Positions 1 to 64,000 of a DNA stretch of 64,000 bases are shown here, piece after piece. Source of the DNA: Minisyncoccota bacterium (GTDB lineage Bacteria > Patescibacteriota > Minisyncoccia > Minisyncoccales > Minisyncoccaceae); assembly GCA_041651955.1 (NCBI GenBank), contig JBAZIG010000001.1, positions 9,594-73,593 on the forward strand. Direction: 5' to 3'. Positions within the stretch are counted from its first letter, which is position 1. Each line of letters starts with the position of its first letter. The position numbers were made by a program, and so were the translations under genes. The notes beneath the pieces are model-generated. The model was given only the letters and a program-made list of their open reading frames with translations, did not search any database and was not told where the DNA came from.

Positions 1-360
1 AAGATTAAGCAACTTTTAATGAAACAGGAATTTATTGTTGGGATAGGAAACATATATGCTTCCGAAATACTTTTTTTATCAAAAATTCATCCCGAGGAAG
101 AAGTTAGCAAATTAGGAGAAGAAGATTTTAAAAATATCTTTAAAAATATGGTTTTTATTTTAAAAGAATCAATTCGCTTAAGAGGAGATAGTTTTTCTGA
201 CTTCAGAACAATTTATGGAGAAAAGGGCGCTTTTCAAAATATAATGAAGGTTTATCAAAAAAATGGTCAGCCATGTTTTAATTGTAATACGAAAATAGAA
301 AGAATTAATTTAGGAGGAAGAGGAACCTTCTTCTGTCCCAATTGTCAAAAAAAGAAATGA
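1..360 (+). CDS. mutM: formamidopyrimidine-DNA glycosylase (Fpg/MutM), C-terminal part; 5' end lies outside the window
   Basis: Frame is open from nt 1. H2TH motif GIGNIYASEILF and C-terminal zinc finger CFNC...CPNC. Confidence 0.8.
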   Translation, partial: KIKQLLMKQEFIVGIGNIYASEILFLSKIHPEEEVSKLGEEDFKNIFKNMVFILKESIRLRGDSFSDFRTIYGEKGAFQNIMKVYQKNGQPCFNCNTKIERINLGGRGTFFCPNCQKKK

Positions 361-1157
361 TAATACTTTTTTTTGGAAAAGATGAATATAGGATAAGAGA
401 AAAAATTAGGGAATTTTCTGAAGCTCATAAAGATAAAAATAAGAGCCAGCCCAGCACGTTAACGAATCCTAATATAGAAGAGATAAGGAGGGAGATGCTT
501 TCTGTTTCAATGTTTAAAGAAAAGAAACTAGTGATTGTTCGCAATTTTTCAGTTAGCGATAATTTTTTGACGCAAGTTGATTTATTTAAAGATTCTCCAA
601 ATATTCTTTTACTTATAAGCGAAAATGATATTAACATTGATTGCAAAAAACAAGAGTTTGATTTGTTAACCAGTCAAGAATTAAAAAAGTGGATACAGCA
701 AAAAGTTGAAAAAATGGGAGGAATTATTAATAACGATTCGCTATCAATGTTGATTGAATATGTTGGGAATGATTTATGGCGAATGGAAAATGAAATTAAA
801 AAACTAGTAAACTATTCTTCCAGTATATTGACAGAAAATGTTAAAAAGTTAGTAAGAGATAGAAATGAAATTAATATCTTTGAAACAATTAGCGCTATTG
901 CTAGAAAGAATAAAAAAGAAGCCCTTCAATCAATAAGGAAACACCTTGATAGGGGCGATGCCCCAATCTATATCCTTGCGATGTTTGCTTTTCAAGTTAG
1001 AAAAATTATTTCAGCAAAAGAAAAAGGAATGTATAATAATTTCACAATGGATGAACTTAAAAATCTTTATGATAAAATTGTTCAACTGGATTACGAAATT
1101 AAAACAGGAAAAACAGACGCAGAGGAATCATTAAATATCTTAATTTGCGGGGTATGA
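357..1157 (+). CDS. holA: DNA polymerase III delta subunit (HolA-like)
   Basis: Delta-subunit-like layout (GKDEY... N-terminus, LWRMENEIKKL, DAPIYILAMFAFQ). I chose the ATG at 357, which forms an ATGA overlap with the mutM stop, rather than the track start at 342. Confidence 0.65.
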   Translation: MIILFFGKDEYRIREKIREFSEAHKDKNKSQPSTLTNPNIEEIRREMLSVSMFKEKKLVIVRNFSVSDNFLTQVDLFKDSPNILLLISENDINIDCKKQEFDLLTSQELKKWIQQKVEKMGGIINNDSLSMLIEYVGNDLWRMENEIKKLVNYSSSILTENVKKLVRDRNEINIFETISAIARKNKKEALQSIRKHLDRGDAPIYILAMFAFQVRKIISAKEKGMYNNFTMDELKNLYDKIVQLDYEIKTGKTDAEESLNILICGV

Positions 1158-1792
1158 AAATTATTTGTTTTGATGTCAACGGAACCATAACAGACCAGAC
1201 GCCTTGGGATCTTTTTGTTTTTGATAATAATGAAATAAAAGAAGCAATCAAAAATATTTTTATTGCCTATAATAATAAAGAAATATCATTAGATGTTCTT
1301 TGGAAAGAGATAACCATAGTCATTCGTAATAATGGTAAATATAATAGAGAATATCTTTTATCTGGACTAGAAAGAATCACCACCCTAAAAGAAGGAACAG
1401 TTGAAATAATGGCCTATTTAAAAGACAAGGGCTATAAAATATATCTTGTTTCTTGTTCTTTAGATATCCATTTAGATTATTTAGTTAAGAAATTAAAATT
1501 AGATGGATTTTATTCGGGAACAGACATTTTTTTTGATGAAAAAGGAGAGATAATTTCTATTATTAATCGTTGCTATGAAAATAAAGAATTCAAAGAAGAA
1601 AAAGTTAAAGAAATAGCGAAAATTAATAATGCATCAGTGGAAGATATTGTTTTTGTTGGTGATGGGAAAAATGATATCGGATCATTTAAAATAACTAAAA
1701 AGGGAATAGCTATGGATAGTCGGGTAGATGAATTAATAAAAGTTTCCTGGAAGAATATAAAAAAACTAGAAGAGATAAAAAATATCATCTAA
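1154..1792 (+). CDS. HAD-superfamily hydrolase (phosphoserine-phosphatase-like)
   Basis: HAD motif I (FDVNGT) and motif IV (VGDGKNDI). ATG at 1154 overlaps the holA stop as ATGA. Confidence 0.7.
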   Translation: MKIICFDVNGTITDQTPWDLFVFDNNEIKEAIKNIFIAYNNKEISLDVLWKEITIVIRNNGKYNREYLLSGLERITTLKEGTVEIMAYLKDKGYKIYLVSCSLDIHLDYLVKKLKLDGFYSGTDIFFDEKGEIISIINRCYENKEFKEEKVKEIAKINNASVEDIVFVGDGKNDIGSFKITKKGIAMDSRVDELIKVSWKNIKKLEEIKNII

Positions 1793-1796
1793 TAAA

Positions 1797-1824
1797 AAAT
1801 AAACCCTTTTGGATTTATTTTTTT
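1797..1824. terminator. possible bidirectional intrinsic terminator between the convergent HAD gene and rpsT
   Basis: AT-rich hairpin 1797-1805 / 1811-1820 (one bulge, 5-nt loop), with a T-run after it on the + strand and an A-run before it. Confidence 0.35.
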
Positions 1825-2081
1825 GTTGCTTTAATTTTTTTCATTATGCGGGATTTTTTTCTTGCCGCTGTATTTTTTTTAATAATCCCTCTTTTGGCTG
1901 CCTTGTCTATTGCCTTATATATTTGAGGCATCATTTTTTCAACTGCCTCTGTATTTTTTGAGACAATCAAAGAGTTGGCTTCTTTCATGAGCTTTTTCAT
2001 TTCTAAAACCCTCTTTTTGTTGATGATTTTCTTTCTTTCACTTTGTTTGGGCCTTCTTTTTGTTGTTTTTGTAATTGGCAT
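1815..2081 (-). CDS. rpsT: 30S ribosomal protein S20
   Basis: 88-aa basic protein. The N-terminal KRRPKQSERKKIINKKR and the AIDKAAKRGIIKKNTAARKKSR motif are typical of S20. Confidence 0.9.
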   Translation of the reverse strand: MPITKTTKRRPKQSERKKIINKKRVLEMKKLMKEANSLIVSKNTEAVEKMMPQIYKAIDKAAKRGIIKKNTAARKKSRIMKKIKATKK

Positions 2082-2093
2082 ATATTATATTGG

Positions 2094-2122
2094 AATATAC
2101 ACTAATTGTTAATTTTTTGCAA
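2094..2122 (-). promoter_or_regulatory. candidate sigma70-type promoter of rpsT
   Basis: On the minus strand: TTGCAA (2122-2117), 17 nt, TATATT (2099-2094), 12 nt, ATG (2081). This leaves a very short leader. Confidence 0.4.
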
Positions 2123-2135
2123 GTTTTGCTATAAT
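2106..2135 (+). promoter_or_regulatory. candidate promoter of ruvA (leaderless geometry)
   Basis: TTGTTA (2106-2111), 18 nt, extended -10 TGcTATAAT (2127-2135), 6 nt, ATG 2142. Confidence 0.5.
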
Positions 2136-2141
2136 TAAATT

Positions 2142-2669
2142 ATGATAAGCTATATCAAGGGAAAAATTATATATATTGATGATAAAAAAGTAATTATTGA
2201 GAACTCGGGAATTGGTTTTGATGTATTTTTAAACAGTCAAGATTTAAAAACTCTTAATTTAGGAAAAGAAGCAGAAGTTTTTACAGAATTATTTTTGAAA
2301 GACAAGGAGATTGAACTTTATGGTTTTTTGACTAGCAAAAAACTTAATCTTTTTAAATTATTAAAAAGTATTTCTGGAATTGGACCTAAGAGCGCATTAG
2401 ATCTTTCCTTCGTTGACTCAATAGAAGAACTAAAGATCTTAATTGAAAAAGGAGAAGTGAAGGGCATTGGAGCAAAAAAACTTCAAAAGATATTATTAGA
2501 AATAACAGGAAAAATTAAAACAATTAATAAAAAAACAGAAGACGAGGCCTTAAGCGGATTAATTGCATTAGGGTTCAAGAAAACTCAGGCACAAGAAGCC
2601 CTTAAAAACGTTTCTAAGGAAATAGAGGACACGGAACAAAGGATTAAAGAAGCATTAAAATTATTATGA
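2142..2669 (+). CDS. ruvA: Holliday junction branch-migration complex subunit RuvA
   Basis: N-terminal ISYIKGKI...GIGFDVF OB domain, HhH motif (GIGPKSA) and a C-terminal domain III. Confidence 0.9.
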   Translation: MISYIKGKIIYIDDKKVIIENSGIGFDVFLNSQDLKTLNLGKEAEVFTELFLKDKEIELYGFLTSKKLNLFKLLKSISGIGPKSALDLSFVDSIEELKILIEKGEVKGIGAKKLQKILLEITGKIKTINKKTEDEALSGLIALGFKKTQAQEALKNVSKEIEDTEQRIKEALKLL

Positions 2670-3862
2670 GAAAATATATTCCTAATTTTATAATAAGCGC
2701 ATATCATTTTGTATTGTCTTTTGTGGGTGCTCTCTTTTATGGTTTTCCCGGAAAGAAACTAAAGGTCATAGGGATTACGGGAACGAATGGAAAATCAACA
2801 GTTGCAAGTATTGCTTATCAGATATTAAAAGAAGCGGGACATAAAGTTGCTTTATCTTCTTCAATTGTTTTTAAAATTGGTGAAGAAGAAGAAGAAAATA
2901 AAATGAAAATGACTATGCCCGGGAGATTTACCCTCCAAAGATTTTTAAAGAAATCGCTTAATGAAAAATGTAGTTATGTGATAATTGAAGTAACCTCCGA
3001 GGGAATTAAACAGCATCGTCATCGTTTTATTAATTTTGATGTTGTTGCTTTCACTAATTTAACCCCTGAACATATTGAGGCCCACAAAGGGTTTGATAAT
3101 TATAAAAAAGCAAAAGGAGAATTATTTAATTCTTGTAAAAATATACATATAATTAATGGTGATGATGATCATAAGGATTATTTTATGAGCTTTCCTGCCA
3201 AAAAAATTATTACTTATGGAATAAACAAGGGAGATGTTTTGGCTGAAGATATTAATCTTTCTGCTAAGGGCTCCACTTTTAAGGTCAATCAAGAATTATT
3301 TAATTTAAAATTGCTTTGTGAGTTTAACGTATATAATGCACTAGCAGCTATATCAATAGGATTATCGGAGGGAATTCCACTAGAGGTTTGTAGCAGGGGA
3401 ATATCTAAGGTTGAACAAATTGCTGGAAGAATGGAAGAAGTAGTAGAAAATATCTTCGTTGACTACGCCTTTACTCCTAATGCGTTAGAGAAGGTTTATA
3501 AATTTTTAAAACCAAAAGAAGGCAAATTAATTTGCGTTTTGGGTTCTTGTGGAGGAGGACGAGACAAATGGAAAAGACCAGTCTTGGGGAAAATAGCTGA
3601 TAATTATGGAGACGTAGTAATTGTTACTAATGAAGATCCATATGATGAGGACCCGCTAGAGATAATTGATCAAGTTAGCGAGGGATCTTCTAAATCAAAA
3701 AAAATTATTGACAGAAGGGAAGCAATTCAAAAAGCGATTAAACTAAAAGGAGATAAAGATGTTGTTGTTATTACGGGAAAAGGATGTGAACCGTGGATAT
3801 GCGTTGCTAATGGCAAAAAGATACCATGGGATGATAGAAAAATAGTCAAAGAAAGTTTATAA
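2666..3862 (+). CDS. Mur ligase family protein, MurE-like, lacking the usual N-terminal UDP-MurNAc-binding domain
   Basis: P-loop GITGTNGKST about 35 aa from the N-terminus, preceded by a hydrophobic segment. MurE-like DYAFTPNALEKV, TNEDPYDEDP and ITGKGCEPW motifs. Confidence 0.7.
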   Translation: MRKYIPNFIISAYHFVLSFVGALFYGFPGKKLKVIGITGTNGKSTVASIAYQILKEAGHKVALSSSIVFKIGEEEEENKMKMTMPGRFTLQRFLKKSLNEKCSYVIIEVTSEGIKQHRHRFINFDVVAFTNLTPEHIEAHKGFDNYKKAKGELFNSCKNIHIINGDDDHKDYFMSFPAKKIITYGINKGDVLAEDINLSAKGSTFKVNQELFNLKLLCEFNVYNALAAISIGLSEGIPLEVCSRGISKVEQIAGRMEEVVENIFVDYAFTPNALEKVYKFLKPKEGKLICVLGSCGGGRDKWKRPVLGKIADNYGDVVIVTNEDPYDEDPLEIIDQVSEGSSKSKKIIDRREAIQKAIKLKGDKDVVVITGKGCEPWICVANGKKIPWDDRKIVKESL

Positions 3863-4013
3863 TATAATAAAAAATAAAAACAATAAATAATAACATGAGA
3901 AAAAACAATATCATAATCTTTTCTCTTGTATAAAAAATTAATTTGATATCGGAAAATAAAATAATTAAAAATTTATAGAACAAATTTAACTATTTAAGAT
4001 TTTCTAGATTTTC

Positions 4014-4041
4014 TTGACAGTTCCTTGTTTATAGGTAGAAT
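4014..4041 (+). promoter_or_regulatory. candidate promoter of the atp operon
   Basis: Consensus TTGACA (4014-4019), 16 nt, TAGAAT (4036-4041), 11 nt, ATG 4053. Confidence 0.55.
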
Positions 4042-4052
4042 AAAGATGTCCT

Positions 4053-4760
4053 ATGGAAATACATACTCCTCAGTTATTCGGGGAAACATTTTTCAGTTTT
4101 TTGGGAATTGATTTTACTAATACTTTTATATTAGCGATATTTTGCGCACTTCTGTTTATGGCGCTTTTTTTAATTGGATTAAGAAAGAGAGAAATTGTTC
4201 CTGGAAAGACGCAGAACTTTTTTGAATTTATTTTAGAATCATTACTTGGATTATTTGATGGAATGATAGGAGATAAGAAAAAATCAGAAGAAATTTTTCC
4301 TTTAGTAGCAACTTTGTTCATTTTCATTTTGCTTAATAATTTAATAGAAATACTTCCTGGGGTGGGAGTATTTTCTTTTTTGAGAGCACCTAGTTCTGAT
4401 TTGCACTTTACATTAGCTCTTGCACTTTTCTCAATGGGATTTGTGCACTTTACCGCGATAAAAAAATTAGGGGGAATAAAATACATTAAAAAGTTTATTA
4501 TCCTAGAAAGTCCAATTATGTTTTTTGTAGGATTATTAGAGGGATTAAGTGAGATAACAAAAACAGCATCATTAGGAATTAGGTTGTTTGGTAATCTTTT
4601 TGCTGGAGAGATATTGTTAATGATTGTTACTGTTATGCTTCCCGTTTTTCTTCCTTTACCATTTTTAGGATTAGAAATTTTTGTAGGATTAATTCAGGCA
4701 TTAGTTTTTTCATCATTAATTGCAGTTTTTTATGTCTTCACAACAGCCGAACAACATTAA
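4053..4760 (+). CDS. atpB: F0F1 ATP synthase subunit a
   Basis: Polytopic membrane protein with the conserved LGIRLFGNLFAGE motif. Confidence 0.9.
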   Translation: MEIHTPQLFGETFFSFLGIDFTNTFILAIFCALLFMALFLIGLRKREIVPGKTQNFFEFILESLLGLFDGMIGDKKKSEEIFPLVATLFIFILLNNLIEILPGVGVFSFLRAPSSDLHFTLALALFSMGFVHFTAIKKLGGIKYIKKFIILESPIMFFVGLLEGLSEITKTASLGIRLFGNLFAGEILLMIVTVMLPVFLPLPFLGLEIFVGLIQALVFSSLIAVFYVFTTAEQH

Positions 4761-4764
4761 GGGA

Positions 4765-4977
4765 ATGGGATACGTTTTGGGAATGGGAGCTGGATTAGGT
4801 TTTGTTTTAGCTCTACCTTTAGCAGCATGTATATTTTTGGGAGCATTAGCAGATAGCAAATTAGAAACAAAGCCAGTAATTCTTGTAATATCAGTTTTAA
4901 TTGGAATAGTTCTTACGATATTAAACTTATATAAAATAATAATTCCGTTTTTGGAAAAAAGGTCGAAAAAAAGATAA
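4765..4977 (+). CDS. AtpZ/AtpI-like small membrane protein
   Basis: Two-helix 70-aa protein with an AtpZ-like LGALADSKLETKP pattern. The start is moved to the ATG at 4765, just after the atpB stop. Confidence 0.5.
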   Translation: MGYVLGMGAGLGFVLALPLAACIFLGALADSKLETKPVILVISVLIGIVLTILNLYKIIIPFLEKRSKKR

Positions 4978-5004
4978 AAACAAAATATAATAAATAATAA
5001 TTAA

Positions 5005-5241
<237 letters not shown>

Positions 5242-5252
5242 TAAATTAAATA

Positions 5253-5741
5253 ATGAGTGGACTAGAAGTAGATTGGAAAATATTAATAGGACAGATAGTT
5301 AATTTCACTATTCTATTTTTTGTTTTGAAGTTTTTATTATACAAACCATTTTTGAATTTGTTAAAAACAAGAAGAGAAAAAATAGAAGAAGGAATTAAAA
5401 AATCAATAGAAGCCGAGGAGAAGTTGGGAGAATTAAGATTGACTAAGGAAAAAATAGAGAAAGAGGGAGAGGAAAAGAAAAAAACAGTCCTGCTTAATGC
5501 TCAAGAAGAAGCAAAAAAAAGAAGCGAGGAAATTGCTAAAAAAGCAGAAGACGAAAGGCAAGATCTTTTAATTAAAGCAAAAAAAGAAGCAGAAGAAATA
5601 AAAGAAAAGGAGAAAGAGGAAACTAAAAAAAGGACAATAGAAAATGCTTTTCTTCTTGCAGAAAATCTTCTTCAAGAAAATATTGATGAAAAGAAGGGTA
5701 AAGAAATTACAGAAAAGTTTTTAAGTAAGATTAAGGCATGA
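5253..5741 (+). CDS. atpF: F0F1 ATP synthase subunit b
   Basis: N-terminal TM helix followed by a long K/E-rich coiled coil. The position in the operon also fits. Confidence 0.85.
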   Translation: MSGLEVDWKILIGQIVNFTILFFVLKFLLYKPFLNLLKTRREKIEEGIKKSIEAEEKLGELRLTKEKIEKEGEEKKKTVLLNAQEEAKKRSEEIAKKAEDERQDLLIKAKKEAEEIKEKEKEETKKRTIENAFLLAENLLQENIDEKKGKEITEKFLSKIKA

Positions 5742-6121
5742 AAACCGAGAAAGTAATATCTTATTGGGCAAGAGCTCTTTATATCTCTCTAGAAAAAACC
5801 CCAGAAAATTATGAGGCGATTTTTAACAATCTTAAATTATCGCTAGGGAAAAGAATAAATTATTTACCAGTGATTATAAAAAAATTACAGATGATATATA
5901 ATAAGGAAAAAAAAGCAAAATTATATATCTCTCATGATTTTGAAAGAATAGAAATCGTTAAGAAAATAAAAGAGAAAATAAGTGGGATAGAAACATTTGA
6001 AGAAGAAATAGATAAAAATCTCTTGGCAGGTTTTCGCTTAAAAACAAAAGATATTTTAATTAAAGCATCGTTAAGAGATACTTTAATTAAATTAAAAAAC
6101 AAAATATATGGACATAATTGA
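5738..6121 (+). CDS. atpH: F0F1 ATP synthase subunit delta (short, 127 aa)
   Basis: Operon position between b and alpha. The C-terminal LAGFRLKTKDILIKASL resembles the OSCP/delta C-terminus. Confidence 0.65.
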   Translation: MKTEKVISYWARALYISLEKTPENYEAIFNNLKLSLGKRINYLPVIIKKLQMIYNKEKKAKLYISHDFERIEIVKKIKEKISGIETFEEEIDKNLLAGFRLKTKDILIKASLRDTLIKLKNKIYGHN

Positions 6122-7599
6122 ACAATTTAAAAAACAACTTGAAGGGATAGATATATCGCCCGAAATTGAAGAAGTGGGAGAGGTTGTTGAGATAAAAGAT
6201 GGTGTTGCTAGAATATCAGGACTAAGGGGCGTGGAAAATTTTGAAATGGTTGAGTTTGACGAGGCAGGGGTTGAGGGTCTTGTTTTAAACCTTGAAGAAT
6301 ATGAAGTCGGAGCAATTATTTTAGGCAACGATAAAAAAGTAAAAGAAGGAACAACAGTAAAAAGGACAAAAAAGGTTTTCTCCGTGCCGGTGGGCGAGAA
6401 TCTTTTAGGTCGTGTTGTTGATCCTTTGGGAAGACCTCTTGATGGTAAGGGAGAAATTAAATCAACCCAAAATTATCCAATAGAAAGAAAGGGGCCATCA
6501 GTTATTGAAAGACAGCCGGTTGGAAAGCCATTACATACAGGAATTAAAATGGTTGATGCCTTAATTCCTATTGGCAGAGGACAAAGAGAATTAATTATTG
6601 GAGATAGAGGATTGGGAAAAACAGCTGTTGCACTAGACGCAATAATTAATCAAAAAAATGAAAAGAATAGGCCCAAATGTATATATGTTGCTTGTGGGCA
6701 AAAGAAAAGTAAAATTAAAAGAATAATTGCCACACTAGAAAAAGCAGGAGCAATGGAATACACAACAGTTGTTTGTGCTTTTCCAGATGACCCAGCAGGA
6801 TTTGTTTATTTGGCACCATTTGCAGGATCATCTATAGGAGAGTATTTTAGGGACAACAAGCAAGATGCCTTAGTTGTATATGATGACTTAACTAGGCAGG
6901 CATGGGCATGGAGAGAAATATCTTTGATTTTAAGACGTCCACCAGGAAGAGAAGCATATCCAGGAGATGTATTCTTTTTACACTCAAGATTATTGGAAAG
7001 AGCAGCGATGCTTTCTGATGAAATGGGCGGGGGGTCATTAACTGCCTTGCCAATTATTGAAACACAAGCAGGAGATATTTCAGGATATATTCCTACAAAT
7101 GTTATTTCCATTACAGATGGACAAATCTTTTTGGATGCAACCTTATTCAAAAAAGAACAAAAGCCAGCCATTAATGTGGGAACATCTGTTTCAAGAGTTG
7201 GATCATCAGCTCAAATTAAAGCAACAAAAAAAGTTGCTGGAAGATTGAAGCTTGATTTAGCTCAATTCCAAGAACTAGAAAGGTTCTCTGAATTTACCGA
7301 AGAACTTGATCCTCAAACAAAAAAGACAATTGAAAAAGGAAAAAGAATGACACTTCTTTTAAGGCAAAATGATTTAGAACCAATGCCAATTGAAAAAGAA
7401 GTTATCGTTATTTTCACCGGAGTAAATAGCGATATTGAAGAAGTGGCAATTAATAAGATTAAGGAATTTGAAAAAGACGTTTTGAGTGCGGTTGAATTAG
7501 AAAAACCAGAGATATTAAAGGAGATAAGGGAAACGGGCGATATGTCTGATAAAAACAAAGAAATGCTTTTGGAAATAATTAAAAAAGTTAAGTTAAATT

Positions 7600-7610
<11 letters not shown>
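6108..7610 (+). CDS. atpA: F0F1 ATP synthase subunit alpha
   Basis: Walker A GDRGLGKT and highly conserved alpha-subunit blocks (REAYPGDVFFLHSRLLERAA). Confidence 0.95.
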
Positions 7611-10098
<2,488 letters not shown>

Positions 10099-10115
10099 TG
10101 GCTCTTTTTAATTAT

Positions 10116-10144
10116 TAGACAATTTTCTTTTTTTAAAGTAATAT
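10116..10144 (+). promoter_or_regulatory. candidate promoter of the NIF3-family gene (leaderless geometry)
   Basis: TAGACA (10116-10121), 17 nt, TAATAT (10139-10144), 6 nt, ATG 10151. Confidence 0.45.
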
Positions 10145-10150
10145 ATTGTT

Positions 10151-11092
10151 ATGAAAATAAAAGAAATTTTTGATTTAGCAATAAAGATGGGAATAGAGTC
10201 AGACCTTAGGGGCCCTATAATGGTAGAGAAGTTTTTGGATAGAAAAAAGAAAAAATACAATGCTTTAAGTAATGAAAAAAAAGAAGAGTTTGATATTGAA
10301 TCATTAACTAATCCATATTTGGATTCTAGAATCCATAATATATCAGAAGATAAAGAAATTAAAAAGATATTGTCTGGTATTGATACCGATACAGCAGAAT
10401 TGTTATTGGCAAAGCAGTTAGGAGTTGATTTAATTATTAGCCATCACCCTGTTGGCAAGGGATTATCTTGTTTGGGCGATGTTATGGAAATGCAGGCGGA
10501 TATTTATAATCAATACGGCGTGCCAATCAATGTTGCCGAAGCACTAAATAATCCTAGGATTGCCGAAGTTGCAAGAAGTGTTTCTTTTTCTAATCATCAA
10601 AAAAGTGTTGATTCATCAAAAATTATAGGAGTTAATTTTATAAACATTCATACCCCAGCAGATAATTTAGCGGCAAGATTTCTAAAAGATTTAATTGAAA
10701 GCAAAGAGTTAGAAACAGTTGAAGAATTGATTGATTTAATTAAAAAAATTCCTGAATATAAAGAAGCAATTAAAAATGGATCTGGTCCCAAGGCAATTAC
10801 AGGAAACCTTAATAATAGGTGTGGCAAAATTGCAATTACAGAAATTACAGGAGGAACAGAGGGTTCATCAAAATTAATGGAAGCGCTTTCTCAAGCAGGA
10901 ATTGGAACTGTTGTCGCTATGCATGCATCAGAAGACCATAGGAAAAAGGCAGAAGCTGCTCATATTAATATCGTAATTGCTGGACACATTTCTTCTGATT
11001 CTTTGGGGATGAATTTATTTTTAGACGAATTAGAGAAAAGAGGCATAGAAGTTATTCCTTTTAGTGGATTAACTAGATTTAAAAGGTTTTAA
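10151..11092 (+). CDS. Nif3-like dinuclear metal center protein (YbgI/YqfO family)
   Basis: Characteristic DLIISHHP motif and C-terminal AGHISSD metal-binding block. Confidence 0.85.
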   Translation: MKIKEIFDLAIKMGIESDLRGPIMVEKFLDRKKKKYNALSNEKKEEFDIESLTNPYLDSRIHNISEDKEIKKILSGIDTDTAELLLAKQLGVDLIISHHPVGKGLSCLGDVMEMQADIYNQYGVPINVAEALNNPRIAEVARSVSFSNHQKSVDSSKIIGVNFINIHTPADNLAARFLKDLIESKELETVEELIDLIKKIPEYKEAIKNGSGPKAITGNLNNRCGKIAITEITGGTEGSSKLMEALSQAGIGTVVAMHASEDHRKKAEAAHINIVIAGHISSDSLGMNLFLDELEKRGIEVIPFSGLTRFKRF

Positions 11093-12581
11093 CCATGTAG
11101 GTTTTAGAAAGTCGGTATCCTAATTTTTTTCTATAATAATCTCTTACTCCCACTCCTGAAATAATAGCAATTTTTCTTTTGTTTGCTATTTTTTCTGCTT
11201 CTCTAACCATTAACATTCCTAGGCCCTTGTGTTGAGACCCCTTTTTTGCTATTGGCGTTGCTTGACCATAAACATGAACTTCTCTAATTAGGGCTGTATT
11301 GCTATTATTGATTCTTAATCTTAATATAGAATATATATTTTTTCTGTTTTTATCTTCAAAACTTAAAAAAACTTCTTTACCATTTGAGGCCTCGTAGTCC
11401 TCCCTAAAAAGAAAAACTTCTTCATTTTTGATGTCTTTGATTTCTCTACATCTAATGCATTTGCATATTTTTTGTAAATCAATGAACTGTCTTAGGTTTG
11501 ATGATTTGGCTCCTCCCTCAACAATAAGTTGTGATGGGATGTCTCTAATAATTCTCTCAATTCTAACATAAATTGGAACATATTTTTTAATTTCATTAAT
11601 TGTTTTAATTAGAACATCTCTTGTATATGGCTTATATTTTCCTTTAAGATAAAGATTATATAGTGGAGCTTCTTTTACTAAAGCACATGGGTATATTTTT
11701 AAATAATCGGGCTTAAAATTAGGATTATTAAATAATTCTTTAAACATTTCAATGTCTCGTTTGGGATTTGAACCTGGGAGATTTAGCATCATTTGATAAG
11801 CAACTTTAAAACCAGCATTTTTAAGTAATTTCGTTGCTTCTATTGTTTCTTTGATTCCATGACCTCTTTTATTAAGTTCTAAAACATCATCATATAGTGA
11901 TTGAACGCCTAACTCTATTTTTGTAGCCCCCAACAGAAGTATTTCTTCTATTTCTTTTTGGTTAATAAAATCGGGCCTTGTTTCAAAAGACATTCCTATA
12001 ATTCTGTGTTTTGCTTTTTCATTTCTTTTTTGAGCTAATTTTAGTGTTTTGTCTTTTTTATCATTACAGGCCTCAAAACATTTTTTAACAAACCATTCTT
12101 TATATTTTTTGGTATAACTAGACCAGTTTCCTCCGATTAAACGAATTTCTATTTTATCAGTTGGATGGCCTCCTAACTCTAATGATTCAATACGATTTTT
12201 AACTTGTAAATAAGGATCATATTTTAATTTTTTAGCTCTTTCTACTGCTGGTTCGCCTGACAAGTAACTTTTAGGTATGTTTGTTTCTTTGGGGCAATAA
12301 ATACACTTTCCAGGGCAATCATATGGTTTAGTTAATACAGAAACGTTAACAACTCCCGATAGGGACCTTACGGGTCTAGTAACTAATAGTTTCTCAATGG
12401 TGTTATTTTTTTTAATTCTTTTTTTATTAACCAAACTATGATATTCTCTAAGCAGATCAATATTGCTTGGACAATTAATTTTATTTTCTTTGGCAAATTT
12501 TCTTTTAACAGAAGACAACTCCCTAGAAGAAGTGATATTTTTTTCTAAAATATAATTAATTATTAATTCATTATAATTCAT
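11079..12581 (-). CDS. elp3: Elp3-type radical SAM / GNAT acetyltransferase (tRNA U34 cm5-forming enzyme family)
   Basis: Radical SAM cluster motif CPGKCIYCP. Elp3 signature KYDPYLQVKNRIESLELGGHPTDKIEIRLIGGNW. C-terminal GNAT block QHKGLGMLMVREAEKIA. Confidence 0.85.
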   Translation of the reverse strand: MNYNELIINYILEKNITSSRELSSVKRKFAKENKINCPSNIDLLREYHSLVNKKRIKKNNTIEKLLVTRPVRSLSGVVNVSVLTKPYDCPGKCIYCPKETNIPKSYLSGEPAVERAKKLKYDPYLQVKNRIESLELGGHPTDKIEIRLIGGNWSSYTKKYKEWFVKKCFEACNDKKDKTLKLAQKRNEKAKHRIIGMSFETRPDFINQKEIEEILLLGATKIELGVQSLYDDVLELNKRGHGIKETIEATKLLKNAGFKVAYQMMLNLPGSNPKRDIEMFKELFNNPNFKPDYLKIYPCALVKEAPLYNLYLKGKYKPYTRDVLIKTINEIKKYVPIYVRIERIIRDIPSQLIVEGGAKSSNLRQFIDLQKICKCIRCREIKDIKNEEVFLFREDYEASNGKEVFLSFEDKNRKNIYSILRLRINNSNTALIREVHVYGQATPIAKKGSQHKGLGMLMVREAEKIANKRKIAIISGVGVRDYYRKKLGYRLSKTYMVKTF

Positions 12582-13215
12582 GGAAGATAGTAAAGCTAAA
12601 AAAATAATAAAGGAAACTATTGAGGATTATAACAGCATTTCAGAAAAATACTCAAGTGTTAGAAGTGGACCATGGAAAGAAATGAAGTTTCTTTTTGATA
12701 ACGTTGAAAAGAGTGACAAGGTTTTAGATTTGGGCTGTGGCAATGGAAGGTTTTATGAATATCTAAAACATTCTCAATATGTTGGGATTGATCCCTCAAC
12801 AAAATTGATTAAAATATGCAAGAAAAGATATCCGGAAGCAAGTTTTAGGGTTGGAAACGGAAATGCACTTCCTTTTAGAGATAAACTATTTGATAGTATA
12901 TTTAGCATTGCGGTTTTACATCATATTCCAAGCGAAAAATTGAGGAAAGATTTTTTAATGGAAATAAAAAGGGTTCTTAAAAAAAATGGTGTTCTTACTT
13001 TAACGGTATGGAATTTAAAAGAAAAAGCAAAAATGGAAAAGGATTTATTTCTTCCTTGGTACAGCGAAAAAGAAACATATTTTTATTGTTTTAATTTAAA
13101 AGAGCTGGTACAATTAGTGAAAGATGTCGGTTTTGATGTTATCTCTAGCGGGGAGGTCTTGGTAGGAAAAAAGCCGTATTCTAATTTTTATATAATATGT
13201 CAAAAAAAGAAATAA
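12580..13215 (+). CDS. Trm9/ALKBH8-type class I SAM-dependent methyltransferase
   Basis: Matches the yeast Trm9 blocks recalled from memory: DYNSISEKYSSVRSGPW (Trm9 VYNEIAPHFSQTRYKPW), LDLGCGNG, FSIAVLHH (ISIAVVHH), DLFLPW (DVFVPW). Not aligned by software. Confidence 0.65.
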   Translation: MEDSKAKKIIKETIEDYNSISEKYSSVRSGPWKEMKFLFDNVEKSDKVLDLGCGNGRFYEYLKHSQYVGIDPSTKLIKICKKRYPEASFRVGNGNALPFRDKLFDSIFSIAVLHHIPSEKLRKDFLMEIKRVLKKNGVLTLTVWNLKEKAKMEKDLFLPWYSEKETYFYCFNLKELVQLVKDVGFDVISSGEVLVGKKPYSNFYIICQKKK

Positions 13216-13775
13216 AATATAATATAGTTGTTTCTGGTGCTGCTGAGGTTGGTCATTGCTGTGAAAATATTGAGGAAATATCAAAAGAAGTAGGAAGAGA
13301 AATTGCTAGACAAGGCCATACTCTTGTAACTGGAGCAACAACAGGGGTACCGTATTTTTCAGCTGTTGGCTGTAACGAAGAAGAAGGATTTAATATTGGT
13401 TTTTCTCCTGCGTCTACAGAAAGCCAGCATCTTAAGTCGTATAGATTGCCCCTGGACCCCTTTAATATTATGATATATACTGGAGCCGATTATGTTGGAA
13501 GAGATGTTGTTATGACCAAGTCAGCTGATGCAGTAATTATTATTTGTGGAAGGACAGGAACACTTCACGAGTTTACCGTAGCCGTTGAAGCTAAAAAGAT
13601 AATTGCTGTCTTAGAGGGCACAGGGGGAATGGCTGATAAAATAAGGGGGATTATTGAAAGCTACTGCAAGGTCTCTAATAAAATTATTTACGAAAGAAAT
13701 CCAAAGAAATTAATAGAAAGATTAATTAAAGAAATTGAAACAAAAAAGAAAAAGGCATCTAAATTATTAAAATAA
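13197..13775 (+). CDS. LOG/SLOG-superfamily Rossmann protein (TIGR00725-like)
   Basis: VVSGAA...GHTLVTGATTG and IIICGRTGTLHEF motifs, typical of LOG/TIGR00725-type proteins. Confidence 0.55.
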   Translation: MSKKEIKYNIVVSGAAEVGHCCENIEEISKEVGREIARQGHTLVTGATTGVPYFSAVGCNEEEGFNIGFSPASTESQHLKSYRLPLDPFNIMIYTGADYVGRDVVMTKSADAVIIICGRTGTLHEFTVAVEAKKIIAVLEGTGGMADKIRGIIESYCKVSNKIIYERNPKKLIERLIKEIETKKKKASKLLK

Positions 13776-13792
13776 TAAATAATAAAAAATAT

Positions 13793-14542
13793 ATGAACGA
13801 AATAATAATAGCAATAATAATCGCAATCGCAGTAATTTTATTGATTTCAATAAAACAGATAAATCAATATGAAAATGGTATTATTTTTACCCTGGGAAAG
13901 TATTCCGGAACAATGCAACCAGGATGGAGAATTGTTTTGCCAATCATTCAATTTTATAAGAAAGTTGACATGAGAACCAAAGCAGTTGATGTTCCAGATC
14001 AAGAAGCAATAACGAGAGACAATATCTCAGTAAAAGTTAACGCAGTAATTTATTATAAAATTAAATCAGCAGAAAAAGCGGTTTTACAGGTAGAGAATTT
14101 TTATTACGCTATTTCTCAATTGGCTCAAACAACAATGAGAAATGCTGTTGGTAAAGTTGAATTAGATGAATTATTGTCTCAAAGAGATAAGGTTTCTGAA
14201 GATATTAGAGGAATTATTGATGAAATGTCTGATCCATGGGGTATTGATGTTGAAAATCTTGAGTTAAAAGACATTACTTTACCTGAAGAAATGAAAAGGG
14301 TTATTGGGAAACAAGCCGAAGCAGAAAGAGAAAAAAGAGCCGTTATTATTAAAGCAGAGGGAGAGGTTGCAGCGGCTAACAATATGGCAACAGCAGCAAA
14401 GGTTTTGTCAGGATCAACCGGTGCTTTACATTTAAGAACATTACAATCAATTAATGATATTAGTTCCGATCAGTCAAACACAATTGTCTTTGCTGTTCCA
14501 TTAGAGATATTAAGATCTTTTGAAGACAAAAAACTATCTTAG
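13793..14542 (+). CDS. SPFH/band-7 (stomatin/prohibitin-like) membrane protein
   Basis: N-terminal TM anchor. SPFH core (AITRDNISVKVNAVIYYKI) and a C-terminal AEAEREKRAVIIKAEGE coiled region. Confidence 0.85.
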   Translation: MNEIIIAIIIAIAVILLISIKQINQYENGIIFTLGKYSGTMQPGWRIVLPIIQFYKKVDMRTKAVDVPDQEAITRDNISVKVNAVIYYKIKSAEKAVLQVENFYYAISQLAQTTMRNAVGKVELDELLSQRDKVSEDIRGIIDEMSDPWGIDVENLELKDITLPEEMKRVIGKQAEAEREKRAVIIKAEGEVAAANNMATAAKVLSGSTGALHLRTLQSINDISSDQSNTIVFAVPLEILRSFEDKKLS

Positions 14543-15472
14543 ATATAGATTCTTTTTGTAATTATGCTCTTCAAGTGTGATTGAGAAGTGAGTTTTTCCG
14601 TCTGGTGAAGATAAATAATACCAGTAATTATTTTTTGTTGGATATATTGCAGCAAGAATGCTGTCTATTCCAGGATTAGATATCGGCCCGATGGGAAGGC
14701 CCCTATATTTATATGTGTTATAGGGTGAATCAATTTGTGTATCTGCTGTTGAAACACTGGACTTTTTTTCTCCGAGAGCATATAGAACCGTGGCACAAGA
14801 TTGGAGGGGCATTTGAATATCAATTCTTCTCCAGAAAATATCAGAAACATTTTTTTTATCTTCTAAAGTTTTAACTTCTTTTTCAATTATTGAAGCCATT
14901 ATGATTATTTCCTCTATTGTTTTATCCTGTTTTTCAATTTCTTCTCTTAATTCTGTGGTTATTTTTCTTTCAAAATTAACAAGAGTTTTTTGAACTATTG
15001 TTTCTGCAGTATCTTTGCTTGTAATGTTGTATGTGTCTGGGAAAAGATAACCTTCTTTGCCTTCTGCGATTTTTAAAAATTCCTCTCTTGTAGAAATGCC
15101 TTTTTCTTTAAAATAATTAGCAATATCATTTAAGTCCCAACCTTCAATTATGGTTATTTTTTCTTCATTAATTTTTCCACCAACTATTATTTCAATAATT
15201 TGAGGTATGTTCATTTGTGAAGATAAAAGGTATTCTCCTGCCTGTATTTTTTTATTATTATTCGTCAAGAGAGAATAAATCAGAAAAAGATTGTTCGACT
15301 TGATAATTTTTTCGTCTTCTAGTTTTTGGGCAATTTTTTTAACAGGATCGCCCTTTTCAATATTAAAAATCTTTAGATCGTTCTCGCCTGAAGCGGACTG
15401 ATTAATTGATATATATCCATAGAATAAAACCCCGGCCATTATTAATAATAAAATAAATAATTTTTTAATCAT
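14534..15472 (-). CDS. mltG: endolytic murein transglycosylase MltG (YceG-like)
   Basis: N-terminal TM helix, then YceG blocks (EGYLFPDTY, ASIIEKE, YNTYKYRGLPIGPISNPG). I use the second ATG (15472) because it fits the promoter geometry. The track start is 15478. Confidence 0.85.
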   Translation of the reverse strand: MIKKLFILLLIMAGVLFYGYISINQSASGENDLKIFNIEKGDPVKKIAQKLEDEKIIKSNNLFLIYSLLTNNNKKIQAGEYLLSSQMNIPQIIEIIVGGKINEEKITIIEGWDLNDIANYFKEKGISTREEFLKIAEGKEGYLFPDTYNITSKDTAETIVQKTLVNFERKITTELREEIEKQDKTIEEIIIMASIIEKEVKTLEDKKNVSDIFWRRIDIQMPLQSCATVLYALGEKKSSVSTADTQIDSPYNTYKYRGLPIGPISNPGIDSILAAIYPTKNNYWYYLSSPDGKTHFSITLEEHNYKKNLYLR

Positions 15473-15478
15473 AAACAT

Positions 15479-15507
15479 ATACTATTTTATAATTATACTC
15501 TTGACAA
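15479..15507 (-). promoter_or_regulatory. candidate promoter of mltG (leaderless geometry)
   Basis: On the minus strand: TTGTCA (15507-15502), 17 nt, TAGTAT (15484-15479), 6 nt, ATG 15472. The -35 lies in the same palindrome as the greA-leader -35. Confidence 0.4.
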
Positions 15508-15528
15508 GAGCCACTAGGGGGGTATAAT
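15501..15528 (+). promoter_or_regulatory. strong consensus sigma70-type promoter upstream of the greA leader
   Basis: TTGACA (15501-15506), 16 nt, TATAAT (15523-15528). This is the only perfect -35/-10 pair I found in the window. Confidence 0.65.
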
Positions 15529-15534
15529 CAAAAA

Positions 15535-15700
15535 AAGCATGAATACTTTTATTGCAAATTCAAAATATACGTCAATGTGGGCAAAACAAATTTGCTTTAT
15601 TTTGGTATCATTTTCAAGCAATAAGGGGAGAAGCTTTACTTTATAAGATAAATTAAAATTAATAAAGATTAATAACTTCTCCCCAAAAGGAGAAGTTTTT
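15535..15700 (+). promoter_or_regulatory. about 165-nt greA leader (or small RNA) with mutually exclusive hairpins
   Basis: GGGGAGAAG (15625-15633) can pair with CTTCTCCCC (15676-15684). The same 3' segment also forms the terminator stem with GGAGAAGT (15689-15696). Confidence 0.4.
15675..15700 (+). terminator. intrinsic terminator-like hairpin 14 nt upstream of the greA ATG
   Basis: ACTTCTCC (15675-15682) / GGAGAAGT (15689-15696), 6-nt loop, then TTTTCTTT. Confidence 0.55.
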
Positions 15701-15713
15701 CTTTAACAAAAAT

Positions 15714-16178
15714 ATGACAAAAATATATTATTTAACAAAAAAGGGATTAGAAAAGATTCAAAGAGAGTGTGAAGAATTAAAAAATTACAGGAAGAGCATA
15801 TTAGAAGATGTTCCCTTGGTCCTTGAGGGAGATTCTTTAAATCCTGAATTTTCTTCTTTTCAAGAAAATATAGAATTACTTGAACAAAGAATTGAGGAAT
15901 TGAATCATATCCTTAAAAACTATAAGATAATAAGTAGGCCCTCTAAAAATAAACAAGATATAGTAGATATAGGAGCAAAGATTATTCTTAAAAATGGAAC
16001 AACAAAAAAAGAAGAGTATAAAATAGTCGGAACTCTTGAGGCAGATCCATTTACTGGAAGAATAAGCAATGAATCACCACTCGGAGTTTCTTTTATTGGC
16101 AAAAGAGTTGGAGAGACCATATCTTTTAATAATAATAAAAAATATAAGATATTAAAGATTCAATATGAGGAAGCGTAA
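15714..16178 (+). CDS. greA: transcription elongation factor GreA
   Basis: N-terminal coiled-coil (LTKKGLEKIQRECEELK) and C-terminal FKBP-like domain (YKIVGTLEADPFTGRISNESPLG). Confidence 0.9.
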   Translation: MTKIYYLTKKGLEKIQRECEELKNYRKSILEDVPLVLEGDSLNPEFSSFQENIELLEQRIEELNHILKNYKIISRPSKNKQDIVDIGAKIILKNGTTKKEEYKIVGTLEADPFTGRISNESPLGVSFIGKRVGETISFNNNKKYKILKIQYEEA

Positions 16179-16914
16179 CAAGATATTATTATTTTGTTTA
16201 TCGGGAATTTTTTTAATTTCTTTTATTTGGTTTTATTTATTTTTTTTAGAAGAAAACATAATGAGTTTTGAGGAAAACTTAATAACAGCAAGCCAGAATA
16301 GTGACGTTGTTTTAGTTTTTAATTCTGGCGGCTGGGGAACCATTTCTTTTGAAAAAGCAATGGATTTTAATCCGATAATAAATGAAGTCAAGGAATTGAT
16401 TGAAGATCACGGACTAAAAGTATCAATTGTTGAATATCATAGAACCAGAGAAAACATTATTGGTAAAATTGGCTCTATTAAGGAGGTAATTCAAGGATTT
16501 CCCGATAGTTCAAAATCTTTTGCTAAAATAATTGATAAATTTTTAGAAAACAATCCAGGAGAAAAAATAATCATAGCTGGTCTTAGCAATGGTGCTGCTT
16601 TCGCTAATTCAGTAATAGAAAAAATAGAAAAAAACAAAGACAAAGTTTTATCTATAGAATTAGGTGCTCCTTTTTGGAAAAAGAAGACCGAGGGAGAAAA
16701 TATTTTAGACATAAATAATCAAAATGATATTTTAGCCAATGGCCAAATAGGCAGATTGCTTTTTTCTTTACTCAGAGCGCCATTTGTTTGGACCTATGAA
16801 AACATAAGAGGAAACAAAACATCACTTTCAGAAGCAATGGATATTTCTGGTCATGATTATTATTGGGAAGAGCATAGAGAAAAAATAACCCTTTTTATTG
16901 AAGAAAAAATCTAA
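16165..16914 (+). CDS. membrane-anchored hypothetical protein, possibly an alpha/beta-hydrolase fold
   Basis: N-terminal TM helix and a GxSxG-type elbow (AGLSNGAAF). No other recognisable motif. Confidence 0.4.
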   Translation: MRKRNKILLFCLSGIFLISFIWFYLFFLEENIMSFEENLITASQNSDVVLVFNSGGWGTISFEKAMDFNPIINEVKELIEDHGLKVSIVEYHRTRENIIGKIGSIKEVIQGFPDSSKSFAKIIDKFLENNPGEKIIIAGLSNGAAFANSVIEKIEKNKDKVLSIELGAPFWKKKTEGENILDINNQNDILANGQIGRLLFSLLRAPFVWTYENIRGNKTSLSEAMDISGHDYYWEEHREKITLFIEEKI

Positions 16915-16933
16915 AATTAAATAAATAAAGGGA

Positions 16934-16962
16934 TTGATTAGAGCTTTGTTTTATAATATAAT
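16934..16962 (+). promoter_or_regulatory. candidate promoter of the 16969-21154 gene string (leaderless geometry)
   Basis: TTGATT (16934-16939), 17 nt, TATAAT (16957-16962), 6 nt, ATG 16969. Confidence 0.5.
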
Positions 16963-16968
16963 ATAAAC

Positions 16969-17976
16969 ATGGATTTTGATTTTAAACAGAAAATATTATT
17001 CTTTTTTTCTTTGATTTTGGGATTAGTTGTTTTTCTTTGGTTTGGGAAAATAGTTGGTTGGGAGGAGATTAAAGAGTCATTTTCTGTTTTTAATTTTTAT
17101 CAGGCAATTTTAATCCTTTTCTTATCTTTTATTGTTATTTTGATTGGTAATTGGAGGTGGAAAGAGATATTAAAGGATTCTGGCGAAGATGTTCCTTTTT
17201 GGTCAATATTCAAAACATATTTAGGAGGATATGCAATGATGTATCTCCTTCCTATTATAGTTTGGGGCGGTGAGGGATATCGTGTTTATAGATTATCAAG
17301 AGACAATAAAATATCTTGGCAAAAGTCATTTTCCTCTGTTTTTATTGAAAGGATTTTAGAGTGGACAGCAAACATTACGGTTATTTTATTGGGTATTATA
17401 TTTTTTCTATTTAATTTTTATTTACCATCAAAAGAATTGATTATTATATTTGGGGCGTCTCTTTTTGTTTTTATTTTTTTCATTGGATATTTTTATTTTA
17501 AAGCAATTGGTAAAAATAGCATTATTAGACAAGTTTGTAAGCTTTTCTTAAAAAAAGAAATTAAAGAAGAAAATAGTTTCCTTGCTGTTGAAAAAGACAT
17601 CTTTGATTATTTTGATTTTAAAAACAGGGCCTTTTATAAGGGAATAGGAATATCTTTTTTGAGAGCATTTATTATGCAAGCGAGGGCATGGATATTAATA
17701 TTTTTCTTAGGAAGTGTTACCGGATTCTTGCCATCATTATCAATTTTAGGATTTACATATTTATCTGCGATGGTACCGATTCCAACAGCCCTTGGATCTC
17801 ACGAAGCAATCCAATATTTTGCCTTTGGTTCATTGGGAATACCAGTTTCTATTGTAACTGCTTTTACAATGATCATTAGGGGGGCGGAAATAATCATTTC
17901 TTCACTTGGTATTGTATTCATAATTAAAACAGGATTTAACTTTTTAGAAAATAAAATAATAAAAAATGGAGAATAA
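16969..17976 (+). CDS. UPF0104 / lysyl-phosphatidylglycerol-synthase-TM-like (flippase-like) membrane protein
   Basis: About 8 TM segments, with an N-terminal pattern typical of the family (FFFSLILGLVVFLWF..VGWEEI). Confidence 0.65.
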   Translation: MDFDFKQKILFFFSLILGLVVFLWFGKIVGWEEIKESFSVFNFYQAILILFLSFIVILIGNWRWKEILKDSGEDVPFWSIFKTYLGGYAMMYLLPIIVWGGEGYRVYRLSRDNKISWQKSFSSVFIERILEWTANITVILLGIIFFLFNFYLPSKELIIIFGASLFVFIFFIGYFYFKAIGKNSIIRQVCKLFLKKEIKEENSFLAVEKDIFDYFDFKNRAFYKGIGISFLRAFIMQARAWILIFFLGSVTGFLPSLSILGFTYLSAMVPIPTALGSHEAIQYFAFGSLGIPVSIVTAFTMIIRGAEIIISSLGIVFIIKTGFNFLENKIIKNGE

Positions 17977-18592
17977 CAAAGTAATTAAAAATTTAATATT
18001 AACTGATATTGCCTTTTGGACTGGTTGGGGAATGATAACGCCTGTTTTTGCTATATTCGTTGTTGACAGGGTTATTGGTGGGACAGCATTAACTGTTGGA
18101 ATAGCAACTGCCATTTATTGGATATTAAGAGCTTCTTTAGTTTTTCCTTTTGCTAAAATACTGGACAAGTATGCTGGAGACAAAGATGACTACTTGTTTT
18201 TAGTTTTCGGAAACTTTTTAGCAGCTCTAGTTCCATTTGGTTATATATTTGCAATTTATCCATGGCACATCTATGCCTTACAAGTTATTTATGGAGTTGG
18301 AATTGCTATGTCTTTAGTTGGTTGGAGAGCAATTTTTACAAGAAATATAACTAAAGGCAAAGAAGCAAGTGAATGGGCGATGGATGATGCTTCTTTGAGT
18401 GTGGGAGTAGCATTGGCCGGAATATTTACTGGTTTTGTTATAACTCAATGGGGATATATTGTTGCTTTTAGTATCGCTGGATTTCTTGCAATGATGAGCG
18501 TGGTAATTCTCTTATGCTTAAGAAAGCAGATTGAGGGTGTTTTTAATAGAAAATTTCCCTTTAATATTGTGGATATTTTCAGAGGAAAATGA
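17966..18592 (+). CDS. six-TM membrane protein, MFS-half-like
   Basis: Hydrophobicity pattern only. At 208 aa it is about half the length of a normal MFS transporter. Confidence 0.4.
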   Translation: MENNKVIKNLILTDIAFWTGWGMITPVFAIFVVDRVIGGTALTVGIATAIYWILRASLVFPFAKILDKYAGDKDDYLFLVFGNFLAALVPFGYIFAIYPWHIYALQVIYGVGIAMSLVGWRAIFTRNITKGKEASEWAMDDASLSVGVALAGIFTGFVITQWGYIVAFSIAGFLAMMSVVILLCLRKQIEGVFNRKFPFNIVDIFRGK

Positions 18593-20274
18593 AAAATCAG
18601 GAAATTGCTCAAATTTTATTTGAAATTGGCGATTTGTTGGACTTACAAGAAGTTCCTTTTAAACCAGAAGCATATAAAAAGGCAGCCATTGCAATTGATT
18701 TATTAGAAGATGATATATCTTCAATATATGAAAAAGAAGGAATTAAGGGACTAGAAAAAATCAAAGGGGTTGGCAAGAGCATTGCCTTATCAATTGAAGA
18801 ATATCTTAAAACAAACAAAATTAATTTCTATAAACAACTTAAAAAAGAGTCACCAGTTAATCTAGAAGAATTATTAATGGTTGAGGGTCTGGGGGTTAAA
18901 AAAATAAAAAAACTTTATCAAGAATTAAAAATTAGGAACCTAAAGGATTTAGAAAAAGCAATTGAAGATAATAAAATTGCTCAACTTTTTGGTTTTGGAG
19001 AAAAAACAGAAAAAAATATCTTAGAATCAATTAAGTTTTTAAGACAAGGCCAAAATAAATTTCTCTTAAGAGATGTTTTAAAAGAAGTGGAAATGGTGAG
19101 TGATAAAATTAAAAGAATCAAAGAGGTTGTTGATTTTAGTGTTGCTGGTTCAGCTAGGAGAAAAAAAGAGATTGTTGGCGATGTTGATTTTCTTGTTTCA
19201 ATTAAGGACACTAGCAATAAATACGTGGTTGAAAAAATAATGAATACCTTTGTGACAATGGATAATGTTGTCAAAGTAATTGGAAAGGGAGAAACAAAAT
19301 CATCAATAAAAACAAACAATAATTTGAATATGGATTTAAGATTGGTTAGCGTTGCTTCTTTTGGGGCTGCTTTACAGTATTTTACTGGTTCTAAAGACCA
19401 TAATATCGCCTTAAGAAGGATTGCAATCAAAAAAGGTTACAAGCTTAACGAATATGGACTTTTTGATGGAGAAAAGAAAATAGCCGGTCAAACTGAAGAG
19501 GGTATTTATAAAAAGCTTGGACTTCAGTTTATTCCTCCAGAGTTAAGAGAAAATCAGGGAGAAATTAATTTAGCCATCAATAATATGATTCCCTATTTAG
19601 TAGATTCCGTTAAGGGAGATCTTCATTGCCATACATCTTATAATGGTGGAGAGAACACAATAGAAGAAATGGCAGAAGAAGCAATTAAAATGGGTTATTC
19701 TTATCTGGCAATTACAGATCACAGCAAATCACTAAGAATTGAAAATGGACTAGATGAAAAAAGATTATTAGAACAAAAGAAAGAAATAGATAAATTGAAT
19801 AAAAAATATAATAATTTTAAATTACTTTCGGGAGCAGAGGTTGATATTTTGAAAGACGGATCTTTAGATATTGACGACAGTGTCCTTAAAGAGATTGATT
19901 ATGTTTCTATTAGCATTCATTCTGGTTTTAAAATGACAAAAACAGAAATGACTAAAAGAATACTTAAAGCGATGGATAATCCTTATGTTAAAACATTAAA
20001 TCATCCTACGGGTGCTATTGTAGGCAAAAGAGATAGTTATTTAGTTGATATGGAATCAATAATTAAGAAAGCAAAAGAAAAAGGAATCGCTTTGGAAATT
20101 AATTCATATAGATGCGATCTAAATAGTCAATTAGTAAAAATGGCTAAAAACGCAGGAGTAAAATTAGTAATTAATAGCGATGCTCATAATAAAAAAGAAT
20201 TGCACAACATTCAATTTGGAATATATGTTGCAAGGAGAGCAGGACTAACAAAAGAAGATATATATGAAATATAA
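18589..20274 (+). CDS. polX: family X DNA polymerase with C-terminal PHP domain (PolX)
   Basis: HhH motifs (GVGKSIA, GLGVKKI), catalytic GDVDFLV, and PHP motifs (GDLHCHTSYNGG, ITDHS, NSDAH). Confidence 0.9.
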   Translation: MKNQEIAQILFEIGDLLDLQEVPFKPEAYKKAAIAIDLLEDDISSIYEKEGIKGLEKIKGVGKSIALSIEEYLKTNKINFYKQLKKESPVNLEELLMVEGLGVKKIKKLYQELKIRNLKDLEKAIEDNKIAQLFGFGEKTEKNILESIKFLRQGQNKFLLRDVLKEVEMVSDKIKRIKEVVDFSVAGSARRKKEIVGDVDFLVSIKDTSNKYVVEKIMNTFVTMDNVVKVIGKGETKSSIKTNNNLNMDLRLVSVASFGAALQYFTGSKDHNIALRRIAIKKGYKLNEYGLFDGEKKIAGQTEEGIYKKLGLQFIPPELRENQGEINLAINNMIPYLVDSVKGDLHCHTSYNGGENTIEEMAEEAIKMGYSYLAITDHSKSLRIENGLDEKRLLEQKKEIDKLNKKYNNFKLLSGAEVDILKDGSLDIDDSVLKEIDYVSISIHSGFKMTKTEMTKRILKAMDNPYVKTLNHPTGAIVGKRDSYLVDMESIIKKAKEKGIALEINSYRCDLNSQLVKMAKNAGVKLVINSDAHNKKELHNIQFGIYVARRAGLTKEDIYEI

Positions 20275-21154
20275 ATGTTTATTGCTTTTTTCTGGTGGCC
20301 TTGATTCTATTCTTGCGGCAAAGATATTAGAAGAAAGTGGCGTAAAAGTTACTCCAATTTGTTTTAAGAGTTTTTTCTTTTCTTGTGAACAAGCACAAAA
20401 ATCAGCTAAAATTATCGGATTTAAATTAAGGGTGGAAGATATTAGTGACATTCACTTGAGAATGATTAAAAATCCTAAACATGGAAGAGGTAAAGGACTT
20501 AATCCTTGCATAGATTGTCATCTATTAATGATTAAAACAGCAGGAAAAATAATGAAAAAAGAGGGCTTTGATTTCATAGCCACTGGCGAGGTTTTAGGTC
20601 AGCGTCCGATGTCTCAAAACATTAATGCTCTTAAAATAATTGACAAAGAAGCTAAATTAAATGGTTTAATTGTTCGCCCACTATCAGCCAAACTATTACC
20701 ACCAACTATTTGGGGCGATGGTAAATATTCAATATCTGGCAAATCAAGAGATGGTCAGATAAAATTAGCTAAGAAATTTAAAATTAAAAAATATCCAAAC
20801 CCAGCTGGTGGGTGCATATTAACTGATGCTAATTATTCAGATAATCTTAAAAGGTTAATAGACATTAAGCCATCTTTTTCTGGTAATGATGTTTTATTAT
20901 TGAGAGAGGGAAGAGTTTTTTGGAAAAATGACTTGCTAATAATTGTAGCGAGAAACGAAAAGGAATCTAATGAATTGATTAAATTTAAAAAAATAGGGGA
21001 TGTTGTTCTAGCCCCAGATAATTTTCCTGGCCCAACAGTATTTATTCGTAAATACAAAAAATCATCTCAAGAAGAGATGATTGATTGTGCGGTGAAATAT
21101 ATTACTAAATATTCTAAAAATATTACGCTTTCACCTTCTCTAAAATTTTTATAA
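20264..21154 (+). CDS. PP-loop ATP pyrophosphatase, ThiI/MnmA-like tRNA sulfurtransferase core without a THUMP domain
   Basis: PP-loop SGGLDS, CxxC (CIDC), and GEVLGQRPMSQ / VRPLSA blocks that resemble the ThiI C-terminal domain. Confidence 0.55.
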   Translation: MKYKCLLLFSGGLDSILAAKILEESGVKVTPICFKSFFFSCEQAQKSAKIIGFKLRVEDISDIHLRMIKNPKHGRGKGLNPCIDCHLLMIKTAGKIMKKEGFDFIATGEVLGQRPMSQNINALKIIDKEAKLNGLIVRPLSAKLLPPTIWGDGKYSISGKSRDGQIKLAKKFKIKKYPNPAGGCILTDANYSDNLKRLIDIKPSFSGNDVLLLREGRVFWKNDLLIIVARNEKESNELIKFKKIGDVVLAPDNFPGPTVFIRKYKKSSQEEMIDCAVKYITKYSKNITLSPSLKFL

Positions 21155-21470
21155 ATAAATCACTATTTTCTCTAGCCAATTGAGATAATATCTTTCTGTC
21201 TACTTCAATAGAATTCTTTTTTAATCCAGCAATAAACTTACTATAAGTTGTTCCGTTTTGTCTGCAAATTGCATTAATTTGAACTTGCCAAAGTTGTCTT
21301 TTAGCTCTTTTTTTAACTTTTCTGTCCCTATAAGCATAAGCCCATGCTTTTAATAGAGCTTGTTTTGCTGCAATATACTTGGATTTTCTACTCCATTTAT
21401 AACCTTTAGCAGCTTTAATAACCTTCTTTCTTCTTTTGTTTGCGGCAACGCCTCTTTTTACTCTTACCAT
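21123..21470 (-). CDS. rplT: 50S ribosomal protein L20
   Basis: MVRVKRGVAANKRRKKV... and YAYRDRKVKKR motifs. Confidence 0.95.
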   Translation of the reverse strand: MVRVKRGVAANKRRKKVIKAAKGYKWSRKSKYIAAKQALLKAWAYAYRDRKVKKRAKRQLWQVQINAICRQNGTTYSKFIAGLKKNSIEVDRKILSQLARENSDLFIKILEKVKA

Positions 21471-21474
21471 ATTT

Positions 21475-21666
21475 TTATACTCCTAATAATTTTTTAATTT
21501 TTTTTGCTTCTGGAGCTGACATTTCTACCATCTTCTTTAAACTTCTCTTTTTGTCTGAAGATTTTTTAGATAAAAGGTGATCTTGCCCAACTGCCCTTCG
21601 CAAAACTTTTCCCGACTTTGTTACTTTAAATCTTTTTGTTAATGATTTTCTTGTTTTTTCTTTCAT
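21475..21666 (-). CDS. rpmI: 50S ribosomal protein L35
   Basis: 63-aa basic protein with the KRFKVTKSGKVLRR motif. The infC-rpmI-rplT order is conserved. Confidence 0.9.
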   Translation of the reverse strand: MKEKTRKSLTKRFKVTKSGKVLRRAVGQDHLLSKKSSDKKRSLKKMVEMSAPEAKKIKKLLGV

Positions 21667-21667
21667 A

Positions 21668-22183
21668 TTATTTTTTTAATATCGTTACTGACAATCCTTT
21701 TGGTTCTTTTTTAATTTCTTTTTCTATTTTAACTGATACCTTTTCTTCTAATAAATGGATAAACTTTTTAATTTTTTCTAATCCGATGTTTGATAGTTGT
21801 TTTTCTCTTCCCCTTAATCTTAATTCAACATTTACCTTATCGCCCTTATTTAGAAATTTTTCTGCGGCGATAACTCTTATTAACATATCGTTGTCAGAAA
21901 TATTAAACGACAACCTTATGTTTTTTATTTCTCCATGCTTGCTTCCAGCAATATTCTTTCTTTCTTTTTTTTGAAGGGAATAAAGGTATTTACCATAATC
22001 TCCAATTTTACATATCGGTGGCACGGCTTTATCAGTTACCATTATTAGATCAAGCTCTTTTTCTTTTGCTATTTTTAATGCATCAACCAAATTAAAAATA
22101 CCTAACTGCTGGCCATCTTCGCCGACTAATCTAATTTCTTTTTCCCTTATTTGATTGTTGTATGGTGGTTTATTCAATTTAAT
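21668..22183 (-). CDS. infC: translation initiation factor IF-3, probably with a non-ATG start
   Basis: IF-3 N- and C-domain blocks (IREKEIRLVGEDGQQLG, PPICKIGDYGKY). The track's TTG start at 22216 lies inside the tmRNA. The likely start is ATT 22183-22181 or TTG 22177-22175. Confidence 0.8.
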   Translation of the reverse strand: MKLNKPPYNNQIREKEIRLVGEDGQQLGIFNLVDALKIAKEKELDLIMVTDKAVPPICKIGDYGKYLYSLQKKERKNIAGSKHGEIKNIRLSFNISDNDMLIRVIAAEKFLNKGDKVNVELRLRGREKQLSNIGLEKIKKFIHLLEEKVSVKIEKEIKKEPKGLSVTILKK

Positions 22184-22185
22184 TG

Positions 22186-22536
22186 TGGAGGTGGCGAGTA
22201 ATGAGCCCGCGTCCAAAAATTATCTAATAATAACTCTACAAGTTTATTTCATTTTAATTTAGCTTAAGATTAAAAAATGAAAAAAATTATCTTAAGTTTG
22301 ATTTATATTTTTTCAATAATATATCCTAAATCAAAAATATATTATCAATCTCGCAATGGTTGTGCCCTTTACTACCCAGCGAGAATCGGTAGGAGGACAT
22401 GCACTATGCGTATGCTAATGCAGGTTGTTCAAATAAGTTGTTTACACTTAGTTTGTTTTCTCCAAGTTTTACGAGTTTTGAGAATTACTCGACTTGCATA
22501 CTATCTTCAAATCCTTGTCAAAGCGAATTCACCCCC
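22186..22536 (-). ncRNA. ssrA: tmRNA (SsrA), about 351 nt, CCA not encoded
   Basis: The 5' GGGGGTG pairs with the 3' CACCTCC, including the G3:U alanine identity pair. T-arm GGACGCGGGCTCATTACTCGC resembles E. coli GGACGCGGGTTCAACTCCCGC. Conserved GCTTTGACAAGGATTTG, GTATGCAAGTCGAG and CTCGTAAAA blocks. Tag frame 22463-22404 reads GENKLSVNNLFEQPALAYA then stop. It lies directly downstream of smpB. Confidence 0.85.
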
Positions 22537-22972
22537 TTGTGTTTATTTCGCTCTTTATTTTTCTTTCGACTTCTCTCTTTTTTATGGATTCTCTTTTATC
22601 AAACTTCTTTTTTCCTCTGGCTAGGCCAAATTCAAGCTTGATTTTGTATGTCCCAGTATAAACCGAAAGTGGTACTAAAGTCAAGCCCCTTTCCTTTATT
22701 TTATTAGCTAAATAATTGATCTCTTCTCTATTTAAAAGTAGCTTTCTTTCCCTTTGAGGATTGTAATTCTTGTTTGTATTTAGTGGTTGATACGGCGGTA
22801 TAATAGCATTGACCCAAAAGGCCTCTCCTTTTTTAATTTCAATATATGTTCCTGACAAGCTAATTCCTCTTGTTCTTAGGGACTTTACCTCTTGGCCATT
22901 CAAAACTAAACCTGCTTGAAACTTTTCAAGTATTTCGTAGTCATAATATGCCTTTTTATTTCTTACGTTCAT
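22529..22972 (-). CDS. smpB: SsrA-binding protein SmpB
   Basis: NKKAYYDYEILEKFQAGLVLNGQEVKSLR and the C-terminal basic tail. ATG 22972 fits the -10 geometry. The track start is 22981. Confidence 0.9.
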   Translation of the reverse strand: MNVRNKKAYYDYEILEKFQAGLVLNGQEVKSLRTRGISLSGTYIEIKKGEAFWVNAIIPPYQPLNTNKNYNPQRERKLLLNREEINYLANKIKERGLTLVPLSVYTGTYKIKLEFGLARGKKKFDKRESIKKREVERKIKSEINTRG

Positions 22973-22975
22973 ATA

Positions 22976-23004
22976 TTCCATTCTAGATGATTTTTTGCTA
23001 GAAT
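22976..23004 (+). promoter_or_regulatory. candidate promoter of argS
   Basis: TTCCAT (22976-22981), 17 nt, extended -10 TGcTAGAAT (22996-23004), 12 nt, ATG 23017. Confidence 0.4.
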
Positions 23005-23016
23005 GAAAGAGTTATT

Positions 23017-24582
23017 ATGGATATAAGAGAAGAAATTAAAAGAAGCGTTTCGGAATCGCTAAAAAATCTTCAAATTGAAGGAGATTTTATTATAAAGGTT
23101 TCTAGGCCACAAAGAAGTTCTTTTGGCGATTATTCTGTAAGTATTGCAATGGAGATAGCAAAGAAAAATAAAGAAAATCCAATGGAGGTTGCTGAAAGAA
23201 TTAAAACAAATATAAAAAATAGATATTTTGATCAAATAGAAGTAGCTCTTCCAGGATTTATTAATTTTTATATTTCAAAAGAATATTATTACTCTCAAAT
23301 CAAAGATGTTTTTAGAAAAACATATAATTTTGGGCAGTTTCCTAAGAAAAATAAAAAAATACAAATAGAGTTTGTTTCAGCAAATCCTACCGGACCCTTA
23401 ACCGTTGGTAATGGTAGGGGTGGGCCATTTGGTGATGTTTTGGGCAATGTATTAAAAAAGTATGGCTACGATGTTAAAAAGGCCTATTATATCAATGATC
23501 ACGGAAAACAAATTCTTTCCTTGGGCAATTCTGTTTTGGGAAACGAAGAAGCAAAATATTCAGGAGAATATATTGATCAATTAAGCAAAAGAATAAAAGA
23601 GAGTAATCGTTATAAGGCAGGAAAAATGGCAGCAAAAATTATTATGGAAGAAATGATTAAAAAGACGATTAAAAAATTAAACATTAAATATGATGAATGG
23701 TTTAAAGAGAGTAATTTATACAAAAAAGGAGAAGTTGACAAAGTTTTAGATTATTTAAAGAAAACAGGACTAACTTATGAACAAGAAGGTGCCGAATGGT
23801 TTATGTCTAGGGCCTTTGGAGACGAAAGAGACAGGGTAATTGTTAAATCAGATGGAGAGAATACATATTTATTGGGAGATATTGCCTATCATCGTCATAA
23901 ATTTGAAAAACAAAAATTTGATAAAGTAATTAATGTCTGGGGCGCAGATCATTTTGGAGATGTTGCTGGTTTAGTTTCTGGTGTAGAAGCATTGGGACAC
24001 ATCGGTAAGTTGGAAGTTATTTTATTACAATTTGTTACTGTTCAAAAAGATGGTAAAACACTAAGAATGTCAAAACGACTCGGAACAGCAATAACAATGG
24101 ACGATTTATTAGATGAAATTCCAGTTGATGTTATAAGATTTTTCTTTTTACAAAAATCATCTGATACTCACCTTAATTTCAATATGGATTTGGCTAAAGA
24201 GCAATCAGAAAAAAATCCAGTATATTATATCCAATATGCTTATGCCAGAACATTGAGCATCTTAAGAAATTCTAGAAAATTAAGAATTAATAAAATTAAT
24301 AACATTGAATTATTAAATCATAAAAGAGAGTTAGAATTAATTAAACAAATAGTAAGATTGCCAGAAATAATTGAAGATACCGCTAACGATTATGAGGTTC
24401 ACCGAATCGCTCAATATGCATTGGATTTAGCCACTGCATTTCACAAATTTTATACAGAGTGTCAGGTCTTAACTGATGACAAAAAATTAAGAGATGCAAG
24501 ATTGGGTCTTGTTACTTTATCAAAAATATCCCTCAAAAACACACTAGACATTATGGGAATATCTGCGCCTCAAAAGATGTAG
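23017..24582 (+). CDS. argS: arginine--tRNA ligase
   Basis: Class I HIGH-region equivalent (SANPTGPLTVGNGRG), and the MSKRLG and DALR anticodon-binding domain blocks. Confidence 0.95.
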   Translation: MDIREEIKRSVSESLKNLQIEGDFIIKVSRPQRSSFGDYSVSIAMEIAKKNKENPMEVAERIKTNIKNRYFDQIEVALPGFINFYISKEYYYSQIKDVFRKTYNFGQFPKKNKKIQIEFVSANPTGPLTVGNGRGGPFGDVLGNVLKKYGYDVKKAYYINDHGKQILSLGNSVLGNEEAKYSGEYIDQLSKRIKESNRYKAGKMAAKIIMEEMIKKTIKKLNIKYDEWFKESNLYKKGEVDKVLDYLKKTGLTYEQEGAEWFMSRAFGDERDRVIVKSDGENTYLLGDIAYHRHKFEKQKFDKVINVWGADHFGDVAGLVSGVEALGHIGKLEVILLQFVTVQKDGKTLRMSKRLGTAITMDDLLDEIPVDVIRFFFLQKSSDTHLNFNMDLAKEQSEKNPVYYIQYAYARTLSILRNSRKLRINKINNIELLNHKRELELIKQIVRLPEIIEDTANDYEVHRIAQYALDLATAFHKFYTECQVLTDDKKLRDARLGLVTLSKISLKNTLDIMGISAPQKM

Positions 24583-24589
24583 TATATTA

Positions 24590-24618
24590 TTGATTAAAAC
24601 AAAGAAATCTGCTATTTT
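24590..24618 (+). promoter_or_regulatory. candidate promoter of the 24629-45536 gene string
   Basis: TTGATT (24590-24595), 17 nt, extended -10 TGcTATTTT (24610-24618), 10 nt, ATG 24629. Confidence 0.4.
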
Positions 24619-24628
24619 TACTATATAT

Positions 24629-25213
24629 ATGAACTTAAAAAATAAGTATTTTTTTCTAAGACACGGCAAAAATATCCATCAGACCGAATTAAAAGATATA
24701 ATTTATTGTTTTCCTGATGATAATCCACCTTGCTCTCTAATTGAGGAGGGTATTTCTCAAGCAAAAGAAGCGGGAGAAAAGTTAAAAGACAAGGGAATAG
24801 AGTATATTTATTGTTCAGACATATTAAGAACTAGACAAACTGCTAAAATAGTTGCAGAAATAATTAATTTTGATTTAGAAAAAATAATATACGACACGCG
24901 TTTGAGAGATATTGATTGGGGTATTTTTGGCGGCAAACACAAAGATGAGGCCTGGGCATATTATAATAATGATAAAAGTAAAAAATTTAACGAGCCAACT
25001 CCCGATGGAGAAACGTGGAATGATTGCAGAAAAAGAATTTTAGAATTGTTGAGAGAAATAGAAAATAGTTTTGAAAATAAGAATATATTAATTGTGTCTC
25101 ACGGTGATCCATTATGGTTGTTAGAAGGTCATATTAATGGAATTAGCGATGAAGAATTATTAAATAAAAGGTCAGAATTAATGATTCAAACAGGCGAAAT
25201 AAGAAAAATATGA
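24629..25213 (+). CDS. histidine phosphatase family protein (phosphoglycerate-mutase-like)
   Basis: RHG motif (FFLRHGKN), downstream SDILRTRQTA, and the SHGDP catalytic His block. The start is moved to ATG 24629. Confidence 0.75.
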   Translation: MNLKNKYFFLRHGKNIHQTELKDIIYCFPDDNPPCSLIEEGISQAKEAGEKLKDKGIEYIYCSDILRTRQTAKIVAEIINFDLEKIIYDTRLRDIDWGIFGGKHKDEAWAYYNNDKSKKFNEPTPDGETWNDCRKRILELLREIENSFENKNILIVSHGDPLWLLEGHINGISDEELLNKRSELMIQTGEIRKI

Positions 25214-27981
25214 ATAGAGAAGAAAAGATATTAAAATACTGGAAAGAGAAAGATATCTTTCATAAATCAATTGAGAATAGATCGGGTTCTCCTTATTTTA
25301 GTTTTTATGACGGTCCTCCCTTTGCAACTGGTAAGCCACACTATGGCCATATTTTAGCAACAACAATAAAAGATACCGTTTTAAGATATTGGACAATGAA
25401 GGGTTATCAAGTTCCTAGGCGTGTTGGTTGGGATTGTCACGGTTTGCCGATAGAAAATCTTATTGAAAAAGAGCTAGGAGTAAATAATAAAAAACAAATT
25501 GAAGAAATTGGTATTGAAAAGTTTAATAATCATTGTCGCAATTCTGTTTTTGCTTGTGTTAATGATTTTCAGAAAACATTAGAAAGGGTTGGTCGTTGGG
25601 CAGATTATAGCGATGCTTATTCTACAATGGATAATAACTACATTGAATCGGTTTGGTGGGTTTTTAAACAATTATGGGATAAAAAGTTAGTGGAAAAAAA
25701 TTATCGTGTCTCTCCATATTGTCCTCGTTGTGGAACTACATTATCTAACTTTGAAGTTAATCAAGGATACAAAGAGGTAAGAGATAAATCAGTTTATGTT
25801 AAATTTAAAATTGAAGATGATCTTTGTTTTTTGGTTTGGACAACTACTCCCTGGACTCTTCCAGGCAACGTTGCTTTAGCGGTAAATAAAGATATTGATT
25901 ATGTTTATGTTAAATTTAACAATGAGACATATATTATTGCGGAAAATAGATTATCAGTTTTGGGAGAAGGAGAAGTAATTAAAAAAGTTAAGGGAATTGA
26001 ATTAGTCGGCATTTCTTATGAGCCACCATTTAATTATATTCCCAATAATTATTGCAAAGTTTTGGCAGCTGATTTTGTTTCAAGTGAAGACGGAACAGGC
26101 ATAGTGCACATTAATCCAATGCACGGAGAAGATGATTTTAATATCGCCAAAGAAAATAATTTAATATTTCAGCATCTGATTAATAGAGATGGAACATTTA
26201 AAGAAGGAGATTATAGGGGAGAGTTTGTAATAGATGCTAATCCAAAAATTATTGATAATTTAAAAGAGAGGAACTTGTTTTTTAAAGAAGAATTAATTAC
26301 TCATGACTATCCTCATTGTTGGAGGTGTGACTCGCCATTGCTTTATTATGCAATTGAAAGTTGGTATATTCTAGTTACAAAAATTAAAGATCAATTAATT
26401 GAGAACAATCAAAAAATTCACTGGGTTCCTCAAAACATTAAAGACGGAAGATTCGGCAAGTGGTTAGAAGGGGCAAGAGATTGGGATGTTGCTAGAAGTA
26501 GATTTTGGGGAGCGCCAATTCCTATTTGGGAATGTGAATGTGGAGAAAAAAGATGTATTGGTAGTGTTGAAGAATTGGGCAATCCCAATGACTTACACCT
26601 TCCACACATTAATGATATTAAGTTAAAATGTTCTTGTGGAAAAGAAATGAAGCGAACGCCCGAGGTCTTTGATTGTTGGTTTGAGTCCGGTTCAATGCCT
26701 TATGCTCAATGGCACTATCCTTTTGAAAACAAAGAATTGGTAGAAAAAACATATCCCGCTGATTTTATAGCTGAAGGACTAGATCAAACAAGGGGCTGGT
26801 TTTATACCCTTCATGTTTTAGCAACAGCATTAACCCTTGAAGATATCGGATTGGGTAAATCACACGGGGCCTTTAAAAATGTAATTGTTAATGGTCTTGT
26901 TTTAGATGACAGGGGCCGAAAATTAAGCAAAAAACTTAAGAATTATCCTGCTCCTGATGAGATATTTGATTCTTTCGGAGCCGATGCTTTGAGATATTTC
27001 TTGCTTGCCTCAACATCAATTGGAGAGGATTATAGGTTTTCTAAAGACAAGGTAAAAGAGTATTGGAGAAAGGTTATATCAGGACTTGATAATTGTTTTT
27101 CTTTTTTTGAGACATACAAAAAAGAGAGTTTTAATAAGGGAACCAATAGTTTGTTAGACAAATGGATAATCTCAAAAACAGAAAAATTAAACAGAGATGT
27201 TATGAAGTTTATGGATAGTTATGAATTAACAAAGGCATCAAGATTGTTTAATGACTATATTGATGATTTATCAAATTGGTACATCAGAAGGTCTCGCAGA
27301 AGATTTCAAAAACCAACAGAAGAAAAGGAAAAAGATGAAGCAACATACACTCTTCATTATGCAATTTCTAAATTAATTAAATTGATGGCACCATTTACTC
27401 CATTTATTACAGAAGACATTTTCTTAAAAATGAATGGCGGAGAGAGCATTCATTTGTGTGATTATCCTCAGCCAGACATTGATCTTATTGATGAACATTT
27501 AGAGAAAGAAATGGAAAATGCAAGAGATATTGTTAACTTGGCCCTAGCAGAAAGATCAAAACAAGGAATTAAAGTTAGACAGGCACTTTTGTCTCTTAGT
27601 GTTAAAGGACTAAAAATAAATAAAGAAGAGTTAATTGATTTAATAAAAGAAGAAGTTAACGTCAAAGAAGTTAAAGAAGGAAAAGAAATAGAAAACGAGG
27701 TTGAGCTGGACACAACAATAACTCCAGAATTAAGAGAGGAAGGTTTCGTTAGAGAAATTATTAGACAAATTCAACAAATGAGAAAAGAAGGTGGATTTGT
27801 TCCCGAAGATAAAATCAATGTTTACTATGCTCAAAATGAATTTTTTGATACAATAATAAAGAGGAATCAAGAACATATTTTGAAAGAAGTTTTAGCTAAT
27901 GAATTTATTTTATCCACTGAAGAATTAAAAGAGATTAGCATTGATGAAAATAAAATATATTTAAATATAAAAAAAATATGA
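25210..27981 (+). CDS. ileS: isoleucine--tRNA ligase (type 2-like N-terminus)
   Basis: FYDGPPFATGKPHYGH (HIGH), KLSKKL (KMSKS), and CP1 editing domain blocks (WTTTPWTLPGN). Confidence 0.95.
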   Translation: MNREEKILKYWKEKDIFHKSIENRSGSPYFSFYDGPPFATGKPHYGHILATTIKDTVLRYWTMKGYQVPRRVGWDCHGLPIENLIEKELGVNNKKQIEEIGIEKFNNHCRNSVFACVNDFQKTLERVGRWADYSDAYSTMDNNYIESVWWVFKQLWDKKLVEKNYRVSPYCPRCGTTLSNFEVNQGYKEVRDKSVYVKFKIEDDLCFLVWTTTPWTLPGNVALAVNKDIDYVYVKFNNETYIIAENRLSVLGEGEVIKKVKGIELVGISYEPPFNYIPNNYCKVLAADFVSSEDGTGIVHINPMHGEDDFNIAKENNLIFQHLINRDGTFKEGDYRGEFVIDANPKIIDNLKERNLFFKEELITHDYPHCWRCDSPLLYYAIESWYILVTKIKDQLIENNQKIHWVPQNIKDGRFGKWLEGARDWDVARSRFWGAPIPIWECECGEKRCIGSVEELGNPNDLHLPHINDIKLKCSCGKEMKRTPEVFDCWFESGSMPYAQWHYPFENKELVEKTYPADFIAEGLDQTRGWFYTLHVLATALTLEDIGLGKSHGAFKNVIVNGLVLDDRGRKLSKKLKNYPAPDEIFDSFGADALRYFLLASTSIGEDYRFSKDKVKEYWRKVISGLDNCFSFFETYKKESFNKGTNSLLDKWIISKTEKLNRDVMKFMDSYELTKASRLFNDYIDDLSNWYIRRSRRRFQKPTEEKEKDEATYTLHYAISKLIKLMAPFTPFITEDIFLKMNGGESIHLCDYPQPDIDLIDEHLEKEMENARDIVNLALAERSKQGIKVRQALLSLSVKGLKINKEELIDLIKEEVNVKEVKEGKEIENEVELDTTITPELREEGFVREIIRQIQQMRKEGGFVPEDKINVYYAQNEFFDTIIKRNQEHILKEVLANEFILSTEELKEISIDENKIYLNIKKI

Positions 27982-28352
27982 ATGATCAAGAACCATGGGA
28001 AGAAGAAAAGGTAAAAAATCCTTGGCTTATTGAGACGGAGGAAGATAAAAAAATTGTCCAAAGAGAAGGGAAGTTAATAAAAGAAGAAGAATCAGATTTT
28101 TTTAGAGGTAATGAAAAAATAGAAAAAAGAAAAATAGCTGAAATTATTAAAAGAGGTAGCAGTGGATGGAATGATTCTGACAGTAAAGAACTTCTTCTGA
28201 TTTTTGAAGATTTAACTAAGGGAAGGACTCACTTGAATAAAGATGATATTAAAAGAATTATCAATTCTTTAGAGAGAGGAATTGCATGGAAATCAGGAAA
28301 AGAAGAAAAAATAATAAGAAAACTTATATCAAAACTTAAAGAATTAATATAA
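27978..28352 (+). CDS. hypothetical acidic/charged 124-aa protein
   Basis: ORF coupled by ATGA to ileS and by TAATG to the next gene. No recognisable motif. Confidence 0.45.
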   Translation: MNDQEPWEEEKVKNPWLIETEEDKKIVQREGKLIKEEESDFFRGNEKIEKRKIAEIIKRGSSGWNDSDSKELLLIFEDLTKGRTHLNKDDIKRIINSLERGIAWKSGKEEKIIRKLISKLKELI

Positions 28353-29977
28353 TGAAAAAAAGGACAATACTATTTTTAATAATTTTAATTGCTGTTGGAA
28401 TTTTTGCTTATTTGTCTTGGCAAAGTATGTCTTTTTCTAAAGAAGTTTTAAGAATTGAAATACTGGCTCCAGAAAAAACGAACGTTGGGGAAGAAATTGA
28501 ATACATTGTTAAAATTAAAAATAACGGGAACATTAGATTGGAAAATCCTGAATTGATATTTGAATATCCCGAGAGTTCTGTTATCAGTGACAATGGGGAG
28601 AGAATAAAAACGATGTCTTCTAGTCAATTAAAAGGAGATATTTATCCTGGAGAAGAAAGAGTTTTTAAATTTAGCGCAGTTCTTTTAGGAAAAGAAAGGG
28701 ACGTTAAGATTGCCAAAGCAAGTATTTCTTTTCAACCAAAGGACTTAAAGACAAGAAGTGAGGTTTCAACAACCTTTACTACTATTTTGGGAGAGACACC
28801 GATTAATGTTTCAATAGAAGCTCCAGCGAGGGTTGGAGCAGGCAAGGCAGTTTCTTTGAGGGTAAATTATTCATCTAATGTGAATTATCCCCTAACCGAT
28901 TTAACTTGTTATGTTACTTATCCAACAGGATTTGATTTTCTTTATTCTCAACCAAGAGGCATAGACAATTCCCAGTTTGATATTCCTCTTTTGGGAGAGG
29001 CCGGTTCTGGTAAAATTGATATTTCTGGAATCATGAGCGGAGAAGCATCCGAACAGAAAGTTTTTAGAGCTAAAATTGGGATATGGCAAAACGGAAACTT
29101 TATTTTACTAAAAGAGGTTATTAAGGGAATTGAAATTAGCTCTCCTTCAATTTATTTAACTCAAAGGGTGAATGGTGATTCTGATCATGCTTCATCTCCA
29201 GGAGAAAAACTTCATTATGAAATAATTTTTCAAAATGTTGGAAACGAAGCATTAAGAGATTTAGCATTAATCACAAGGATAGAAGATAAATATATTGATG
29301 TTGATAGTATTGAGGTTGAGGGAGCCAAAATTGAAGACGGATCAATTATTTGGGAGGCAAGCAACTCAAGCGATTTGTCTTATTTAGATATTGGCCAAAT
29401 TGGTAAATTAGAATTTTGGGTCAATGTTTTGCCAGAAATTAAGGTTGATGGGCTAGAGAATAAAAATCCTAATATCAAAAATACAATAACAATAGGAGAG
29501 ACAAGGCAGGACTTTTTAACTAGAATAGAATCATCTATTGGTATTGCTCAAAAGTTTTATACTGATAATAAATACTTTGAAAATAGTGGTCCTTATCCGC
29601 TAGAAACAGGACAGAGAACCTATTTAACGATAGAATGGTCTGCGACAAGCACATTTAATGATATTGATAATGCTAAAATTATTACCGCCTTACCAGAAAG
29701 TATTACTTTTGAAAATAAAACATATTCTAGCGAGGAGACGGAAATAATATACAATGAAGAAACGAGCGAAGTAACTTGTAACATCGGTAGTATTCCTGCT
29801 GGTTCGGGAAGTATTAAAGAAGCAAAAGTTTGTGCTTTCCAAATATCAATTCAACCAGAAATAGCTGATGAAGTAATTATACTTTTAGGAGCAGCACAAT
29901 TGTCGGGAACAGATCAATGGACTGGAAAAACATTAACTGCGAAAACAGATATGCTTTATGCTCAAATGAGTTTTTAA
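28352..29977 (+). CDS. membrane-anchored protein with tandem Ig-like (CARDB/DUF11-like) repeats
   Basis: N-terminal TM/signal anchor. Repeated pattern 'V G E x I x Y x V/I x x x N x G N' (for example NVGEEIEYIVKIKNNGN, PGEKLHYEIIFQNVGN). Confidence 0.5.
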   Translation: MKKRTILFLIILIAVGIFAYLSWQSMSFSKEVLRIEILAPEKTNVGEEIEYIVKIKNNGNIRLENPELIFEYPESSVISDNGERIKTMSSSQLKGDIYPGEERVFKFSAVLLGKERDVKIAKASISFQPKDLKTRSEVSTTFTTILGETPINVSIEAPARVGAGKAVSLRVNYSSNVNYPLTDLTCYVTYPTGFDFLYSQPRGIDNSQFDIPLLGEAGSGKIDISGIMSGEASEQKVFRAKIGIWQNGNFILLKEVIKGIEISSPSIYLTQRVNGDSDHASSPGEKLHYEIIFQNVGNEALRDLALITRIEDKYIDVDSIEVEGAKIEDGSIIWEASNSSDLSYLDIGQIGKLEFWVNVLPEIKVDGLENKNPNIKNTITIGETRQDFLTRIESSIGIAQKFYTDNKYFENSGPYPLETGQRTYLTIEWSATSTFNDIDNAKIITALPESITFENKTYSSEETEIIYNEETSEVTCNIGSIPAGSGSIKEAKVCAFQISIQPEIADEVIILLGAAQLSGTDQWTGKTLTAKTDMLYAQMSF

Positions 29978-29981
29978 AAAT

Positions 29982-31298
29982 ATGAATAATTTTGATAAAA
30001 TAATATCGTTTGCAAAAAGAAGAGGGTTTGTCTTTCAATCATCAGAAATCTATGGTGGAATTGGTGGTTTTTATGATTACGGACCATTAGGAGTAGAATT
30101 AAGAAACAACATTAAAAATAGTTGGTGGAATTATATGGTTCGCCAAAGAGAAAACATCTTTGGATTAGATTCTGCCATTATTATGAATCCTAATATATGG
30201 AAGGCCTCAGGACATACAGAAACATTTTCAGATCCCTTGTCTGAATGTAAAAAATGTCACAAAAGATTTAGAACTGATCACTTAAAAGAAAATAAATGTC
30301 CAGAATGCAAAGGTGAATTAATGAAGTCCAAAAACTTTAATTTAATGTTTAGAACTTTTGTCGGAAGCGTTGAAGATAGTGCTAGTATTGCCTACTTGAG
30401 ACCAGAAACAGCTCAAGGAATTTTTGTTAATTATAAGAACATACTAAATACACAAAGGACAAGGGTTCCTTTTGGAATTGCCCAAATTGGAAAAGCATTT
30501 AGAAATGAAATTACTCCTGGCAATTTTATTTTTAGAACAAGAGAATTTGAACAAATGGAAATGGAATACTTTGTTAAGCCAGGAGAAGAAGATAAAACAC
30601 TTGAATATTGGGTAGAGCAAAGAATGAATTGGTATGTTGATGTTTTAGGAATTAAAAGGGAAAATTTGAGGGCAAGAAAACAAGAAAAAGATGAGTTGGC
30701 TCATTATTCTAAGGGCTGTTTTGATATAGAATATAATTTCCCTGTTGGTTGGTCTGAAATTGAAGGAATTGCCAGTAGGGGCAACTTTGATTTATCTCAA
30801 CACCAAAAGTTTTCAGGTGAAGATCTTAATTATTTTGACGATCAGACAAAAGAAAAATATCTTCCTTATGTCATTGAACCATCATGCGGATTAGATAGAA
30901 CCTTTTTAGCAGTTTTGTGTGATGCTTTTACCGAAATTGAAGGGGGCAGAACAACTACAACTGAATCAAACAAAGAAAAGGAATTCTTATTGAAATTAAA
31001 TAAAAGCATTGCTCCAATCAAAGTAGCAATTTTGCCTCTTGTTAAAAATAAAGAAGAAATTACAAGTAAAGCAAGAGAGGTCTATAAAATGCTTCAAAAT
31101 AATTTTTCTTGCCAGTATGATGAGACGGGAGCGATAGGAAGAAGATACAGAAGACAAGATGAAATTGGAACTCCATTTGCTATAACCATTGATTTTGATA
31201 GTATTACTAATAATGATGTTACATTAAGGAATAGGGACACAATGTCTCAAGAAAGAGTTAAAATTGAAGATTTAATTTTAAAAATAAATGAAAATTAA
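29982..31298 (+). CDS. glyQS: glycine--tRNA ligase (alpha2-type)
   Basis: N-terminus RRGFVFQSSEIYGG..GFYDYGPLG, class II motifs (FRNEITP, GLDR), and a CxxC..CxxC insertion. Confidence 0.95.
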   Translation: MNNFDKIISFAKRRGFVFQSSEIYGGIGGFYDYGPLGVELRNNIKNSWWNYMVRQRENIFGLDSAIIMNPNIWKASGHTETFSDPLSECKKCHKRFRTDHLKENKCPECKGELMKSKNFNLMFRTFVGSVEDSASIAYLRPETAQGIFVNYKNILNTQRTRVPFGIAQIGKAFRNEITPGNFIFRTREFEQMEMEYFVKPGEEDKTLEYWVEQRMNWYVDVLGIKRENLRARKQEKDELAHYSKGCFDIEYNFPVGWSEIEGIASRGNFDLSQHQKFSGEDLNYFDDQTKEKYLPYVIEPSCGLDRTFLAVLCDAFTEIEGGRTTTTESNKEKEFLLKLNKSIAPIKVAILPLVKNKEEITSKAREVYKMLQNNFSCQYDETGAIGRRYRRQDEIGTPFAITIDFDSITNNDVTLRNRDTMSQERVKIEDLILKINEN

Positions 31299-32313
31299 TT
31301 TTCCTTATACTTTAAACATTTTTTTACCAATCATTGGTTGGTCAATTCTTTGTAGTGCTTTTTCGTTTTTTTTGATATTATCTCTTGCAAAATTTGAAGT
31401 AGAAACAGCAAAATATGCTTTTATTTATATTTTCCCAGCGCTCGTAATCCTTTTTGCTTTTTTAGGAATAGTGAGATATGGAGGAGCAAAGTTTTGGTTT
31501 GGAGAAGAAATTAAAACGGTCAATAAAAACATATCAGCAACAGAAGAATTTTTAGTATTTGGAACGGATGATATTAAAAAAACATTTACCTCTTTAGTTT
31601 ACATATCAAACAGTGCCACCATTAACATTTTTGCTGGGGGACTATCTGTTTTAGTTTTAATAATTTTAACATTATGGATTAACCAAGCATCTTCTTTTGA
31701 CCTAATGGTTGTTGTTATCGGAGGAGTTATAGCGATCTTTTTTTCTTGTGCTTTTTCAACATTTTTTTGCCAGCAGGCTATTTTCGGATCAGTTAAGAAA
31801 TGCAGAAGAGTATTAACAGAAAGAGGAGAGGACACTGAAGATATAATTCTTTCAAGTATTGCTCCCAAATTTTATTTTCTTTTCTTTTTGCCATTTTTTA
31901 CTATTTTAATAGTTTTGCTTTTTATCCCCTCTTTTAGTTTTAATGCAGCGATGCTTTGTTTTATAGGTCTTTTAATGACTTTTATTATTGATAAAACATT
32001 GTTTTCTTATATATCTAATTCGCTAAACGAACTTCAAGGTTTTGCTAAAGAATTACCATTAGGAGACAGGGCCGTTTTTATTACAGGTAGTTTGGATGAA
32101 GAAATAGTTAGTTTAGCAGAAGCACTAAATAGAGCATCAGAACAAATTTATTCTTCAAAGAAAGAATTAGAAAAATCAAAAGAAGATATGGCTAAAAGAG
32201 TTGAGGAATTAGAGAAGTTCTTTAAATTAACGGTCAATAGAGAATTAAGAATGATAGAATTAAAAAAACAACTAAAAAAATGTACAGAAAAACAAAACTC
32301 AAAAATGGATTAA
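31288..32313 (+). CDS. hypothetical polytopic membrane protein with C-terminal coiled coil
   Basis: About 6 TM segments, then a HAMP-like linker and the K/E-rich helix ...VEELEKFFKLTVNRELRMIELKKQ. No output domain. Confidence 0.45.
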   Translation: MKINFPYTLNIFLPIIGWSILCSAFSFFLILSLAKFEVETAKYAFIYIFPALVILFAFLGIVRYGGAKFWFGEEIKTVNKNISATEEFLVFGTDDIKKTFTSLVYISNSATINIFAGGLSVLVLIILTLWINQASSFDLMVVVIGGVIAIFFSCAFSTFFCQQAIFGSVKKCRRVLTERGEDTEDIILSSIAPKFYFLFFLPFFTILIVLLFIPSFSFNAAMLCFIGLLMTFIIDKTLFSYISNSLNELQGFAKELPLGDRAVFITGSLDEEIVSLAEALNRASEQIYSSKKELEKSKEDMAKRVEELEKFFKLTVNRELRMIELKKQLKKCTEKQNSKMD

Positions 32314-33530
32314 GAATTATTACTGTTCCTCAAAAAGAAACTAAAACTGTGACGGTTTTAGTTTTAGTTGGCGCCGGATCTAAATACGAAAGCAAAAACA
32401 TTTCAGGAATATCTCACTTTTTAGAACATATGTTTTTTAAGGGAACAGATAAAAGAAAAAACCCAATGGAGGTTGCTGAAGAATTAGATAGGGTTGGAGG
32501 AGAATATAATGCTTTTACGGGAGAAGAATATACTGGATATTACGCCAAAGTAAATCATTCTAATTTTCTCCTTGCTTTAGATTGGGTCTCTGATATATTT
32601 TTGAATTCAAAGATTCCTAGCAAGGAACTATTAAAAGAGAGAGGAGTGATTATTGAAGAAATCAATATGTATAAGGAAAACCCAATGATGTATATTGGTG
32701 ACTTATGGAAAAAAGTTCTTTATGGAGATCAGCCAGCTGGTTGGGACATTGCGGGAACACCAGAAAATGTTTTATCAATAAGCAGAGAAGATATTAAAAA
32801 ATATAGAGAAAATCACTATACAGCTTCAAATACAATAGTTTGCATTGCTGGAAAAATTAATGAAGACGAGGCGATCAAAAAAGTAAAGACATATTTTTCA
32901 AAGATTAACAGCAATTTACCAAAGGAAAAAATAAAAGTAGTAGAAAAACAAAAAAGTCCCAAGACAAAAATTATTTACAAAAAAGTAAACCAGGTTAATG
33001 TCGCTCTTGGAGTAAGGGGTTATAATATAAATCATCCCCACAAACACACTCTAGATTTAATTTCTGTAATACTAGGCGGTTCAATGAGTTCAAGATTGTT
33101 TAAAGAAATTAGAGAAAAATTGGGGGCCGCTTATTATGTAAGAACGTATAACTATAATGACACAGATAGCGGTTCTTTGGTTACTTTTGCTGGTGTTGAT
33201 AAAAGAAAATTAAATAAAGTTATAGAAGTAATTTTAAAAGAGTATAAAAAACTTACCAAAATAAAAGTTTCAGAAAAAGAGCTTAAAAAAGCAAAAGAAT
33301 ATATTAAGGGAAAGGCAATTTTGGCAATGGAATCTTCTGATTCTCAAGCATCTTTTTATGGAATGCAAGAATTATTAAAAAATGATATAGTTTCCTTAGA
33401 TGATACATTTAAAAAAATTGATAAGGTTACAACAAACGATATAATGATGATGGCAAAAGATATTTTTAAAAATGAAAAGTTAAATATGGCCCTAATCGGA
33501 CCAGTTAAGAATAAAGAAATAAAATTATGA
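32280..33530 (+). CDS. M16-family (pitrilysin/insulinase-like) zinc peptidase
   Basis: Inverted zinc motif HFLEHMFFKG and downstream glutamate region (GGEYNAFTGEE). Confidence 0.85.
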   Translation: MYRKTKLKNGLRIITVPQKETKTVTVLVLVGAGSKYESKNISGISHFLEHMFFKGTDKRKNPMEVAEELDRVGGEYNAFTGEEYTGYYAKVNHSNFLLALDWVSDIFLNSKIPSKELLKERGVIIEEINMYKENPMMYIGDLWKKVLYGDQPAGWDIAGTPENVLSISREDIKKYRENHYTASNTIVCIAGKINEDEAIKKVKTYFSKINSNLPKEKIKVVEKQKSPKTKIIYKKVNQVNVALGVRGYNINHPHKHTLDLISVILGGSMSSRLFKEIREKLGAAYYVRTYNYNDTDSGSLVTFAGVDKRKLNKVIEVILKEYKKLTKIKVSEKELKKAKEYIKGKAILAMESSDSQASFYGMQELLKNDIVSLDDTFKKIDKVTTNDIMMMAKDIFKNEKLNMALIGPVKNKEIKL

Positions 33531-34519
33531 CTCAAATAGATATTTCATGGCAAACAATTTTTAAAATAGTTTTTGTTTCCCTTCTTTTTTATGCAATTTT
33601 TATTTTGAAAGGAGTGCTTGGTTGGATTTTTATAGCTTTGATTATATCAATCCTTGTAAACCCAATAATTGATTTTCTAAAAATTAATAGGGTTCTTTCT
33701 TCTACGTTAGTTTACTTTCTTATTTTACTAATTTTTGGTTTTTTTATATATCTCATCGTCCCTCCTTTAGTTTTAGAAATTCAATCATTTAGTGGTGTTT
33801 TTGGTAATTATTTTAATGAACTGCCAGCATTTTTGAGTAATATAGGATTGGATTCTTTTGATAAGTTTTATGATCTTGGAACTAAATTTAACGAAACACT
33901 AATCAAAATATCTTCTAATCTGTTCAATGTTTTTGCTTCTCTTTTCGGAAGTATTTTTGCTGGCATAACGATATTCACTTTGGCATTGTTTTTTTCAATA
34001 GAAAAGGATGATATTTTAAAAGGTATAAGGACAATAACTCCTAAAAGATTTGAGCAGCAAGTTTTGGATAGGTGGGAAAAAAGTCAAAAGCATGTTGTTG
34101 GTTGGTTTGGTAGTAGAATCATATCTTCCATTTTTATAGGAGTAATGACATTTGTTTTGTGTGTTTTTTTGGATATTAAATTTGCTTTAATGTGGGGACT
34201 ATTATCGGGAGTGTTAAATATCGTTCCAATGATTGGACCAGTTGTAGCAGCCCTAGTAGTTGGACTTTTTGTTTTGATAGAGTCGCTTCCTAAGGCCATA
34301 TTAATTACGGTTTTTGCAATCATTATCCAACAAATAGAAAGTAATCTTTTGATGCCGATATTAAGTAAGAAGATTAATGGATTGCCGGTCTCTCTTGTTT
34401 TAATCTCTATTTTAATCGGAGGGGTTGTTTGGGGGGTTATGGGTGCTGTATTGTCTATTCCTGTTGCAGGAATAATTTTTGAAAGTTTTAAGGATTATTT
34501 TAAAAGTAAAAAAGAATGA
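33527..34519 (+). CDS. AI-2E family transporter (PerM/UPF0118)
   Basis: 8-TM topology with family blocks (NIVPMIGPVVAA, LMPILSKK..LPVSLVLISIL). Confidence 0.8.
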   Translation: MTQIDISWQTIFKIVFVSLLFYAIFILKGVLGWIFIALIISILVNPIIDFLKINRVLSSTLVYFLILLIFGFFIYLIVPPLVLEIQSFSGVFGNYFNELPAFLSNIGLDSFDKFYDLGTKFNETLIKISSNLFNVFASLFGSIFAGITIFTLALFFSIEKDDILKGIRTITPKRFEQQVLDRWEKSQKHVVGWFGSRIISSIFIGVMTFVLCVFLDIKFALMWGLLSGVLNIVPMIGPVVAALVVGLFVLIESLPKAILITVFAIIIQQIESNLLMPILSKKINGLPVSLVLISILIGGVVWGVMGAVLSIPVAGIIFESFKDYFKSKKE

Positions 34520-35946
34520 AAAAAGTTTTTGTTTCAACCTCAATTCCTTATGTTAATGCGATTCCCCATCTTGGTCATGCGTTAGAACTTGTTCAAGCAG
34601 ATGTAATAGCTAGGCATCACAGAATTTTGGGTGATGAAGTTTTCTTTTTATCAGGAACCGATGAGAATAGTTTAAAAAATGTAAGAAGTGCCGAAAATGC
34701 TGGAGAAGAAGTTTTGGCCTTTGTTCACAAAAATTATCTTGCCTTTTTAAGCTTAAAAGAATTACTTAATATCAGCAATGATGATTTTATAAGAACAACA
34801 GAAAAAAGACACTTTGATGGTGCTCAAAAATTATGGACTGTTTGCAAAAAAGACATATATAAGAAAAAATATAGTGGTCTTTATTGTGTTGGTTGCGAAG
34901 AATATTATAAAGAAGAAGATCTTGTTGATGGATTGTGTCCAGATCATAAGGTGGCCCCAGAATTAATTGAAGAAGAAAATTACTTTTTTAAGTTGTCCAA
35001 TTATCAAGAAAAAATAAAAGAACTGATTGAAAAAGAAGAAGTTAAAATTATTCCTCAATCAAGAAAGAACGAAATACTTAGTTTTATTAATTCTGGTTTG
35101 CAAGATTTTTGTATATCAAGAACGAGCGAAAGAGCAAAAGGTTGGGGAATAGATGTTCCTGGTGATGCAACACAAAAAATGTGGGTATGGTTTGATGCGT
35201 TATCAAATTATATCAACGCTCTTGGTTATGGAAGCGAAGACGAATCAAGATTTTTGGATTTTTGGCAAAATAATGATTGTAAAATACACGTAATGGGAAA
35301 AGGCATAAATAGATTTCATTCTGTTTACTGGCTAGCAATTTTACTTTCTGCAGGAATTAGCTTGCCTAAAACTTTGTTTGTTCATGGTTACGTTACTGTT
35401 GATAACCAAAAAATGTCAAAAAGTTTAGGCAATGTTATTAATCCTTCCGAATTGGTAGAAAAATATGGAGTTGATGCTGTAAGATATTTTTTATTAAGAG
35501 AAATTCCTGCCTTGGGAGATGGTGATTTTACTTTTGAAAAATTTGAGAAAAGATATAATTCTGATTTGGCTGGGGGGATAGGTAATTTATTATCAAGAAC
35601 AATAACAATGATAAATAAAAAGAATATATCTTTTAATAAAGAACCAACAGAAGATTTTTTTGATAAAGCTAAAGAAATAGAAAAAAAAGTAGAAGATAAT
35701 TTCATTAAATTTAATGACACCCTTAATGAAATATGGGATTTAGTTTCTTTTTGCGATAAATATATTGAAGAAAAAAAACCATGGGCGGTAGATGATAAAG
35801 AAGAAAATGAAATAATATTTTCAAACATAATTTATTCATTAAAAAAAATATCTCAAATGTTAAAACCATTTTTACCCAAAACATCGGATAAAATAGAAGA
35901 ACAGATAAAAACACTCAAAGTAGAACCATTATTTCCAAGAATATGA
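34516..35946 (+). CDS. metG: methionine--tRNA ligase (short form)
   Basis: PYVNAIPHLGHALE (HIGH), KMSKSLGN, and CxxC..C zinc knuckle region. Confidence 0.95.
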   Translation: MKKVFVSTSIPYVNAIPHLGHALELVQADVIARHHRILGDEVFFLSGTDENSLKNVRSAENAGEEVLAFVHKNYLAFLSLKELLNISNDDFIRTTEKRHFDGAQKLWTVCKKDIYKKKYSGLYCVGCEEYYKEEDLVDGLCPDHKVAPELIEEENYFFKLSNYQEKIKELIEKEEVKIIPQSRKNEILSFINSGLQDFCISRTSERAKGWGIDVPGDATQKMWVWFDALSNYINALGYGSEDESRFLDFWQNNDCKIHVMGKGINRFHSVYWLAILLSAGISLPKTLFVHGYVTVDNQKMSKSLGNVINPSELVEKYGVDAVRYFLLREIPALGDGDFTFEKFEKRYNSDLAGGIGNLLSRTITMINKKNISFNKEPTEDFFDKAKEIEKKVEDNFIKFNDTLNEIWDLVSFCDKYIEEKKPWAVDDKEENEIIFSNIIYSLKKISQMLKPFLPKTSDKIEEQIKTLKVEPLFPRI

Positions 35947-36737
35947 TAATTGATACTCACGCACATCTTAATTTTTTTGAATTTGATAAAGATAGGGAGG
36001 AGTTAATCAATAATTTAATTAAAAAAAATTATAAAATAATTAATGTTGGAACCAATAAAGAAAGTTCAATGGATTGCATTTGTTTGTCAAGAAAAAATGT
36101 TTATGCATCAATTGGTCTCCATCCATTAAATATAGAATCAAAATTAAAAATTAAAGGGGAAACGGATAAAAGAGAAGATGATTTTGATTATAATTATTAT
36201 AAAAAATTATCTAAAATGAAGGGGGTGGTAGCAATAGGAGAGGCTGGTCTTGACTATTGGTATAAGCCAAAAGGAAAACTAGAAAGAGAGGGATATATTA
36301 ATAAACAAAAAGAAGTTTTTGAAAAACAATTAGAATTAGCTAGGGAAACAAATTTACCAATAATAATCCATTGCAGAAAAGCTTTTGATGATTTGATTGA
36401 TATATTGTCTAAAAAAAATATTCCGGGAGTAATTCATTGTTTTACGGGAACTAGAGAAAATGCAGATAAATTATTAAAACTAGGTTATTATTTTGGAATT
36501 AATGGCATTATCTTTAAAGTTGATCTAAAAGAATCCATTAAGGCAATTCCTTTAGAAAAGATATTATTGGAAACAGATTGTCCTTATCTTTCTCCCCCTC
36601 AATTTGAAGAGAGAAATAATCCTCTTTCAATTAATTTGATTATTGATGAAATATCAAGGATTAAAGGATGCTCAAAAGAAGAACTAATTAAAAAAACAAC
36701 TAATAATGCCATAAAGTTATTTAAGATTGATTATTAA
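35943..36737 (+). CDS. tatD: TatD-family metal-dependent hydrolase
   Basis: IDTHAHL start, IGEAGLDY, IIHCR and ETDCPYL motifs. Confidence 0.9.
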   Translation: MIIDTHAHLNFFEFDKDREELINNLIKKNYKIINVGTNKESSMDCICLSRKNVYASIGLHPLNIESKLKIKGETDKREDDFDYNYYKKLSKMKGVVAIGEAGLDYWYKPKGKLEREGYINKQKEVFEKQLELARETNLPIIIHCRKAFDDLIDILSKKNIPGVIHCFTGTRENADKLLKLGYYFGINGIIFKVDLKESIKAIPLEKILLETDCPYLSPPQFEERNNPLSINLIIDEISRIKGCSKEELIKKTTNNAIKLFKIDY

Positions 36738-36744
36738 GAGAATT

Positions 36745-36972
36745 ATGGTATTATTTAGTTATATGTTAGATATAGTGGAGATATTATATATATTAAGAGC
36801 GGTATTATTTGGTATTTTTGTAGGGTATTCAATTTCTTTCTTTTTTAGATATTTTAAACCAATTGCAGAAAAATTATTAGGCAAAAATAGAATAAATGTT
36901 GATTTGTGGTGGTGGACAGGAATAGCGACATCAATTATTCTAGGAATTTTATCAATGTTAATTCTTTTATGA
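36745..36972 (+). CDS. small two-TM hypothetical membrane protein
   Basis: 75-aa ORF with two hydrophobic helices. It ends in an ATGA junction with leuS. The start is uncertain (TTG 36727 or ATG 36745). Confidence 0.35.
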   Translation: MVLFSYMLDIVEILYILRAVLFGIFVGYSISFFFRYFKPIAEKLLGKNRINVDLWWWTGIATSIILGILSMLILL

Positions 36973-39293
36973 AATACGATTTTAATAAAATTGAAAAAAA
37001 GTGGCAAGATTATTGGAAAAATAATCATTGTTATAAAATAGACATTTCTTCTGATAGGCCAAAGTTATATGTTTTAGATATGTTTCCTTATCCATCGGGA
37101 GAAGGTATTCATGTCGGACACTTGAAGGGTTATACAGCTACTGATATTTATTCAAGATACAAAAGATTAAAGGGATTTAATGTTTTGCATCCGATGGGTT
37201 GGGACGCTTTTGGATTACCAGCAGAAAACTATGCTATTAAACACGGGATTCATCCTAAAATAACAACCCAAAAAAATATAAGCAATATCAAAAGGCAAAT
37301 GATGGATGCTGGTCTTAGTTATGATTGGGAGAAGGAAATAAATACAACCGATAAAGATTATTATAAATGGACTCAGTGGATATTTATTAAACTTTTTGAA
37401 AACGGACTAGCTTATAAAAAAATGCTTCCAATTAATTGGTGTCCATCTTGTAAGACCGGACTAGCAAATGAAGAGGTTGTTGATGGAAAATGTGAAAGAT
37501 GTGGAACATTAACTACAAAAAAAGACATTGAACAGTGGGTCTTAAAAATAACTGATTATGCTGAAGAATTACTAGATGGGCTAGATGATATTGATTGGCC
37601 AGAAAAAATTAAGGAAATGCAAAAAAATTGGATTGGCAAAAGCGAAGGATATGAATTTGATTTTAAAATTAAAGAAAAAGCAGTTTCTGTTTTTACAACA
37701 AGAATTGATACTTTGTGTGGGTGCACCTATATTGTTTTATCGCCCGAACATCATTTAATTAATGAACTTGATTTTGAAAACAAAGATGAAGTTAAGGACT
37801 ATATAGAAAAAGCAAAAAACAAGAGCGAAAGAGAGAGAATCAGCGAAGTAAAAGATAAGACAGGAATTGAACTAAAGGGACTAAAGGCAATAAATCCAAT
37901 TAATGGCAAAGAGGTCTCTGTTTTTGTTGCTGACTATGTTTTATATCACTATGGCACAGGAGCAATTATGGCTGTTCCTGCTCACGATGAAAGAGATTAC
38001 GATTTTGCTAAAAAGTATAATTTAGAAATTATTGAAGTTGTAAAAGATGATATTTTAATTAATTCTTCTCAATTTAATGGGCTTAAATCAGAAGAAGCAA
38101 AAAAGAAAATAGGAGATTACTTAAATGCTAAAAAGAAAATAAATTATAAATTAAGGGACTGGCTTTTTTCAAGACAAAGATATTGGGGCGAGCCAATACC
38201 GATTATAAATTGTGAAAAATGTGGTCCTGTAGTTGAAACTAATCTACCTCTTATTCTTCCCGAGGTAGAAAAATATCAACCAACGGGAACGGGAGAATCG
38301 CCCCTAGCATCAATTGATTCTTGGGTTAATGTAAAGTGTCCTAAATGTGGAGGAAAAGCCAGAAGAGAAACAAACACTATGCCTCAGTGGGCCGGTTCTT
38401 GCTGGTATTATTTTAGATATTTAGACAATAAAAATAACGATAGTTTTGTTGATAAAAATATACAAAAAAAATGGTTGCCAGTTGATTTATATGTTGGTGG
38501 AGCCGAACATGCGGTTTTACATTTATTATATGCTCGTTTTTGGCATAAATTTCTATTTAATATAGGGGAGGCATCAAATAAAGAACCATTTTATAAATTA
38601 AGAAACATTGGTTTAGTTTTAGCTCAAGATGGTCAAAAAATGAGTAAATCAAAGGGCAATGTTGTTTCTCCTGACGAAGTTATTAAAAATTATGGAGCGG
38701 ACACATTAAGAATATACGAAATGTTTATGGGGCCCTTTGAGCAAGCAATTCAATGGAATGATCAGGGGCTTAAGGGTGTATATAGATTTTTAAATAAATT
38801 TTGGTCACTAGATATTAAAGAAGAAAGCTCTCCTGAAGTTATTTCTTATACTGACAAAACAATTGCTAAAATTGAAAAAGAATTAGAAAAAATGAAGTTT
38901 AATACGCCAGTTGCTTTCTTAATGGAATTTGTTGATTTTGTTTCTGATAAAAAAATAGGTAAGCAGGAGATGGAAAAAATACTGATAGTTTTTTCTATTT
39001 TTGCTCCTCATTTCTGTGAAGAAATTTGGGAAATGCTAGGAAACAAAGAAAGTATAACAAAACAAAAATGGCCTGAATTTAATCTCATTGAAGAAAAAGA
39101 TTTTTCTTTGATGATTCAAGTTGGCGGAAAGTTAAGAGATAAAGCAATTTTTAGTGGTGAGACATCAAAAGAAGAAATAATAGAAGAAATAAAAAATAGA
39201 GAAAAAGTAAAAAAATGGATAGAAGGAAAACAAATTAAAGAGGTAATTTATGTTCCCAAAAAATTAATAAACATAGTATTATGTGCGGAATAG
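36969..39293 (+). CDS. leuS: leucine--tRNA ligase
   Basis: YVLDMFPYPSGEGIHVGHLKGY (HIGH) and KMSKSKGN. The start is moved to MKYDFNKIEKKWQ, so the track's upstream extension is rejected. Confidence 0.95.
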   Translation: MKYDFNKIEKKWQDYWKNNHCYKIDISSDRPKLYVLDMFPYPSGEGIHVGHLKGYTATDIYSRYKRLKGFNVLHPMGWDAFGLPAENYAIKHGIHPKITTQKNISNIKRQMMDAGLSYDWEKEINTTDKDYYKWTQWIFIKLFENGLAYKKMLPINWCPSCKTGLANEEVVDGKCERCGTLTTKKDIEQWVLKITDYAEELLDGLDDIDWPEKIKEMQKNWIGKSEGYEFDFKIKEKAVSVFTTRIDTLCGCTYIVLSPEHHLINELDFENKDEVKDYIEKAKNKSERERISEVKDKTGIELKGLKAINPINGKEVSVFVADYVLYHYGTGAIMAVPAHDERDYDFAKKYNLEIIEVVKDDILINSSQFNGLKSEEAKKKIGDYLNAKKKINYKLRDWLFSRQRYWGEPIPIINCEKCGPVVETNLPLILPEVEKYQPTGTGESPLASIDSWVNVKCPKCGGKARRETNTMPQWAGSCWYYFRYLDNKNNDSFVDKNIQKKWLPVDLYVGGAEHAVLHLLYARFWHKFLFNIGEASNKEPFYKLRNIGLVLAQDGQKMSKSKGNVVSPDEVIKNYGADTLRIYEMFMGPFEQAIQWNDQGLKGVYRFLNKFWSLDIKEESSPEVISYTDKTIAKIEKELEKMKFNTPVAFLMEFVDFVSDKKIGKQEMEKILIVFSIFAPHFCEEIWEMLGNKESITKQKWPEFNLIEEKDFSLMIQVGGKLRDKAIFSGETSKEEIIEEIKNREKVKKWIEGKQIKEVIYVPKKLINIVLCAE

Positions 39294-41104
39294 TTGGATA
39301 TATTGGGAAAAAAGACGCCTCAAGCATTGTTTTGTCTGGATTAAAACGTCTTGAATACAGAGGTTATGATAGTTATGGAATATGCTTTATTGAAAAAGAT
39401 AAATATAGTTTATTCAAAAGAGTTGGGAAGATTGAAAAGACAGAAGCAGAGTTCTTAAAGAAAAACTTTAAAGGCAACGTTTGCATTGCTCATAATAGAT
39501 GGGCAACAACTGGACTAGTTAGCGAGGCGAACGCTCATCCTCATTGTGATTGCAAAGAAGAAATTTTTGTTGTTCACAATGGAATTATTGAAAATTATAA
39601 GGAGCTAAAAACCAAATTAATTAAAGAGGGTCATATTTTTAAATCAGAAACAGATACCGAAGTAATTCCTCACTTGATAGAAAAATATTATCAAGGAAAT
39701 TTAGAAGATGCGGTTAGAGAAGCATTAAAAAAGATAAGAGGAACTTATGGTCTTGTTGTGGCGTCCATTAAAGAGCCCGACAAAATTGTAGTTGCGAGAA
39801 TGTCTTCCCCCCTTATTATTGGAGTTGGTGACAATGAATTTTTAGTTGCATCAGATTCTTCAGCAATAATTTCTAGAACAAGGCAGATTATTAATTTAGA
39901 CGATGGAGAGATGGCTGTTATTGTAAATAATAGCATTTCTATTTTTAAAGAAGAAAAAGAAAAAAAGAAAGATATAGAAATAATTGATTGGGACATTGAA
40001 CAATCAGAAAAAGGGGGCTATGACCATTTTATGCTAAAGGAAATTAATGAAGAGCCCAATGTTATTGAAGATGCAATGAGGGGAAGATTTTTAGACGAAA
40101 TTGGAATGGTAAAATTAGGAGGACTTGAAAGGGTAGAAAATAAATTAAGAGAAATTAATAGTTTATCTTTGGTTGGTTGTGGTACCGCTCATTATGCATC
40201 TAAGGTTGGAAAATATATGATTGAAGAATATGCCGACATTCCAACCGAAGTTGATTTTGGCTCAGAATTTAGATACAAAAAGCCAATAATTAAAAAAGAT
40301 GGAGCAGTGTTGTTTATTTCTCAATCGGGAGAAACAGCCGATACGCTGTCTTGCTTAAAAGAGATGAAGGAAAAAGGGATTTTAACTTTGGGAATTACTA
40401 ATGTGGTTGGTTCTTCTCAGGCCAGAGAAACAGATGCCGGTGTTTATACTCGTTCTGGACCAGAAATTTCAGTTGCTTCAACAAAGGCGCTGTTAGGACA
40501 ATTAACAACTTTAGTTTTAATTACAATCTATCTAGGAAGACAAAGAAATATGTCCATGGTAATGGGTAAAAGAATTATTGAAGAACTAAAAAAGATACCA
40601 GAATTATCAAAAAAAATATTATCTCAAAAAACAAAAATTGAAAGGATAGTAAAAAAATATAATAAATACAAGGATTTTTATTTTATTGGAAGAAAATATA
40701 ATTATCCTATTGCCCTTGAGGGAGCGCTCAAATTAAAAGAAATTTCTTATGTTCATGCAGAGGGAATTGCTGGTGGAGAACTAAAACACGGCCCATTGGC
40801 TCTAGTTGATGATTCTTTTCCCACAATAGCTATTTGCCCAAGCGATTCGGTTTATGATAAAATGATTTCTAATATTGAAGAAATAAAGGCAAGAAAGGGT
40901 CCTGTGATAGCCATTGCTACTGAGGGCAATTCTGAAATTGAAAAAGTAGCAGATGATGTAATTTATATTCCTAAAACTTTGGAAATGTTAACCCCTTTGT
41001 TAACTGTTACAGTTCTTCATTTGTTTGCTTACTATTTTGCGAAATTATTAAAAAAAGATATTGATAGGCCAAGAAATTTAGCCAAAAGTGTAACTGTTGA
41101 ATAA
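39281..41104 (+). CDS. glmS: glutamine--fructose-6-phosphate aminotransferase
   Basis: MCGIVGY N-terminal nucleophile, two SIS domains, and C-terminal ...AKSVTVE. Confidence 0.95.
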   Translation: MCGIVGYIGKKDASSIVLSGLKRLEYRGYDSYGICFIEKDKYSLFKRVGKIEKTEAEFLKKNFKGNVCIAHNRWATTGLVSEANAHPHCDCKEEIFVVHNGIIENYKELKTKLIKEGHIFKSETDTEVIPHLIEKYYQGNLEDAVREALKKIRGTYGLVVASIKEPDKIVVARMSSPLIIGVGDNEFLVASDSSAIISRTRQIINLDDGEMAVIVNNSISIFKEEKEKKKDIEIIDWDIEQSEKGGYDHFMLKEINEEPNVIEDAMRGRFLDEIGMVKLGGLERVENKLREINSLSLVGCGTAHYASKVGKYMIEEYADIPTEVDFGSEFRYKKPIIKKDGAVLFISQSGETADTLSCLKEMKEKGILTLGITNVVGSSQARETDAGVYTRSGPEISVASTKALLGQLTTLVLITIYLGRQRNMSMVMGKRIIEELKKIPELSKKILSQKTKIERIVKKYNKYKDFYFIGRKYNYPIALEGALKLKEISYVHAEGIAGGELKHGPLALVDDSFPTIAICPSDSVYDKMISNIEEIKARKGPVIAIATEGNSEIEKVADDVIYIPKTLEMLTPLLTVTVLHLFAYYFAKLLKKDIDRPRNLAKSVTVE

Positions 41105-41109
41105 TTTAT

Positions 41110-42705
41110 ATGAAAAAAAACTACTCAATTTTAATAGGAGGAGAAGCCGGACAGGGATCAAGAAAGGCCGGATTAATTATTGCTAAAATTTTTAATCAAT
41201 TAGGATACAATGTTTTTATCCATGAAGATTATCAATCATTAATTAAGGGTGGTCATAATTTTTCTCAAATAAGGGCTTCGGATAAGGAAAAATTAACTCA
41301 TAGTGAAAAAGTGGATACTATTTTAGCTCTTGATAAAAGAACAATAGAAGAGCATCGACATTGTCTCAATAAAGACGGTTTTATTATCTCTGGAGAGAGA
41401 TCGTCTGAAATAGTAAAAGAACTGGGTGGCAGTAGAATAATGGGAAACATTGCAATGATCGCTATCTTTTCAAAGACAATAGGGGTTGAATGGAAAACAT
41501 TATTAAATATATTAAAAAAAGAAATATCAAGAGATGTTGATAAAAATATAGAGATTGCAAAGAAGGCCTATGCTGAAGCAGAAGAAAAATATAAAATAGA
41601 AAAATTAAAAGATCCTGTAAATCCTCTTTTAATAGGAAATGAGGCGATTGCCCTAGGAGCAATTGACGCTGGACTAGACATCTATTCAGCATATCCTATG
41701 ACTCCTGCGACAAGTATTCTTCATTATTTAGCAGAAAAAAGAAAAACAATTACCACTCAAGCAGAAAACGAAATAGCCGCTATTCATTCAATTATCGGTA
41801 GTGCTTATGCTGGTAAAAGATCAATGACGGGAACGTCTGGAGGGGGATTTGCTTTGATGACTGAAGCAATTAGTTTTGCCTCTCAAGCAGAAATACCAAT
41901 TTTAGTAGTTAATAGTCAGAGGGCTGGACCATCGTCAGGTGTTCCAACATATAGTTCTCAAGCAGATCTTCTTTTTTCAATTAATTCTGGGCACGGAGAT
42001 ATTGTTAGGTTTGTTGCTTCTCCAGGAGATGCCAACGAAGCATATTATTTGTCGGGAACACTTCTTAATCTTGCGTGGAAGTACCAAACTCCAGCGATTC
42101 TTTTAGCAGACAAAGAATTATCTGAAAGTACTTATGAGTTTTATCCTAAAAAAATAAAAAAGGAAAAGGAATTATTGTGGGACAAAAAGGGCGAATACAA
42201 AAGATATCAACAAACAAAAAATGGAGTATCTCCTTTGTCTTATCCTCTAAAAGCAATTGTTAAATCAACGAGTTACGAGCACGATGAATTTGGTTACACA
42301 ACAGAAAATGCTGAATTAATTGTTGCGATGCAGGATAAAAGGTTGAAAAAGTTTAAAGAAATGGAAAAAGAAGTTGATAAATTAGAATCAGTAAAAGTTT
42401 ATGGAAATAAAAAATCAAAAAAAGCATTAATTTGTTGGGGCTCAACAAAGGGAGCAGTCAATGAAGTGGCAGAAAAATTAGGACTAAAAGTAATTCAGAT
42501 ATTATTTTTACAACCATTTCCAATTAATCAAATCAAGAAATCACTTAAGGGAGTGGAAAAAATAATTTCAGTAGAGTGTAATTCTACGGGACAATTATCA
42601 GTTCTTTTATCTCAATATGGAGTAAGGCCAGATAAGCAGATTTTAAAATATGATATGAGACCTTTTAGTCCCGAAGATATTGAAGTAAAATTAAAAAAAA
42701 TATGA
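41110..42705 (+). CDS. 2-oxoacid:ferredoxin oxidoreductase, fused gamma-alpha subunit
   Basis: N-terminal gamma-type domain (GGEAGQG..KGGHN), followed by the alpha domain (NEAIALGAIDAG..YPMTPAT). Confidence 0.85.
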   Translation: MKKNYSILIGGEAGQGSRKAGLIIAKIFNQLGYNVFIHEDYQSLIKGGHNFSQIRASDKEKLTHSEKVDTILALDKRTIEEHRHCLNKDGFIISGERSSEIVKELGGSRIMGNIAMIAIFSKTIGVEWKTLLNILKKEISRDVDKNIEIAKKAYAEAEEKYKIEKLKDPVNPLLIGNEAIALGAIDAGLDIYSAYPMTPATSILHYLAEKRKTITTQAENEIAAIHSIIGSAYAGKRSMTGTSGGGFALMTEAISFASQAEIPILVVNSQRAGPSSGVPTYSSQADLLFSINSGHGDIVRFVASPGDANEAYYLSGTLLNLAWKYQTPAILLADKELSESTYEFYPKKIKKEKELLWDKKGEYKRYQQTKNGVSPLSYPLKAIVKSTSYEHDEFGYTTENAELIVAMQDKRLKKFKEMEKEVDKLESVKVYGNKKSKKALICWGSTKGAVNEVAEKLGLKVIQILFLQPFPINQIKKSLKGVEKIISVECNSTGQLSVLLSQYGVRPDKQILKYDMRPFSPEDIEVKLKKI

Positions 42706-43439
42706 AAATAGAAACCAATTTTATTAATACATGGTGTCCTGGTTGTGGCAACTTCGGCGTTTTAGAAGCAATGAAAAGGGCTATAAAGGAATTGGGGCAA
42801 AACAATGTTGTTTTGGTTTCTGACATTGGCTGTAATTCAAAAATAGTAGATTATTTAAATGTTAGCAGCTTAAACTCTTTACACGGAAGGCCAATTCCAA
42901 CTGCTTCTGGAATAAAAATGGCTAATCCAAAATTAAAAGTGATTGTTTTTACAGGAGATGGGGGCTCATTAAATGAAGGAATATCTCACTTGATTCATGG
43001 AGCTAAAAAAAACACAGATATTACTGTTATTATGCATAATAATAGATTGTTTGCTTTAACAACGGGACAATATACGGCGGTTTCTCCAAAAGGGTTCAGG
43101 GGAAAATCAACTCCTTATGGGTCAATTGAAGAACCACTTAATCCTTTAGAATTGATGAGAGCTTCAAAGGCCTCTTTTATTGGGAGAACATATTCAACTA
43201 AAATAGATTTTACAAAAGATATGATTATTGAAGCAGTTAATCATAAGGGATTTTCTTTTATAGAGGTGCTTCAACCATGCCCATCATTTTTTAACACTTT
43301 TGATTTCTATAATCAAAGAGTTTATGAATCACCAAGAGATGAAAAGTTAATAAAAGAATGGGACTATATTAATGATAGTAAAATTCCTCTCGGAGTTTTT
43401 TACAAAGAGGAAAGACCAACATACGAAGATGAAATTTAA
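42702..43439 (+). CDS. 2-oxoacid:ferredoxin oxidoreductase beta (TPP-binding) subunit
   Basis: WCPGCGNFG start and TPP motif GDGGSLNEG. No separate delta/ferredoxin subunit is present. Confidence 0.9.
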   Translation: MKIETNFINTWCPGCGNFGVLEAMKRAIKELGQNNVVLVSDIGCNSKIVDYLNVSSLNSLHGRPIPTASGIKMANPKLKVIVFTGDGGSLNEGISHLIHGAKKNTDITVIMHNNRLFALTTGQYTAVSPKGFRGKSTPYGSIEEPLNPLELMRASKASFIGRTYSTKIDFTKDMIIEAVNHKGFSFIEVLQPCPSFFNTFDFYNQRVYESPRDEKLIKEWDYINDSKIPLGVFYKEERPTYEDEI

Positions 43440-44394
43440 TTTTTTTTCAAATAAAAATATAGTTTGTATCGGTGGAGGAAATGCTATGCCAAAAGTTGTC
43501 TTGAGGGGTCTTAAAAACAAAAAGGTTAATTTAACTGTTGTAAGCGCTGTTCTTGATTCTGGAGGATCATCAGGAAAATTAAGAAAAGAGTATGATATTA
43601 TTTCCCCAGGAGATATTAGAAGAGCATTTTTAGAGCTTTGTAATTTGCCAGTTGAGGACAAGGATTTATTAGATTTTCGTTTTCCCGATGGTGAATTGTC
43701 TAGTCATAATTTGGGCAATTTGTTTTTCGCCGCATCTTATTTAAAAAACAAAAAATATAGGATAATTTTTGAAAAAATGAACAGTTGCTTGATTGGTAAT
43801 CATAAGATATTGCCATCAACAATATCTAAGGCCGACTTAGTGGCGGTATTAGAAAATGGCGAAGAAGTTATCGGTGAAGCAAACATTGATGTTCCTAAGC
43901 ATAATCCTAATTTAAAAATTAAAAAATTGTTTTTAAATCCTCCTGTTGGTGCATGTCCTCAAACATTAAGAAGAATTAAAAATGCTGATATGATAATTAT
44001 TGGACCAGGGGATATCTTTTCTTCCTTGATGCAAGTAATTTTAGTAGATGGAATGATTGATGCGATTAAAAAAAGTAAAGCTAAAAAAGTTTATATTTGT
44101 AATTTAATGACAAAAAATGGAGAATCTAACAATTTTAGTGTTAAAGATTTTGTTTGGGAAATAGAAAATTGTCTTAATTCAAAACTTGATTATGTTATTT
44201 ATAATAATAACATATCTAATAGAGAGACGATTAATGAGTATAGAAAAAAATATCCACAATTTCTAGAAATGGTTGACTTTTCTTCTTTGCCACAAGACAA
44301 TAGATATATAGGTCGTGATTTGCTTGGAGAAAATGGTATGGTTCACGATCCAGAGAAAGTAGCACAAACTATATTAAAAATATGCAAGCAATAA
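43429..44394 (+). CDS. yvcK: YvcK/GlmR (CofD-like, UPF0052) family protein
   Basis: GGGNAMP..., DSGGSSGKLR, PGDIRR and IGPGDIFSS blocks. The start is moved to ATG 43429 (MKFNFF). Confidence 0.8.
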   Translation: MKFNFFSNKNIVCIGGGNAMPKVVLRGLKNKKVNLTVVSAVLDSGGSSGKLRKEYDIISPGDIRRAFLELCNLPVEDKDLLDFRFPDGELSSHNLGNLFFAASYLKNKKYRIIFEKMNSCLIGNHKILPSTISKADLVAVLENGEEVIGEANIDVPKHNPNLKIKKLFLNPPVGACPQTLRRIKNADMIIIGPGDIFSSLMQVILVDGMIDAIKKSKAKKVYICNLMTKNGESNNFSVKDFVWEIENCLNSKLDYVIYNNNISNRETINEYRKKYPQFLEMVDFSSLPQDNRYIGRDLLGENGMVHDPEKVAQTILKICKQ

Positions 44395-45536
44395 TTTTAG
44401 CAGCAGGAAATGGAGTAAGATTCTTACCATTCTCGGAGAATAAACCGAAACCTTTGTTTAGTTTATTTGATAAAAGTATTATAGAACACAACCTAAGAGA
44501 ACTTAAGGGGATTGTTGATGAGGTTATAGTTGTTGTGGGCTATAAAAAAGAAATGATAATTGATAAAATCGGAGATAGCTTTGAGGGAATTAAAATAAAA
44601 TACATTGAAGACAAAGAGATAACAGGAACTGCTTCAGCGGTTAAAATTGCCAAAGAATTAATAAAAGATGATTTTATTCTTTTAAATGGAGATGACTTTT
44701 ATTTTAAAGACGATATAAAAAAGTTAAAAAGTCCAGGAATTCTAGTAAGAGAACATAAAAATCCAAGTTCTTTTGGTGTTATCATTAAAGAAGATAATTA
44801 TTTGAAAGATATAATTGAAAAGCCCTCTGAACCAATTTCTAATTTAGTTAATACGGGACTTTATTGCTTGCCCAAAGAAATTCTTGATATAGAAACAGAA
44901 AAATCATCAAGAGGTGAATACGAGTTTACTGATTGTATTAAAAAATATAATCAACAAGTAAAAATTAGCGTATACGAAGCAAGTTATTGGTTTCCTAATT
45001 CGTACCCTTGGGACACTTTTAATGCTTTTTCTTATTTATTTTCAAAAGAGAAAAAAGCAAAAGAATTTATTAAAGAAAATGGGGCAAGTATTTCAAAAGA
45101 TGCAATAATTAAAAAGGGCACAGTAGTAAAATCAGGATCATATATTGAGGGCAAAGTTTATATCGGAGAAAATTGTATAATTGGACCAAATTGTTTTATT
45201 AGAAGTGGTTCAGTGATTGAAAATAACTGCAAGATTGGAGCCAGTGTAGAAATTAAAAATTCTATTATCGGTAAAGGAACAAACATTAATCATCTTTCTT
45301 ACGTTGGTGATTCAATTATCGGAGAAAATTGTAATTTAGGGGCTGGAACAATAACGGCTAATTTAAGGCACGATAATTCAACAGTAAAGGTTAAAGTGAA
45401 AGATAAATTAATTGATACGGGAAAAATAAAACTAGGAGCAATAGTTGCTGACAACATAAAAACAGGAATAGGAACATTAATTTATCCAGGAAGAAAAATT
45501 CTTCAAAATACGCTTCCAGGAGAGAAAGTAATTTAG
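44382..45536 (+). CDS. sugar-1-phosphate nucleotidyltransferase with C-terminal left-handed beta-helix (GlmU-like)
   Basis: N-terminal ILAAGNGVRF..KPKPL signature. C-terminal hexapeptide repeats (IGENCIIGPNCFIRSGSVIENNCKIG...). Confidence 0.7.
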   Translation: MQAIILAAGNGVRFLPFSENKPKPLFSLFDKSIIEHNLRELKGIVDEVIVVVGYKKEMIIDKIGDSFEGIKIKYIEDKEITGTASAVKIAKELIKDDFILLNGDDFYFKDDIKKLKSPGILVREHKNPSSFGVIIKEDNYLKDIIEKPSEPISNLVNTGLYCLPKEILDIETEKSSRGEYEFTDCIKKYNQQVKISVYEASYWFPNSYPWDTFNAFSYLFSKEKKAKEFIKENGASISKDAIIKKGTVVKSGSYIEGKVYIGENCIIGPNCFIRSGSVIENNCKIGASVEIKNSIIGKGTNINHLSYVGDSIIGENCNLGAGTITANLRHDNSTVKVKVKDKLIDTGKIKLGAIVADNIKTGIGTLIYPGRKILQNTLPGEKVI

Positions 45537-45620
45537 TGCCGAAGGAGAGACTTGAACTCTCACGGGATTACTCCCATGGCATTTTGAGTGCCACGCGTCT
45601 GCCAGTTCCGCCACTTCGGC
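45537..45620 (-). tRNA. tRNA-Leu (anticodon CAA), type II with long variable arm, CCA not encoded
   Basis: Cloverleaf read by hand. Acceptor GCCGAAG/CTTCGGC, anticodon stem TGGCA/TGCCA with loop CTCAAAA, variable stem GGGA/TCCC, T-arm GAGAG-TTCAAGT-CTCTC, discriminator A. The 3' end abuts the stop codon of the convergent GlmU-like gene. Confidence 0.9.
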
Positions 45621-45644
45621 ATATAACTATACTTATCATAAAGT

Positions 45645-45673
45645 TTGTAAAAATAAAAGTGGTGTGGTAAAAT
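45645..45673 (+). promoter_or_regulatory. candidate promoter of parAB (leaderless geometry)
   Basis: TTGTAA (45645-45650), 17 nt including the TGg extension, TAAAAT (45668-45673), 7 nt, ATG 45681. Confidence 0.45.
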
Positions 45674-45680
45674 TATATTA

Positions 45681-46442
45681 ATGACTCGTGTAATTGCAAT
45701 TGCAAATCAAAAAGGAGGAGTTGGGAAAACTGCAATATCTGTAAATTTGCCAGTTTTTTTAACTGCTTTCGGAAAAAAAGTTTTACTTGTTGATTTTGAT
45801 CCTCAAGCAAATGCAACATTTTCTTTAGGAATTAAGCCAAGGGAATTATCAATTTCCTTGTATGAAGCGCTGTTAGGACAAGTGATGCCGAAAGATATTA
45901 TTAAGAATACTCCCTTTTTAGCTTTTGACATTATGCCAACATCATATAATTTAGCAGGAGCAAATATTGAGCTTGTTAATATGAAGGACAGAGAGTTTAA
46001 ATTAAAAGAAGTAATTGATGTTGTTAAAGATGAATATGATTTTGTTTTAATTGATTGCCCTCCTAGTTTAGGAATTTTAACCCTTAACGCACTAATAGCC
46101 GCTGATGAAGTAATGATTCCTGTTCAATCAGAATATCTTGCTATGGAAGGATTAGATCAGTTGTTATATAATGTTAAATTAATTAACGATAATTTAGATA
46201 GAAAGATTAAGATATTGGGAGCCGTTTTAACGATGTATAATAGGAAAAATATGGTAAGTCAGAAAATAGCCAAGGATTTAAGAAGAAATTTTCCGGGCTA
46301 TGTTTTTGAAACAGTTATTCCAAGGGTGGTTTCTTTATCAGAATCACCAGTAACAGGAAAAACTATATTAAGGCATTCTCCCAATTCAAAGGGCGTTCAT
46401 GCTTTTAGAGAATTAGCACGTGAAATAATATCAAAACAATGA
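45681..46442 (+). CDS. parA: ParA/Soj chromosome-partitioning ATPase
   Basis: Deviant Walker A NQKGGVGKT, and the DCPPSLG and MYNRKN blocks. Confidence 0.9.
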   Translation: MTRVIAIANQKGGVGKTAISVNLPVFLTAFGKKVLLVDFDPQANATFSLGIKPRELSISLYEALLGQVMPKDIIKNTPFLAFDIMPTSYNLAGANIELVNMKDREFKLKEVIDVVKDEYDFVLIDCPPSLGILTLNALIAADEVMIPVQSEYLAMEGLDQLLYNVKLINDNLDRKIKILGAVLTMYNRKNMVSQKIAKDLRRNFPGYVFETVIPRVVSLSESPVTGKTILRHSPNSKGVHAFRELAREIISKQ

Positions 46443-47320
46443 TAGGAAAAGGAATAGAATCATTAATACCTAAAAAGGATTTATCAATTAACGAAGAAAG
46501 AGTAAGAAAGGACTTTATTTTTTGGATTGAAACAGAAAAAATAAAACCAAACCCATATCAACCCAGAAAAGAATTTGATGAAGAGGCGCTTCAATCATTG
46601 GCTGATTCCATTAAAAAATATGGCATGATCCAACCAATCATCGTCAATAAGATTGAAAAAAAGAATGAAAAGGGAATTTCTTGTGAATATCAAATTGTTG
46701 CTGGTGAGAGAAGATGGAGAGCATCAAAGATTTTAGGACTAAAACAAATTCCAGCTATTATCAAAGAACAAACAAATAAAGAAAGATTAGAGGTTGCTTT
46801 GATTGAAAATGTTCAGAGAAAGAATTTAAACCCGATAGATAAGGCCGAAGCATTCGAACAATTAAAAAAAGAATTTGGACTACTAGACAGAGAAATTGCT
46901 AAATTATCAGGATTAAGCAGAGAATTAATTACAAATAGTTTAAGAATTTTATCTCTACCAGAAGAAGTTAAGGGAGCCCTTAAAAGTGGAACAATTTCTG
47001 AGGGTCATGCTAAAGCATTATTAGGTGGAAAGGACTCTAAATTAATAAAAGAGCTTTTAGAAGAAATTATCATTAATGGTTATTCTGTAAGAGAAACAGA
47101 AAGAAGAGTCAAAGAAAGAAATGCGGGAGCAATGGCCAAAAAACCAGAAACTAAAAAAATAATAGAAAGTGGAATAGACGAATTTTTAGAGAAGAAAGTA
47201 AAACAGGTACTAAATATAGAAGACATTAAAATAGAAAAAAAGAAAAGTTCTATTCGTTTGAGTTTTGATTTTAAATCTTTAGATGAAATTAATCAGTGGC
47301 TAAAGAAGTTAAGAAAATAA
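46439..47320 (+). CDS. parB: ParB/Spo0J partition protein
   Basis: ParB box QPRKEFDEEALQSLADSIKKYGMIQPIIV and GERRWRA, with an HTH region. Confidence 0.9.
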   Translation: MIGKGIESLIPKKDLSINEERVRKDFIFWIETEKIKPNPYQPRKEFDEEALQSLADSIKKYGMIQPIIVNKIEKKNEKGISCEYQIVAGERRWRASKILGLKQIPAIIKEQTNKERLEVALIENVQRKNLNPIDKAEAFEQLKKEFGLLDREIAKLSGLSRELITNSLRILSLPEEVKGALKSGTISEGHAKALLGGKDSKLIKELLEEIIINGYSVRETERRVKERNAGAMAKKPETKKIIESGIDEFLEKKVKQVLNIEDIKIEKKKSSIRLSFDFKSLDEINQWLKKLRK

Positions 47321-49282
47321 TTATTTACAATTTTTGTTTGAGCACTTTTCTTTTTTGCCTTTTTCTACCATCAAAGAATTACATTTAGGGCAATAATTAC
47401 CCGTTGGTTTATCCCAAAGAGCAAAATCGCAATCTGGCCAATTGGGGCAACCGTAAAATATTTTACCCCTTTTTGATTTTTTTTGAATTAATTCTCCTTG
47501 ATCACACTGGGGACACTTTACTCCAGTTTTTTTTGCCTCACTGTTTATCGTTTTTGTTGTTTTACAATCTGGAAAACCAGAACATGCTAAAAATTTACCA
47601 AATCTTCCAACCTTAATCATCATTTGTTTGCCACACTTAGGACAAACTTCGTCGGTCATTAACGGTTCTGGGGTTTTTCTTTCAACATCATTATATTTTT
47701 TTTCTAGATTTTCATTGAAGGGAATGTAGAATTTTTTTAATAATTCTTTCCATTCTTTTTTTCCCAAAGCAACATCGTCTAAATTATTTTCTAATTTGGC
47801 AGTAAATTTAATATCAACAATATCGGGAAAGTGTGTTGAAATCATTTCATTTACATTTAATCCTATTTCTGTTGGTTCAAATCTTCTATCTTTATTTTTT
47901 TCAACGTAATTTCTTAATTGTATAGTAGAAATAATTGGAGCGTATGTTGATGGTCTGCCAATTTCATTTTCTTCAAGTGCTTTAATTAATCCTGCTTCAT
48001 TATATCTGCCTGGTGGTTGAGTAAAGTGCTGTTGGGGGTCAATCTTAACGAGCTCTAATTGTTCGTTATTGTTTAATTGGGGCAACTCTTTTTCTTCAAA
48101 TTTCATTGGATAAACTTTTAGAAAGCCATCAAATTGTAGGGTTGATCCATTTGCTTGGGCTATTTTTCCCTTATCTGATTCAATTTCAACTTTAATTGAA
48201 TTGAAGAGAGCTTCTTTCATTTGAGAAGCAATAAATCTATTGTAAATTAAATTATATATTTTTGAATCATTTCTTTTATCAACAGAAGTCGGTCTAATTG
48301 CTTCATGAGCTTCTTGGGCTCTTTTTTTTGTTTTAAATATTCTGTGGTTATAATAATTTTCTCCGAACTCTTTAATAATGTATTTTTCTGCCATTTTCAT
48401 TGCCTCTTCTGAAAGGTTTAAAGAGTCGGTTCTGTGATAAGTAATTAAACCTTTTTCATATAATTCTTGAGCCAGCATCATTGTTTTTTTTGAAGAGTAG
48501 CCAAATTTTTTAGCAGCTTCTTGCTGTAAAGTAGAGGTAATTAAAGGTGGTAGAGGTGATTTTTTTGTTTGCTTTTTTTCAATTGACTTTATTTTGTATA
48601 GAGAATTTTTTAATTCTTTAACAATATCATTTGCTTCTTGTTCATTTTTAATGCTCATTTTGGGAACCTTAAGCATGGCTTCAAATTCTTTTTCTTTTTT
48701 GAAAAAGAGAACAATACTCCAATATTCTTCTGCCTTAAAATCTTTAATTTCATTTTCTCTATCCACAATTAATTTAAGAGCAACTGATTGAACTCTGCCG
48801 GCAGATAATCCTCGCATTATTTTTTTCCATAAAAATGGAGAAAGTTTGTAACCAACAATTCTGTCTAGTGCTCGTCTTGCTTGTTGTGCTCCCACTAAAT
48901 TAATATCAATTTCTCCTGGATTGTTTAGAGCTTCTTCTATTGCCGTTTTTGTTATTTCGTGAAAAGTTATTCTTTTATATTCTTTTATTTTAAGTGCTTC
49001 AATTAAATGCCAAGCAATTGCTTCTCCTTCGCGATCAGGATCGGTTGCTATGATTATATTATCACTTTTTTCAGCTTCTTTTTTTAATAAATTAAAATTT
49101 TTCTTTGCTTTGGTGGGAATAACATAACTAATTTCAAAGTCATTATCTAAATCAATGCCAATTTTACTTTTGGGTAAATCTCTAATGTGTCCATAAGAAG
49201 ACAAGACAGTTTTGTCTTTGTCTAAAAATTTCTTGATAGTATTAGCTTTCGTTGGACTTTCAACGATTATCAAAGTTTTCAT
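47321..49282 (-). CDS. topA: DNA topoisomerase I with C-terminal zinc ribbons
   Basis: TOPRIM (LIIVESPTKA, DPDREGE), catalytic region (ITYHRTDS), and three C4 zinc-ribbon repeats at the C-terminus. Confidence 0.95.
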   Translation of the reverse strand: MKTLIIVESPTKANTIKKFLDKDKTVLSSYGHIRDLPKSKIGIDLDNDFEISYVIPTKAKKNFNLLKKEAEKSDNIIIATDPDREGEAIAWHLIEALKIKEYKRITFHEITKTAIEEALNNPGEIDINLVGAQQARRALDRIVGYKLSPFLWKKIMRGLSAGRVQSVALKLIVDRENEIKDFKAEEYWSIVLFFKKEKEFEAMLKVPKMSIKNEQEANDIVKELKNSLYKIKSIEKKQTKKSPLPPLITSTLQQEAAKKFGYSSKKTMMLAQELYEKGLITYHRTDSLNLSEEAMKMAEKYIIKEFGENYYNHRIFKTKKRAQEAHEAIRPTSVDKRNDSKIYNLIYNRFIASQMKEALFNSIKVEIESDKGKIAQANGSTLQFDGFLKVYPMKFEEKELPQLNNNEQLELVKIDPQQHFTQPPGRYNEAGLIKALEENEIGRPSTYAPIISTIQLRNYVEKNKDRRFEPTEIGLNVNEMISTHFPDIVDIKFTAKLENNLDDVALGKKEWKELLKKFYIPFNENLEKKYNDVERKTPEPLMTDEVCPKCGKQMMIKVGRFGKFLACSGFPDCKTTKTINSEAKKTGVKCPQCDQGELIQKKSKRGKIFYGCPNWPDCDFALWDKPTGNYCPKCNSLMVEKGKKEKCSNKNCK

Positions 49283-49289
49283 GTTTTAA

Positions 49290-49318
49290 TTATTAACACT
49301 TTTGAATAGTAAAGGCAA
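49290..49318 (-). promoter_or_regulatory. candidate promoter of topA (leaderless geometry)
   Basis: On the minus strand: TTGCCT (49318-49313), 17 nt, TGtTAATAA (-10 at 49295-49290), 7 nt, ATG 49282. Confidence 0.4.
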
Positions 49319-49321
49319 ATA

Positions 49322-49816
49322 TTATAGAAGAGAGCAGGCCTTATTAATTGCTTCTAGAACAAGGGGACTTTCTTCTTTGGTGAATTTCTTTAAAACAATT
49401 TCTTCAAGAGGTAACTCAAAAGAATTTTTTATTCCCATTCTTAATCTTTTAAAGTTTTTTGTTCCCAATGATTCAATTATTGATTTTATGCCATTGTGTC
49501 CAGCAGATCCTCTGTTTTCATCTTCTTTTATTTTTCCCAATTCAATATCAGCATCATCGTGAACCACAATAATATCTTTAGTGTCTATTTTATAATAATC
49601 AGTAATTGCCTTAACTGCTTTGCCAGAATTATTCATATAGGTTTGGGGTTTAGACAAAATAATATCATCTTTAATTGACAAAAGAGAAAAGAGGTCTGAT
49701 TTGAATTTGGGGAAATTATTTTCTTTTGCAAAATTATCAATGACAGCAAAACCATAATTATGTCTGGTTTTTTCATATTTTTTACCATAATTTCCAAGGC
49801 CAACTATAAGTTTCAT
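49322..49816 (-). CDS. pth: peptidyl-tRNA hydrolase
   Basis: LIVGLGNYGKKYEKTRHNYGF start, and the VVHDD and GHNG blocks. Confidence 0.9.
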   Translation of the reverse strand: MKLIVGLGNYGKKYEKTRHNYGFAVIDNFAKENNFPKFKSDLFSLLSIKDDIILSKPQTYMNNSGKAVKAITDYYKIDTKDIIVVHDDADIELGKIKEDENRGSAGHNGIKSIIESLGTKNFKRLRMGIKNSFELPLEEIVLKKFTKEESPLVLEAINKACSLL

Positions 49817-49822
49817 ATAGTT

Positions 49823-49851
49823 ATTATACCAATTTTACAACACTTGTCTAA
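49823..49851 (-). promoter_or_regulatory. candidate promoter of pth (leaderless geometry)
   Basis: On the minus strand: TTAGAC (49851-49846), 17 nt, extended -10 TGgTATAAT (49831-49823), 6 nt, ATG 49816. Confidence 0.5.
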
Positions 49852-49872
49852 TTATCCCTTTTCTTGTATAAT
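49844..49872 (+). promoter_or_regulatory. candidate promoter of lepB-hisS-rpsU-yqeY (leaderless geometry)
   Basis: TTGTCT (49844-49849), 17 nt, TATAAT (49867-49872), 6 nt, ATG 49879. Confidence 0.5.
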
Positions 49873-49878
49873 CAATTT

Positions 49879-50442
49879 ATGGATTTACAACAAGTTTTAG
49901 ATTTCTTATTAGATTCTTTAAAGATATTAATTATTGCCTTGATTATAATTATTCCTATAAGGACTTTTTTGTTTCAGCCGTTTGTAGTTAAAGGATCATC
50001 AATGGAGCCCAATTATCATTCGGGAGATTATTTAATCATTGATGAATTATCTTATAAATTAAGAGAGCCCCAAAGAGGAGAGGTTATCGTTTTTAAATAT
50101 CCTCTTAATCCAGTAAATAAGTACATTAAGAGAATAATTGCTTTACCGGGAGAAAAAATTGAAATAATTGATGGTAGCATTTACATTACAAAGAATGCAG
50201 ATAAGTTTACCGTTGAAGAAGAAATTTATCTTTCATCAGAAAATTTAGATCAGTGGAAAATTAATAACAATATGGGAGAATTAATTTTGAAAGAAAATGA
50301 GTATTTTGTTATGGGCGATAATAGAAATTATTCTTCTGATTCAAGAAAGTGGGGAATTGTTCCTAAAGAAAATATAACGGGAAGAACAATGTTTAGGTTC
50401 TCTCCGACAGAATTACTAATTAACACAGCGTCAGCTAATTAA
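49879..50442 (+). CDS. lepB: signal peptidase I
   Basis: GSSMEPN (catalytic Ser), KRIIALPGE (Lys box) and GDNRNYSSDSR. The start is moved from TTG 49864 to ATG 49879. Confidence 0.85.
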   Translation: MDLQQVLDFLLDSLKILIIALIIIIPIRTFLFQPFVVKGSSMEPNYHSGDYLIIDELSYKLREPQRGEVIVFKYPLNPVNKYIKRIIALPGEKIEIIDGSIYITKNADKFTVEEEIYLSSENLDQWKINNNMGELILKENEYFVMGDNRNYSSDSRKWGIVPKENITGRTMFRFSPTELLINTASAN

Positions 50443-50447
50443 ATTAT

Positions 50448-51719
50448 ATGGCAAAACCAAAATTTCAAAGGCCAACAGGAACTCATGATATCTTGCCTCA
50501 AAATCAAGGATATTATGATAAAATTTATAACACAATTAAAAGCGTTGTTGGTTTTTATGATTTTGAAAAGATAGATACACCGATATTAGAAGATTTTAAT
50601 CTTTTTATAAGAAGCATTGGAGAAAGCACAGATATTGTTGAAAAAGAAATGTTTACCCTAAAAACAAAAGGCAAGGACTATTTAGCATTAAGACCAGAAG
50701 GAACAGTTCCAATAATGAGAGCATACATTGAGAATGGTTTTGTGTCTCTTAGTCAGCCAGTAAGATTGTGGTATTTTGGGCCATTTTTTAGATATGAAAA
50801 ACCACAAGCTGGTAGATTCAGACAATTTCATCAATTTGGAATGGAAATAATTGGAGAAAGCGACCCCATTGTTGATGTGCAATCAATATTAATAATGTAC
50901 AAGATTCTTCAAGAATTAGGAATAAAACAATTAGTAGTAAAAATTAATTCAATTGGTGACGATAAATGTAGGCCTCAATACAGAAAAGATCTAGTGAAGT
51001 ATTTAAGGAGTAAAAAAAATAGTTTGTGTGGAGATTGTCAAAAGAGAATGAAAAATAACCCCTTAAGAGTGCTTGATTGTAAAAATGAAAAGTGCCAGAA
51101 TATTCTAATAGAAGCGCCTCAAAGTGTTGATTATCTTTGTGAGGAATGTAAAAAACACCTTAAAGACACATTAGAATATCTAGATGAATTAAAAATTCCA
51201 TATTCCTTGGAAAGTAAACTTGTCCGCGGACTTGATTATTATACAAAAAATGTTTTTGAAATAGAATCAACCTTAACAGGAACTGTCTTGGCAGGAGGAG
51301 GAAGATATGATAATCTAGCAAAAGCACTAGGAGGAGGAGAAATTAGTGCTTGCGGTGTGGCTGGCGGAATAGAAAGAATTATTAATGAAATGAAAGAAAT
51401 TAAGAGCAAGCCGATGCTTAAAGATGTTCCTGATATATTTTTTACACAAATTGGTCCCCTAGCAAAAAAGAAAAGTTTGCCGATATTAGAAGAATTAAGA
51501 AAGGCAGGACTAAAGGTTGGAGAAAGTTTTGGCAAAAGCGGTCTTAAGGAACAATTAGGCAAGGCCAGCAGATTGGGAGTTAAAGTAGTAATTATTCTTG
51601 GACAAAAAGAAGCCATCAATGGAATGATATTAATAAGAAACATGAAAACAAGTAAACAGGTCGAAGTAAAAGAAGAGGAAATAGTAAAAGAATTAAAAAA
51701 AACACTAAAAGAAAATTAA
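50448..51719 (+). CDS. hisS: histidine--tRNA ligase
   Basis: GTHDILP start, class II motifs (LRPEGT, FRYEKPQAGRFRQFHQ, GGGRYD) and an anticodon-binding domain. Confidence 0.95.
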   Translation: MAKPKFQRPTGTHDILPQNQGYYDKIYNTIKSVVGFYDFEKIDTPILEDFNLFIRSIGESTDIVEKEMFTLKTKGKDYLALRPEGTVPIMRAYIENGFVSLSQPVRLWYFGPFFRYEKPQAGRFRQFHQFGMEIIGESDPIVDVQSILIMYKILQELGIKQLVVKINSIGDDKCRPQYRKDLVKYLRSKKNSLCGDCQKRMKNNPLRVLDCKNEKCQNILIEAPQSVDYLCEECKKHLKDTLEYLDELKIPYSLESKLVRGLDYYTKNVFEIESTLTGTVLAGGGRYDNLAKALGGGEISACGVAGGIERIINEMKEIKSKPMLKDVPDIFFTQIGPLAKKKSLPILEELRKAGLKVGESFGKSGLKEQLGKASRLGVKVVIILGQKEAINGMILIRNMKTSKQVEVKEEEIVKELKKTLKEN

Positions 51720-51723
51720 TTTT

Positions 51724-51933
51724 ATGAAAATTCAGAAACAAACAAGAGAAAATTCACAATCTTTAGTTTATCGCTTTACAAAAGCAGTTCAAAAAAGCGG
51801 TGTTTTAATTGAGGCAAGAAAAAGGAAATTTACTGAAAAACCAAAAAGTAAAAACCTAAAGAAAAAGGGCGCCCTAATTAGAATTGGAAAGAAAAAAGAA
51901 TTTGAAAAATCAAAAAAACTTGGGAAAATATGA
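51724..51933 (+). CDS. rpsU: 30S ribosomal protein S21
   Basis: 69-aa basic protein. RFTKAVQKSGVLIEARKRKFTEKP matches the S21 core (RFKR..EKAGVL.E.R.R.FYEKP). Confidence 0.8.
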   Translation: MKIQKQTRENSQSLVYRFTKAVQKSGVLIEARKRKFTEKPKSKNLKKKGALIRIGKKKEFEKSKKLGKI

Positions 51934-52370
51934 TAATTGAAAAAATTAAAGAAGATTTAATTTCGTCTCTTAAGGAGAAAAAAGAACCCAATATCTCTGT
52001 TTTAAGAATGGTGATTTCAGCTGTTTTGAATAAAGAAATTGAAAAGAGGGGAACTCCTAATGAAGGAAAGCTAACAGATCAAGAAGTTGAAGCAGTTATT
52101 TTTTCTGAAATTAAAAAAAGAAGAGACAGCATAGAAAGTTTTGAAAAAGGTGGTAGGAATGATTTAGTAGTAAAAGAAAAAGCAGAAATTGATGTTTTAA
52201 TGAATTATATGCCGAAAGAAATGACTGAGGAAGAAATAAGAAAAATAGTTAAAGAAGCAATAGAAAAAAATAAGGACATCGGCAGTGTTATGAAAGAGGT
52301 TGTTCCTAAAACAAAGGGAAGGGCCGATGGTTCATTAGTAGCAAGAATCGTTAAAGAAGAGCTTAAGTAG
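51930..52370 (+). CDS. yqeY: GatB/YqeY domain protein
   Basis: LKEKKE..LRMVISAV and KTKGRADGSLVARIVKEEL blocks, typical of YqeY. Confidence 0.85.
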   Translation: MIIEKIKEDLISSLKEKKEPNISVLRMVISAVLNKEIEKRGTPNEGKLTDQEVEAVIFSEIKKRRDSIESFEKGGRNDLVVKEKAEIDVLMNYMPKEMTEEEIRKIVKEAIEKNKDIGSVMKEVVPKTKGRADGSLVARIVKEELK

Positions 52371-52380
52371 CTCTTTTCTT
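52357..52380 (+). terminator. intrinsic terminator after yqeY
   Basis: Stem AGAGCT (52358-52363) / AGCTCT (52369-52374), with a 5-nt loop that overlaps the TAG stop, followed by TTTCTT. Confidence 0.55.
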
Positions 52381-52407
52381 GCAATATATCTTTTAATTTA
52401 GTAAAAT
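52379..52407 (+). promoter_or_regulatory. candidate promoter of ybeY-ftsA-ftsZ
   Basis: TTGCAA (52379-52384), 17 nt, TAAAAT (52402-52407). This -10 abuts the annotated ATG (52408) with no gap, so either the start site or the start codon is unclear. Confidence 0.3.
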
Positions 52408-52785
52408 ATGATAAAAATAGTTAATCTTTCTTCTGAAAAAATAAATGAATCTTTAATAAGAAAAGCAGTCAGGATTGTTCTTAAAGAAGAAAAGGTAGAA
52501 TTTCCTTTGTCTATTGCAATTGTTGATAGTGAAGAAATTAAAAAACTAAATTATTGTTATCGAAAAAAAAATAAAGCCACAGACGTTCTTTCTTTCGGAG
52601 AAGATATAAACGAAATTGTAATTTGTCCCGAAGAGATTAAAAAAAATGGAGAAAATTTCAGCAAAGAATTAAAAGAAGTTATTATTCACGGAGTTCTTCA
52701 TTTGCTGGGATACGACCATGAAACAACTGAAAAAGAGGCAAAAAGAATGTTTAATAAACAAGATAAGTATCTAAAAATTAATTAA
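52408..52785 (+). CDS. ybeY: rRNA maturation endoribonuclease YbeY
   Basis: TDVLSF and HGVLHLLGYDHE zinc motif. Confidence 0.9.
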   Translation: MIKIVNLSSEKINESLIRKAVRIVLKEEKVEFPLSIAIVDSEEIKKLNYCYRKKNKATDVLSFGEDINEIVICPEEIKKNGENFSKELKEVIIHGVLHLLGYDHETTEKEAKRMFNKQDKYLKIN

Positions 52786-52786
52786 A

Positions 52787-54007
52787 ATGGCAAAAGCAAA
52801 AGCAACAATAGGCATAGACATCGGCACTTATTCAATAAAAATTTTGGGTATAAACAAAGATACCAAAGAGGCCCTATTTCTAGAAGTTAAAGATTCTTAT
52901 GGAGTTCAAAAAGGTAGAATAAAAGAGCCTGTTGAAACAGCAAAAATAATTAATGAAATGCTTGAAAACATTGAAAGAAAGTATAGTAGCCCTATTGAAA
53001 ATATATTTGTTAACATTAATGGTTCAAAATTAGAACTAATTCCAAGCTCTGCTTCAATATCAGTTGGTAGGGCTGATCAAAAAGTTTCGGAAGAAGATAT
53101 TGTGAGGGTTAAAGAAGAAGTTAAAATGATTAATCTTCAATCTAATAATAAGAAGATATTAGATATTTTTACTAAAGAATGGACTCTTGATAACGAAAAA
53201 GAATCAAGAGATCCACTAGGAATGCAGGGCTTTAAATTAAAATTAGATGCAATGCTTTTATCTGCTTTTAATTCAGACATTGAAGCAGTAATAGAAGCAC
53301 TAGATGATAATGATATTTCTGAAGAAAATATAGTTCCTGGTCCTGTGGCTGATGTCAATGCGATATTAACTCCAAGTCAAAAAGAATTAGGAGTTGCCTT
53401 AATAAATATTGGCGCGGGAACTTCTAGTATAACCATTTATGAAGATGGTAAAATTTTGAATATGGCCGTCTTTCCAATTGGTTCAATGAATATAACTAAC
53501 GATATTGCTATAGGATTTAAAACAGAAATTGAAATAGCAGAAGAAATAAAGAAAAAACATGGTAGTTGTTTTAAGAAAAATGGGCAATCTAAAAAGATAA
53601 ATTTTCCAATTGGCAACGATGATGAAGAAGATGAAAAAAAGAAAAAAGAATACCTATCTTTCTCCGAAAAAGAGTTGATTAAAATTATTGAAGCAAGGGT
53701 TTGTGAGATATTTGAGCTTGCTCAAGGAGAAATTAAGAAAGTTTCAAAACAAGGAATGCTTCCAGCAGGAATAATAATTACTGGTGGCGGATCTAATCTA
53801 TCGGGAATTGTTGAGTTGGCTAAAAAAGAATTTAAATTACCAGCAAAAATTGGTTATTGTAAAGAAATCAAGGGGATAGAAAAAGACCCAACATTATCAA
53901 CTGTTTGCGGTGTTTTGTTGAGTAGAAACGAAAGAGACATTTCTTTTGCTCCCGAAAATAAATTTTTAAAAAAAATAAAGAAGATATTCAGTAATTTTAC
54001 TCCCTAA
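52787..54007 (+). CDS. ftsA: cell division protein FtsA
   Basis: Actin-fold phosphate motifs (GIDIGTYSIK, NIGAGTSS, ITGGGSNL) and a C-terminal amphipathic tail (FLKKIKKIFSNF). Confidence 0.9.
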   Translation: MAKAKATIGIDIGTYSIKILGINKDTKEALFLEVKDSYGVQKGRIKEPVETAKIINEMLENIERKYSSPIENIFVNINGSKLELIPSSASISVGRADQKVSEEDIVRVKEEVKMINLQSNNKKILDIFTKEWTLDNEKESRDPLGMQGFKLKLDAMLLSAFNSDIEAVIEALDDNDISEENIVPGPVADVNAILTPSQKELGVALINIGAGTSSITIYEDGKILNMAVFPIGSMNITNDIAIGFKTEIEIAEEIKKKHGSCFKKNGQSKKINFPIGNDDEEDEKKKKEYLSFSEKELIKIIEARVCEIFELAQGEIKKVSKQGMLPAGIIITGGGSNLSGIVELAKKEFKLPAKIGYCKEIKGIEKDPTLSTVCGVLLSRNERDISFAPENKFLKKIKKIFSNFTP

Positions 54008-54008
54008 T

Positions 54009-54947
54009 ATGCAAATGACAAAAATAAAGGTAATTGGAATAGGGGGAGCTGGTTCAAACACTATTGATAGATTGACAAGGTCTAAAATCAAAGACGTTGA
54101 TTTGATTAGTATAAATACAGATATTCAAGATCTTAAAAAAAAAGATGCTCATCAAAAATTGAGAGTTGGAGAAAAAACAACAAATGGACTTGGCTCAGGA
54201 ATGAAACCAGAAATAGGAAAACTTTCAGCTAAAGAAAATTATAAACAAATTGAAGATGTACTTAAGGGAAGTGATATTATTTTTCTAACTGCTGGCCTTG
54301 GAGGGGGAACTGGCTCTGGAGCAACTCCCGTTGTTTCTGAGATAACAAAAAAGTTGGGAATTTTAACTGTTGGAATATTTACATTGCCTTTTTCTTTTGA
54401 GGGTAAAAAAAGAAAAAAAATAGCCCTAAATAGTTTAGAAGAAATAAGAAAAAAAGTAGACACTTTAGTTATTATTCCAAATGATAAATTAATTAATTTA
54501 AATTCTTCAAAAATATCAGTAGAAAGTGCTTTTTTAAAGTGTGATGATTTTTTAAGAGAGGCGGTTGAAAGTATTAGTAGTGTTATTTTAGGAACAGGGA
54601 TATTTAATTTAGATTTTTCTGACGTAAAAGAAGTTTTAAAGGGCGGCAGCTCAGCTTTTTTTGGAATGGGTAGGGCTCAAGGCAAAGACAGGGCGACAAA
54701 GGCCGTAGAAAAAGCTCTTTCTTCTTCAATAACAAAAATTTCATTAGAAAAAACAAACGGAATACTCTTTAATGTGGCTTCAGGGACTCAAAATGCATCG
54801 CTTTCTGAAATAAAAAAAATTGCAGACACTCTTAAGAAAAAGATGTCTCCAAATGCTAAAATTATTTTTGGTGCATCTTTTGATCAAGGGCTGGAAAAGG
54901 AAGAGATTAGAGTAACTATTATCGCAACTAGTTCCGAAAAACTATAA
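54009..54947 (+). CDS. ftsZ: cell division protein FtsZ (312 aa, globular core only)
   Basis: GIGGAGSN and tubulin signature GLGGGTGSGA. The protein ends 5 aa after the last core strand (IRVTIIATSSEKL). Confidence 0.95.
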   Translation: MQMTKIKVIGIGGAGSNTIDRLTRSKIKDVDLISINTDIQDLKKKDAHQKLRVGEKTTNGLGSGMKPEIGKLSAKENYKQIEDVLKGSDIIFLTAGLGGGTGSGATPVVSEITKKLGILTVGIFTLPFSFEGKKRKKIALNSLEEIRKKVDTLVIIPNDKLINLNSSKISVESAFLKCDDFLREAVESISSVILGTGIFNLDFSDVKEVLKGGSSAFFGMGRAQGKDRATKAVEKALSSSITKISLEKTNGILFNVASGTQNASLSEIKKIADTLKKKMSPNAKIIFGASFDQGLEKEEIRVTIIATSSEKL

Positions 54948-54970
54948 AATTTTAAGGTGATTTGTCAAAA

Positions 54971-54999
54971 TTGACAGGATCTTTTTAGGAATGTAAAAT
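54971..54999 (+). promoter_or_regulatory. candidate promoter of nrdD (leaderless geometry)
   Basis: Consensus TTGACA (54971-54976), 17 nt, TAAAAT (54994-54999), 7 nt, ATG 55007. The -35 is the right arm of the inverted repeat TGTCAA-aa-TTGACA (54963-54976). Confidence 0.5.
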
Positions 55000-55006
55000 G
55001 ATTAGT

Positions 55007-57127
55007 ATGACAACAAAAAACCACATTACTAAAGTTCAAAAAAGAAACGGAGATATTGTAGAATTTGTACCAGATAAGATTTTCAGTGCCGTTTTTAAAG
55101 CAATTACTGCAACCAAGCAAGGTAATGGCAAAAAAACTCAACACATTTCAGATTGTGTTATAAAAATTCTTAATAGAAGGTTTAAAAAAGATGAAATTCC
55201 TAACGTTGAACAAATCCAGGATATCGTAGAAGAAGTTTTAATTTTAGAAGGAGAAGCAATTGCAGCAAAGGGATTCATATTATACAGAGAACAAAGAAGA
55301 ATAATTAGAGAATCGCAACTAACTGCCGAAGAAGCAGTTGATAGAGTAGATGATTATCTAGACAAGCTTGATTGGGAGGTTCAGGAGAATTCAAATATGA
55401 CTTTTTCTTTGCAGGGGCTTAATCATTATGGTGTTTCCTATATCGTAAAAAAGTATTGGTTAAATAAAGTTTATCCTGCCGAAGTAAGAGAAGCAAACCA
55501 ATCAGGAGATATTCATTTACACAACCTAGACACTCTTGCATGCTACTGTGTTGGTTGGGATTTATATGATTTATTGCTAAAAGGTTTTGGTGGCGTTAAT
55601 GGTAAAATTGAATCATCTCCACCCAAGCATTTTAGATCAGCCCTAGGACAAGTAGTTAACTTTATGTATACTCTTCAGGGAGAAGCAGCTGGTGCAGTTT
55701 CATTCTCTAATTTTGATACCCTTTTAGCTCCATTTATTCGCTATGATAATTTAAGTTATCCTCAGGTTGAACAAGCAATACAAGAATTTTTGTATAATAT
55801 GGCTGTTCCTACAAGGGTGGGCTTCCAATGTCCTTTTACAAATGTGACACTGGATTTAAAACCAGCATCTACTTTTGCTAATCAAAGTGTTATAGTTGGT
55901 GGCATTCCTCAAAAAGAAACATATTCTGAATTTGAAGAAGAAATGAAAATGCTTGATAAGGCCTTTTATACGTCAATGATCAAAGGAGATAAAACAGGAA
56001 GACCATTTTCTTTCCCAATCCCTACAATAAACATTACACCTGATTTTCCATGGGAAGATCCAGCATTAGATCCATTATTTGAGGCATCAGCAAAATACGG
56101 GATAAATTATTTTGCCAATTATGTTAATTCTGATATGAAGCCAGAGGATGCTCGTTCAATGTGTTGTCGTTTGCGACTAGATATGACTCAATTAGCGAAT
56201 AGGGGTGGTGGTGGGTTATTTGGCTCTGGATCTTTAACTGGAAGTATTGGAGTAGTGACAATTAATTTGCCAAGAATAGGTTATTTATCTAAAACAAAAA
56301 AAGAATTTTTTGAAAGATTAGAAAAAATGATGGATATTGCTAAAGAAAGTCTAGAGATTAAAAGAAAAACCATTGAAGAGTTTACCTCTAAAGGTCTTTA
56401 TCCTTATTCTAAGCACTATTTATCAGGAGTTAAAAAGGCGAAGGGGCAATATTTTGCAAACCATTTTTCTACAATTGGAATTTGCGGAATGAATGAAGCG
56501 CTGCTTAATTTTATGGGAGAGGATATTGGCTCAAAGAAAGGAAGGACTTTTACATTAGAGGTGATGAACTTTATGAGAGACATTCTTATAAAATATCAAA
56601 ACGAGACAAAGAATATATATAATCTAGAGGCCACTCCTGCTGAATCAACATCTTATAGATTTGCTCAAAAAGATAGAAAACTTTATCCCGACATCATTGC
56701 CTTGGGAACTAAAAAGGTTCCATATTATACCAACTCAACTCAATTACCAGTAAATTATACAGATGATATTTTTGAAGAAGTTAAACTTCAAGACGAAATA
56801 CAATGTAAATATACTGGTGGAACCGTAGAGCATATTTTTATCGGAGAAGAAATATCGGACATTGAATCAGTTAAATCATTAGTAAGAAGAATTTTTGAAA
56901 AGAATAGATTGCCTTATATTACAATTACTCCAACATTTTCAATTTGTCCTACTCATGGCTATATTGCTGGAAAACACTTTAATTGTCCTAAGTGTGCGAT
57001 TGAACAACCATGCGAAGTTTATTCCAGAGTAGTGGGATATTTAAGGCCAGTTTCTCAATGGAACGAGGGCAAACAACAAGAATTTAAAGACAGGAAAGAG
57101 TTCAAGAAGTCATTATTTAAAAAATAA
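55007..57127 (+). CDS. nrdD: anaerobic ribonucleoside-triphosphate reductase (class III, NrdD) with N-terminal ATP-cone
   Basis: ATP-cone (VQKRNGDIVEF), NrdD core blocks (CCRLRLD), C-terminal Cys/His cluster and glycyl-radical loop YSRVVGYLRP. ATG 55007 is preferred over the track start 54998, which overlaps the -10. Confidence 0.95.
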   Translation: MTTKNHITKVQKRNGDIVEFVPDKIFSAVFKAITATKQGNGKKTQHISDCVIKILNRRFKKDEIPNVEQIQDIVEEVLILEGEAIAAKGFILYREQRRIIRESQLTAEEAVDRVDDYLDKLDWEVQENSNMTFSLQGLNHYGVSYIVKKYWLNKVYPAEVREANQSGDIHLHNLDTLACYCVGWDLYDLLLKGFGGVNGKIESSPPKHFRSALGQVVNFMYTLQGEAAGAVSFSNFDTLLAPFIRYDNLSYPQVEQAIQEFLYNMAVPTRVGFQCPFTNVTLDLKPASTFANQSVIVGGIPQKETYSEFEEEMKMLDKAFYTSMIKGDKTGRPFSFPIPTINITPDFPWEDPALDPLFEASAKYGINYFANYVNSDMKPEDARSMCCRLRLDMTQLANRGGGGLFGSGSLTGSIGVVTINLPRIGYLSKTKKEFFERLEKMMDIAKESLEIKRKTIEEFTSKGLYPYSKHYLSGVKKAKGQYFANHFSTIGICGMNEALLNFMGEDIGSKKGRTFTLEVMNFMRDILIKYQNETKNIYNLEATPAESTSYRFAQKDRKLYPDIIALGTKKVPYYTNSTQLPVNYTDDIFEEVKLQDEIQCKYTGGTVEHIFIGEEISDIESVKSLVRRIFEKNRLPYITITPTFSICPTHGYIAGKHFNCPKCAIEQPCEVYSRVVGYLRPVSQWNEGKQQEFKDRKEFKKSLFKK
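57017..57097 (+). repeat. direct repeat copy 1 (81 nt, the nrdD 3' end encoding the glycyl-radical loop)
   Basis: 77/81 identical to 57297-57377. Codon-aligned in both genes. Confidence 0.9.
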
Positions 57128-57131
57128 AACT

Positions 57132-57392
57132 ATGAATTGTCATGATTGCAACAAAGAAATAATATTTGATGGCGAAGAAATAAAAAATGGAAAGTTATTA
57201 AAATACTCTTTACCTAACGGAGAAGAAAAGATGATTTACAAATGCAATGATTGTTTTTCTAAAGATCAAAGTTTGAGAAATTATCAAGAGACAGAGGTTT
57301 ATTCCAGAGTAGTAGGATATTTAAGGCCAGTTTCTCAATGGAATGAAGGCAAACAAAAAGAATTTAAAGACAGGAAAACCTTTAATATATGA
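57132..57392 (+). CDS. 86-aa zinc-ribbon protein carrying a copy of the NrdD glycyl-radical C-terminal loop
   Basis: CHDC...CNDC knuckles, then EVYSRVVGYLRPVSQWNEGKQKEFKDRK (26/27 identical to the NrdD C-terminus). It lies 4 nt after the nrdD stop and has an ATGA overlap with nrdG. Confidence 0.7.
   Translation: MNCHDCNKEIIFDGEEIKNGKLLKYSLPNGEEKMIYKCNDCFSKDQSLRNYQETEVYSRVVGYLRPVSQWNEGKQKEFKDRKTFNI
57297..57377 (+). repeat. direct repeat copy 2 (81 nt)
   Basis: Four mismatches to copy 1: GTG/GTA, AAC/AAT, GAG/GAA (all synonymous) and CAA/AAA (Q/K). Confidence 0.9.
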
Positions 57393-58069
57393 AAATCGGG
57401 GGACTACAAAAAGTAACCTTAATAGATTATCCGGGCAAGGTTGCTTGCACGGTTTTTCTTTCTGGGTGTAATTTTAGATGTCCTTTTTGTTATTCTCCAG
57501 AGCTTGTTTTGCCCGAAGAAATTAAAAAACATCCCACTATTTCCGAAAAAGATTTCTTTTATTTTTTGTCAGAAAAAAAGGGTTTATTAGACGCTTGCGT
57601 TATATGTGGAGGAGAGCCAACGATACACGGAAAAGAGTTAGTTGATTTTTGTAAGAGAATAAAAGAGATGGGTTTTTTAATAAAATTGGATACTAATGGA
57701 AGTAATCCCGATATTTTAAAAAAGGTTATTCCCTTTATTGATTATATTGCAATGGATATTAAGTCACCCTTAGATGAAAGATATAAGATCTTTTCTAGCA
57801 TTGATTGTTTAGACAAAATTAAGGAATCAATACAAATAATTAAAAACTCTAATCTTGATTATGAATTTAGAACGACCATTACAAGCCACTCAATAGATGA
57901 CATTTTAAAAATAGCAGAATACATTAGTCCTGCTAAAAAGTATTTTTTGCAAAGATTTGTTAGTGAAAAAGAAAACATTTCAGGAGAAAGTTATTTTACA
58001 AAAGAAGAAGATTTAGAAATAATAAGGGATAGAATAAAAAACCTTTTTGAAATTTTTGAAATAAGATAA
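57389..58069 (+). CDS. nrdG: anaerobic ribonucleotide reductase activating protein (radical SAM, NrdG)
   Basis: CNFRCPFC cluster motif, GGEPT, and the position downstream of nrdD. Confidence 0.9.
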   Translation: MKIGGLQKVTLIDYPGKVACTVFLSGCNFRCPFCYSPELVLPEEIKKHPTISEKDFFYFLSEKKGLLDACVICGGEPTIHGKELVDFCKRIKEMGFLIKLDTNGSNPDILKKVIPFIDYIAMDIKSPLDERYKIFSSIDCLDKIKESIQIIKNSNLDYEFRTTITSHSIDDILKIAEYISPAKKYFLQRFVSEKENISGESYFTKEEDLEIIRDRIKNLFEIFEIR

Positions 58070-58632
58070 TGCTTCCTCTTTACGACAAAGTAAAAGTTAA
58101 GAGCGGGATTCCTTGGGGGATAATTTTTTTGGTTTTAATTAATTCTTTTGTTTTTTTTGTATTTCCAGATATTAATTTCTTTTCTTTTTCTTTAAACAAT
58201 ATATGGAACGGAATGTTATTTACCTTAATAACTTCTCTTTTTTTACATGGAAATTTTTTACATCTTATAATTAATATGTGGTTTTTATGGGTTTTTGGGT
58301 TGAATATTGAAATGCGTCTAGGAACATTTAAATTTTTATTATTTTATTTATTGTGTGGTATTGTTGGGTCTATTCTTTTCACTATTTCTGCTGATGTTAT
58401 GATTATCGGAGCATCAGCATCAATTTCTGGTCTTTTGGGTGGTTATTTAATTTTATTTCCCAAAAACAAAATAAAGGCACTTTTCCCACCAATATATTTA
58501 CCAGCAGTAATTTATATTTTTGTATGGTTTTTGTTTCAGATTTTTTCTGTTAGCCAGATGAATGCCTCCACGGCTTATTTGGCGCATATCGGTGGTTTTG
58601 TTGCGGGAATTATTTTAATTAAGAAAATATGA
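58069..58632 (+). CDS. rhomboid-family intramembrane serine protease
   Basis: HGNFLHLIINM, catalytic GASASISG and AHIGGF motifs. Six TM segments. Confidence 0.85.
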   Translation: MLPLYDKVKVKSGIPWGIIFLVLINSFVFFVFPDINFFSFSLNNIWNGMLFTLITSLFLHGNFLHLIINMWFLWVFGLNIEMRLGTFKFLLFYLLCGIVGSILFTISADVMIIGASASISGLLGGYLILFPKNKIKALFPPIYLPAVIYIFVWFLFQIFSVSQMNASTAYLAHIGGFVAGIILIKKI

Positions 58633-60002
58633 CCAATTCTCAAAAGTTTATTCTTTTATCTTTAAGTTTTATTGGAGGCATTTGTTTTGCCTCTTATTTT
58701 TTTGCTCTTAAAATTTTTCTTTTAGGATTAATTTTAATGATTAACAAAAGATTTGTTTTGGCTGGTCTTTGTATTATATTTTTTTCTTTGGGATGTTTTC
58801 GCGTTGAAAGCGAAATAAATAAAATAAATCAAAATTATTTATTTTCTTTTCATGAAAAAGAGGTGATATTAAGAGGGGTTATTTTGGGGGAAGTAAAACA
58901 AAAAGATGAGAAAACTGAAATAACGTTGGGCAATGTTTTAATTTTTACAGACAAGTATTCTTTTTTAAAATATGGTGATGAAATTAAAGCAAGGGGAACC
59001 TTAAGAATTGCGCAAGAGATTGATAGTTTTGATTATCAGGGATATTTAGCTAAAAGTGGTATTATTGGAACAATGGCCTATCCAGAAATAGAATTAGTTA
59101 AAAGTCATGGTGGAATCCTAAAGGGCATTTATGATTTTAAAGAGAAAAGCTCCCAGAAGATAAGAGAATTAATATCTCCGCAAGTTAGCCCGATACTAGA
59201 AGCCATAATTTTGGGTAATTCTGGCAAAATTAATAAAGAAACAAGAGATTTTTTGAGTAAAAGCGGAACAAGTCATATTGTTGCCATATCTGGAATGCAT
59301 ATAGTTATATTTTCAACAATTATTTTTTGGTTATTAATTAATTTGGGCTTATGGAGAAAACAAGCGCTATCGTTTTCAATTTTTTTCATTTTTTTATATG
59401 TTTTTTTAGTTGGTTTTCCTGCATCTGCCCTAAGGGCTGGCATAATGATTTCTTTTCTTTTTATTGCCGAATTTTTTGATAGAAAATCATTTAATTTAAA
59501 AACTCTTATATTAACAAGTGCGATACTTCTTTTATTCAATCCTTTATTATTAAAATACGATTTAGGTTTTCAACTTTCTTTTTTGGCTGTTTTGGGAATT
59601 ATATTAACAAGCAGTACTTTTAATAATTGGTTTAGTTTTATAGGGTGGAAAAAAGCAAGAGAGATTGTTGCTGTAACTGCTTCAGCCCAAGTTTTTAGCT
59701 TGCCCGTCCTAATATCTTCTTTTGGTTATTTTTCAATAGTTTCCTTTTTCACTAATCTGCTTATTCTACCTATTATTAGTATTATTATGATTTTGGGCAT
59801 ATTAATTGTTTTACTTCCTTTTGCTTTTATTTTTACCATTCCTTGTTCTTTATTGCTGTTTTATTTATTATTAGTTATTAGTTTTTTTGCTCAATTACCA
59901 TTTGCTACGTTAAAAATTCCTATTTTTATAATTTTGTTGTTATATATTCCATTTTTATATTTTGTTTATAAAAGCAATAAAAAGGACTTGGAGTTTTTAT
60001 AA
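58629..60002 (+). CDS. comEC: ComEC/Rec2 family competence channel protein (no metallo-beta-lactamase domain)
   Basis: N-terminal DUF4131-like OB region, then the competence domain (SGTSHIVAISGMHI, LSFLAV). Confidence 0.8.
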   Translation: MTNSQKFILLSLSFIGGICFASYFFALKIFLLGLILMINKRFVLAGLCIIFFSLGCFRVESEINKINQNYLFSFHEKEVILRGVILGEVKQKDEKTEITLGNVLIFTDKYSFLKYGDEIKARGTLRIAQEIDSFDYQGYLAKSGIIGTMAYPEIELVKSHGGILKGIYDFKEKSSQKIRELISPQVSPILEAIILGNSGKINKETRDFLSKSGTSHIVAISGMHIVIFSTIIFWLLINLGLWRKQALSFSIFFIFLYVFLVGFPASALRAGIMISFLFIAEFFDRKSFNLKTLILTSAILLLFNPLLLKYDLGFQLSFLAVLGIILTSSTFNNWFSFIGWKKAREIVAVTASAQVFSLPVLISSFGYFSIVSFFTNLLILPIISIIMILGILIVLLPFAFIFTIPCSLLLFYLLLVISFFAQLPFATLKIPIFIILLLYIPFLYFVYKSNKKDLEFL

Positions 60003-60016
60003 CAATAAGATATAAT
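59988..60016 (+). promoter_or_regulatory. candidate promoter of the 60023-63194 gene string (leaderless geometry)
   Basis: TTGGAG (59988-59993), 17 nt, TATAAT (60011-60016), 6 nt, ATG 60023. Confidence 0.45.
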
Positions 60017-60022
60017 TTTATT

Positions 60023-61306
60023 ATGAACAAAAAGGCATGGGTAGTTTCAATAAATATGGGCTATGGACACCAGAGAACGGCTTATCCGTTAAGGTTTTTG
60101 GCTAAAAATAATGAAATAATTTGCGCTAATGATTATTCTGATATTCCCGAAAAAGACAAAAAAATATGGAGCAGTTCAAGGCAATTTTATGAGATGGTTT
60201 CAAGATTTAAAAAAGTTCCATTGTTGGGCGAACTATCTTTCTATTTATTTGATCTAACCCAAAAAATAAATGATTTTTATTCTAAAAGAAATTTGTTTTT
60301 GCCAAGTTTTACTCAAAGAAGAACATATCCTTTATTTAAAAAAGGATGGGGAAAGCATTTGATAGAAAAATTAAGTGGTAAAATTCCATATATTTCTGTT
60401 TTTCACAATACTGCATTTATGGCCGAGTATTTTAATTATCCTGGTGAAATTTTTTGTGTTGTTTGTGATACTGATATAGCAAGGAGTTGGGCACCATTAC
60501 ATCCAAAGGAATCAAGAATTAAGTATTTTACTCCCAATAAAAGAACAACCAAAAGATTAATTTCTTACGGAGTTAAAAAAGAAAATATATTTTTGACAGG
60601 ATATCCTTTACCATTAGAAAATACCGAAGAAAAAGTTTTAATAGATGATATTAAAAATAGAATTATTAATTTAGATCCAGCTTTAAAATATAGAGAAAAA
60701 TATAGTTTTGTAATTCGTGAAAAATTAGGCAAGCTTCCAGAAAAATCAGACCATCCTCTAACAATAACTTTTTGTGTTGGAGGAGCGGGAGCGCAAAAAG
60801 AAATAGGAGTTAAACTAGTAAGAAAGTTGAAAAAACAGATTTTTGATAAAAGATTAAAAATAATTTTAGTTGCTGGAACCAAAAAAAATATAAGAGATTA
60901 TTTTGAAAAAGAAATTATTAATGGTGGATTGGGTAATTTTATTGGTCACGGCGTTGAAATAATTTATGCCAACAACTTTGGTGATTACTACGATGCTTTT
61001 AATTTAGTTCTTCACAAAACAGATATTTTGTGGACCAAACCAAGTGAATTATCTTTTTATACTGCTTTAGGTCTACCAATTATCATTGCTCCTCCGATTG
61101 GTTCGCAAGAGGACTTTAACAGGAGGTGGCTTTTAAAGTCTGGATTTGCGATTGATCAGAGAGATGTAGAACACATTAAAGATTGGCTTTATGATTGGAT
61201 AGATTCTGGATATTTGGCTGAAATGGCAATAGAGGCCTATATTGAAGGAGAAAGAGGTGGTGTTAGTAAAATTAAGGAATATATTGAAAAATGCTCTGGA
61301 TTTTAG
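60023..61306 (+). CDS. GT-B glycosyltransferase, MGDG-synthase/UgtP-like (GT28-like)
   Basis: N-terminal GYGHQRTA motif and C-terminal TKPSELSFYTALGLPIIIAPPIGSQEDFN block, which resembles MGDG-synthase-type enzymes. Assignment rests on motif similarity only. Confidence 0.45.
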   Translation: MNKKAWVVSINMGYGHQRTAYPLRFLAKNNEIICANDYSDIPEKDKKIWSSSRQFYEMVSRFKKVPLLGELSFYLFDLTQKINDFYSKRNLFLPSFTQRRTYPLFKKGWGKHLIEKLSGKIPYISVFHNTAFMAEYFNYPGEIFCVVCDTDIARSWAPLHPKESRIKYFTPNKRTTKRLISYGVKKENIFLTGYPLPLENTEEKVLIDDIKNRIINLDPALKYREKYSFVIREKLGKLPEKSDHPLTITFCVGGAGAQKEIGVKLVRKLKKQIFDKRLKIILVAGTKKNIRDYFEKEIINGGLGNFIGHGVEIIYANNFGDYYDAFNLVLHKTDILWTKPSELSFYTALGLPIIIAPPIGSQEDFNRRWLLKSGFAIDQRDVEHIKDWLYDWIDSGYLAEMAIEAYIEGERGGVSKIKEYIEKCSGF

Positions 61307-62193
61307 CAATAACTTCAGCTTATTTTTGTTTTGCCCTAGCTTCACTTGGAGATAGGATTGTTTTGTCTGGTCCATCTCGCCCCAAATCATATACTTTTTT
61401 CGTTGGTATATTAAGCGCCGCAGTAATTTTATTGATTCCCTTTATTGGTATTAATGTTCCTCAGGGTTTGTTATGGTTATGGATTATTTTAGCTGCTCTT
61501 TTTAATATATTAGGAATATATTCAATGTTTACAGCATTGGATGATTTTGATGTTTCTAAAATTGTTCCAACTGTTGGAGCGTTGCAACCAATTTTTGTTG
61601 TGATTTTTTCTCTTTTAATTTGGGGGGGGTACGCAATGAAAGAAAACCAAATAATTGCTTTTGCCATACTCTTACTCGGAAGCGTTTTAATTTCAATTGA
61701 AAAAAATTATCGTGTTACTAGAAGAAGTTTAAAATTATCATTTTTTGCCGCTTTGTTTTTTTCTCTGGAAATGATTTTCGCAAAGATTGCTTATTTAGAC
61801 ATTAATTTTTGGGACGGCTTTATTTGGATGAAGATATTTGGCTTTGTTTTTGTTGTAGGATTTCTTTTTAATAAAACATTTAGAAGTGACGTATTTAAAA
61901 TTGATCAAAAATTAGATAAAAAAAATAGTATAATATTTTTCTTAGCTCAAGGGTTTGGTGGCCTAGCTAATATCCTTCAGGGCTGGGCAATTTCTTTGGT
62001 ACCACTGGCTTATTTAGGAATTATGAATGCTATGAAGGGTCTTCAGTACATCTTTTTATTTATTTTTGTATTAATAATATCTATTATCGTCCCTAAATTA
62101 TTAAACGAAAAGACATCTAAAAGGATTATAGTCCAAAGAATTATAGCTATTATTTTAATAATTATAGGATTATCTATATTATATTTTCTATGA
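61291..62193 (+). CDS. EamA/DMT-superfamily transporter
   Basis: 10 TM segments arranged as two 5-TM halves. Confidence 0.65.
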   Translation: MLWILAITSAYFCFALASLGDRIVLSGPSRPKSYTFFVGILSAAVILLIPFIGINVPQGLLWLWIILAALFNILGIYSMFTALDDFDVSKIVPTVGALQPIFVVIFSLLIWGGYAMKENQIIAFAILLLGSVLISIEKNYRVTRRSLKLSFFAALFFSLEMIFAKIAYLDINFWDGFIWMKIFGFVFVVGFLFNKTFRSDVFKIDQKLDKKNSIIFFLAQGFGGLANILQGWAISLVPLAYLGIMNAMKGLQYIFLFIFVLIISIIVPKLLNEKTSKRIIVQRIIAIILIIIGLSILYFL

Positions 62194-63194
62194 ACAAAGT
62201 TTTAGAAAATATTGCCAGGGTTGTTTCAGAAAACAGGGGCTCCTATGAAGTAATTAATAAAAGGGGCAGATTTCTGGCAAAGATAACTGGAAAGCAAATG
62301 ATTAAGGCCTCTTCAAGAGAGGATTATCCTGTTGTTGGTGATTGGGTTGAAATTACAGAAATTGATTCAAGATTGGCCTTGATAAATAAGATATTGCCAA
62401 GAAAAACAATGATAAGAAGAAGTCGAGGCAATAATGAAATTCAAATTATTGGAACAAACATTGACGTAGCTTTTGTGGTTGAATCAGTTAATCACGATTA
62501 TAATCTTAATCGTCTTGAAAGGTATTTTACAATTTTGCGCGATGAGAACATAAAGATGGTTGTTGTTTTTAATAAAATAGACCTGATCTCTAAAAAAGAA
62601 ATAGAAGAAATCATATCTCAAACAAAAAAAAGATTTGATATTGTTGATATTATTTTAACTAACGCCCTTGATGAAAAAGGAACAGATGATTTAAAAAAAT
62701 ATATTGAAAAAGATAAAACTTATTGTTTTCTTGGTTCTTCTGGTGTTGGTAAATCTTCTTTGATTAATAAATTGATTGGAGAAGAAAATATTAAAACGGG
62801 GGAAATAAACGAATACAATGAAAGAGGAAGGCATATCACCGTTAGAAGAGAAATGTATTTTTTAAAAAATGGAGGTATGGTGATAGACAATCCTGGAATC
62901 AGAGGAGTTGGGATTGCCAATACTAAAGTAGAAGATTCTTTTGATCAGATATCAAAAATTGCAAAAAAATGCAGGTATAAAGATTGTTCTCATATTAATG
63001 AGCCAGGGTGTGCAGTTCTTAGGGCACTAAAAGCAGGAAAATTAGACGAATCAAAATATAATAATTATATAAACCTTAAGAAAGAGTCGGAGTTTTATGA
63101 AATGTCAGAAATTGAAAAGAGAAAGAAAGATAAAGATTTTGGAAAATTCATAAAAGAAGCGAAAAAAGAAATTGATAAATATAATAATTATTGA
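62190..63194 (+). CDS. rsgA: ribosome small-subunit-dependent GTPase A
   Basis: Circularly permuted GTPase (NKIDL before GSSGVGKSSLINKL). C-terminal zinc motif CRYKDCSHINEPGCAV. Confidence 0.9.
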   Translation: MNKVLENIARVVSENRGSYEVINKRGRFLAKITGKQMIKASSREDYPVVGDWVEITEIDSRLALINKILPRKTMIRRSRGNNEIQIIGTNIDVAFVVESVNHDYNLNRLERYFTILRDENIKMVVVFNKIDLISKKEIEEIISQTKKRFDIVDIILTNALDEKGTDDLKKYIEKDKTYCFLGSSGVGKSSLINKLIGEENIKTGEINEYNERGRHITVRREMYFLKNGGMVIDNPGIRGVGIANTKVEDSFDQISKIAKKCRYKDCSHINEPGCAVLRALKAGKLDESKYNNYINLKKESEFYEMSEIEKRKKDKDFGKFIKEAKKEIDKYNNY

Positions 63195-63256
63195 CTTTTT
63201 TCTCTTTTTATTTTACCCTTATTAAGGTTCTCCAAAATGTGGGGCCAGGAGTTATC

Positions 63257-63547
63257 ATGCTCGGAGAAATCGCTAAAAAGTTGAAAAATGAAAAGGGTTA
63301 CGAAGAGATCAAGTATTGTCAGGTAGTAAGAGGTGTGCCGACAAACTTCATTTCTTGTGAAGTTAAGGGCCTCTTTTTCTGGAAGAATATTCTCTGGATT
63401 GATCTCGGAGAATTTGAGGAAGACAACTTCTGTTTCTGGACGAAAGACCCGCAAATTGACGCAATCGTGAGGGAGGTCGCAACATCTTATGGCATAAAAT
63501 GCCGCGAGGTGTTTAGGGATCATTTCCCCCCAGTAGGGTCTTATTAA
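63257..63547 (+). CDS. hypothetical 96-aa protein on a GC-rich island (probably foreign)
   Basis: AGGAG lies 5 nt upstream of ATG 63257 and an intrinsic terminator lies 3 nt after the stop. Hand count gives 44.7% GC against 22-23% in the flanks. Codon usage is atypical. No family recognised. Confidence 0.5.
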   Translation: MLGEIAKKLKNEKGYEEIKYCQVVRGVPTNFISCEVKGLFFWKNILWIDLGEFEEDNFCFWTKDPQIDAIVREVATSYGIKCREVFRDHFPPVGSY

Positions 63548-63549
63548 CA

Positions 63550-63571
63550 AACAGGAAAATCCTGTTTTTTT
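63550..63571 (+). terminator. intrinsic terminator after the 96-aa ORF
   Basis: AACAGG (63550-63555) / CCTGTT (63561-63566), 5-nt loop, then a T-run 63567-63571. Confidence 0.65.
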
Positions 63572-63598
63572 GATTTTTTTACAATTTTTTTGTATAAT
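63570..63598 (+). promoter_or_regulatory. candidate promoter of the last gene (leaderless geometry)
   Basis: TTGATT (63570-63575), 17 nt, TATAAT (63593-63598), 7 nt, ATG 63606. Confidence 0.45.
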
Positions 63599-63605
63599 AA
63601 CAATA

Positions 63606-64000
63606 ATGCTTCCTATTATAAAGTATTTTTTATGGTTTTTGTTACTAATAATTACCCCAATAATTATCTATTTTTTTGTTGGTTTTAGTGAGGAAAAAGA
63701 AGATACCAAATGGGGAGTTAATTTTTCACTAAAACAGACGGAGTTTTTGGGTATTGATGACAAGCAAACATATCTTGCCCTGATAGAAGACCTTGGTTTT
63801 AAAAAAATTAAAATATCAGTACATTGGGACTTGATTGAAAAAGAATTTGAAAAATATGATTTTTCTTTACTTGATTGGCAAATTCAAAAAGCCAAAGAAA
63901 ATAATGCAGAAGTAATTTTAGCGATAGGAATGAAAACACCTCGCTGGCCAGAATGTCATATTCCCAAATGGGCAGAGGGGCTAGAGAAGAAAGATCAGCA
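63606..64000 (+). CDS. membrane-anchored TIM-barrel glycoside-hydrolase-like protein, N-terminal part (runs off the window)
   Basis: Not in the ORF track because no stop is reached. I translated it by hand: TM helix, then WGVNFS...KISVHWDLIEKEFEKYDFSLLDWQIQKAKENNAEVILAIG, which resembles GH5/GH42-type N-termini. Confidence 0.5.
   Translation, partial: MLPIIKYFLWFLLLIITPIIIYFFVGFSEEKEDTKWGVNFSLKQTEFLGIDDKQTYLALIEDLGFKKIKISVHWDLIEKEFEKYDFSLLDWQIQKAKENNAEVILAIGMKTPRWPECHIPKWAEGLEKKDQ

What the first reader, a model, noticed from the sequence alone, without database searches (positions are those of the whole stretch)
11079..13215. Divergent Elp3 / Trm9-type methyltransferase pair: a possible (m)cm5U34 tRNA wobble pathway in a bacterium
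Seen: the minus-strand 500-aa ORF has the full Elp3 architecture. It carries the radical SAM motif CPGKCIYCP, the Elp3 block KYDPYLQV...GGHPTDKIEIRLIGGNW and the C-terminal GNAT block QHKGLGMLMVREAEKIA. The head-to-head 211-aa ORF matches the Trm9/ALKBH8 methyltransferase blocks I recall from yeast Trm9 (SxxRxxPW, LDLGCGNG, SIAVLHH, DLFLPW). It is not merely a generic class I fold. Established: in eukaryotes Elp3 (Elongator) makes cm5U34 and Trm9 (with Trm112) methylates it to mcm5U. Archaeal and a few bacterial Elp3 homologues are known. Bacteria normally use MnmE/MnmG or CmoA/CmoB chemistry at U34. Inference: the physical pairing suggests that both steps operate here. The next gene, coupled by a 19-nt overlap, is a LOG/SLOG-type protein. 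A THUMP-less PP-loop sulfurtransferase at 20264-21154 could supply the s2 step.
Basis: partly seen in the sequence, partly recalled or inferred. Interest (0 to 1): 0.7.

Follow-up and report, generated by a model that had tools for sequence, protein, structure and literature searches.

The report
Bacterial Elp3–Trm9 tRNA wobble-uridine gene pair
A small candidate-phyla-radiation bacterium carries, back to back, the two enzymes that eukaryotes and archaea use to turn the tRNA wobble uridine into mcm5U, and the same pair recurs across dozens of such bacteria and next to the well-studied Dehalococcoides Elp3, so this "non-bacterial" pathway is probably widespread in two bacterial lineages.

Summary
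11079-12581(-) is a full-length Elp3: TIGR01211 scores 528.6 bits against a cutoff of 350. 12580-13215(+) is a 211-aa class I methyltransferase. Their start codons share one CATG.

Curated libraries call the methyltransferase generic. Four independent tests place it with Trm9:
- It is the top hit by sequence, by profile and by fold to the Yarrowia Trm9 structure.
- hhalign against fungal Trm9 gives E = 2.5e-32.
- A fungal Trm9 HMM scores it 59-116 bits in 80 of 80 related genomes, against 25 bits or less for any other ORF.
- Eight of ten experimentally mapped Trm9 active-site residues are present. The family consensus has ten of ten.

Elp3 lies beside the methyltransferase in 73 of 80 species-level Patescibacteria genomes (72 divergent, 1 tandem). 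The same holds in 4 of 4 informative Chloroflexota loci, including the crystallised Dehalococcoides mccartyi Elp3.

No Trm112 gene is nearby, and the Trm112-binding patch is charged instead of hydrophobic, so the enzyme probably works alone.

The suggested s2-thiolation link to the PP-loop gene is not supported. MnmE/MnmG status could not be tested.

Most likely function: Elp3 makes cm5U34 and the Trm9-type enzyme makes mcm5U34. No held paper describes a bacterial Trm9.

The parts
11079..12581 (-). Elp3: a radical-SAM plus GNAT/KAT tRNA U34 carboxymethyl (cm5U) synthase, 500 aa, with the archaeal-type basic N-terminal extension.
   Evidence: - TIGR01211 scores 528.6 bits (cutoff 350), end to end.
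- Pfam finds Radical_SAM and Radical_SAM_C.
- PDB: M. infernus Elp3 scores 414.7 bits, D. mccartyi Elp3 350.4 and eukaryotic Elp3 311-320.
- The Fe-S motif CPGKCIYCP, the Zn motif CKCIRC and the acetyl-CoA motif QHKGLG all align with the structures.
12580..13215 (+). Trm9-type class I SAM methyltransferase, 211 aa. Predicted to be a cm5U34 to mcm5U34 carboxyl O-methyltransferase.
   Evidence: - PDB top hit is 5cm2_Z (Yarrowia Trm9): 51.8 bits for the single sequence and 80.7 bits with the family profile, against 70.7 for the next chain.
- hhalign against fungal Trm9: probability 99.9%, E = 2.5e-32, 199 columns.
- AF2 model pLDDT is 94.1. Foldseek top hit is 5cm2_Z, E = 2.8e-16, TM 0.84.
- Y17, R28, D71, H114, H115, W144, W160 and N202 correspond to ScTrm9 Y18, R29, D72, H115, H116, W145, W168 and N271.
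- T166 and F168 replace R241 and Y243.
12579..12582 (.). Shared CATG. The start codons of the two divergent genes overlap by 2 nt, so there is no intergenic spacer.
   Evidence: - Sequence read directly.
- Across 72 divergent loci the estimated start-to-start gap has a median of 7 nt and is 100 nt or less in 58. The most common value is -2, the same CATG overlap.
13197..13775 (+). SLOG (LDcluster4) protein, overlapping the methyltransferase by 19 nt. A syntenic neighbour whose role in the pathway is not established.
   Evidence: - PF18306 scores 115.9 bits. TIGR00725 scores 76.1, below its cutoff of 106.9.
- Closest solved structures are 1rcu (TM1055, function unknown) and the Moco carrier protein.
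- It lies downstream of the methyltransferase in 22 (ORF clustering) to 27 (tblastn) of 80 loci, all in the Paceibacteria-like subset.
10151..11092 (+). NIF3/DUF34 protein, convergent with Elp3 with a 14-nt overlap of the 3' ends. A syntenic neighbour whose role is not established.
   Evidence: - PF01784 scores 40.3 bits (cutoff 23.4).
- It is found beside Elp3 in 21 of 80 loci by ORF clustering and in about 25 by tblastn.

Best explanation
The two divergent genes encode a two-step pathway that modifies the tRNA wobble uridine, of the type known from archaea and eukaryotes.

1. **Step 1 (inferred from family membership and published biochemistry of homologues).** Elp3 uses its [4Fe-4S]/SAM radical domain and its acetyl-CoA-binding KAT domain to attach a carboxymethyl group to C5 of U34, giving cm5U34. 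It acts as a stand-alone enzyme, as archaeal and Dehalococcoides Elp3 do.
2. **Step 2 (inferred from conserved Trm9 active-site residues and conserved gene linkage).** The adjacent Trm9-type methyltransferase binds SAM and the cm5U34 nucleotide. R28 and H115 position the carboxylate, H114 and N202 read the uracil, and W144 stacks on it. The enzyme methyl-esterifies cm5U34 to mcm5U34.
3. **Partner protein (inferred from interface residues and the absence of a nearby Trm112 gene).** Unlike eukaryotic and haloarchaeal Trm9, the bacterial enzyme probably works without Trm112.
4. **Regulation.** The two genes are regulated as a unit from promoters buried in each other's coding sequence, because no intergenic DNA exists.

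The same module is present across Patescibacteria and in Dehalococcoidia.
For: **Elp3 membership.** TIGR01211 scores 528.6 bits against a cutoff of 350. The protein scores 414.7 and 350.4 bits to solved archaeal and bacterial Elp3, with the Fe-S, Zn and acetyl-CoA motifs aligned.

**Trm9 assignment.**
- Top PDB hit by phmmer.
- Top by family profile, with a 10-bit margin.
- Top by Foldseek on a pLDDT-94 model.
- hhalign against 15 fungal Trm9 sequences gives E = 2.5e-32. The alignment is end to end and includes the N-terminal substrate helix.
- A fungal Trm9 HMM scores the Elp3-linked methyltransferase 59-116 bits in 80 of 80 loci. No other ORF of 100 aa or more in 1.08 Mb of the same genomes exceeds 25 bits. 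Two extra class I methyltransferases next to Elp3 in L047 and L066 do not hit at all.

**Residue test against the mutagenesis data of PMC4678810.** Conservation in 80 CPR proteins is Y17 74, R28 79, D71 80, H114 76, H115 76, W144 80, W160 64 (plus 13 F) and N202 78. The R241 equivalent is Arg in 68 of 80. The next-best PDB hits lack the HH pair.

**Linkage.** Elp3 lies beside the methyltransferase in 73 of 80 GTDB species genomes, down to 32% methyltransferase identity. Seventy-two pairs are divergent and 1 (L068) is tandem. The same divergent pair, with a Trm9-like methyltransferase of 67-77 bits, occurs in 4 of 4 informative Chloroflexota loci, including D. mccartyi CP019867.1.

**Precedent.** H. 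volcanii Trm9-Trm112 makes mcm5U, and Elp3 and Trm9 cluster in Sulfolobus (PMC6144793).

**Trm112 independence.** No Trm112-like ORF was found in the window or conserved near the pair. Interface positions Yl V59 and F78 are hydrophobic in 100% and 93% of fungal Trm9 but in only 7% and 4% of bacterial proteins, where they are K/R and D/E. The window protein has Arg at the position where ScTrm9 L91R disrupts the complex.
Against: - No tRNA nucleoside data exist for any of these organisms. PMC7663514 states that direct evidence for xcm5U34 in Elp3-bearing bacteria is lacking.
- Pfam and NCBIfam give only generic methyltransferase hits, and nothing passes a curated family cutoff.
- The margins over generic methyltransferases in the PDB searches are modest: 2 bits for the single sequence, 10 bits for the profile, and about 6-fold in Foldseek E-value.
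- The window protein and its close relatives lack the ScTrm9 R241 equivalent (T/C) and have F in place of Y243. Both alanine mutants lose at least 10-fold activity in yeast.
- W160 is F in 13 of 80 proteins.
- Trm112 could be encoded elsewhere, since only 64 kb of the genome is visible.
- DmcElp3 showed only very weak activity in vitro (PMC7663514).
Confidence: 0.75

Rival explanations
1. The chemistry is the same, but the methyltransferase is an obligate Trm9-Trm112 holoenzyme as in eukaryotes and Haloferax, with a small Trm112 (YcaR-like) zinc-knuckle protein encoded elsewhere in the genome.
For: - All characterised Trm9 enzymes need Trm112 (PMC4678810, PMC6144793).
- Bacteria commonly encode roughly 60-aa Trm112 orthologues of unknown function (PMC5372719).
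- F104 and D105 (Yl F116 and D117, interface residues) are conserved.
- Only 64 kb of the genome was visible.
Against: - There is no Trm112-like ORF in the window or conserved within 6 kb of the pair in 80 loci.
- The central hydrophobic interface positions V59 and F78 are charged in about 95% of bacterial proteins, and V102 is Arg in the window protein.
- F and D at Yl 116/117 are a generic class I motif, so their conservation says little.
Confidence: 0.25
2. The methyltransferase is functionally tied to Elp3 but makes something other than mcm5U. It could methylate a different Elp3-derived intermediate or another atom of the modified wobble base, or act on a different tRNA position, so the end product is a new or different xm5U derivative.
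For: - The window subclade has lost the R241 equivalent, which contacts the cm5U carboxylate in the docking model, and has Y243F.
- The fate of cm5U in archaea is already more complex than expected: an unidentified isomer peak was seen in H. volcanii (PMC6144793).
- Extra conserved neighbours (SLOG, an 89-aa beta-barrel, NIF3) and, in two loci, a second methyltransferase hint at further steps.
Against: - The carboxylate-positioning pair R28/H115 and the uracil-reading H114/N202 are nearly invariant.
- 68 of 80 family members retain the full RYYH block.
- The extra neighbours are confined to one subclade.
Confidence: 0.12
3. The methyltransferase is a generic UbiE/UbiG-like small-molecule or protein methyltransferase, and its position next to Elp3 is inherited synteny with no functional meaning.
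For: - Source annotations mostly say UbiE or SAM-dependent methyltransferase.
- Pfam gives only Methyltransf_11/25/31/23 and a weak Ubie_methyltran hit of 31.7 bits.
Against: - Every UbiE/MenG/UbiG/BioC/CmoB model is far below its cutoff.
- The linkage survives down to 32% identity, an orientation change (L068) and a phylum change to Chloroflexota.
- Trm9-specific residues are conserved and are absent from the generic PDB neighbours.
- CPR bacteria have reduced metabolism, and no other quinone-pathway gene is apparent in the window (inspection of the ORF translations).
Confidence: 0.03

Closest known systems
Eukaryotic Elongator (Elp3) followed by Trm9-Trm112 (yeast) or ALKBH8-TRMT112 (human): cm5U34 to mcm5U34
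   Same: The two enzyme families and the predicted chemistry are the same. The Elp3 domain architecture matches. The Trm9 fold, the N-terminal substrate helix and 8 to 10 of 10 mapped active-site residues match.
   Different: - There are no Elp1/2/4/5/6 subunits, as in all prokaryotes.
- The genes are physically paired.
- No Trm112 is detected, and the Trm112-binding patch is charged.
- There are no AlkB or RRM domains as in ALKBH8.
- The window protein has T and F in place of R241 and Y243.
Archaeal stand-alone Elp3 plus Trm9-Trm112 (Haloferax volcanii HVO_1032; Elp3/Trm9 gene cluster in Sulfolobus solfataricus)
   Same: Elp3 is a single subunit with an extended basic N-terminus and the 3-Cys zinc motif. 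The window Elp3 is closer to M. infernus Elp3 (414.7 bits) than to the bacterial DmcElp3 (350.4). Elp3-Trm9 clustering and mcm5U formation are documented in archaea (PMC6144793).
   Different: The host is a bacterium. Haloferax Trm9 requires Trm112 in vivo, whereas here the interface looks incompatible. I could not obtain archaeal Trm9 sequences for a direct comparison.
Dehalococcoides mccartyi Elp3 (DmcElp3, PDB 5L7J), the reference bacterial Elp3
   Same: It is a bacterial stand-alone Elp3. Its gene also has a divergent Trm9-like methyltransferase 43 nt upstream, scoring 76.8 bits to the Trm9 HMM with the R, D, HH, W, PW, RYY and N residues.
   Different: DmcElp3 lacks the long basic N-terminus that the window Elp3 has. 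The held reviews describe bacterial Elp3 as confined to Dehalococcoides and do not mention a Trm9 partner.
Canonical bacterial U34 pathways: MnmE/MnmG (plus MnmC) for (c)mnm5U, and CmoA/CmoB for cmo5U/mcmo5U
   Same: They target the same nucleotide (U34 C5) and serve the same physiological purpose, which is tuning wobble decoding.
   Different: The enzymes and chemistry are unrelated. The methyltransferase scores only 37.9 bits to CmoB TIGR00452 against a cutoff of 275. No MnmE- or MnmG-like ORF is in the window, but the rest of the genome is unseen.

Membership tests
Elp3 (TIGR01211) | End-to-end match to the curated Elp3 model: radical SAM domain, Radical_SAM_C and a C-terminal GNAT/KAT domain | tested here: met
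   528.6 bits against a cutoff of 350, residues 7-499 on model positions 2-521 of 522. Pfam finds PF04055 and PF16199.
Elp3 (TIGR01211) | Radical-SAM Fe-S cysteine triad, the 3-Cys zinc motif of prokaryotic Elp3, and the acetyl-CoA binding Q/RxxGxG motif | tested here: met
   CPGKCIYCP is identical to DmcElp3. CKCIRC aligns with CRCIRC in both MinElp3 and DmcElp3. QHKGLG aligns with QHMGYG and QHRGLG. The motifs are described in PMC6367351.
Elp3 (TIGR01211) | tRNA-dependent acetyl-CoA hydrolysis and cm5U34 formation | not testable with these tools
   This needs biochemistry.
Trm9 / ALKBH8 methyltransferase domain (tRNA cm5U34 O-methyltransferase) | Closest characterised relative is Trm9 by sequence, profile and fold | tested here: met
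   - 5cm2_Z ranks first in phmmer (51.8 bits against 49.9), in the profile search (80.7 against 70.7) and in Foldseek (2.8e-16 against 1.7e-15).
- hhalign gives E = 2.5e-32.
- The Trm9 HMM separates it from other ORFs, 59-116 bits against 25 or less.
- The margins in the PDB searches are modest.
Trm9 / ALKBH8 methyltransferase domain (tRNA cm5U34 O-methyltransferase) | Active-site residues shown by mutagenesis to be required (ScTrm9 R29, D72, H116, W145, W168, R241, Y243, N271, plus H115 and Y18) | tested here: met
   The window protein has 8 of 10: Y17, R28, D71, H114, H115, W144, W160 and N202. R241 is T166 and Y243 is F168. The family of 80 has the R241 equivalent as Arg in 68 and the other positions conserved in 64-80 of 80.
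Trm9 / ALKBH8 methyltransferase domain (tRNA cm5U34 O-methyltransferase) | Obligate partnership with Trm112, which shields a hydrophobic patch and forms a beta-zipper | tested here: inconclusive
   No Trm112-like ORF was found in the window or near the pair. Interface core positions are charged in bacterial proteins. The whole genome was not available, so a distant Trm112 gene cannot be excluded.
Trm9 / ALKBH8 methyltransferase domain (tRNA cm5U34 O-methyltransferase) | Passes a curated family model | tested here: inconclusive
   Pfam and NCBIfam returned no Trm9-specific hit. Only generic methyltransferase domains pass their cutoffs. Some JGI records name homologues TRM9 or ALKBH8.
Trm9 / ALKBH8 methyltransferase domain (tRNA cm5U34 O-methyltransferase) | Elp3-dependent, SAM-dependent methylation of cm5U34 to mcm5U34 | not testable with these tools
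   This needs an enzyme assay on trm9-delta and elp3-delta tRNA, or LC-MS/MS.
UbiE/MenG and UbiG quinone methyltransferases | Score above the curated cutoff of TIGR01934, PRK00216 or TIGR01983 | tested here: not met
   49.7 bits against 158.35, 49.0 against 216, and 29.7 against 102.95.
CmoB (bacterial U34 cmo5U synthase) | Score above the curated cutoff of TIGR00452 | tested here: not met
   37.9 bits against 275. 4p7c scores 22.2 bits in the PDB search.
SLOG LDcluster4 (PF18306), for ORF 13197-13775 | Score above the Pfam gathering cutoff | tested here: met
   115.9 bits against 26.3. TIGR00725 is not met, at 76.1 against 106.9.
s2U34 sulfurtransferases (MnmA; Ncs6/TtuA type), for ORF 20264-21154 | Score above the curated MnmA or TtuA cutoffs | tested here: not met
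   - MnmA NF001138 scores 25.7 bits against 284, TIGR00420 24.5 against 237, and TtuA NF049949 16.5 against 450.
- The best domain is the ThiI PP-loop (PF02568, 44.4 bits), together with NFACT-R_2 at 30.2.
- The only PDB hit is ThiI 2c5s at 21.5 bits.

The most novel reading that the evidence does not exclude
Patescibacteria and Dehalococcoidia run a complete archaeal/eukaryotic-type xcm5U34 wobble pathway in place of the bacterial MnmE/MnmG system. Its second enzyme is a Trm9 that has dispensed with Trm112. That would be the first stand-alone Trm9, and a tractable model for why eukaryotic Trm9 needs an activator. In Paceibacteria the conserved block NIF3 - Elp3 | Trm9 - SLOG - 89-aa beta-barrel would contribute further, still unknown, steps or cofactor handling for this pathway.
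Probability: 0.3. Interest if true: 0.75.

Novelty: new member of a known kind. Interest (0 to 1): 0.6.

Why it matters
- **It changes the picture of bacterial wobble modification.** mcm5U-type wobble modification is treated as a eukaryotic and archaeal trait. Bacteria are described as using MnmE/MnmG or CmoA/CmoB. A 2017 review states that no bacterial homologues of Trm112-partner methyltransferases could be detected (PMC5372719). A 2020 review confines bacterial Elp3 to Dehalococcoides and notes that there is no evidence for the downstream products (PMC7663514).
- **It supplies the missing second step.** A Trm9-type gene is welded to Elp3 in at least 73 species-level Patescibacteria genomes, and it also sits next to the crystallised DmcElp3. 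This gives the field a concrete prediction (mcm5U34 in these bacteria) and a small, probably Trm112-independent enzyme to test.
- **It corrects annotation.** About a thousand proteins are currently labelled UbiE or generic methyltransferase.
- **It bears on evolution.** It is relevant to how reduced-genome symbionts decode split codon boxes, and to archaea-bacteria gene transfer, because the window Elp3 is more similar to archaeal Elp3 than to DmcElp3.

Tried and rejected
- **Curated libraries.** Pfam and NCBIfam scans of the methyltransferase gave only generic class I hits, so they cannot decide the family.
- **Exhaustive representative search with the CPR profile.** It found 677 representatives at E ≤ 1e-30, but the 150 listed all lie inside the family. 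It did not show what lies at the family boundary.
- **Trm112 hunt.** Zinc-knuckle pattern scans of the window found only an Fpg zinc finger and a zinc ribbon next to the ribonucleotide reductase. Scans of 80 loci found only a LysW-like ribbon in two Magasanikbacteria loci. Nothing was conserved.
- **MnmE/MnmG.** No such ORF is among the 21 window ORFs of 380 aa or more. However, 64 kb is too little to conclude absence.
- **Literature.** Glatt 2016 (PMC5018218) and Selvadurai 2014 (PMC4479141) are not held. I therefore cannot exclude that the Dehalococcoides neighbour was mentioned there. Searches combining Elp3 with Patescibacteria, CPR, MnmG or "bacterial Trm9" found nothing relevant.
- **PP-loop gene 20264-21154 as the s2U34 enzyme.** Rejected as unsupported. 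It is a ThiI-like PP-loop with NFACT-R_2, far below the MnmA and TtuA cutoffs, and lies near the pair in 3 of 80 loci.
- **Promoter scan of the junction.** It found one good minus-strand site inside the methyltransferase ORF (12655-12626, 10 of 12 matches). The total number of sites equals that in shuffled sequence (5 against 4.6), so this is not evidence.
- **SLOG function.** The PDB gives only uncharacterised or Moco-carrier relatives, so no function was assigned.
- **Second methyltransferases in L047 and L066.** I first suspected Trm9 paralogues, but they do not match the Trm9 HMM.

Full report
**Observation**

The window has low G+C (about 30%), and its closest relatives are Patescibacteria/CPR metagenome-assembled genomes.

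- All the quoted peptide strings are present.
- The genes are head-to-head, and their start codons overlap in the palindrome CATG at 12579-12582.
- The next ORF, 13197-13775(+), overlaps the methyltransferase by 19 nt and is a SLOG protein (PF18306, 115.9 bits).
- The ORF at 20264-21154 has a ThiI-type PP-loop domain without THUMP, plus a C-terminal NFACT-R_2 domain.

**Elp3**

Membership is unambiguous.

- TIGR01211 scores 528.6 bits against a curated cutoff of 350 and aligns end to end.
- In the PDB the protein scores 414.7 bits to Methanocaldococcus infernus Elp3, 350.4 to Dehalococcoides mccartyi Elp3 and 311-320 to eukaryotic Elp3.
- The Fe-S cysteine motif (CPGKCIYCP), the prokaryote-specific three-cysteine zinc motif (CKCIRC) and the acetyl-CoA motif (QHKGLG) all align with the structures. 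These features are described in PMC6367351.
- Unlike DmcElp3, the window protein has about 70 N-terminal residues rich in Lys and Arg. This is the archaeal-type extension that PMC6367351 reports as important for substrate recognition.

**Is the methyltransferase a Trm9?**

Curated libraries cannot say. Pfam gives Methyltransf_11/25/31/23, and every NCBIfam model is far below its cutoff, including UbiE/MenG (49.7 against 158), UbiG (29.7 against 103) and CmoB (37.9 against 275). I therefore used five independent tests.

1. **PDB sequence search.** The best chain is 5cm2_Z, the Trm9 subunit of the Yarrowia Trm9-Trm112 complex. It scores 51.8 bits against 49.9 for the next chain with the single sequence. 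With a profile of 23 family members the scores are 80.7 against 70.7.
2. **Fold.** An AlphaFold2 model (mean pLDDT 94.1, pTM 0.91) has 5cm2_Z as its best Foldseek match (E = 2.8e-16, TM 0.84 normalised to the target). The next match is 3sm3 at 1.7e-15.
3. **Profile-profile comparison.** The family aligns with 15 fungal Trm9 sequences, retrieved with the Yarrowia sequence, at 99.9% probability and E = 2.5e-32 over 199 columns. The alignment includes the N-terminal helix that closes over the substrate.
4. **Discrimination.** An HMM built from fungal Trm9 was run against every ORF of 100 aa or more in 1.08 Mb of CPR DNA (80 loci plus the window).
   - It scores the Elp3-linked methyltransferase at 59-116 bits in every locus.
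   - No other ORF exceeds 25 bits.
   - Two extra class I methyltransferases that sit next to Elp3 in L047 and L066 do not hit the Trm9 HMM at all.
5. **Residues.** PMC4678810 maps the Trm9 active site by mutagenesis. D72A, H116A, W145A and W168A are inactive. R29A, R241A, Y243A and N271A lose at least 10-fold activity. H115 and Y18 contact the base and the carboxylate in the docking model. The table shows the equivalents in the window protein and their conservation in 80 Elp3-linked CPR proteins.

| ScTrm9 residue | Window protein | Conserved in 80 CPR proteins |
|---|---|---|
| Y18 | Y17 | 74 |
| R29 | R28 | 79 |
| D72 | D71 | 80 |
| H115 | H114 | 76 |
| H116 | H115 | 76 |
| W145 | W144 | 80 |
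| W168 | W160 | 64 (plus 13 Phe) |
| R241 | T166 | Arg in 68 |
| Y243 | F168 | Tyr in 37, Phe in 15 |
| N271 | N202 | 78 |

The window protein and its nearest relatives are the exception at the R241 position, with T or C. The neighbouring generic methyltransferases in the PDB lists lack the HH pair.

Taken together, the family is orthologous or at least isofunctional to Trm9. The window protein is a slightly derived member.

**Gene linkage**

I scanned one genome per GTDB species with the family profile. At least 420 stretches encode relatives, and the best 80 loci are all Patescibacteria. They include Paceibacteria, Nealson-, Portnoy-, Lloyd-, Magasanik-, Campbell- and Kuenenbacteria, Gracilibacteria and Peregrinibacteria.

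- Elp3 is in the locus in 73 of 80.
- Of the 7 loci without Elp3, L034 and L080 are cut off immediately upstream of the methyltransferase, and L064 has under 1 kb of upstream sequence. Four (L032, L060, L072, L078) have room but no Elp3.
- 72 pairs are divergent and 1 (L068, Gracilibacteria) is a co-directional tandem.
- The estimated start-to-start distance has a median of 7 nt and is 100 nt or less in 58 of 72. The most common state is the same 2-nt CATG overlap.
- The linkage persists down to 32% methyltransferase identity and 39% Elp3 identity.

**Beyond CPR**

Using the DmcElp3 sequence I retrieved Chloroflexota Elp3 proteins and their contigs.

- In D. mccartyi CP019867.1, the organism whose Elp3 was crystallised, a 224-aa methyltransferase lies divergently 43 nt upstream of Elp3.
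- The same arrangement is seen in three further genomes. A fifth contig is cut at the Elp3 start and is uninformative.
- All four methyltransferases score 67-77 bits against the fungal Trm9 HMM.
- In the two I aligned (L081 and L082), R, D, HH, W, PW, RYY and N are all present.

**Trm112**

Every characterised Trm9 needs Trm112, which covers a hydrophobic patch (YlTrm9 V59, F78, V102, A110, P112, F116). ScTrm9 N89K, L91R and F105E break the complex.

- I found no Trm112-like zinc-knuckle ORF in the window and none conserved within 6 kb of the pair in 80 loci.
- At V59 the bacterial proteins have Lys or Arg. Only 7% are hydrophobic, against 100% in fungi.
- At F78 they have Asp or Glu. Only 4% are hydrophobic, against 93% in fungi.
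- At V102, 54% are hydrophobic, against 93% in fungi. The window protein has Arg there, which is the natural equivalent of the disruptive L91R mutation.

This is indirect evidence, but it points to a stand-alone enzyme.

**Other neighbours**

In the Paceibacteria-like subset the pair sits in a larger syntenic block: NIF3/DUF34, then Elp3 on the opposite strand, then the methyltransferase, SLOG, an approximately 89-aa beta-barrel protein and a PHP-domain protein.

- The window has NIF3 and SLOG but not the last two.
- These neighbours occur in 18-27 of 80 loci, so they are not obligatory parts of the module. Their roles are unknown.
- The PP-loop gene proposed as the s2 step is far below the MnmA and TtuA cutoffs. 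It resembles only the ThiI PP-loop domain and lies near the pair in 3 of 80 loci. I do not count it as part of the system.

**What could not be tested**

- Presence or absence of mnmE/mnmG and of Trm112 in the whole genome. The window has neither, but it is only 64 kb.
- Which tRNAs are substrates. The only tRNA gene in the window is tRNA-Leu(CAA).
- Any chemistry.

**Literature**

- PMC6144793 shows that H. volcanii Trm9-Trm112 makes mcm5U and cites Elp3/Trm9 clustering in Sulfolobus.
- PMC5372719 states that no homologues of eukaryotic Trm112-partner methyltransferases could be detected in bacteria.
- PMC7663514 describes bacterial Elp3 as confined to Dehalococcoides, with no direct evidence of xcm5U34 products.
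- PMC13315578 (2026) speaks of Elp3 in "numerous bacteria" without mentioning Trm9 in that context.
- No held paper links Elp3 with CPR/Patescibacteria or describes a bacterial Trm9.
- The 2016 DmcElp3 structure paper is not held, so I cannot rule out a remark there.
- Some automated JGI annotations already name homologues TRM9 or ALKBH8.

**Verdict**

- It is a bacterial member of a known pathway (Elp3 to cm5U, Trm9 to mcm5U).
- Two features deserve experiments: the apparent independence from Trm112, and the extreme head-to-head fusion of the two genes.
- The pair is widespread in Patescibacteria and present in Dehalococcoidia, which makes it directly testable in D. mccartyi.
- Confidence in the two-step mcm5U reading is about 0.75, and interest is about 0.6.

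Noticed in passing
window 12579-12582; also L001, L014, L019, L029, L048 and other loci: The divergent Elp3 and methyltransferase start codons share a CATG with no intergenic DNA. Across 72 divergent loci the median start-to-start gap is 7 nt and the most common value is -2. Both promoters must therefore lie inside the partner gene's coding sequence. One good minus-strand -35/-10 match sits at 12655-12626 inside the methyltransferase ORF, but the number of sites is no higher than in shuffled sequence.
   Followed up: partly
L081 5283-7380 (D. mccartyi CP019867.1); L082, L084, L085: The crystallised Dehalococcoides Elp3 gene has a divergent Trm9-like methyltransferase 43 nt upstream. In these Chloroflexota loci QueH, a GNAT acetyltransferase and RuvB are also syntenic on the methyltransferase side.
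   Followed up: partly
window 10151-11092 (+); 21-25 of 80 loci: A NIF3/DUF34 gene converges on Elp3, with a 14-nt overlap of the 3' ends in the window, and is a recurrent neighbour of Elp3 in Paceibacteria-like genomes. Whether it serves Elp3, for example in metal or cluster handling, is unknown.
   Followed up: no
L001 9206-9481 and 25 other loci; absent from the window: A conserved roughly 89-aa ORF follows SLOG in 26 loci. It has only weak similarity to EF-Tu domain 2 and the peptidase U32 C-terminal beta-barrel, both below Pfam cutoffs. It is often followed by a roughly 415-aa PHP-domain protein (PHP_C hit).
   Followed up: partly
L047 7240-7920 (-); L066 5459-6112 (-): Two loci carry a second class I methyltransferase (Methyltransf_23 type) on the same strand as Elp3 and immediately adjacent to it. 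It does not match the Trm9 HMM, so it may be an additional or alternative step.
   Followed up: partly
window 20264-21154 (+): A PP-loop ATPase (ThiI-type domain, SGGLDS motif) is fused to a C-terminal NFACT-R_2 RNA-binding domain in place of THUMP. It is probably an RNA thiolase of unknown target. It is not linked to the Elp3 pair.
   Followed up: partly
window 12580-13215, residue T166 (and F168): The window protein and its closest relatives (all 23 sequences of alignment A1) have lost the Arg equivalent to ScTrm9 R241, which 68 of 80 CPR homologues keep. This could mean reduced activity, a compensating residue or altered substrate handling in this subclade.
   Followed up: partly
NCBIfam TIGR01211 annotation: The NCBIfam product name for Elp3 reads 'tRNA uridine(34) 5-carboxymethylaminomethyl modification', whereas the papers read here describe the product as 5-carboxymethyl (cm5U). 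The name propagates into bacterial genome annotations.
   Followed up: no
window 18589-20274 (+) and 54998-57392 (+): By inspection of the translations only, the window also appears to encode a 561-aa PolX-like protein with a C-terminal PHP domain, and a 709-aa ribonucleotide-reductase-like protein followed by an 86-aa four-Cys zinc-ribbon ORF. The zinc ribbon was picked up in the Trm112 pattern scan and is not Trm112-like.
   Followed up: no

What the first reader, a model, noticed from the sequence alone, without database searches (positions are those of the whole stretch)
57132..57392. Stand-alone zinc-ribbon plus glycyl-radical-loop miniprotein between nrdD and nrdG: a candidate GrcA-like spare part for a class III ribonucleotide reductase
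Seen: an 86-codon ORF starts 4 nt after the nrdD stop and overlaps nrdG by ATGA, so all three are almost certainly co-expressed. Its last 27 residues (EVYSRVVGYLRPVSQWNEGKQKEFKDRK) match the NrdD C-terminus at 26/27 positions, including the RVVGY glycine loop. Its first ~55 residues are unrelated in sequence to NrdD. They carry two CxxC knuckles (CHDC, CNDC) placed like the metal site that precedes the glycine loop in NrdD. At DNA level the shared part is 81 nt with 4 mismatches, 3 of them synonymous. That argues for selection on both copies rather than a decaying duplicate. Established: class III RNR stores its radical on this C-terminal glycine, NrdG installs it, and oxygen cleaves the chain at that glycine. 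For pyruvate formate-lyase, E. coli carries GrcA/YfiD, a small autonomous glycyl-radical domain that substitutes for the oxygen-cleaved C-terminus. Inference: this is the same repair logic applied to an anaerobic RNR. Alternatively it could be a decoy or buffer substrate that titrates NrdG. I do not know of a described GrcA equivalent for NrdD.
Basis: partly seen in the sequence, partly recalled or inferred. Interest (0 to 1): 0.85.

Follow-up and report, generated by a model that had tools for sequence, protein, structure and literature searches.

The report
Stand-alone glycyl-radical module for anaerobic RNR
Between the genes for the oxygen-sensitive anaerobic ribonucleotide reductase and its activating enzyme lies a conserved 86-residue protein that copies only the reductase's radical-carrying tail; comparative genomics indicates it works as a detachable, replaceable radical module, which would be the first such "spare part" for any glycyl radical enzyme other than pyruvate formate-lyase.

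Summary
An 86-codon ORF (57132-57392) lies 4 nt after nrdD and overlaps nrdG by ATGA. Its C-terminal half repeats the NrdD glycyl-radical loop: 84 nt, 5 mismatches, 4 of them synonymous.

It is not a stray duplicate. It belongs to an unnamed family of about 80-135-aa proteins: 767 clusters at 90% identity, with four invariant Cys and an invariant Gly. The zinc-ribbon half is under purifying selection.

Relatives show three contexts:
- A: full NrdD, mini, NrdG, as in this window.
- B: an NrdD whose own glycine loop has decayed while its catalytic body stays conserved. The mini is then the only radical loop. This arose at least three times.
- C: the mini unlinked from nrdDG. In Patescibacteria it sits in PerR / rubrerythrin / superoxide reductase / SOD / hemerythrin clusters (8 of 9 loci, against 0 of 53 controls).

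Bacteriophage contigs and the archaeal virus ANMV-1 carry the mini without NrdD nearby, as T4 carries Y06I. Gene conversion keeps the mini's loop matched to its own nrdD.

Best reading: an autonomous NrdD-type radical domain, activated by NrdG, that docks into NrdD lacking a working tail. Here it would be a backup, probably after oxygen cleavage. Reviews from 2021 and 2026 state that no spare part is known outside PFL. No biochemistry exists yet.

The parts
54963..54999 (+). Candidate promoter of the nrdD-mini-nrdG operon: palindrome TGTCAA-AA-TTGACA (54963-54976) overlapping the -35 TTGACA (54971), a 17-nt spacer, and -10 TAAAAT (54994-54999)
   Evidence: Best promoter-like site in the region, 11 of 12 matches. 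The palindrome is conserved upstream of nrdD in L087 (M. archaeiphilus), L001, L002 and L055, with a variant in L003. Function not tested.
54998..57127 (+). nrdD, class III ribonucleotide reductase catalytic subunit (ATP-cone plus NRDD barrel plus its own C-terminal glycyl-radical domain). The true start is possibly ATG 55007.
   Evidence: Pfam NRDD 1.6e-193 and ATP-cone 1e-16. NCBIfam NF006126 at 1028 bits. Invariant Cys 184, 389, 390, 650, 663, 666.
56930..57124 (+). NrdD cis glycyl-radical domain: metal site C650-x2-H653...C663-x2-C666, radical Gly680 (57035-57037), C-terminal tail
   Evidence: Domain definition by analogy to P. copri NrdD residues 676-739 (PMC11226230).
57014..57097 (+). 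Direct-repeat copy 1 (nrdD 3' end, encodes EVYSRVVGY...KDRK)
   Evidence: 84 nt, 94% identical to copy 2.
57132..57392 (+). Mini-protein gene (86 aa): autonomous NrdD-type glycyl-radical domain
   Evidence: AlphaFold2 model with mean pLDDT 82.9.
57138..57254 (+). Four-Cys zinc-ribbon of the mini (C3 57138, C6 57147, C38 57243, C41 57252) with a beta-hairpin at residues 20-38
   Evidence: All four Cys are invariant in 29- and 93-sequence alignments. dN/dS is 0.05-0.23 in close pairs. Strands 20-26 and 32-38 appear in the models.
57294..57377 (+). Direct-repeat copy 2 (mini glycine loop). The Gly62 codon at 57315-57317 lies between strands 55-58 and 63-66, followed by helix 67-80.
57389..58069 (+). 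nrdG, radical-SAM activase of NrdD (NrdG2 type); its start overlaps the mini stop (ATGA)
   Evidence: NCBIfam TIGR02495 at 1.6e-52, 177.7 bits against a cutoff of 131. Pfam Radical_SAM and Fer4_12.

Best explanation
The ORF encodes a free-standing copy of the NrdD glycyl-radical domain. It comprises a four-Cys metal ribbon, a beta-finger carrying the radical glycine (G62), and a C-terminal helix.

It is co-transcribed and probably translationally coupled with nrdD and nrdG. NrdG is inferred to abstract the C-alpha hydrogen of G62, as it does for NrdD G680. The activated mini is then inferred to insert its glycine finger into the barrel of an NrdD protomer that lacks a usable tail, where it regenerates the thiyl radical needed for ribonucleotide reduction.

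In this genome NrdD still has its own intact tail. The mini is therefore a redundant, cheap, replaceable radical cartridge. Its most likely use is to put NrdD back to work after oxygen has cleaved the chain at G680, which is the logic of GrcA/YfiD for pyruvate formate-lyase.

Shown here: the family, its homology to the NrdD tail, selection on it, the naturally split enzymes, the oxidative-stress and viral contexts, gene conversion with nrdD, and transcription of a relative.

Inferred: activation by NrdG, docking, and rescue.
For: (1) The family is real and under selection.
- 767 clusters at 90% identity; the best 120 are all 76-132 aa.
- In the library clustered at 50% identity, 523 representatives reach E<=1e-10. 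Of the best 150, 149 are 42-159 aa.
- C3, D5, C6, G20, C38, C41 and G62 are invariant.
- The zinc-ribbon half has dN/dS 0.05-0.23 in close pairs, while orthologues are saturated at synonymous sites.

(2) It is homologous to the NrdD tail from the second metal knuckle to the C-terminus.

(3) There is a natural complementation experiment.
- In 8 species genomes (L019, L028, L037, L038, L040, L044, L048, L049) the NrdD ORF stops just after CPxC, with decayed remnants such as EVFLKVGEEE.
- In the seven of these that aligned, NrdD keeps 219-234 of 236 invariant body columns and all six invariant Cys, but only 0-2 of 17 tail columns.
- The mini holds the only glycine loop found in six frames of those loci.
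- These NrdDs fall in at least three separate clades.

(4) There is a link to oxygen. Unlinked Patescibacteria copies abut PerR-like Fur, rubrerythrin, desulfoferrodoxin, Fe/Mn SOD or hemerythrin genes. This holds in 8 of 9 loci against 0 of 53 nrdD-linked or control loci, Fisher p = 3e-9.

(5) Viruses carry it without NrdD or NrdG nearby. L097 has it between head genes, L112 between tail genes, and L123 next to RuvC and SbcC. The 38.5-kb ANMV-1 record has it as its only RNR-related gene. This parallels T4 Y06I (PMC8683613).

(6) There is concerted evolution. In 10 of 15 genomes the mini's 90-nt loop segment is closest to, or tied for closest to, its own nrdD.
- Cognate pairs share 76.7 of 90 nt against 63.4 for non-cognate pairs, permutation p = 5e-5.
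- The fraction of identical codons is 0.69 against 0.48 expected from local codon usage, Wilcoxon p = 0.004. In the window it is 22 of 27 against 0.56 expected, p = 0.005.

(7) The NrdD glycyl-radical domain is a mobile, rigid-body module that leaves the barrel (PMC11226230).

(8) A 279-bp homologue, PMX_810_sub_00056, has the highest expression values among its listed neighbours in an anaerobic enrichment metatranscriptome (PMC10936435 supplement).

(9) Synteny is the same in the cultured Minisyncoccus archaeiphilus.
Against: - There is no biochemical evidence anywhere that NrdG activates the mini or that it binds NrdD.
- In this genome the cis tail is fully conserved, so the mini is not required for basal activity.
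- Oxygen-cleaved NrdD and the naturally truncated NrdDs keep their own metal ribbon. Two ribbons must therefore be accommodated, and no complex model could be computed.
- Foldseek searches with the isolated models found no NrdD, and a profile search of PDB sequences found nothing at E<=0.01.
- The organisms concerned are obligate anaerobes (PMC12281837).
- The window itself has no oxidative-stress genes.
- I could not check whether the genomes with truncated NrdD hold a second, intact nrdD elsewhere.
- All relatives but one are metagenome-assembled genomes.
Confidence: 0.7

Rival explanations
1. The mini is a constitutive exchangeable radical subunit, not a repair part. It would be the routine, preferred NrdG substrate, because a small free domain is easier to activate than a buried one. 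It would serve NrdD protomers whose own tail is out of the barrel, whether or not there is damage.
For: Class-B genomes use it as the apparent obligate radical subunit. A homologue is highly transcribed under anoxic culture. In P. copri NrdD only one protomer has an ordered glycyl-radical domain at a time. In the window the mini is co-transcribed with nrdD and nrdG rather than with stress genes.
Against: The PerR, rubrerythrin, SOR and SOD linkage of unlinked copies points to oxidative stress. The cis tail is perfectly conserved in class-A genomes, so NrdD there does not depend on the mini. YfiD and Y06I are also reported as constitutively produced, so constitutive expression does not separate the two readings.
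Confidence: 0.2
2. The mini is a decoy, buffer or negative regulator. It would titrate NrdG or plug the NrdD barrel to limit radical load, or act as a sacrificial radical sink under oxygen.
For: It has the same recognition motif as NrdD and is co-expressed with NrdG.
Against: A decoy cannot explain lineages in which the mini holds the only glycine loop beside an otherwise conserved NrdD. It also does not explain why viruses that need dNTPs would carry it alone.
Confidence: 0.05
3. The mini is an oxidative-stress redox protein. Its Cys4 site would act like a rubredoxin, donating electrons to rubrerythrin or SOR, with the NrdD-like tail incidental.
For: Unlinked copies lie next to rubrerythrin and desulfoferrodoxin, which are partners of rubredoxins in other anaerobes (my own knowledge).
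Against: The glycine loop is the most conserved part of every family member. There was no rubredoxin hit in Pfam at E<=1. The nrdD-nrdG linkage and the gene conversion with nrdD are left unexplained.
Confidence: 0.03
4. The mini is a functionless partial duplicate of the nrdD 3' end, kept similar by gene conversion, or a gene-calling artefact.
For: Gene conversion is demonstrable.
Against: The non-duplicated zinc-ribbon half is conserved across phyla with dN/dS well below 1. The family is present in hundreds of lineages and in viruses. A homologue is transcribed.
Confidence: 0.02

Closest known systems
GrcA/YfiD of E. coli and Y06I of phage T4 (autonomous glycyl radical cofactors, spare parts for pyruvate formate-lyase)
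   Same: It is a small stand-alone protein whose C-terminal part copies the radical domain of a large glycyl radical enzyme. It relies on that enzyme's activase (inferred here). It is carried by viruses as well as cells. Its proposed use is to replace an oxygen-cleaved tail.
   Different: It derives from NrdD, not PFL, and has no match to Pfam Gly_radical or any GrcA model. Its N-terminal half is a folded four-Cys ribbon, whereas YfiD's N-terminal half is disordered. It is usually encoded between its enzyme and activase. In some lineages it has become the only radical domain. Gene conversion keeps it matched to its partner.
C-terminal glycyl-radical domain of NrdD itself (Pfam PF13597 C-terminus; P. 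copri residues 676-739, T4 NrdD)
   Same: It has the same order of elements (metal site, buried glycine finger, C-terminal helix or tail) and near-identical loop sequence.
   Different: It is a separate polypeptide. Its first knuckle is CxDC rather than CPxH, and 31 residues rather than about 9 separate the two knuckles. It also has a 9-residue insert before EVYSR.
Split class II RNR NrdJa/NrdJb (Pseudomonas aeruginosa)
   Same: It is a precedent for an RNR whose C-terminal zinc-finger-containing module is a separate gene product (PMC9669993). This resembles the class-B arrangement found here.
   Different: NrdJb carries no radical. Here the detached piece is the radical site itself, and in the window both the cis and trans copies coexist.
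Class I RNR beta subunit (NrdB/NrdF)
   Same: Conceptually, both are a separate subunit that stores the radical for the catalytic subunit.
   Different: The fold is unrelated (ferritin-like, metal-tyrosyl) and radical transfer is long-range. The mini would instead insert directly next to the catalytic cysteine.

Membership tests
GrcA/YfiD autonomous glycyl radical cofactor (InterPro IPR011140; Pfam PF01228 Gly_radical) | Sequence match to the Gly_radical/GrcA profile | tested here: not met
   Pfam at E<=1 returns only NRDD plus two noise hits. NCBIfam at E<=1 returns only sub-threshold NrdD models plus two unrelated weak hits.
GrcA/YfiD autonomous glycyl radical cofactor (InterPro IPR011140; Pfam PF01228 Gly_radical) | Small stand-alone protein ending in a glycyl-radical motif (RVxG[FWY]) that copies the partner enzyme's C-terminus | tested here: met
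   86 aa; RVVGY at residues 59-63; 27 of 28 residues identical to NrdD 671-698.
GrcA/YfiD autonomous glycyl radical cofactor (InterPro IPR011140; Pfam PF01228 Gly_radical) | Disordered N-terminal half | tested here: not met
   The N-terminal half is predicted to be a folded Cys4 beta-ribbon; all 10-residue pLDDT block means are 77-88. It has four invariant Cys.
GrcA/YfiD autonomous glycyl radical cofactor (InterPro IPR011140; Pfam PF01228 Gly_radical) | Radical installed by the partner's activase | not testable with these tools
   Only genomic linkage to nrdG is available.
GrcA/YfiD autonomous glycyl radical cofactor (InterPro IPR011140; Pfam PF01228 Gly_radical) | Restores activity to the enzyme lacking its own radical tail | tested here: inconclusive
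The indirect support is strong: at least three lineages keep a conserved NrdD body with no glycine loop, plus the mini.
NrdD, class III RNR catalytic subunit (TIGR02487 / NF006126 / PF13597) | Full ten-stranded barrel with catalytic cysteines, scoring above the family cutoff | tested here: not met
   The mini scores 43.3 bits against a cutoff of 326 (TIGR02487), and only profile positions 540-580 match.
NrdD, class III RNR catalytic subunit (TIGR02487 / NF006126 / PF13597) | C-terminal metal site plus glycine loop | tested here: met
   hhalign probability 99.9%, E 5e-32, to NrdD C-termini. Pfam NRDD profile positions 518-562 match.
Rubredoxin-type electron carriers | Match to a rubredoxin profile | tested here: not met
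   No rubredoxin family appears at E<=1 in Pfam.

The most novel reading that the evidence does not exclude
Class III ribonucleotide reductase in many Patescibacteria, in some Thermodesulfobacteriota, and in their viruses would be a two-component enzyme with a diffusible, disposable radical cartridge. The 80-kDa catalytic barrel is kept. A roughly 10-kDa glycyl-radical module is made, charged by NrdG, plugged in, sacrificed to oxygen and replaced. Lineages that have discarded the cis tail depend on it entirely. Viruses bring their own cartridge to keep the host enzyme making dNTPs.
Probability: 0.5. Interest if true: 0.92.

Novelty: new variant of a known kind. Interest (0 to 1): 0.88.

Why it matters
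Glycyl radical enzymes are destroyed by oxygen through chain cleavage at the radical glycine. The only known remedy is GrcA/YfiD for pyruvate formate-lyase. [quoted passage not shown]

This family supplies a concrete, widespread candidate for the enzyme that makes DNA precursors in anaerobes. It comes with ready-made natural controls: split enzymes, cis-plus-trans enzymes, and mini-less relatives. It also comes with a cultured host, Minisyncoccus archaeiphilus.

It would show that the radical domain of an RNR can work in trans. It would help explain how ultra-small anaerobes tolerate oxygen pulses at low protein cost. It would add a new auxiliary gene class to viruses of anaerobes. Finally, it corrects hundreds of database entries that call these roughly 90-aa proteins 'anaerobic ribonucleoside-triphosphate reductase' or 'hypothetical'.

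Tried and rejected
- Foldseek of the isolated AlphaFold2 models against the PDB (pLDDT 72 and 83) gave only weak zinc-ribbon ribosomal-protein hits (E > 0.3) and no NrdD. A free 86-aa extended module cannot reproduce the conformation it would have inside the barrel, so I do not count this as evidence against.
- A profile search of PDB sequences with the family alignment found nothing at E<=0.01. Solved NrdDs are distant: the window NrdD matches them at only E 1e-35 to 1e-37.
- A complex prediction (NrdD without its tail plus the mini) could not be run.
- Intein or trans-splicing origin: rejected. The mini has no intein motifs, although several related NrdDs carry inteins.
- Assembly artefact: rejected.
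- Mobile-element target duplication: rejected. Only 280 bp separate the repeats and there are no element genes.
- My first NrdD tree picked the wrong ORFs for L036, L044 and L086. Those three branches were ignored.
- Four literature searches for an RNR spare part or a split NrdD found nothing.

Full report
**1. Observation**

The window (31% G+C) carries nrdD (54998-57127), an 86-codon ORF (57132-57392) and nrdG (57389-58069) on the + strand. A 4-nt gap separates nrdD from the ORF, and the ORF overlaps nrdG by ATGA.

An 84-nt direct repeat (57014-57097 and 57294-57377) is 94% identical. Four of its five mismatches are synonymous.

- NrdD is a complete ATP-cone plus NRDD protein.
- NrdG is an NrdG2-type radical-SAM activase.
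- The mini matches only the last ~45 positions of the NRDD profile (E 6.9e-13), far below any NrdD family cutoff.

The whole 64-kb window holds only these two glycine loops. The best promoter-like site in the region lies just upstream of nrdD, and the scan found no terminator-like site between the three genes. The identical mini is called on 11 contigs from independent assemblies.

**2. A conserved, unnamed family**

A search of 5.8 billion proteins returned 767 clusters. The best 120 are all 76-132 aa and mostly come from Patescibacteria. They include MNSN_06970 of the cultured Minisyncoccus archaeiphilus. Their annotations are either 'hypothetical' or 'anaerobic ribonucleoside-triphosphate reductase'.

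A profile search of 1.84 billion 50%-identity representatives gave 523 hits at E<=1e-10. Of the best 150, 149 are 42-159 aa.

C3, D5, C6, G20, C38, C41, G62 and most of EVYSRVVGYLRPVxQWNxGK are invariant. No Pfam or NCBIfam model is specific for the family.

Profile-profile comparison shows homology to NrdD C-termini from the second knuckle (KCxxC aligned with CPxC) to the end. The mini has a 9-residue insert before EVYSR.

AlphaFold2 with 93 sequences gave mean pLDDT 82.9. The model has a beta-hairpin ribbon (strands 20-26 and 32-38), strands 55-58 and 63-66 flanking G62, and a helix at 67-80. This is the order of elements described for the NrdD glycyl-radical domain: zinc site, buried glycine loop, C-terminal helix and tail (PMC11226230).

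**3. Selection and concerted evolution**

The zinc-ribbon half has no counterpart in nrdD to convert against. It shows dN/dS of 0.05-0.23 in the closest pairs. Between the window and its nearest relatives, dN is 0.09-0.3 while synonymous sites are saturated.

The loop-encoding 90 nt behaves differently.
- In 10 of 15 genomes it is closest to, or tied for closest to, that genome's own nrdD 3' end rather than to another mini. In L002 the match is 89 of 90 nt.
- Cognate pairs share 76.7 of 90 nt against 63.4 for non-cognate pairs (permutation p = 5e-5).
- Identical-codon usage at shared amino acids is 0.69 against 0.48 expected from local codon usage (p = 0.004). In the window it is 22 of 27 against 0.56 expected (p = 0.005).

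So recurrent gene conversion keeps the two loops matched. Where conversion is not visible (L016, L017, L032, L033, L043, and the three unlinked Desulfobacterales pairs), the amino-acid sequence is still 22-27 of 30 identical. Selection therefore acts as well. Either route keeps the mini fitted to the same socket and the same activase.

**4. Genomic contexts in relatives**

The contexts come from GTDB species genomes.

*Class A: nrdD with its own loop, then the mini, then nrdG.* This is the window, 14 species genomes, L055 (where nrdD carries a frameshift), and M. archaeiphilus. The last shares the synteny ftsA-ftsZ-nrdD-mini-nrdG-rhomboid-comEC.

*Class B: eight genomes in which the NrdD ORF ends shortly after CPxC.* The tails are decayed, in-frame remnants such as 'EQKTEVFLKVGEEE...' and 'STVYLKVVMAD*'.
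- In the seven that aligned, NrdD retains 219-234 of 236 columns invariant in other NrdDs and all six invariant Cys, but only 0-2 of 17 tail columns.
- The mini's glycine loop is the only one found in six frames of these loci.
- These NrdDs fall in at least three clades interspersed with class A and with mini-less relatives.

Loss of the cis tail is thus tolerated repeatedly when the mini is present. This is the best available evidence that the mini works in trans. The truncation point is also close to where oxygen would cut.

*Class C: the mini has no nrdD or nrdG within 5 kb.*
- In Thermodesulfobacteriota the mini is 118-135 aa with an N-terminal extension. Three of these MAGs have a canonical intact nrdDG on another contig (L014/L060, L018/L078, L030/L062).
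- In Patescibacteria, 8 of 9 loci place the mini directly after a PerR-like Fur-family gene and/or before rubrerythrin, desulfoferrodoxin, Fe/Mn SOD or hemerythrin. The corresponding count is 0 of 53 among nrdD-linked and control loci (Fisher p = 3e-9). The queries for that count were taken from these same loci, and the genomes are not fully independent.

**5. Viruses**

Thirty-odd IMG/VR contigs carry a full mini without NrdD or NrdG within 5 kb. PHROGs confirms phage context in three of them:
- L097: portal, head morphogenesis, mini, major head protein.
- L112: tail tube, PmgB-like protein, mini, tape measure protein.
- L123: RuvC-like and SbcC-like genes.

In GenBank, the archaeal virus ANMV-1 (KP703175.1, 38.5 kb) encodes a 144-aa member annotated 'anaerobic ribonucleoside triphosphate reductase'. 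No NrdD or NrdG is annotated in that record. ANME-1 hosts have an NrdD with the same conserved tail (L057). This mirrors phage T4, which encodes the PFL spare part Y06I (PMC8683613).

**6. Expression**

The evidence comes from the supplementary table of a Patescibacteria/methanogen metatranscriptome (PMC10936435). A 279-bp 'hypothetical protein' whose only Pfam hit is PF13597 (PMX_810_sub_00056) is an unlinked copy. It has values of 13.65 and 14.25 at days 14 and 31. The neighbouring genes shown have values of 0-10.8. I did not establish the units or the gene's genome-wide rank.

**7. Mechanism**

Shown here:
- The mini is a complete NrdD-type radical module.
- It is maintained by selection.
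- It is matched to its partner.
- It is encoded with the activase.
- In several lineages it is the only glycine loop found beside a conserved NrdD body.
- It is linked to oxidative-stress genes when it is unlinked from nrdDG.
- It is carried alone by viruses.

Established elsewhere:
- Oxygen cleaves glycyl radical enzymes at the radical glycine.
- YfiD, charged by PFL-AE, replaces the lost PFL domain without further trimming.
- The NrdD glycyl-radical domain is a mobile rigid body, ordered in only one protomer at a time.

Inferred: NrdG charges G62. The mini then docks into an NrdD whose tail is missing or cleaved and re-establishes the Gly-to-Cys radical relay.

In this window the cis tail is intact, so the mini is a backup. 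I give about 0.85 to 'trans-acting radical domain for NrdD' and about 0.55 to 'used specifically after oxygen damage in this organism'. The stated overall confidence of 0.7 reflects both.

The main rival is a constitutive exchangeable subunit (0.2). Decoy, rubredoxin-like and neutral-duplicate readings fit the data poorly.

**8. Comparison and novelty**

The mini works like GrcA/YfiD and Y06I, but it is not a member of that family. It has no Gly_radical or GrcA profile match. Its N-terminal half is a folded Cys4 ribbon rather than a disordered region, and it originates from NrdD. The class-B arrangement resembles the split class II NrdJa/NrdJb, except that here the detached piece is the radical site.

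The 2021 JBC paper and the June 2026 review both state that spare parts are validated only for PFL and that their existence for other glycyl radical enzymes is open. My literature searches found no description of this family.

I classify it as a new variant of a known kind, of high interest. It makes a stated open question directly testable, and natural controls and a cultured organism are available.

Noticed in passing
Loci L016, L017, L023, L033, L034, L038, L039, L041, L043, L048, L004, L008, L010, L012 (C-termini of the mini proteins): 14 of 50 genome-derived minis (and 12 of the 120 top database hits) end in a Cys-rich tail (...CC, CVC, CGC, CASC). The tail is absent from the cognate NrdD tails and from the window's mini. 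It recalls the C-terminal redox cysteine pairs of class I and II RNRs; its function is unknown.
   Followed up: partly
window 54963-54999: A perfect palindrome TGTCAA-AA-TTGACA overlaps the -35 box of the best promoter-like site upstream of nrdD. It is conserved in M. archaeiphilus and four other Minisyncoccales loci, so it is a candidate operator. The -10 box ends at 54999, so the nrdD start is probably ATG 55007 (706 aa, as JGI calls it), with a leaderless or very short leader.
   Followed up: partly
L085 1-3995; L019 1350-4940; L064; L066: NrdD genes of close relatives are interrupted by large in-frame insertions. L085 encodes a 1424-aa NrdD with Intein_splicing and LAGLIDADG Pfam hits. L019 has two insertions. 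The window's NrdD has none.
   Followed up: no
L170 5857-6291 (KP703175.1 25525-25959): The archaeal virus ANMV-1, known for its diversity-generating retroelement, encodes a 144-aa family member mis-sized as 'anaerobic ribonucleoside triphosphate reductase'. It is the only RNR-related gene annotated in the 38.5-kb record.
   Followed up: partly
L013-L015, L018, L020-L027, L030, L031, L042, L045-L047, L097, L105, L112, L170: A longer subfamily (118-146 aa) in Thermodesulfobacteriota and viruses has a conserved N-terminal extension (...ERLHELFDE...W(E/V)G.CHDC) and a longer ribbon insert (...GG(S/A)VY...). Its neighbourhoods are variable, and one locus (L035) has rubrerythrin nearby.
   Followed up: no
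L055 2845-4945: The nrdD of this MAG is split into two frames (residues 4-619 and 617-703). It is either an assembly frameshift or a recent pseudogene; the mini and nrdG are intact.
   Followed up: no
L054, L070, L074, L079: Patescibacteria nrdD-nrdG loci that nest among mini-bearing relatives but have no mini between the genes. The mini has therefore been lost or gained repeatedly. These loci are natural negative controls.
   Followed up: partly
L123 (IMG/VR contig from metagenome 3300014204): A 101-kb phage contig from the same JGI metagenome that contains a contig (Ga0172381_10000167) encoding the identical mini. It carries a Moranbacteria-type mini next to RuvC-like and SbcC-like genes, and may be a phage of Patescibacteria.
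   Followed up: no
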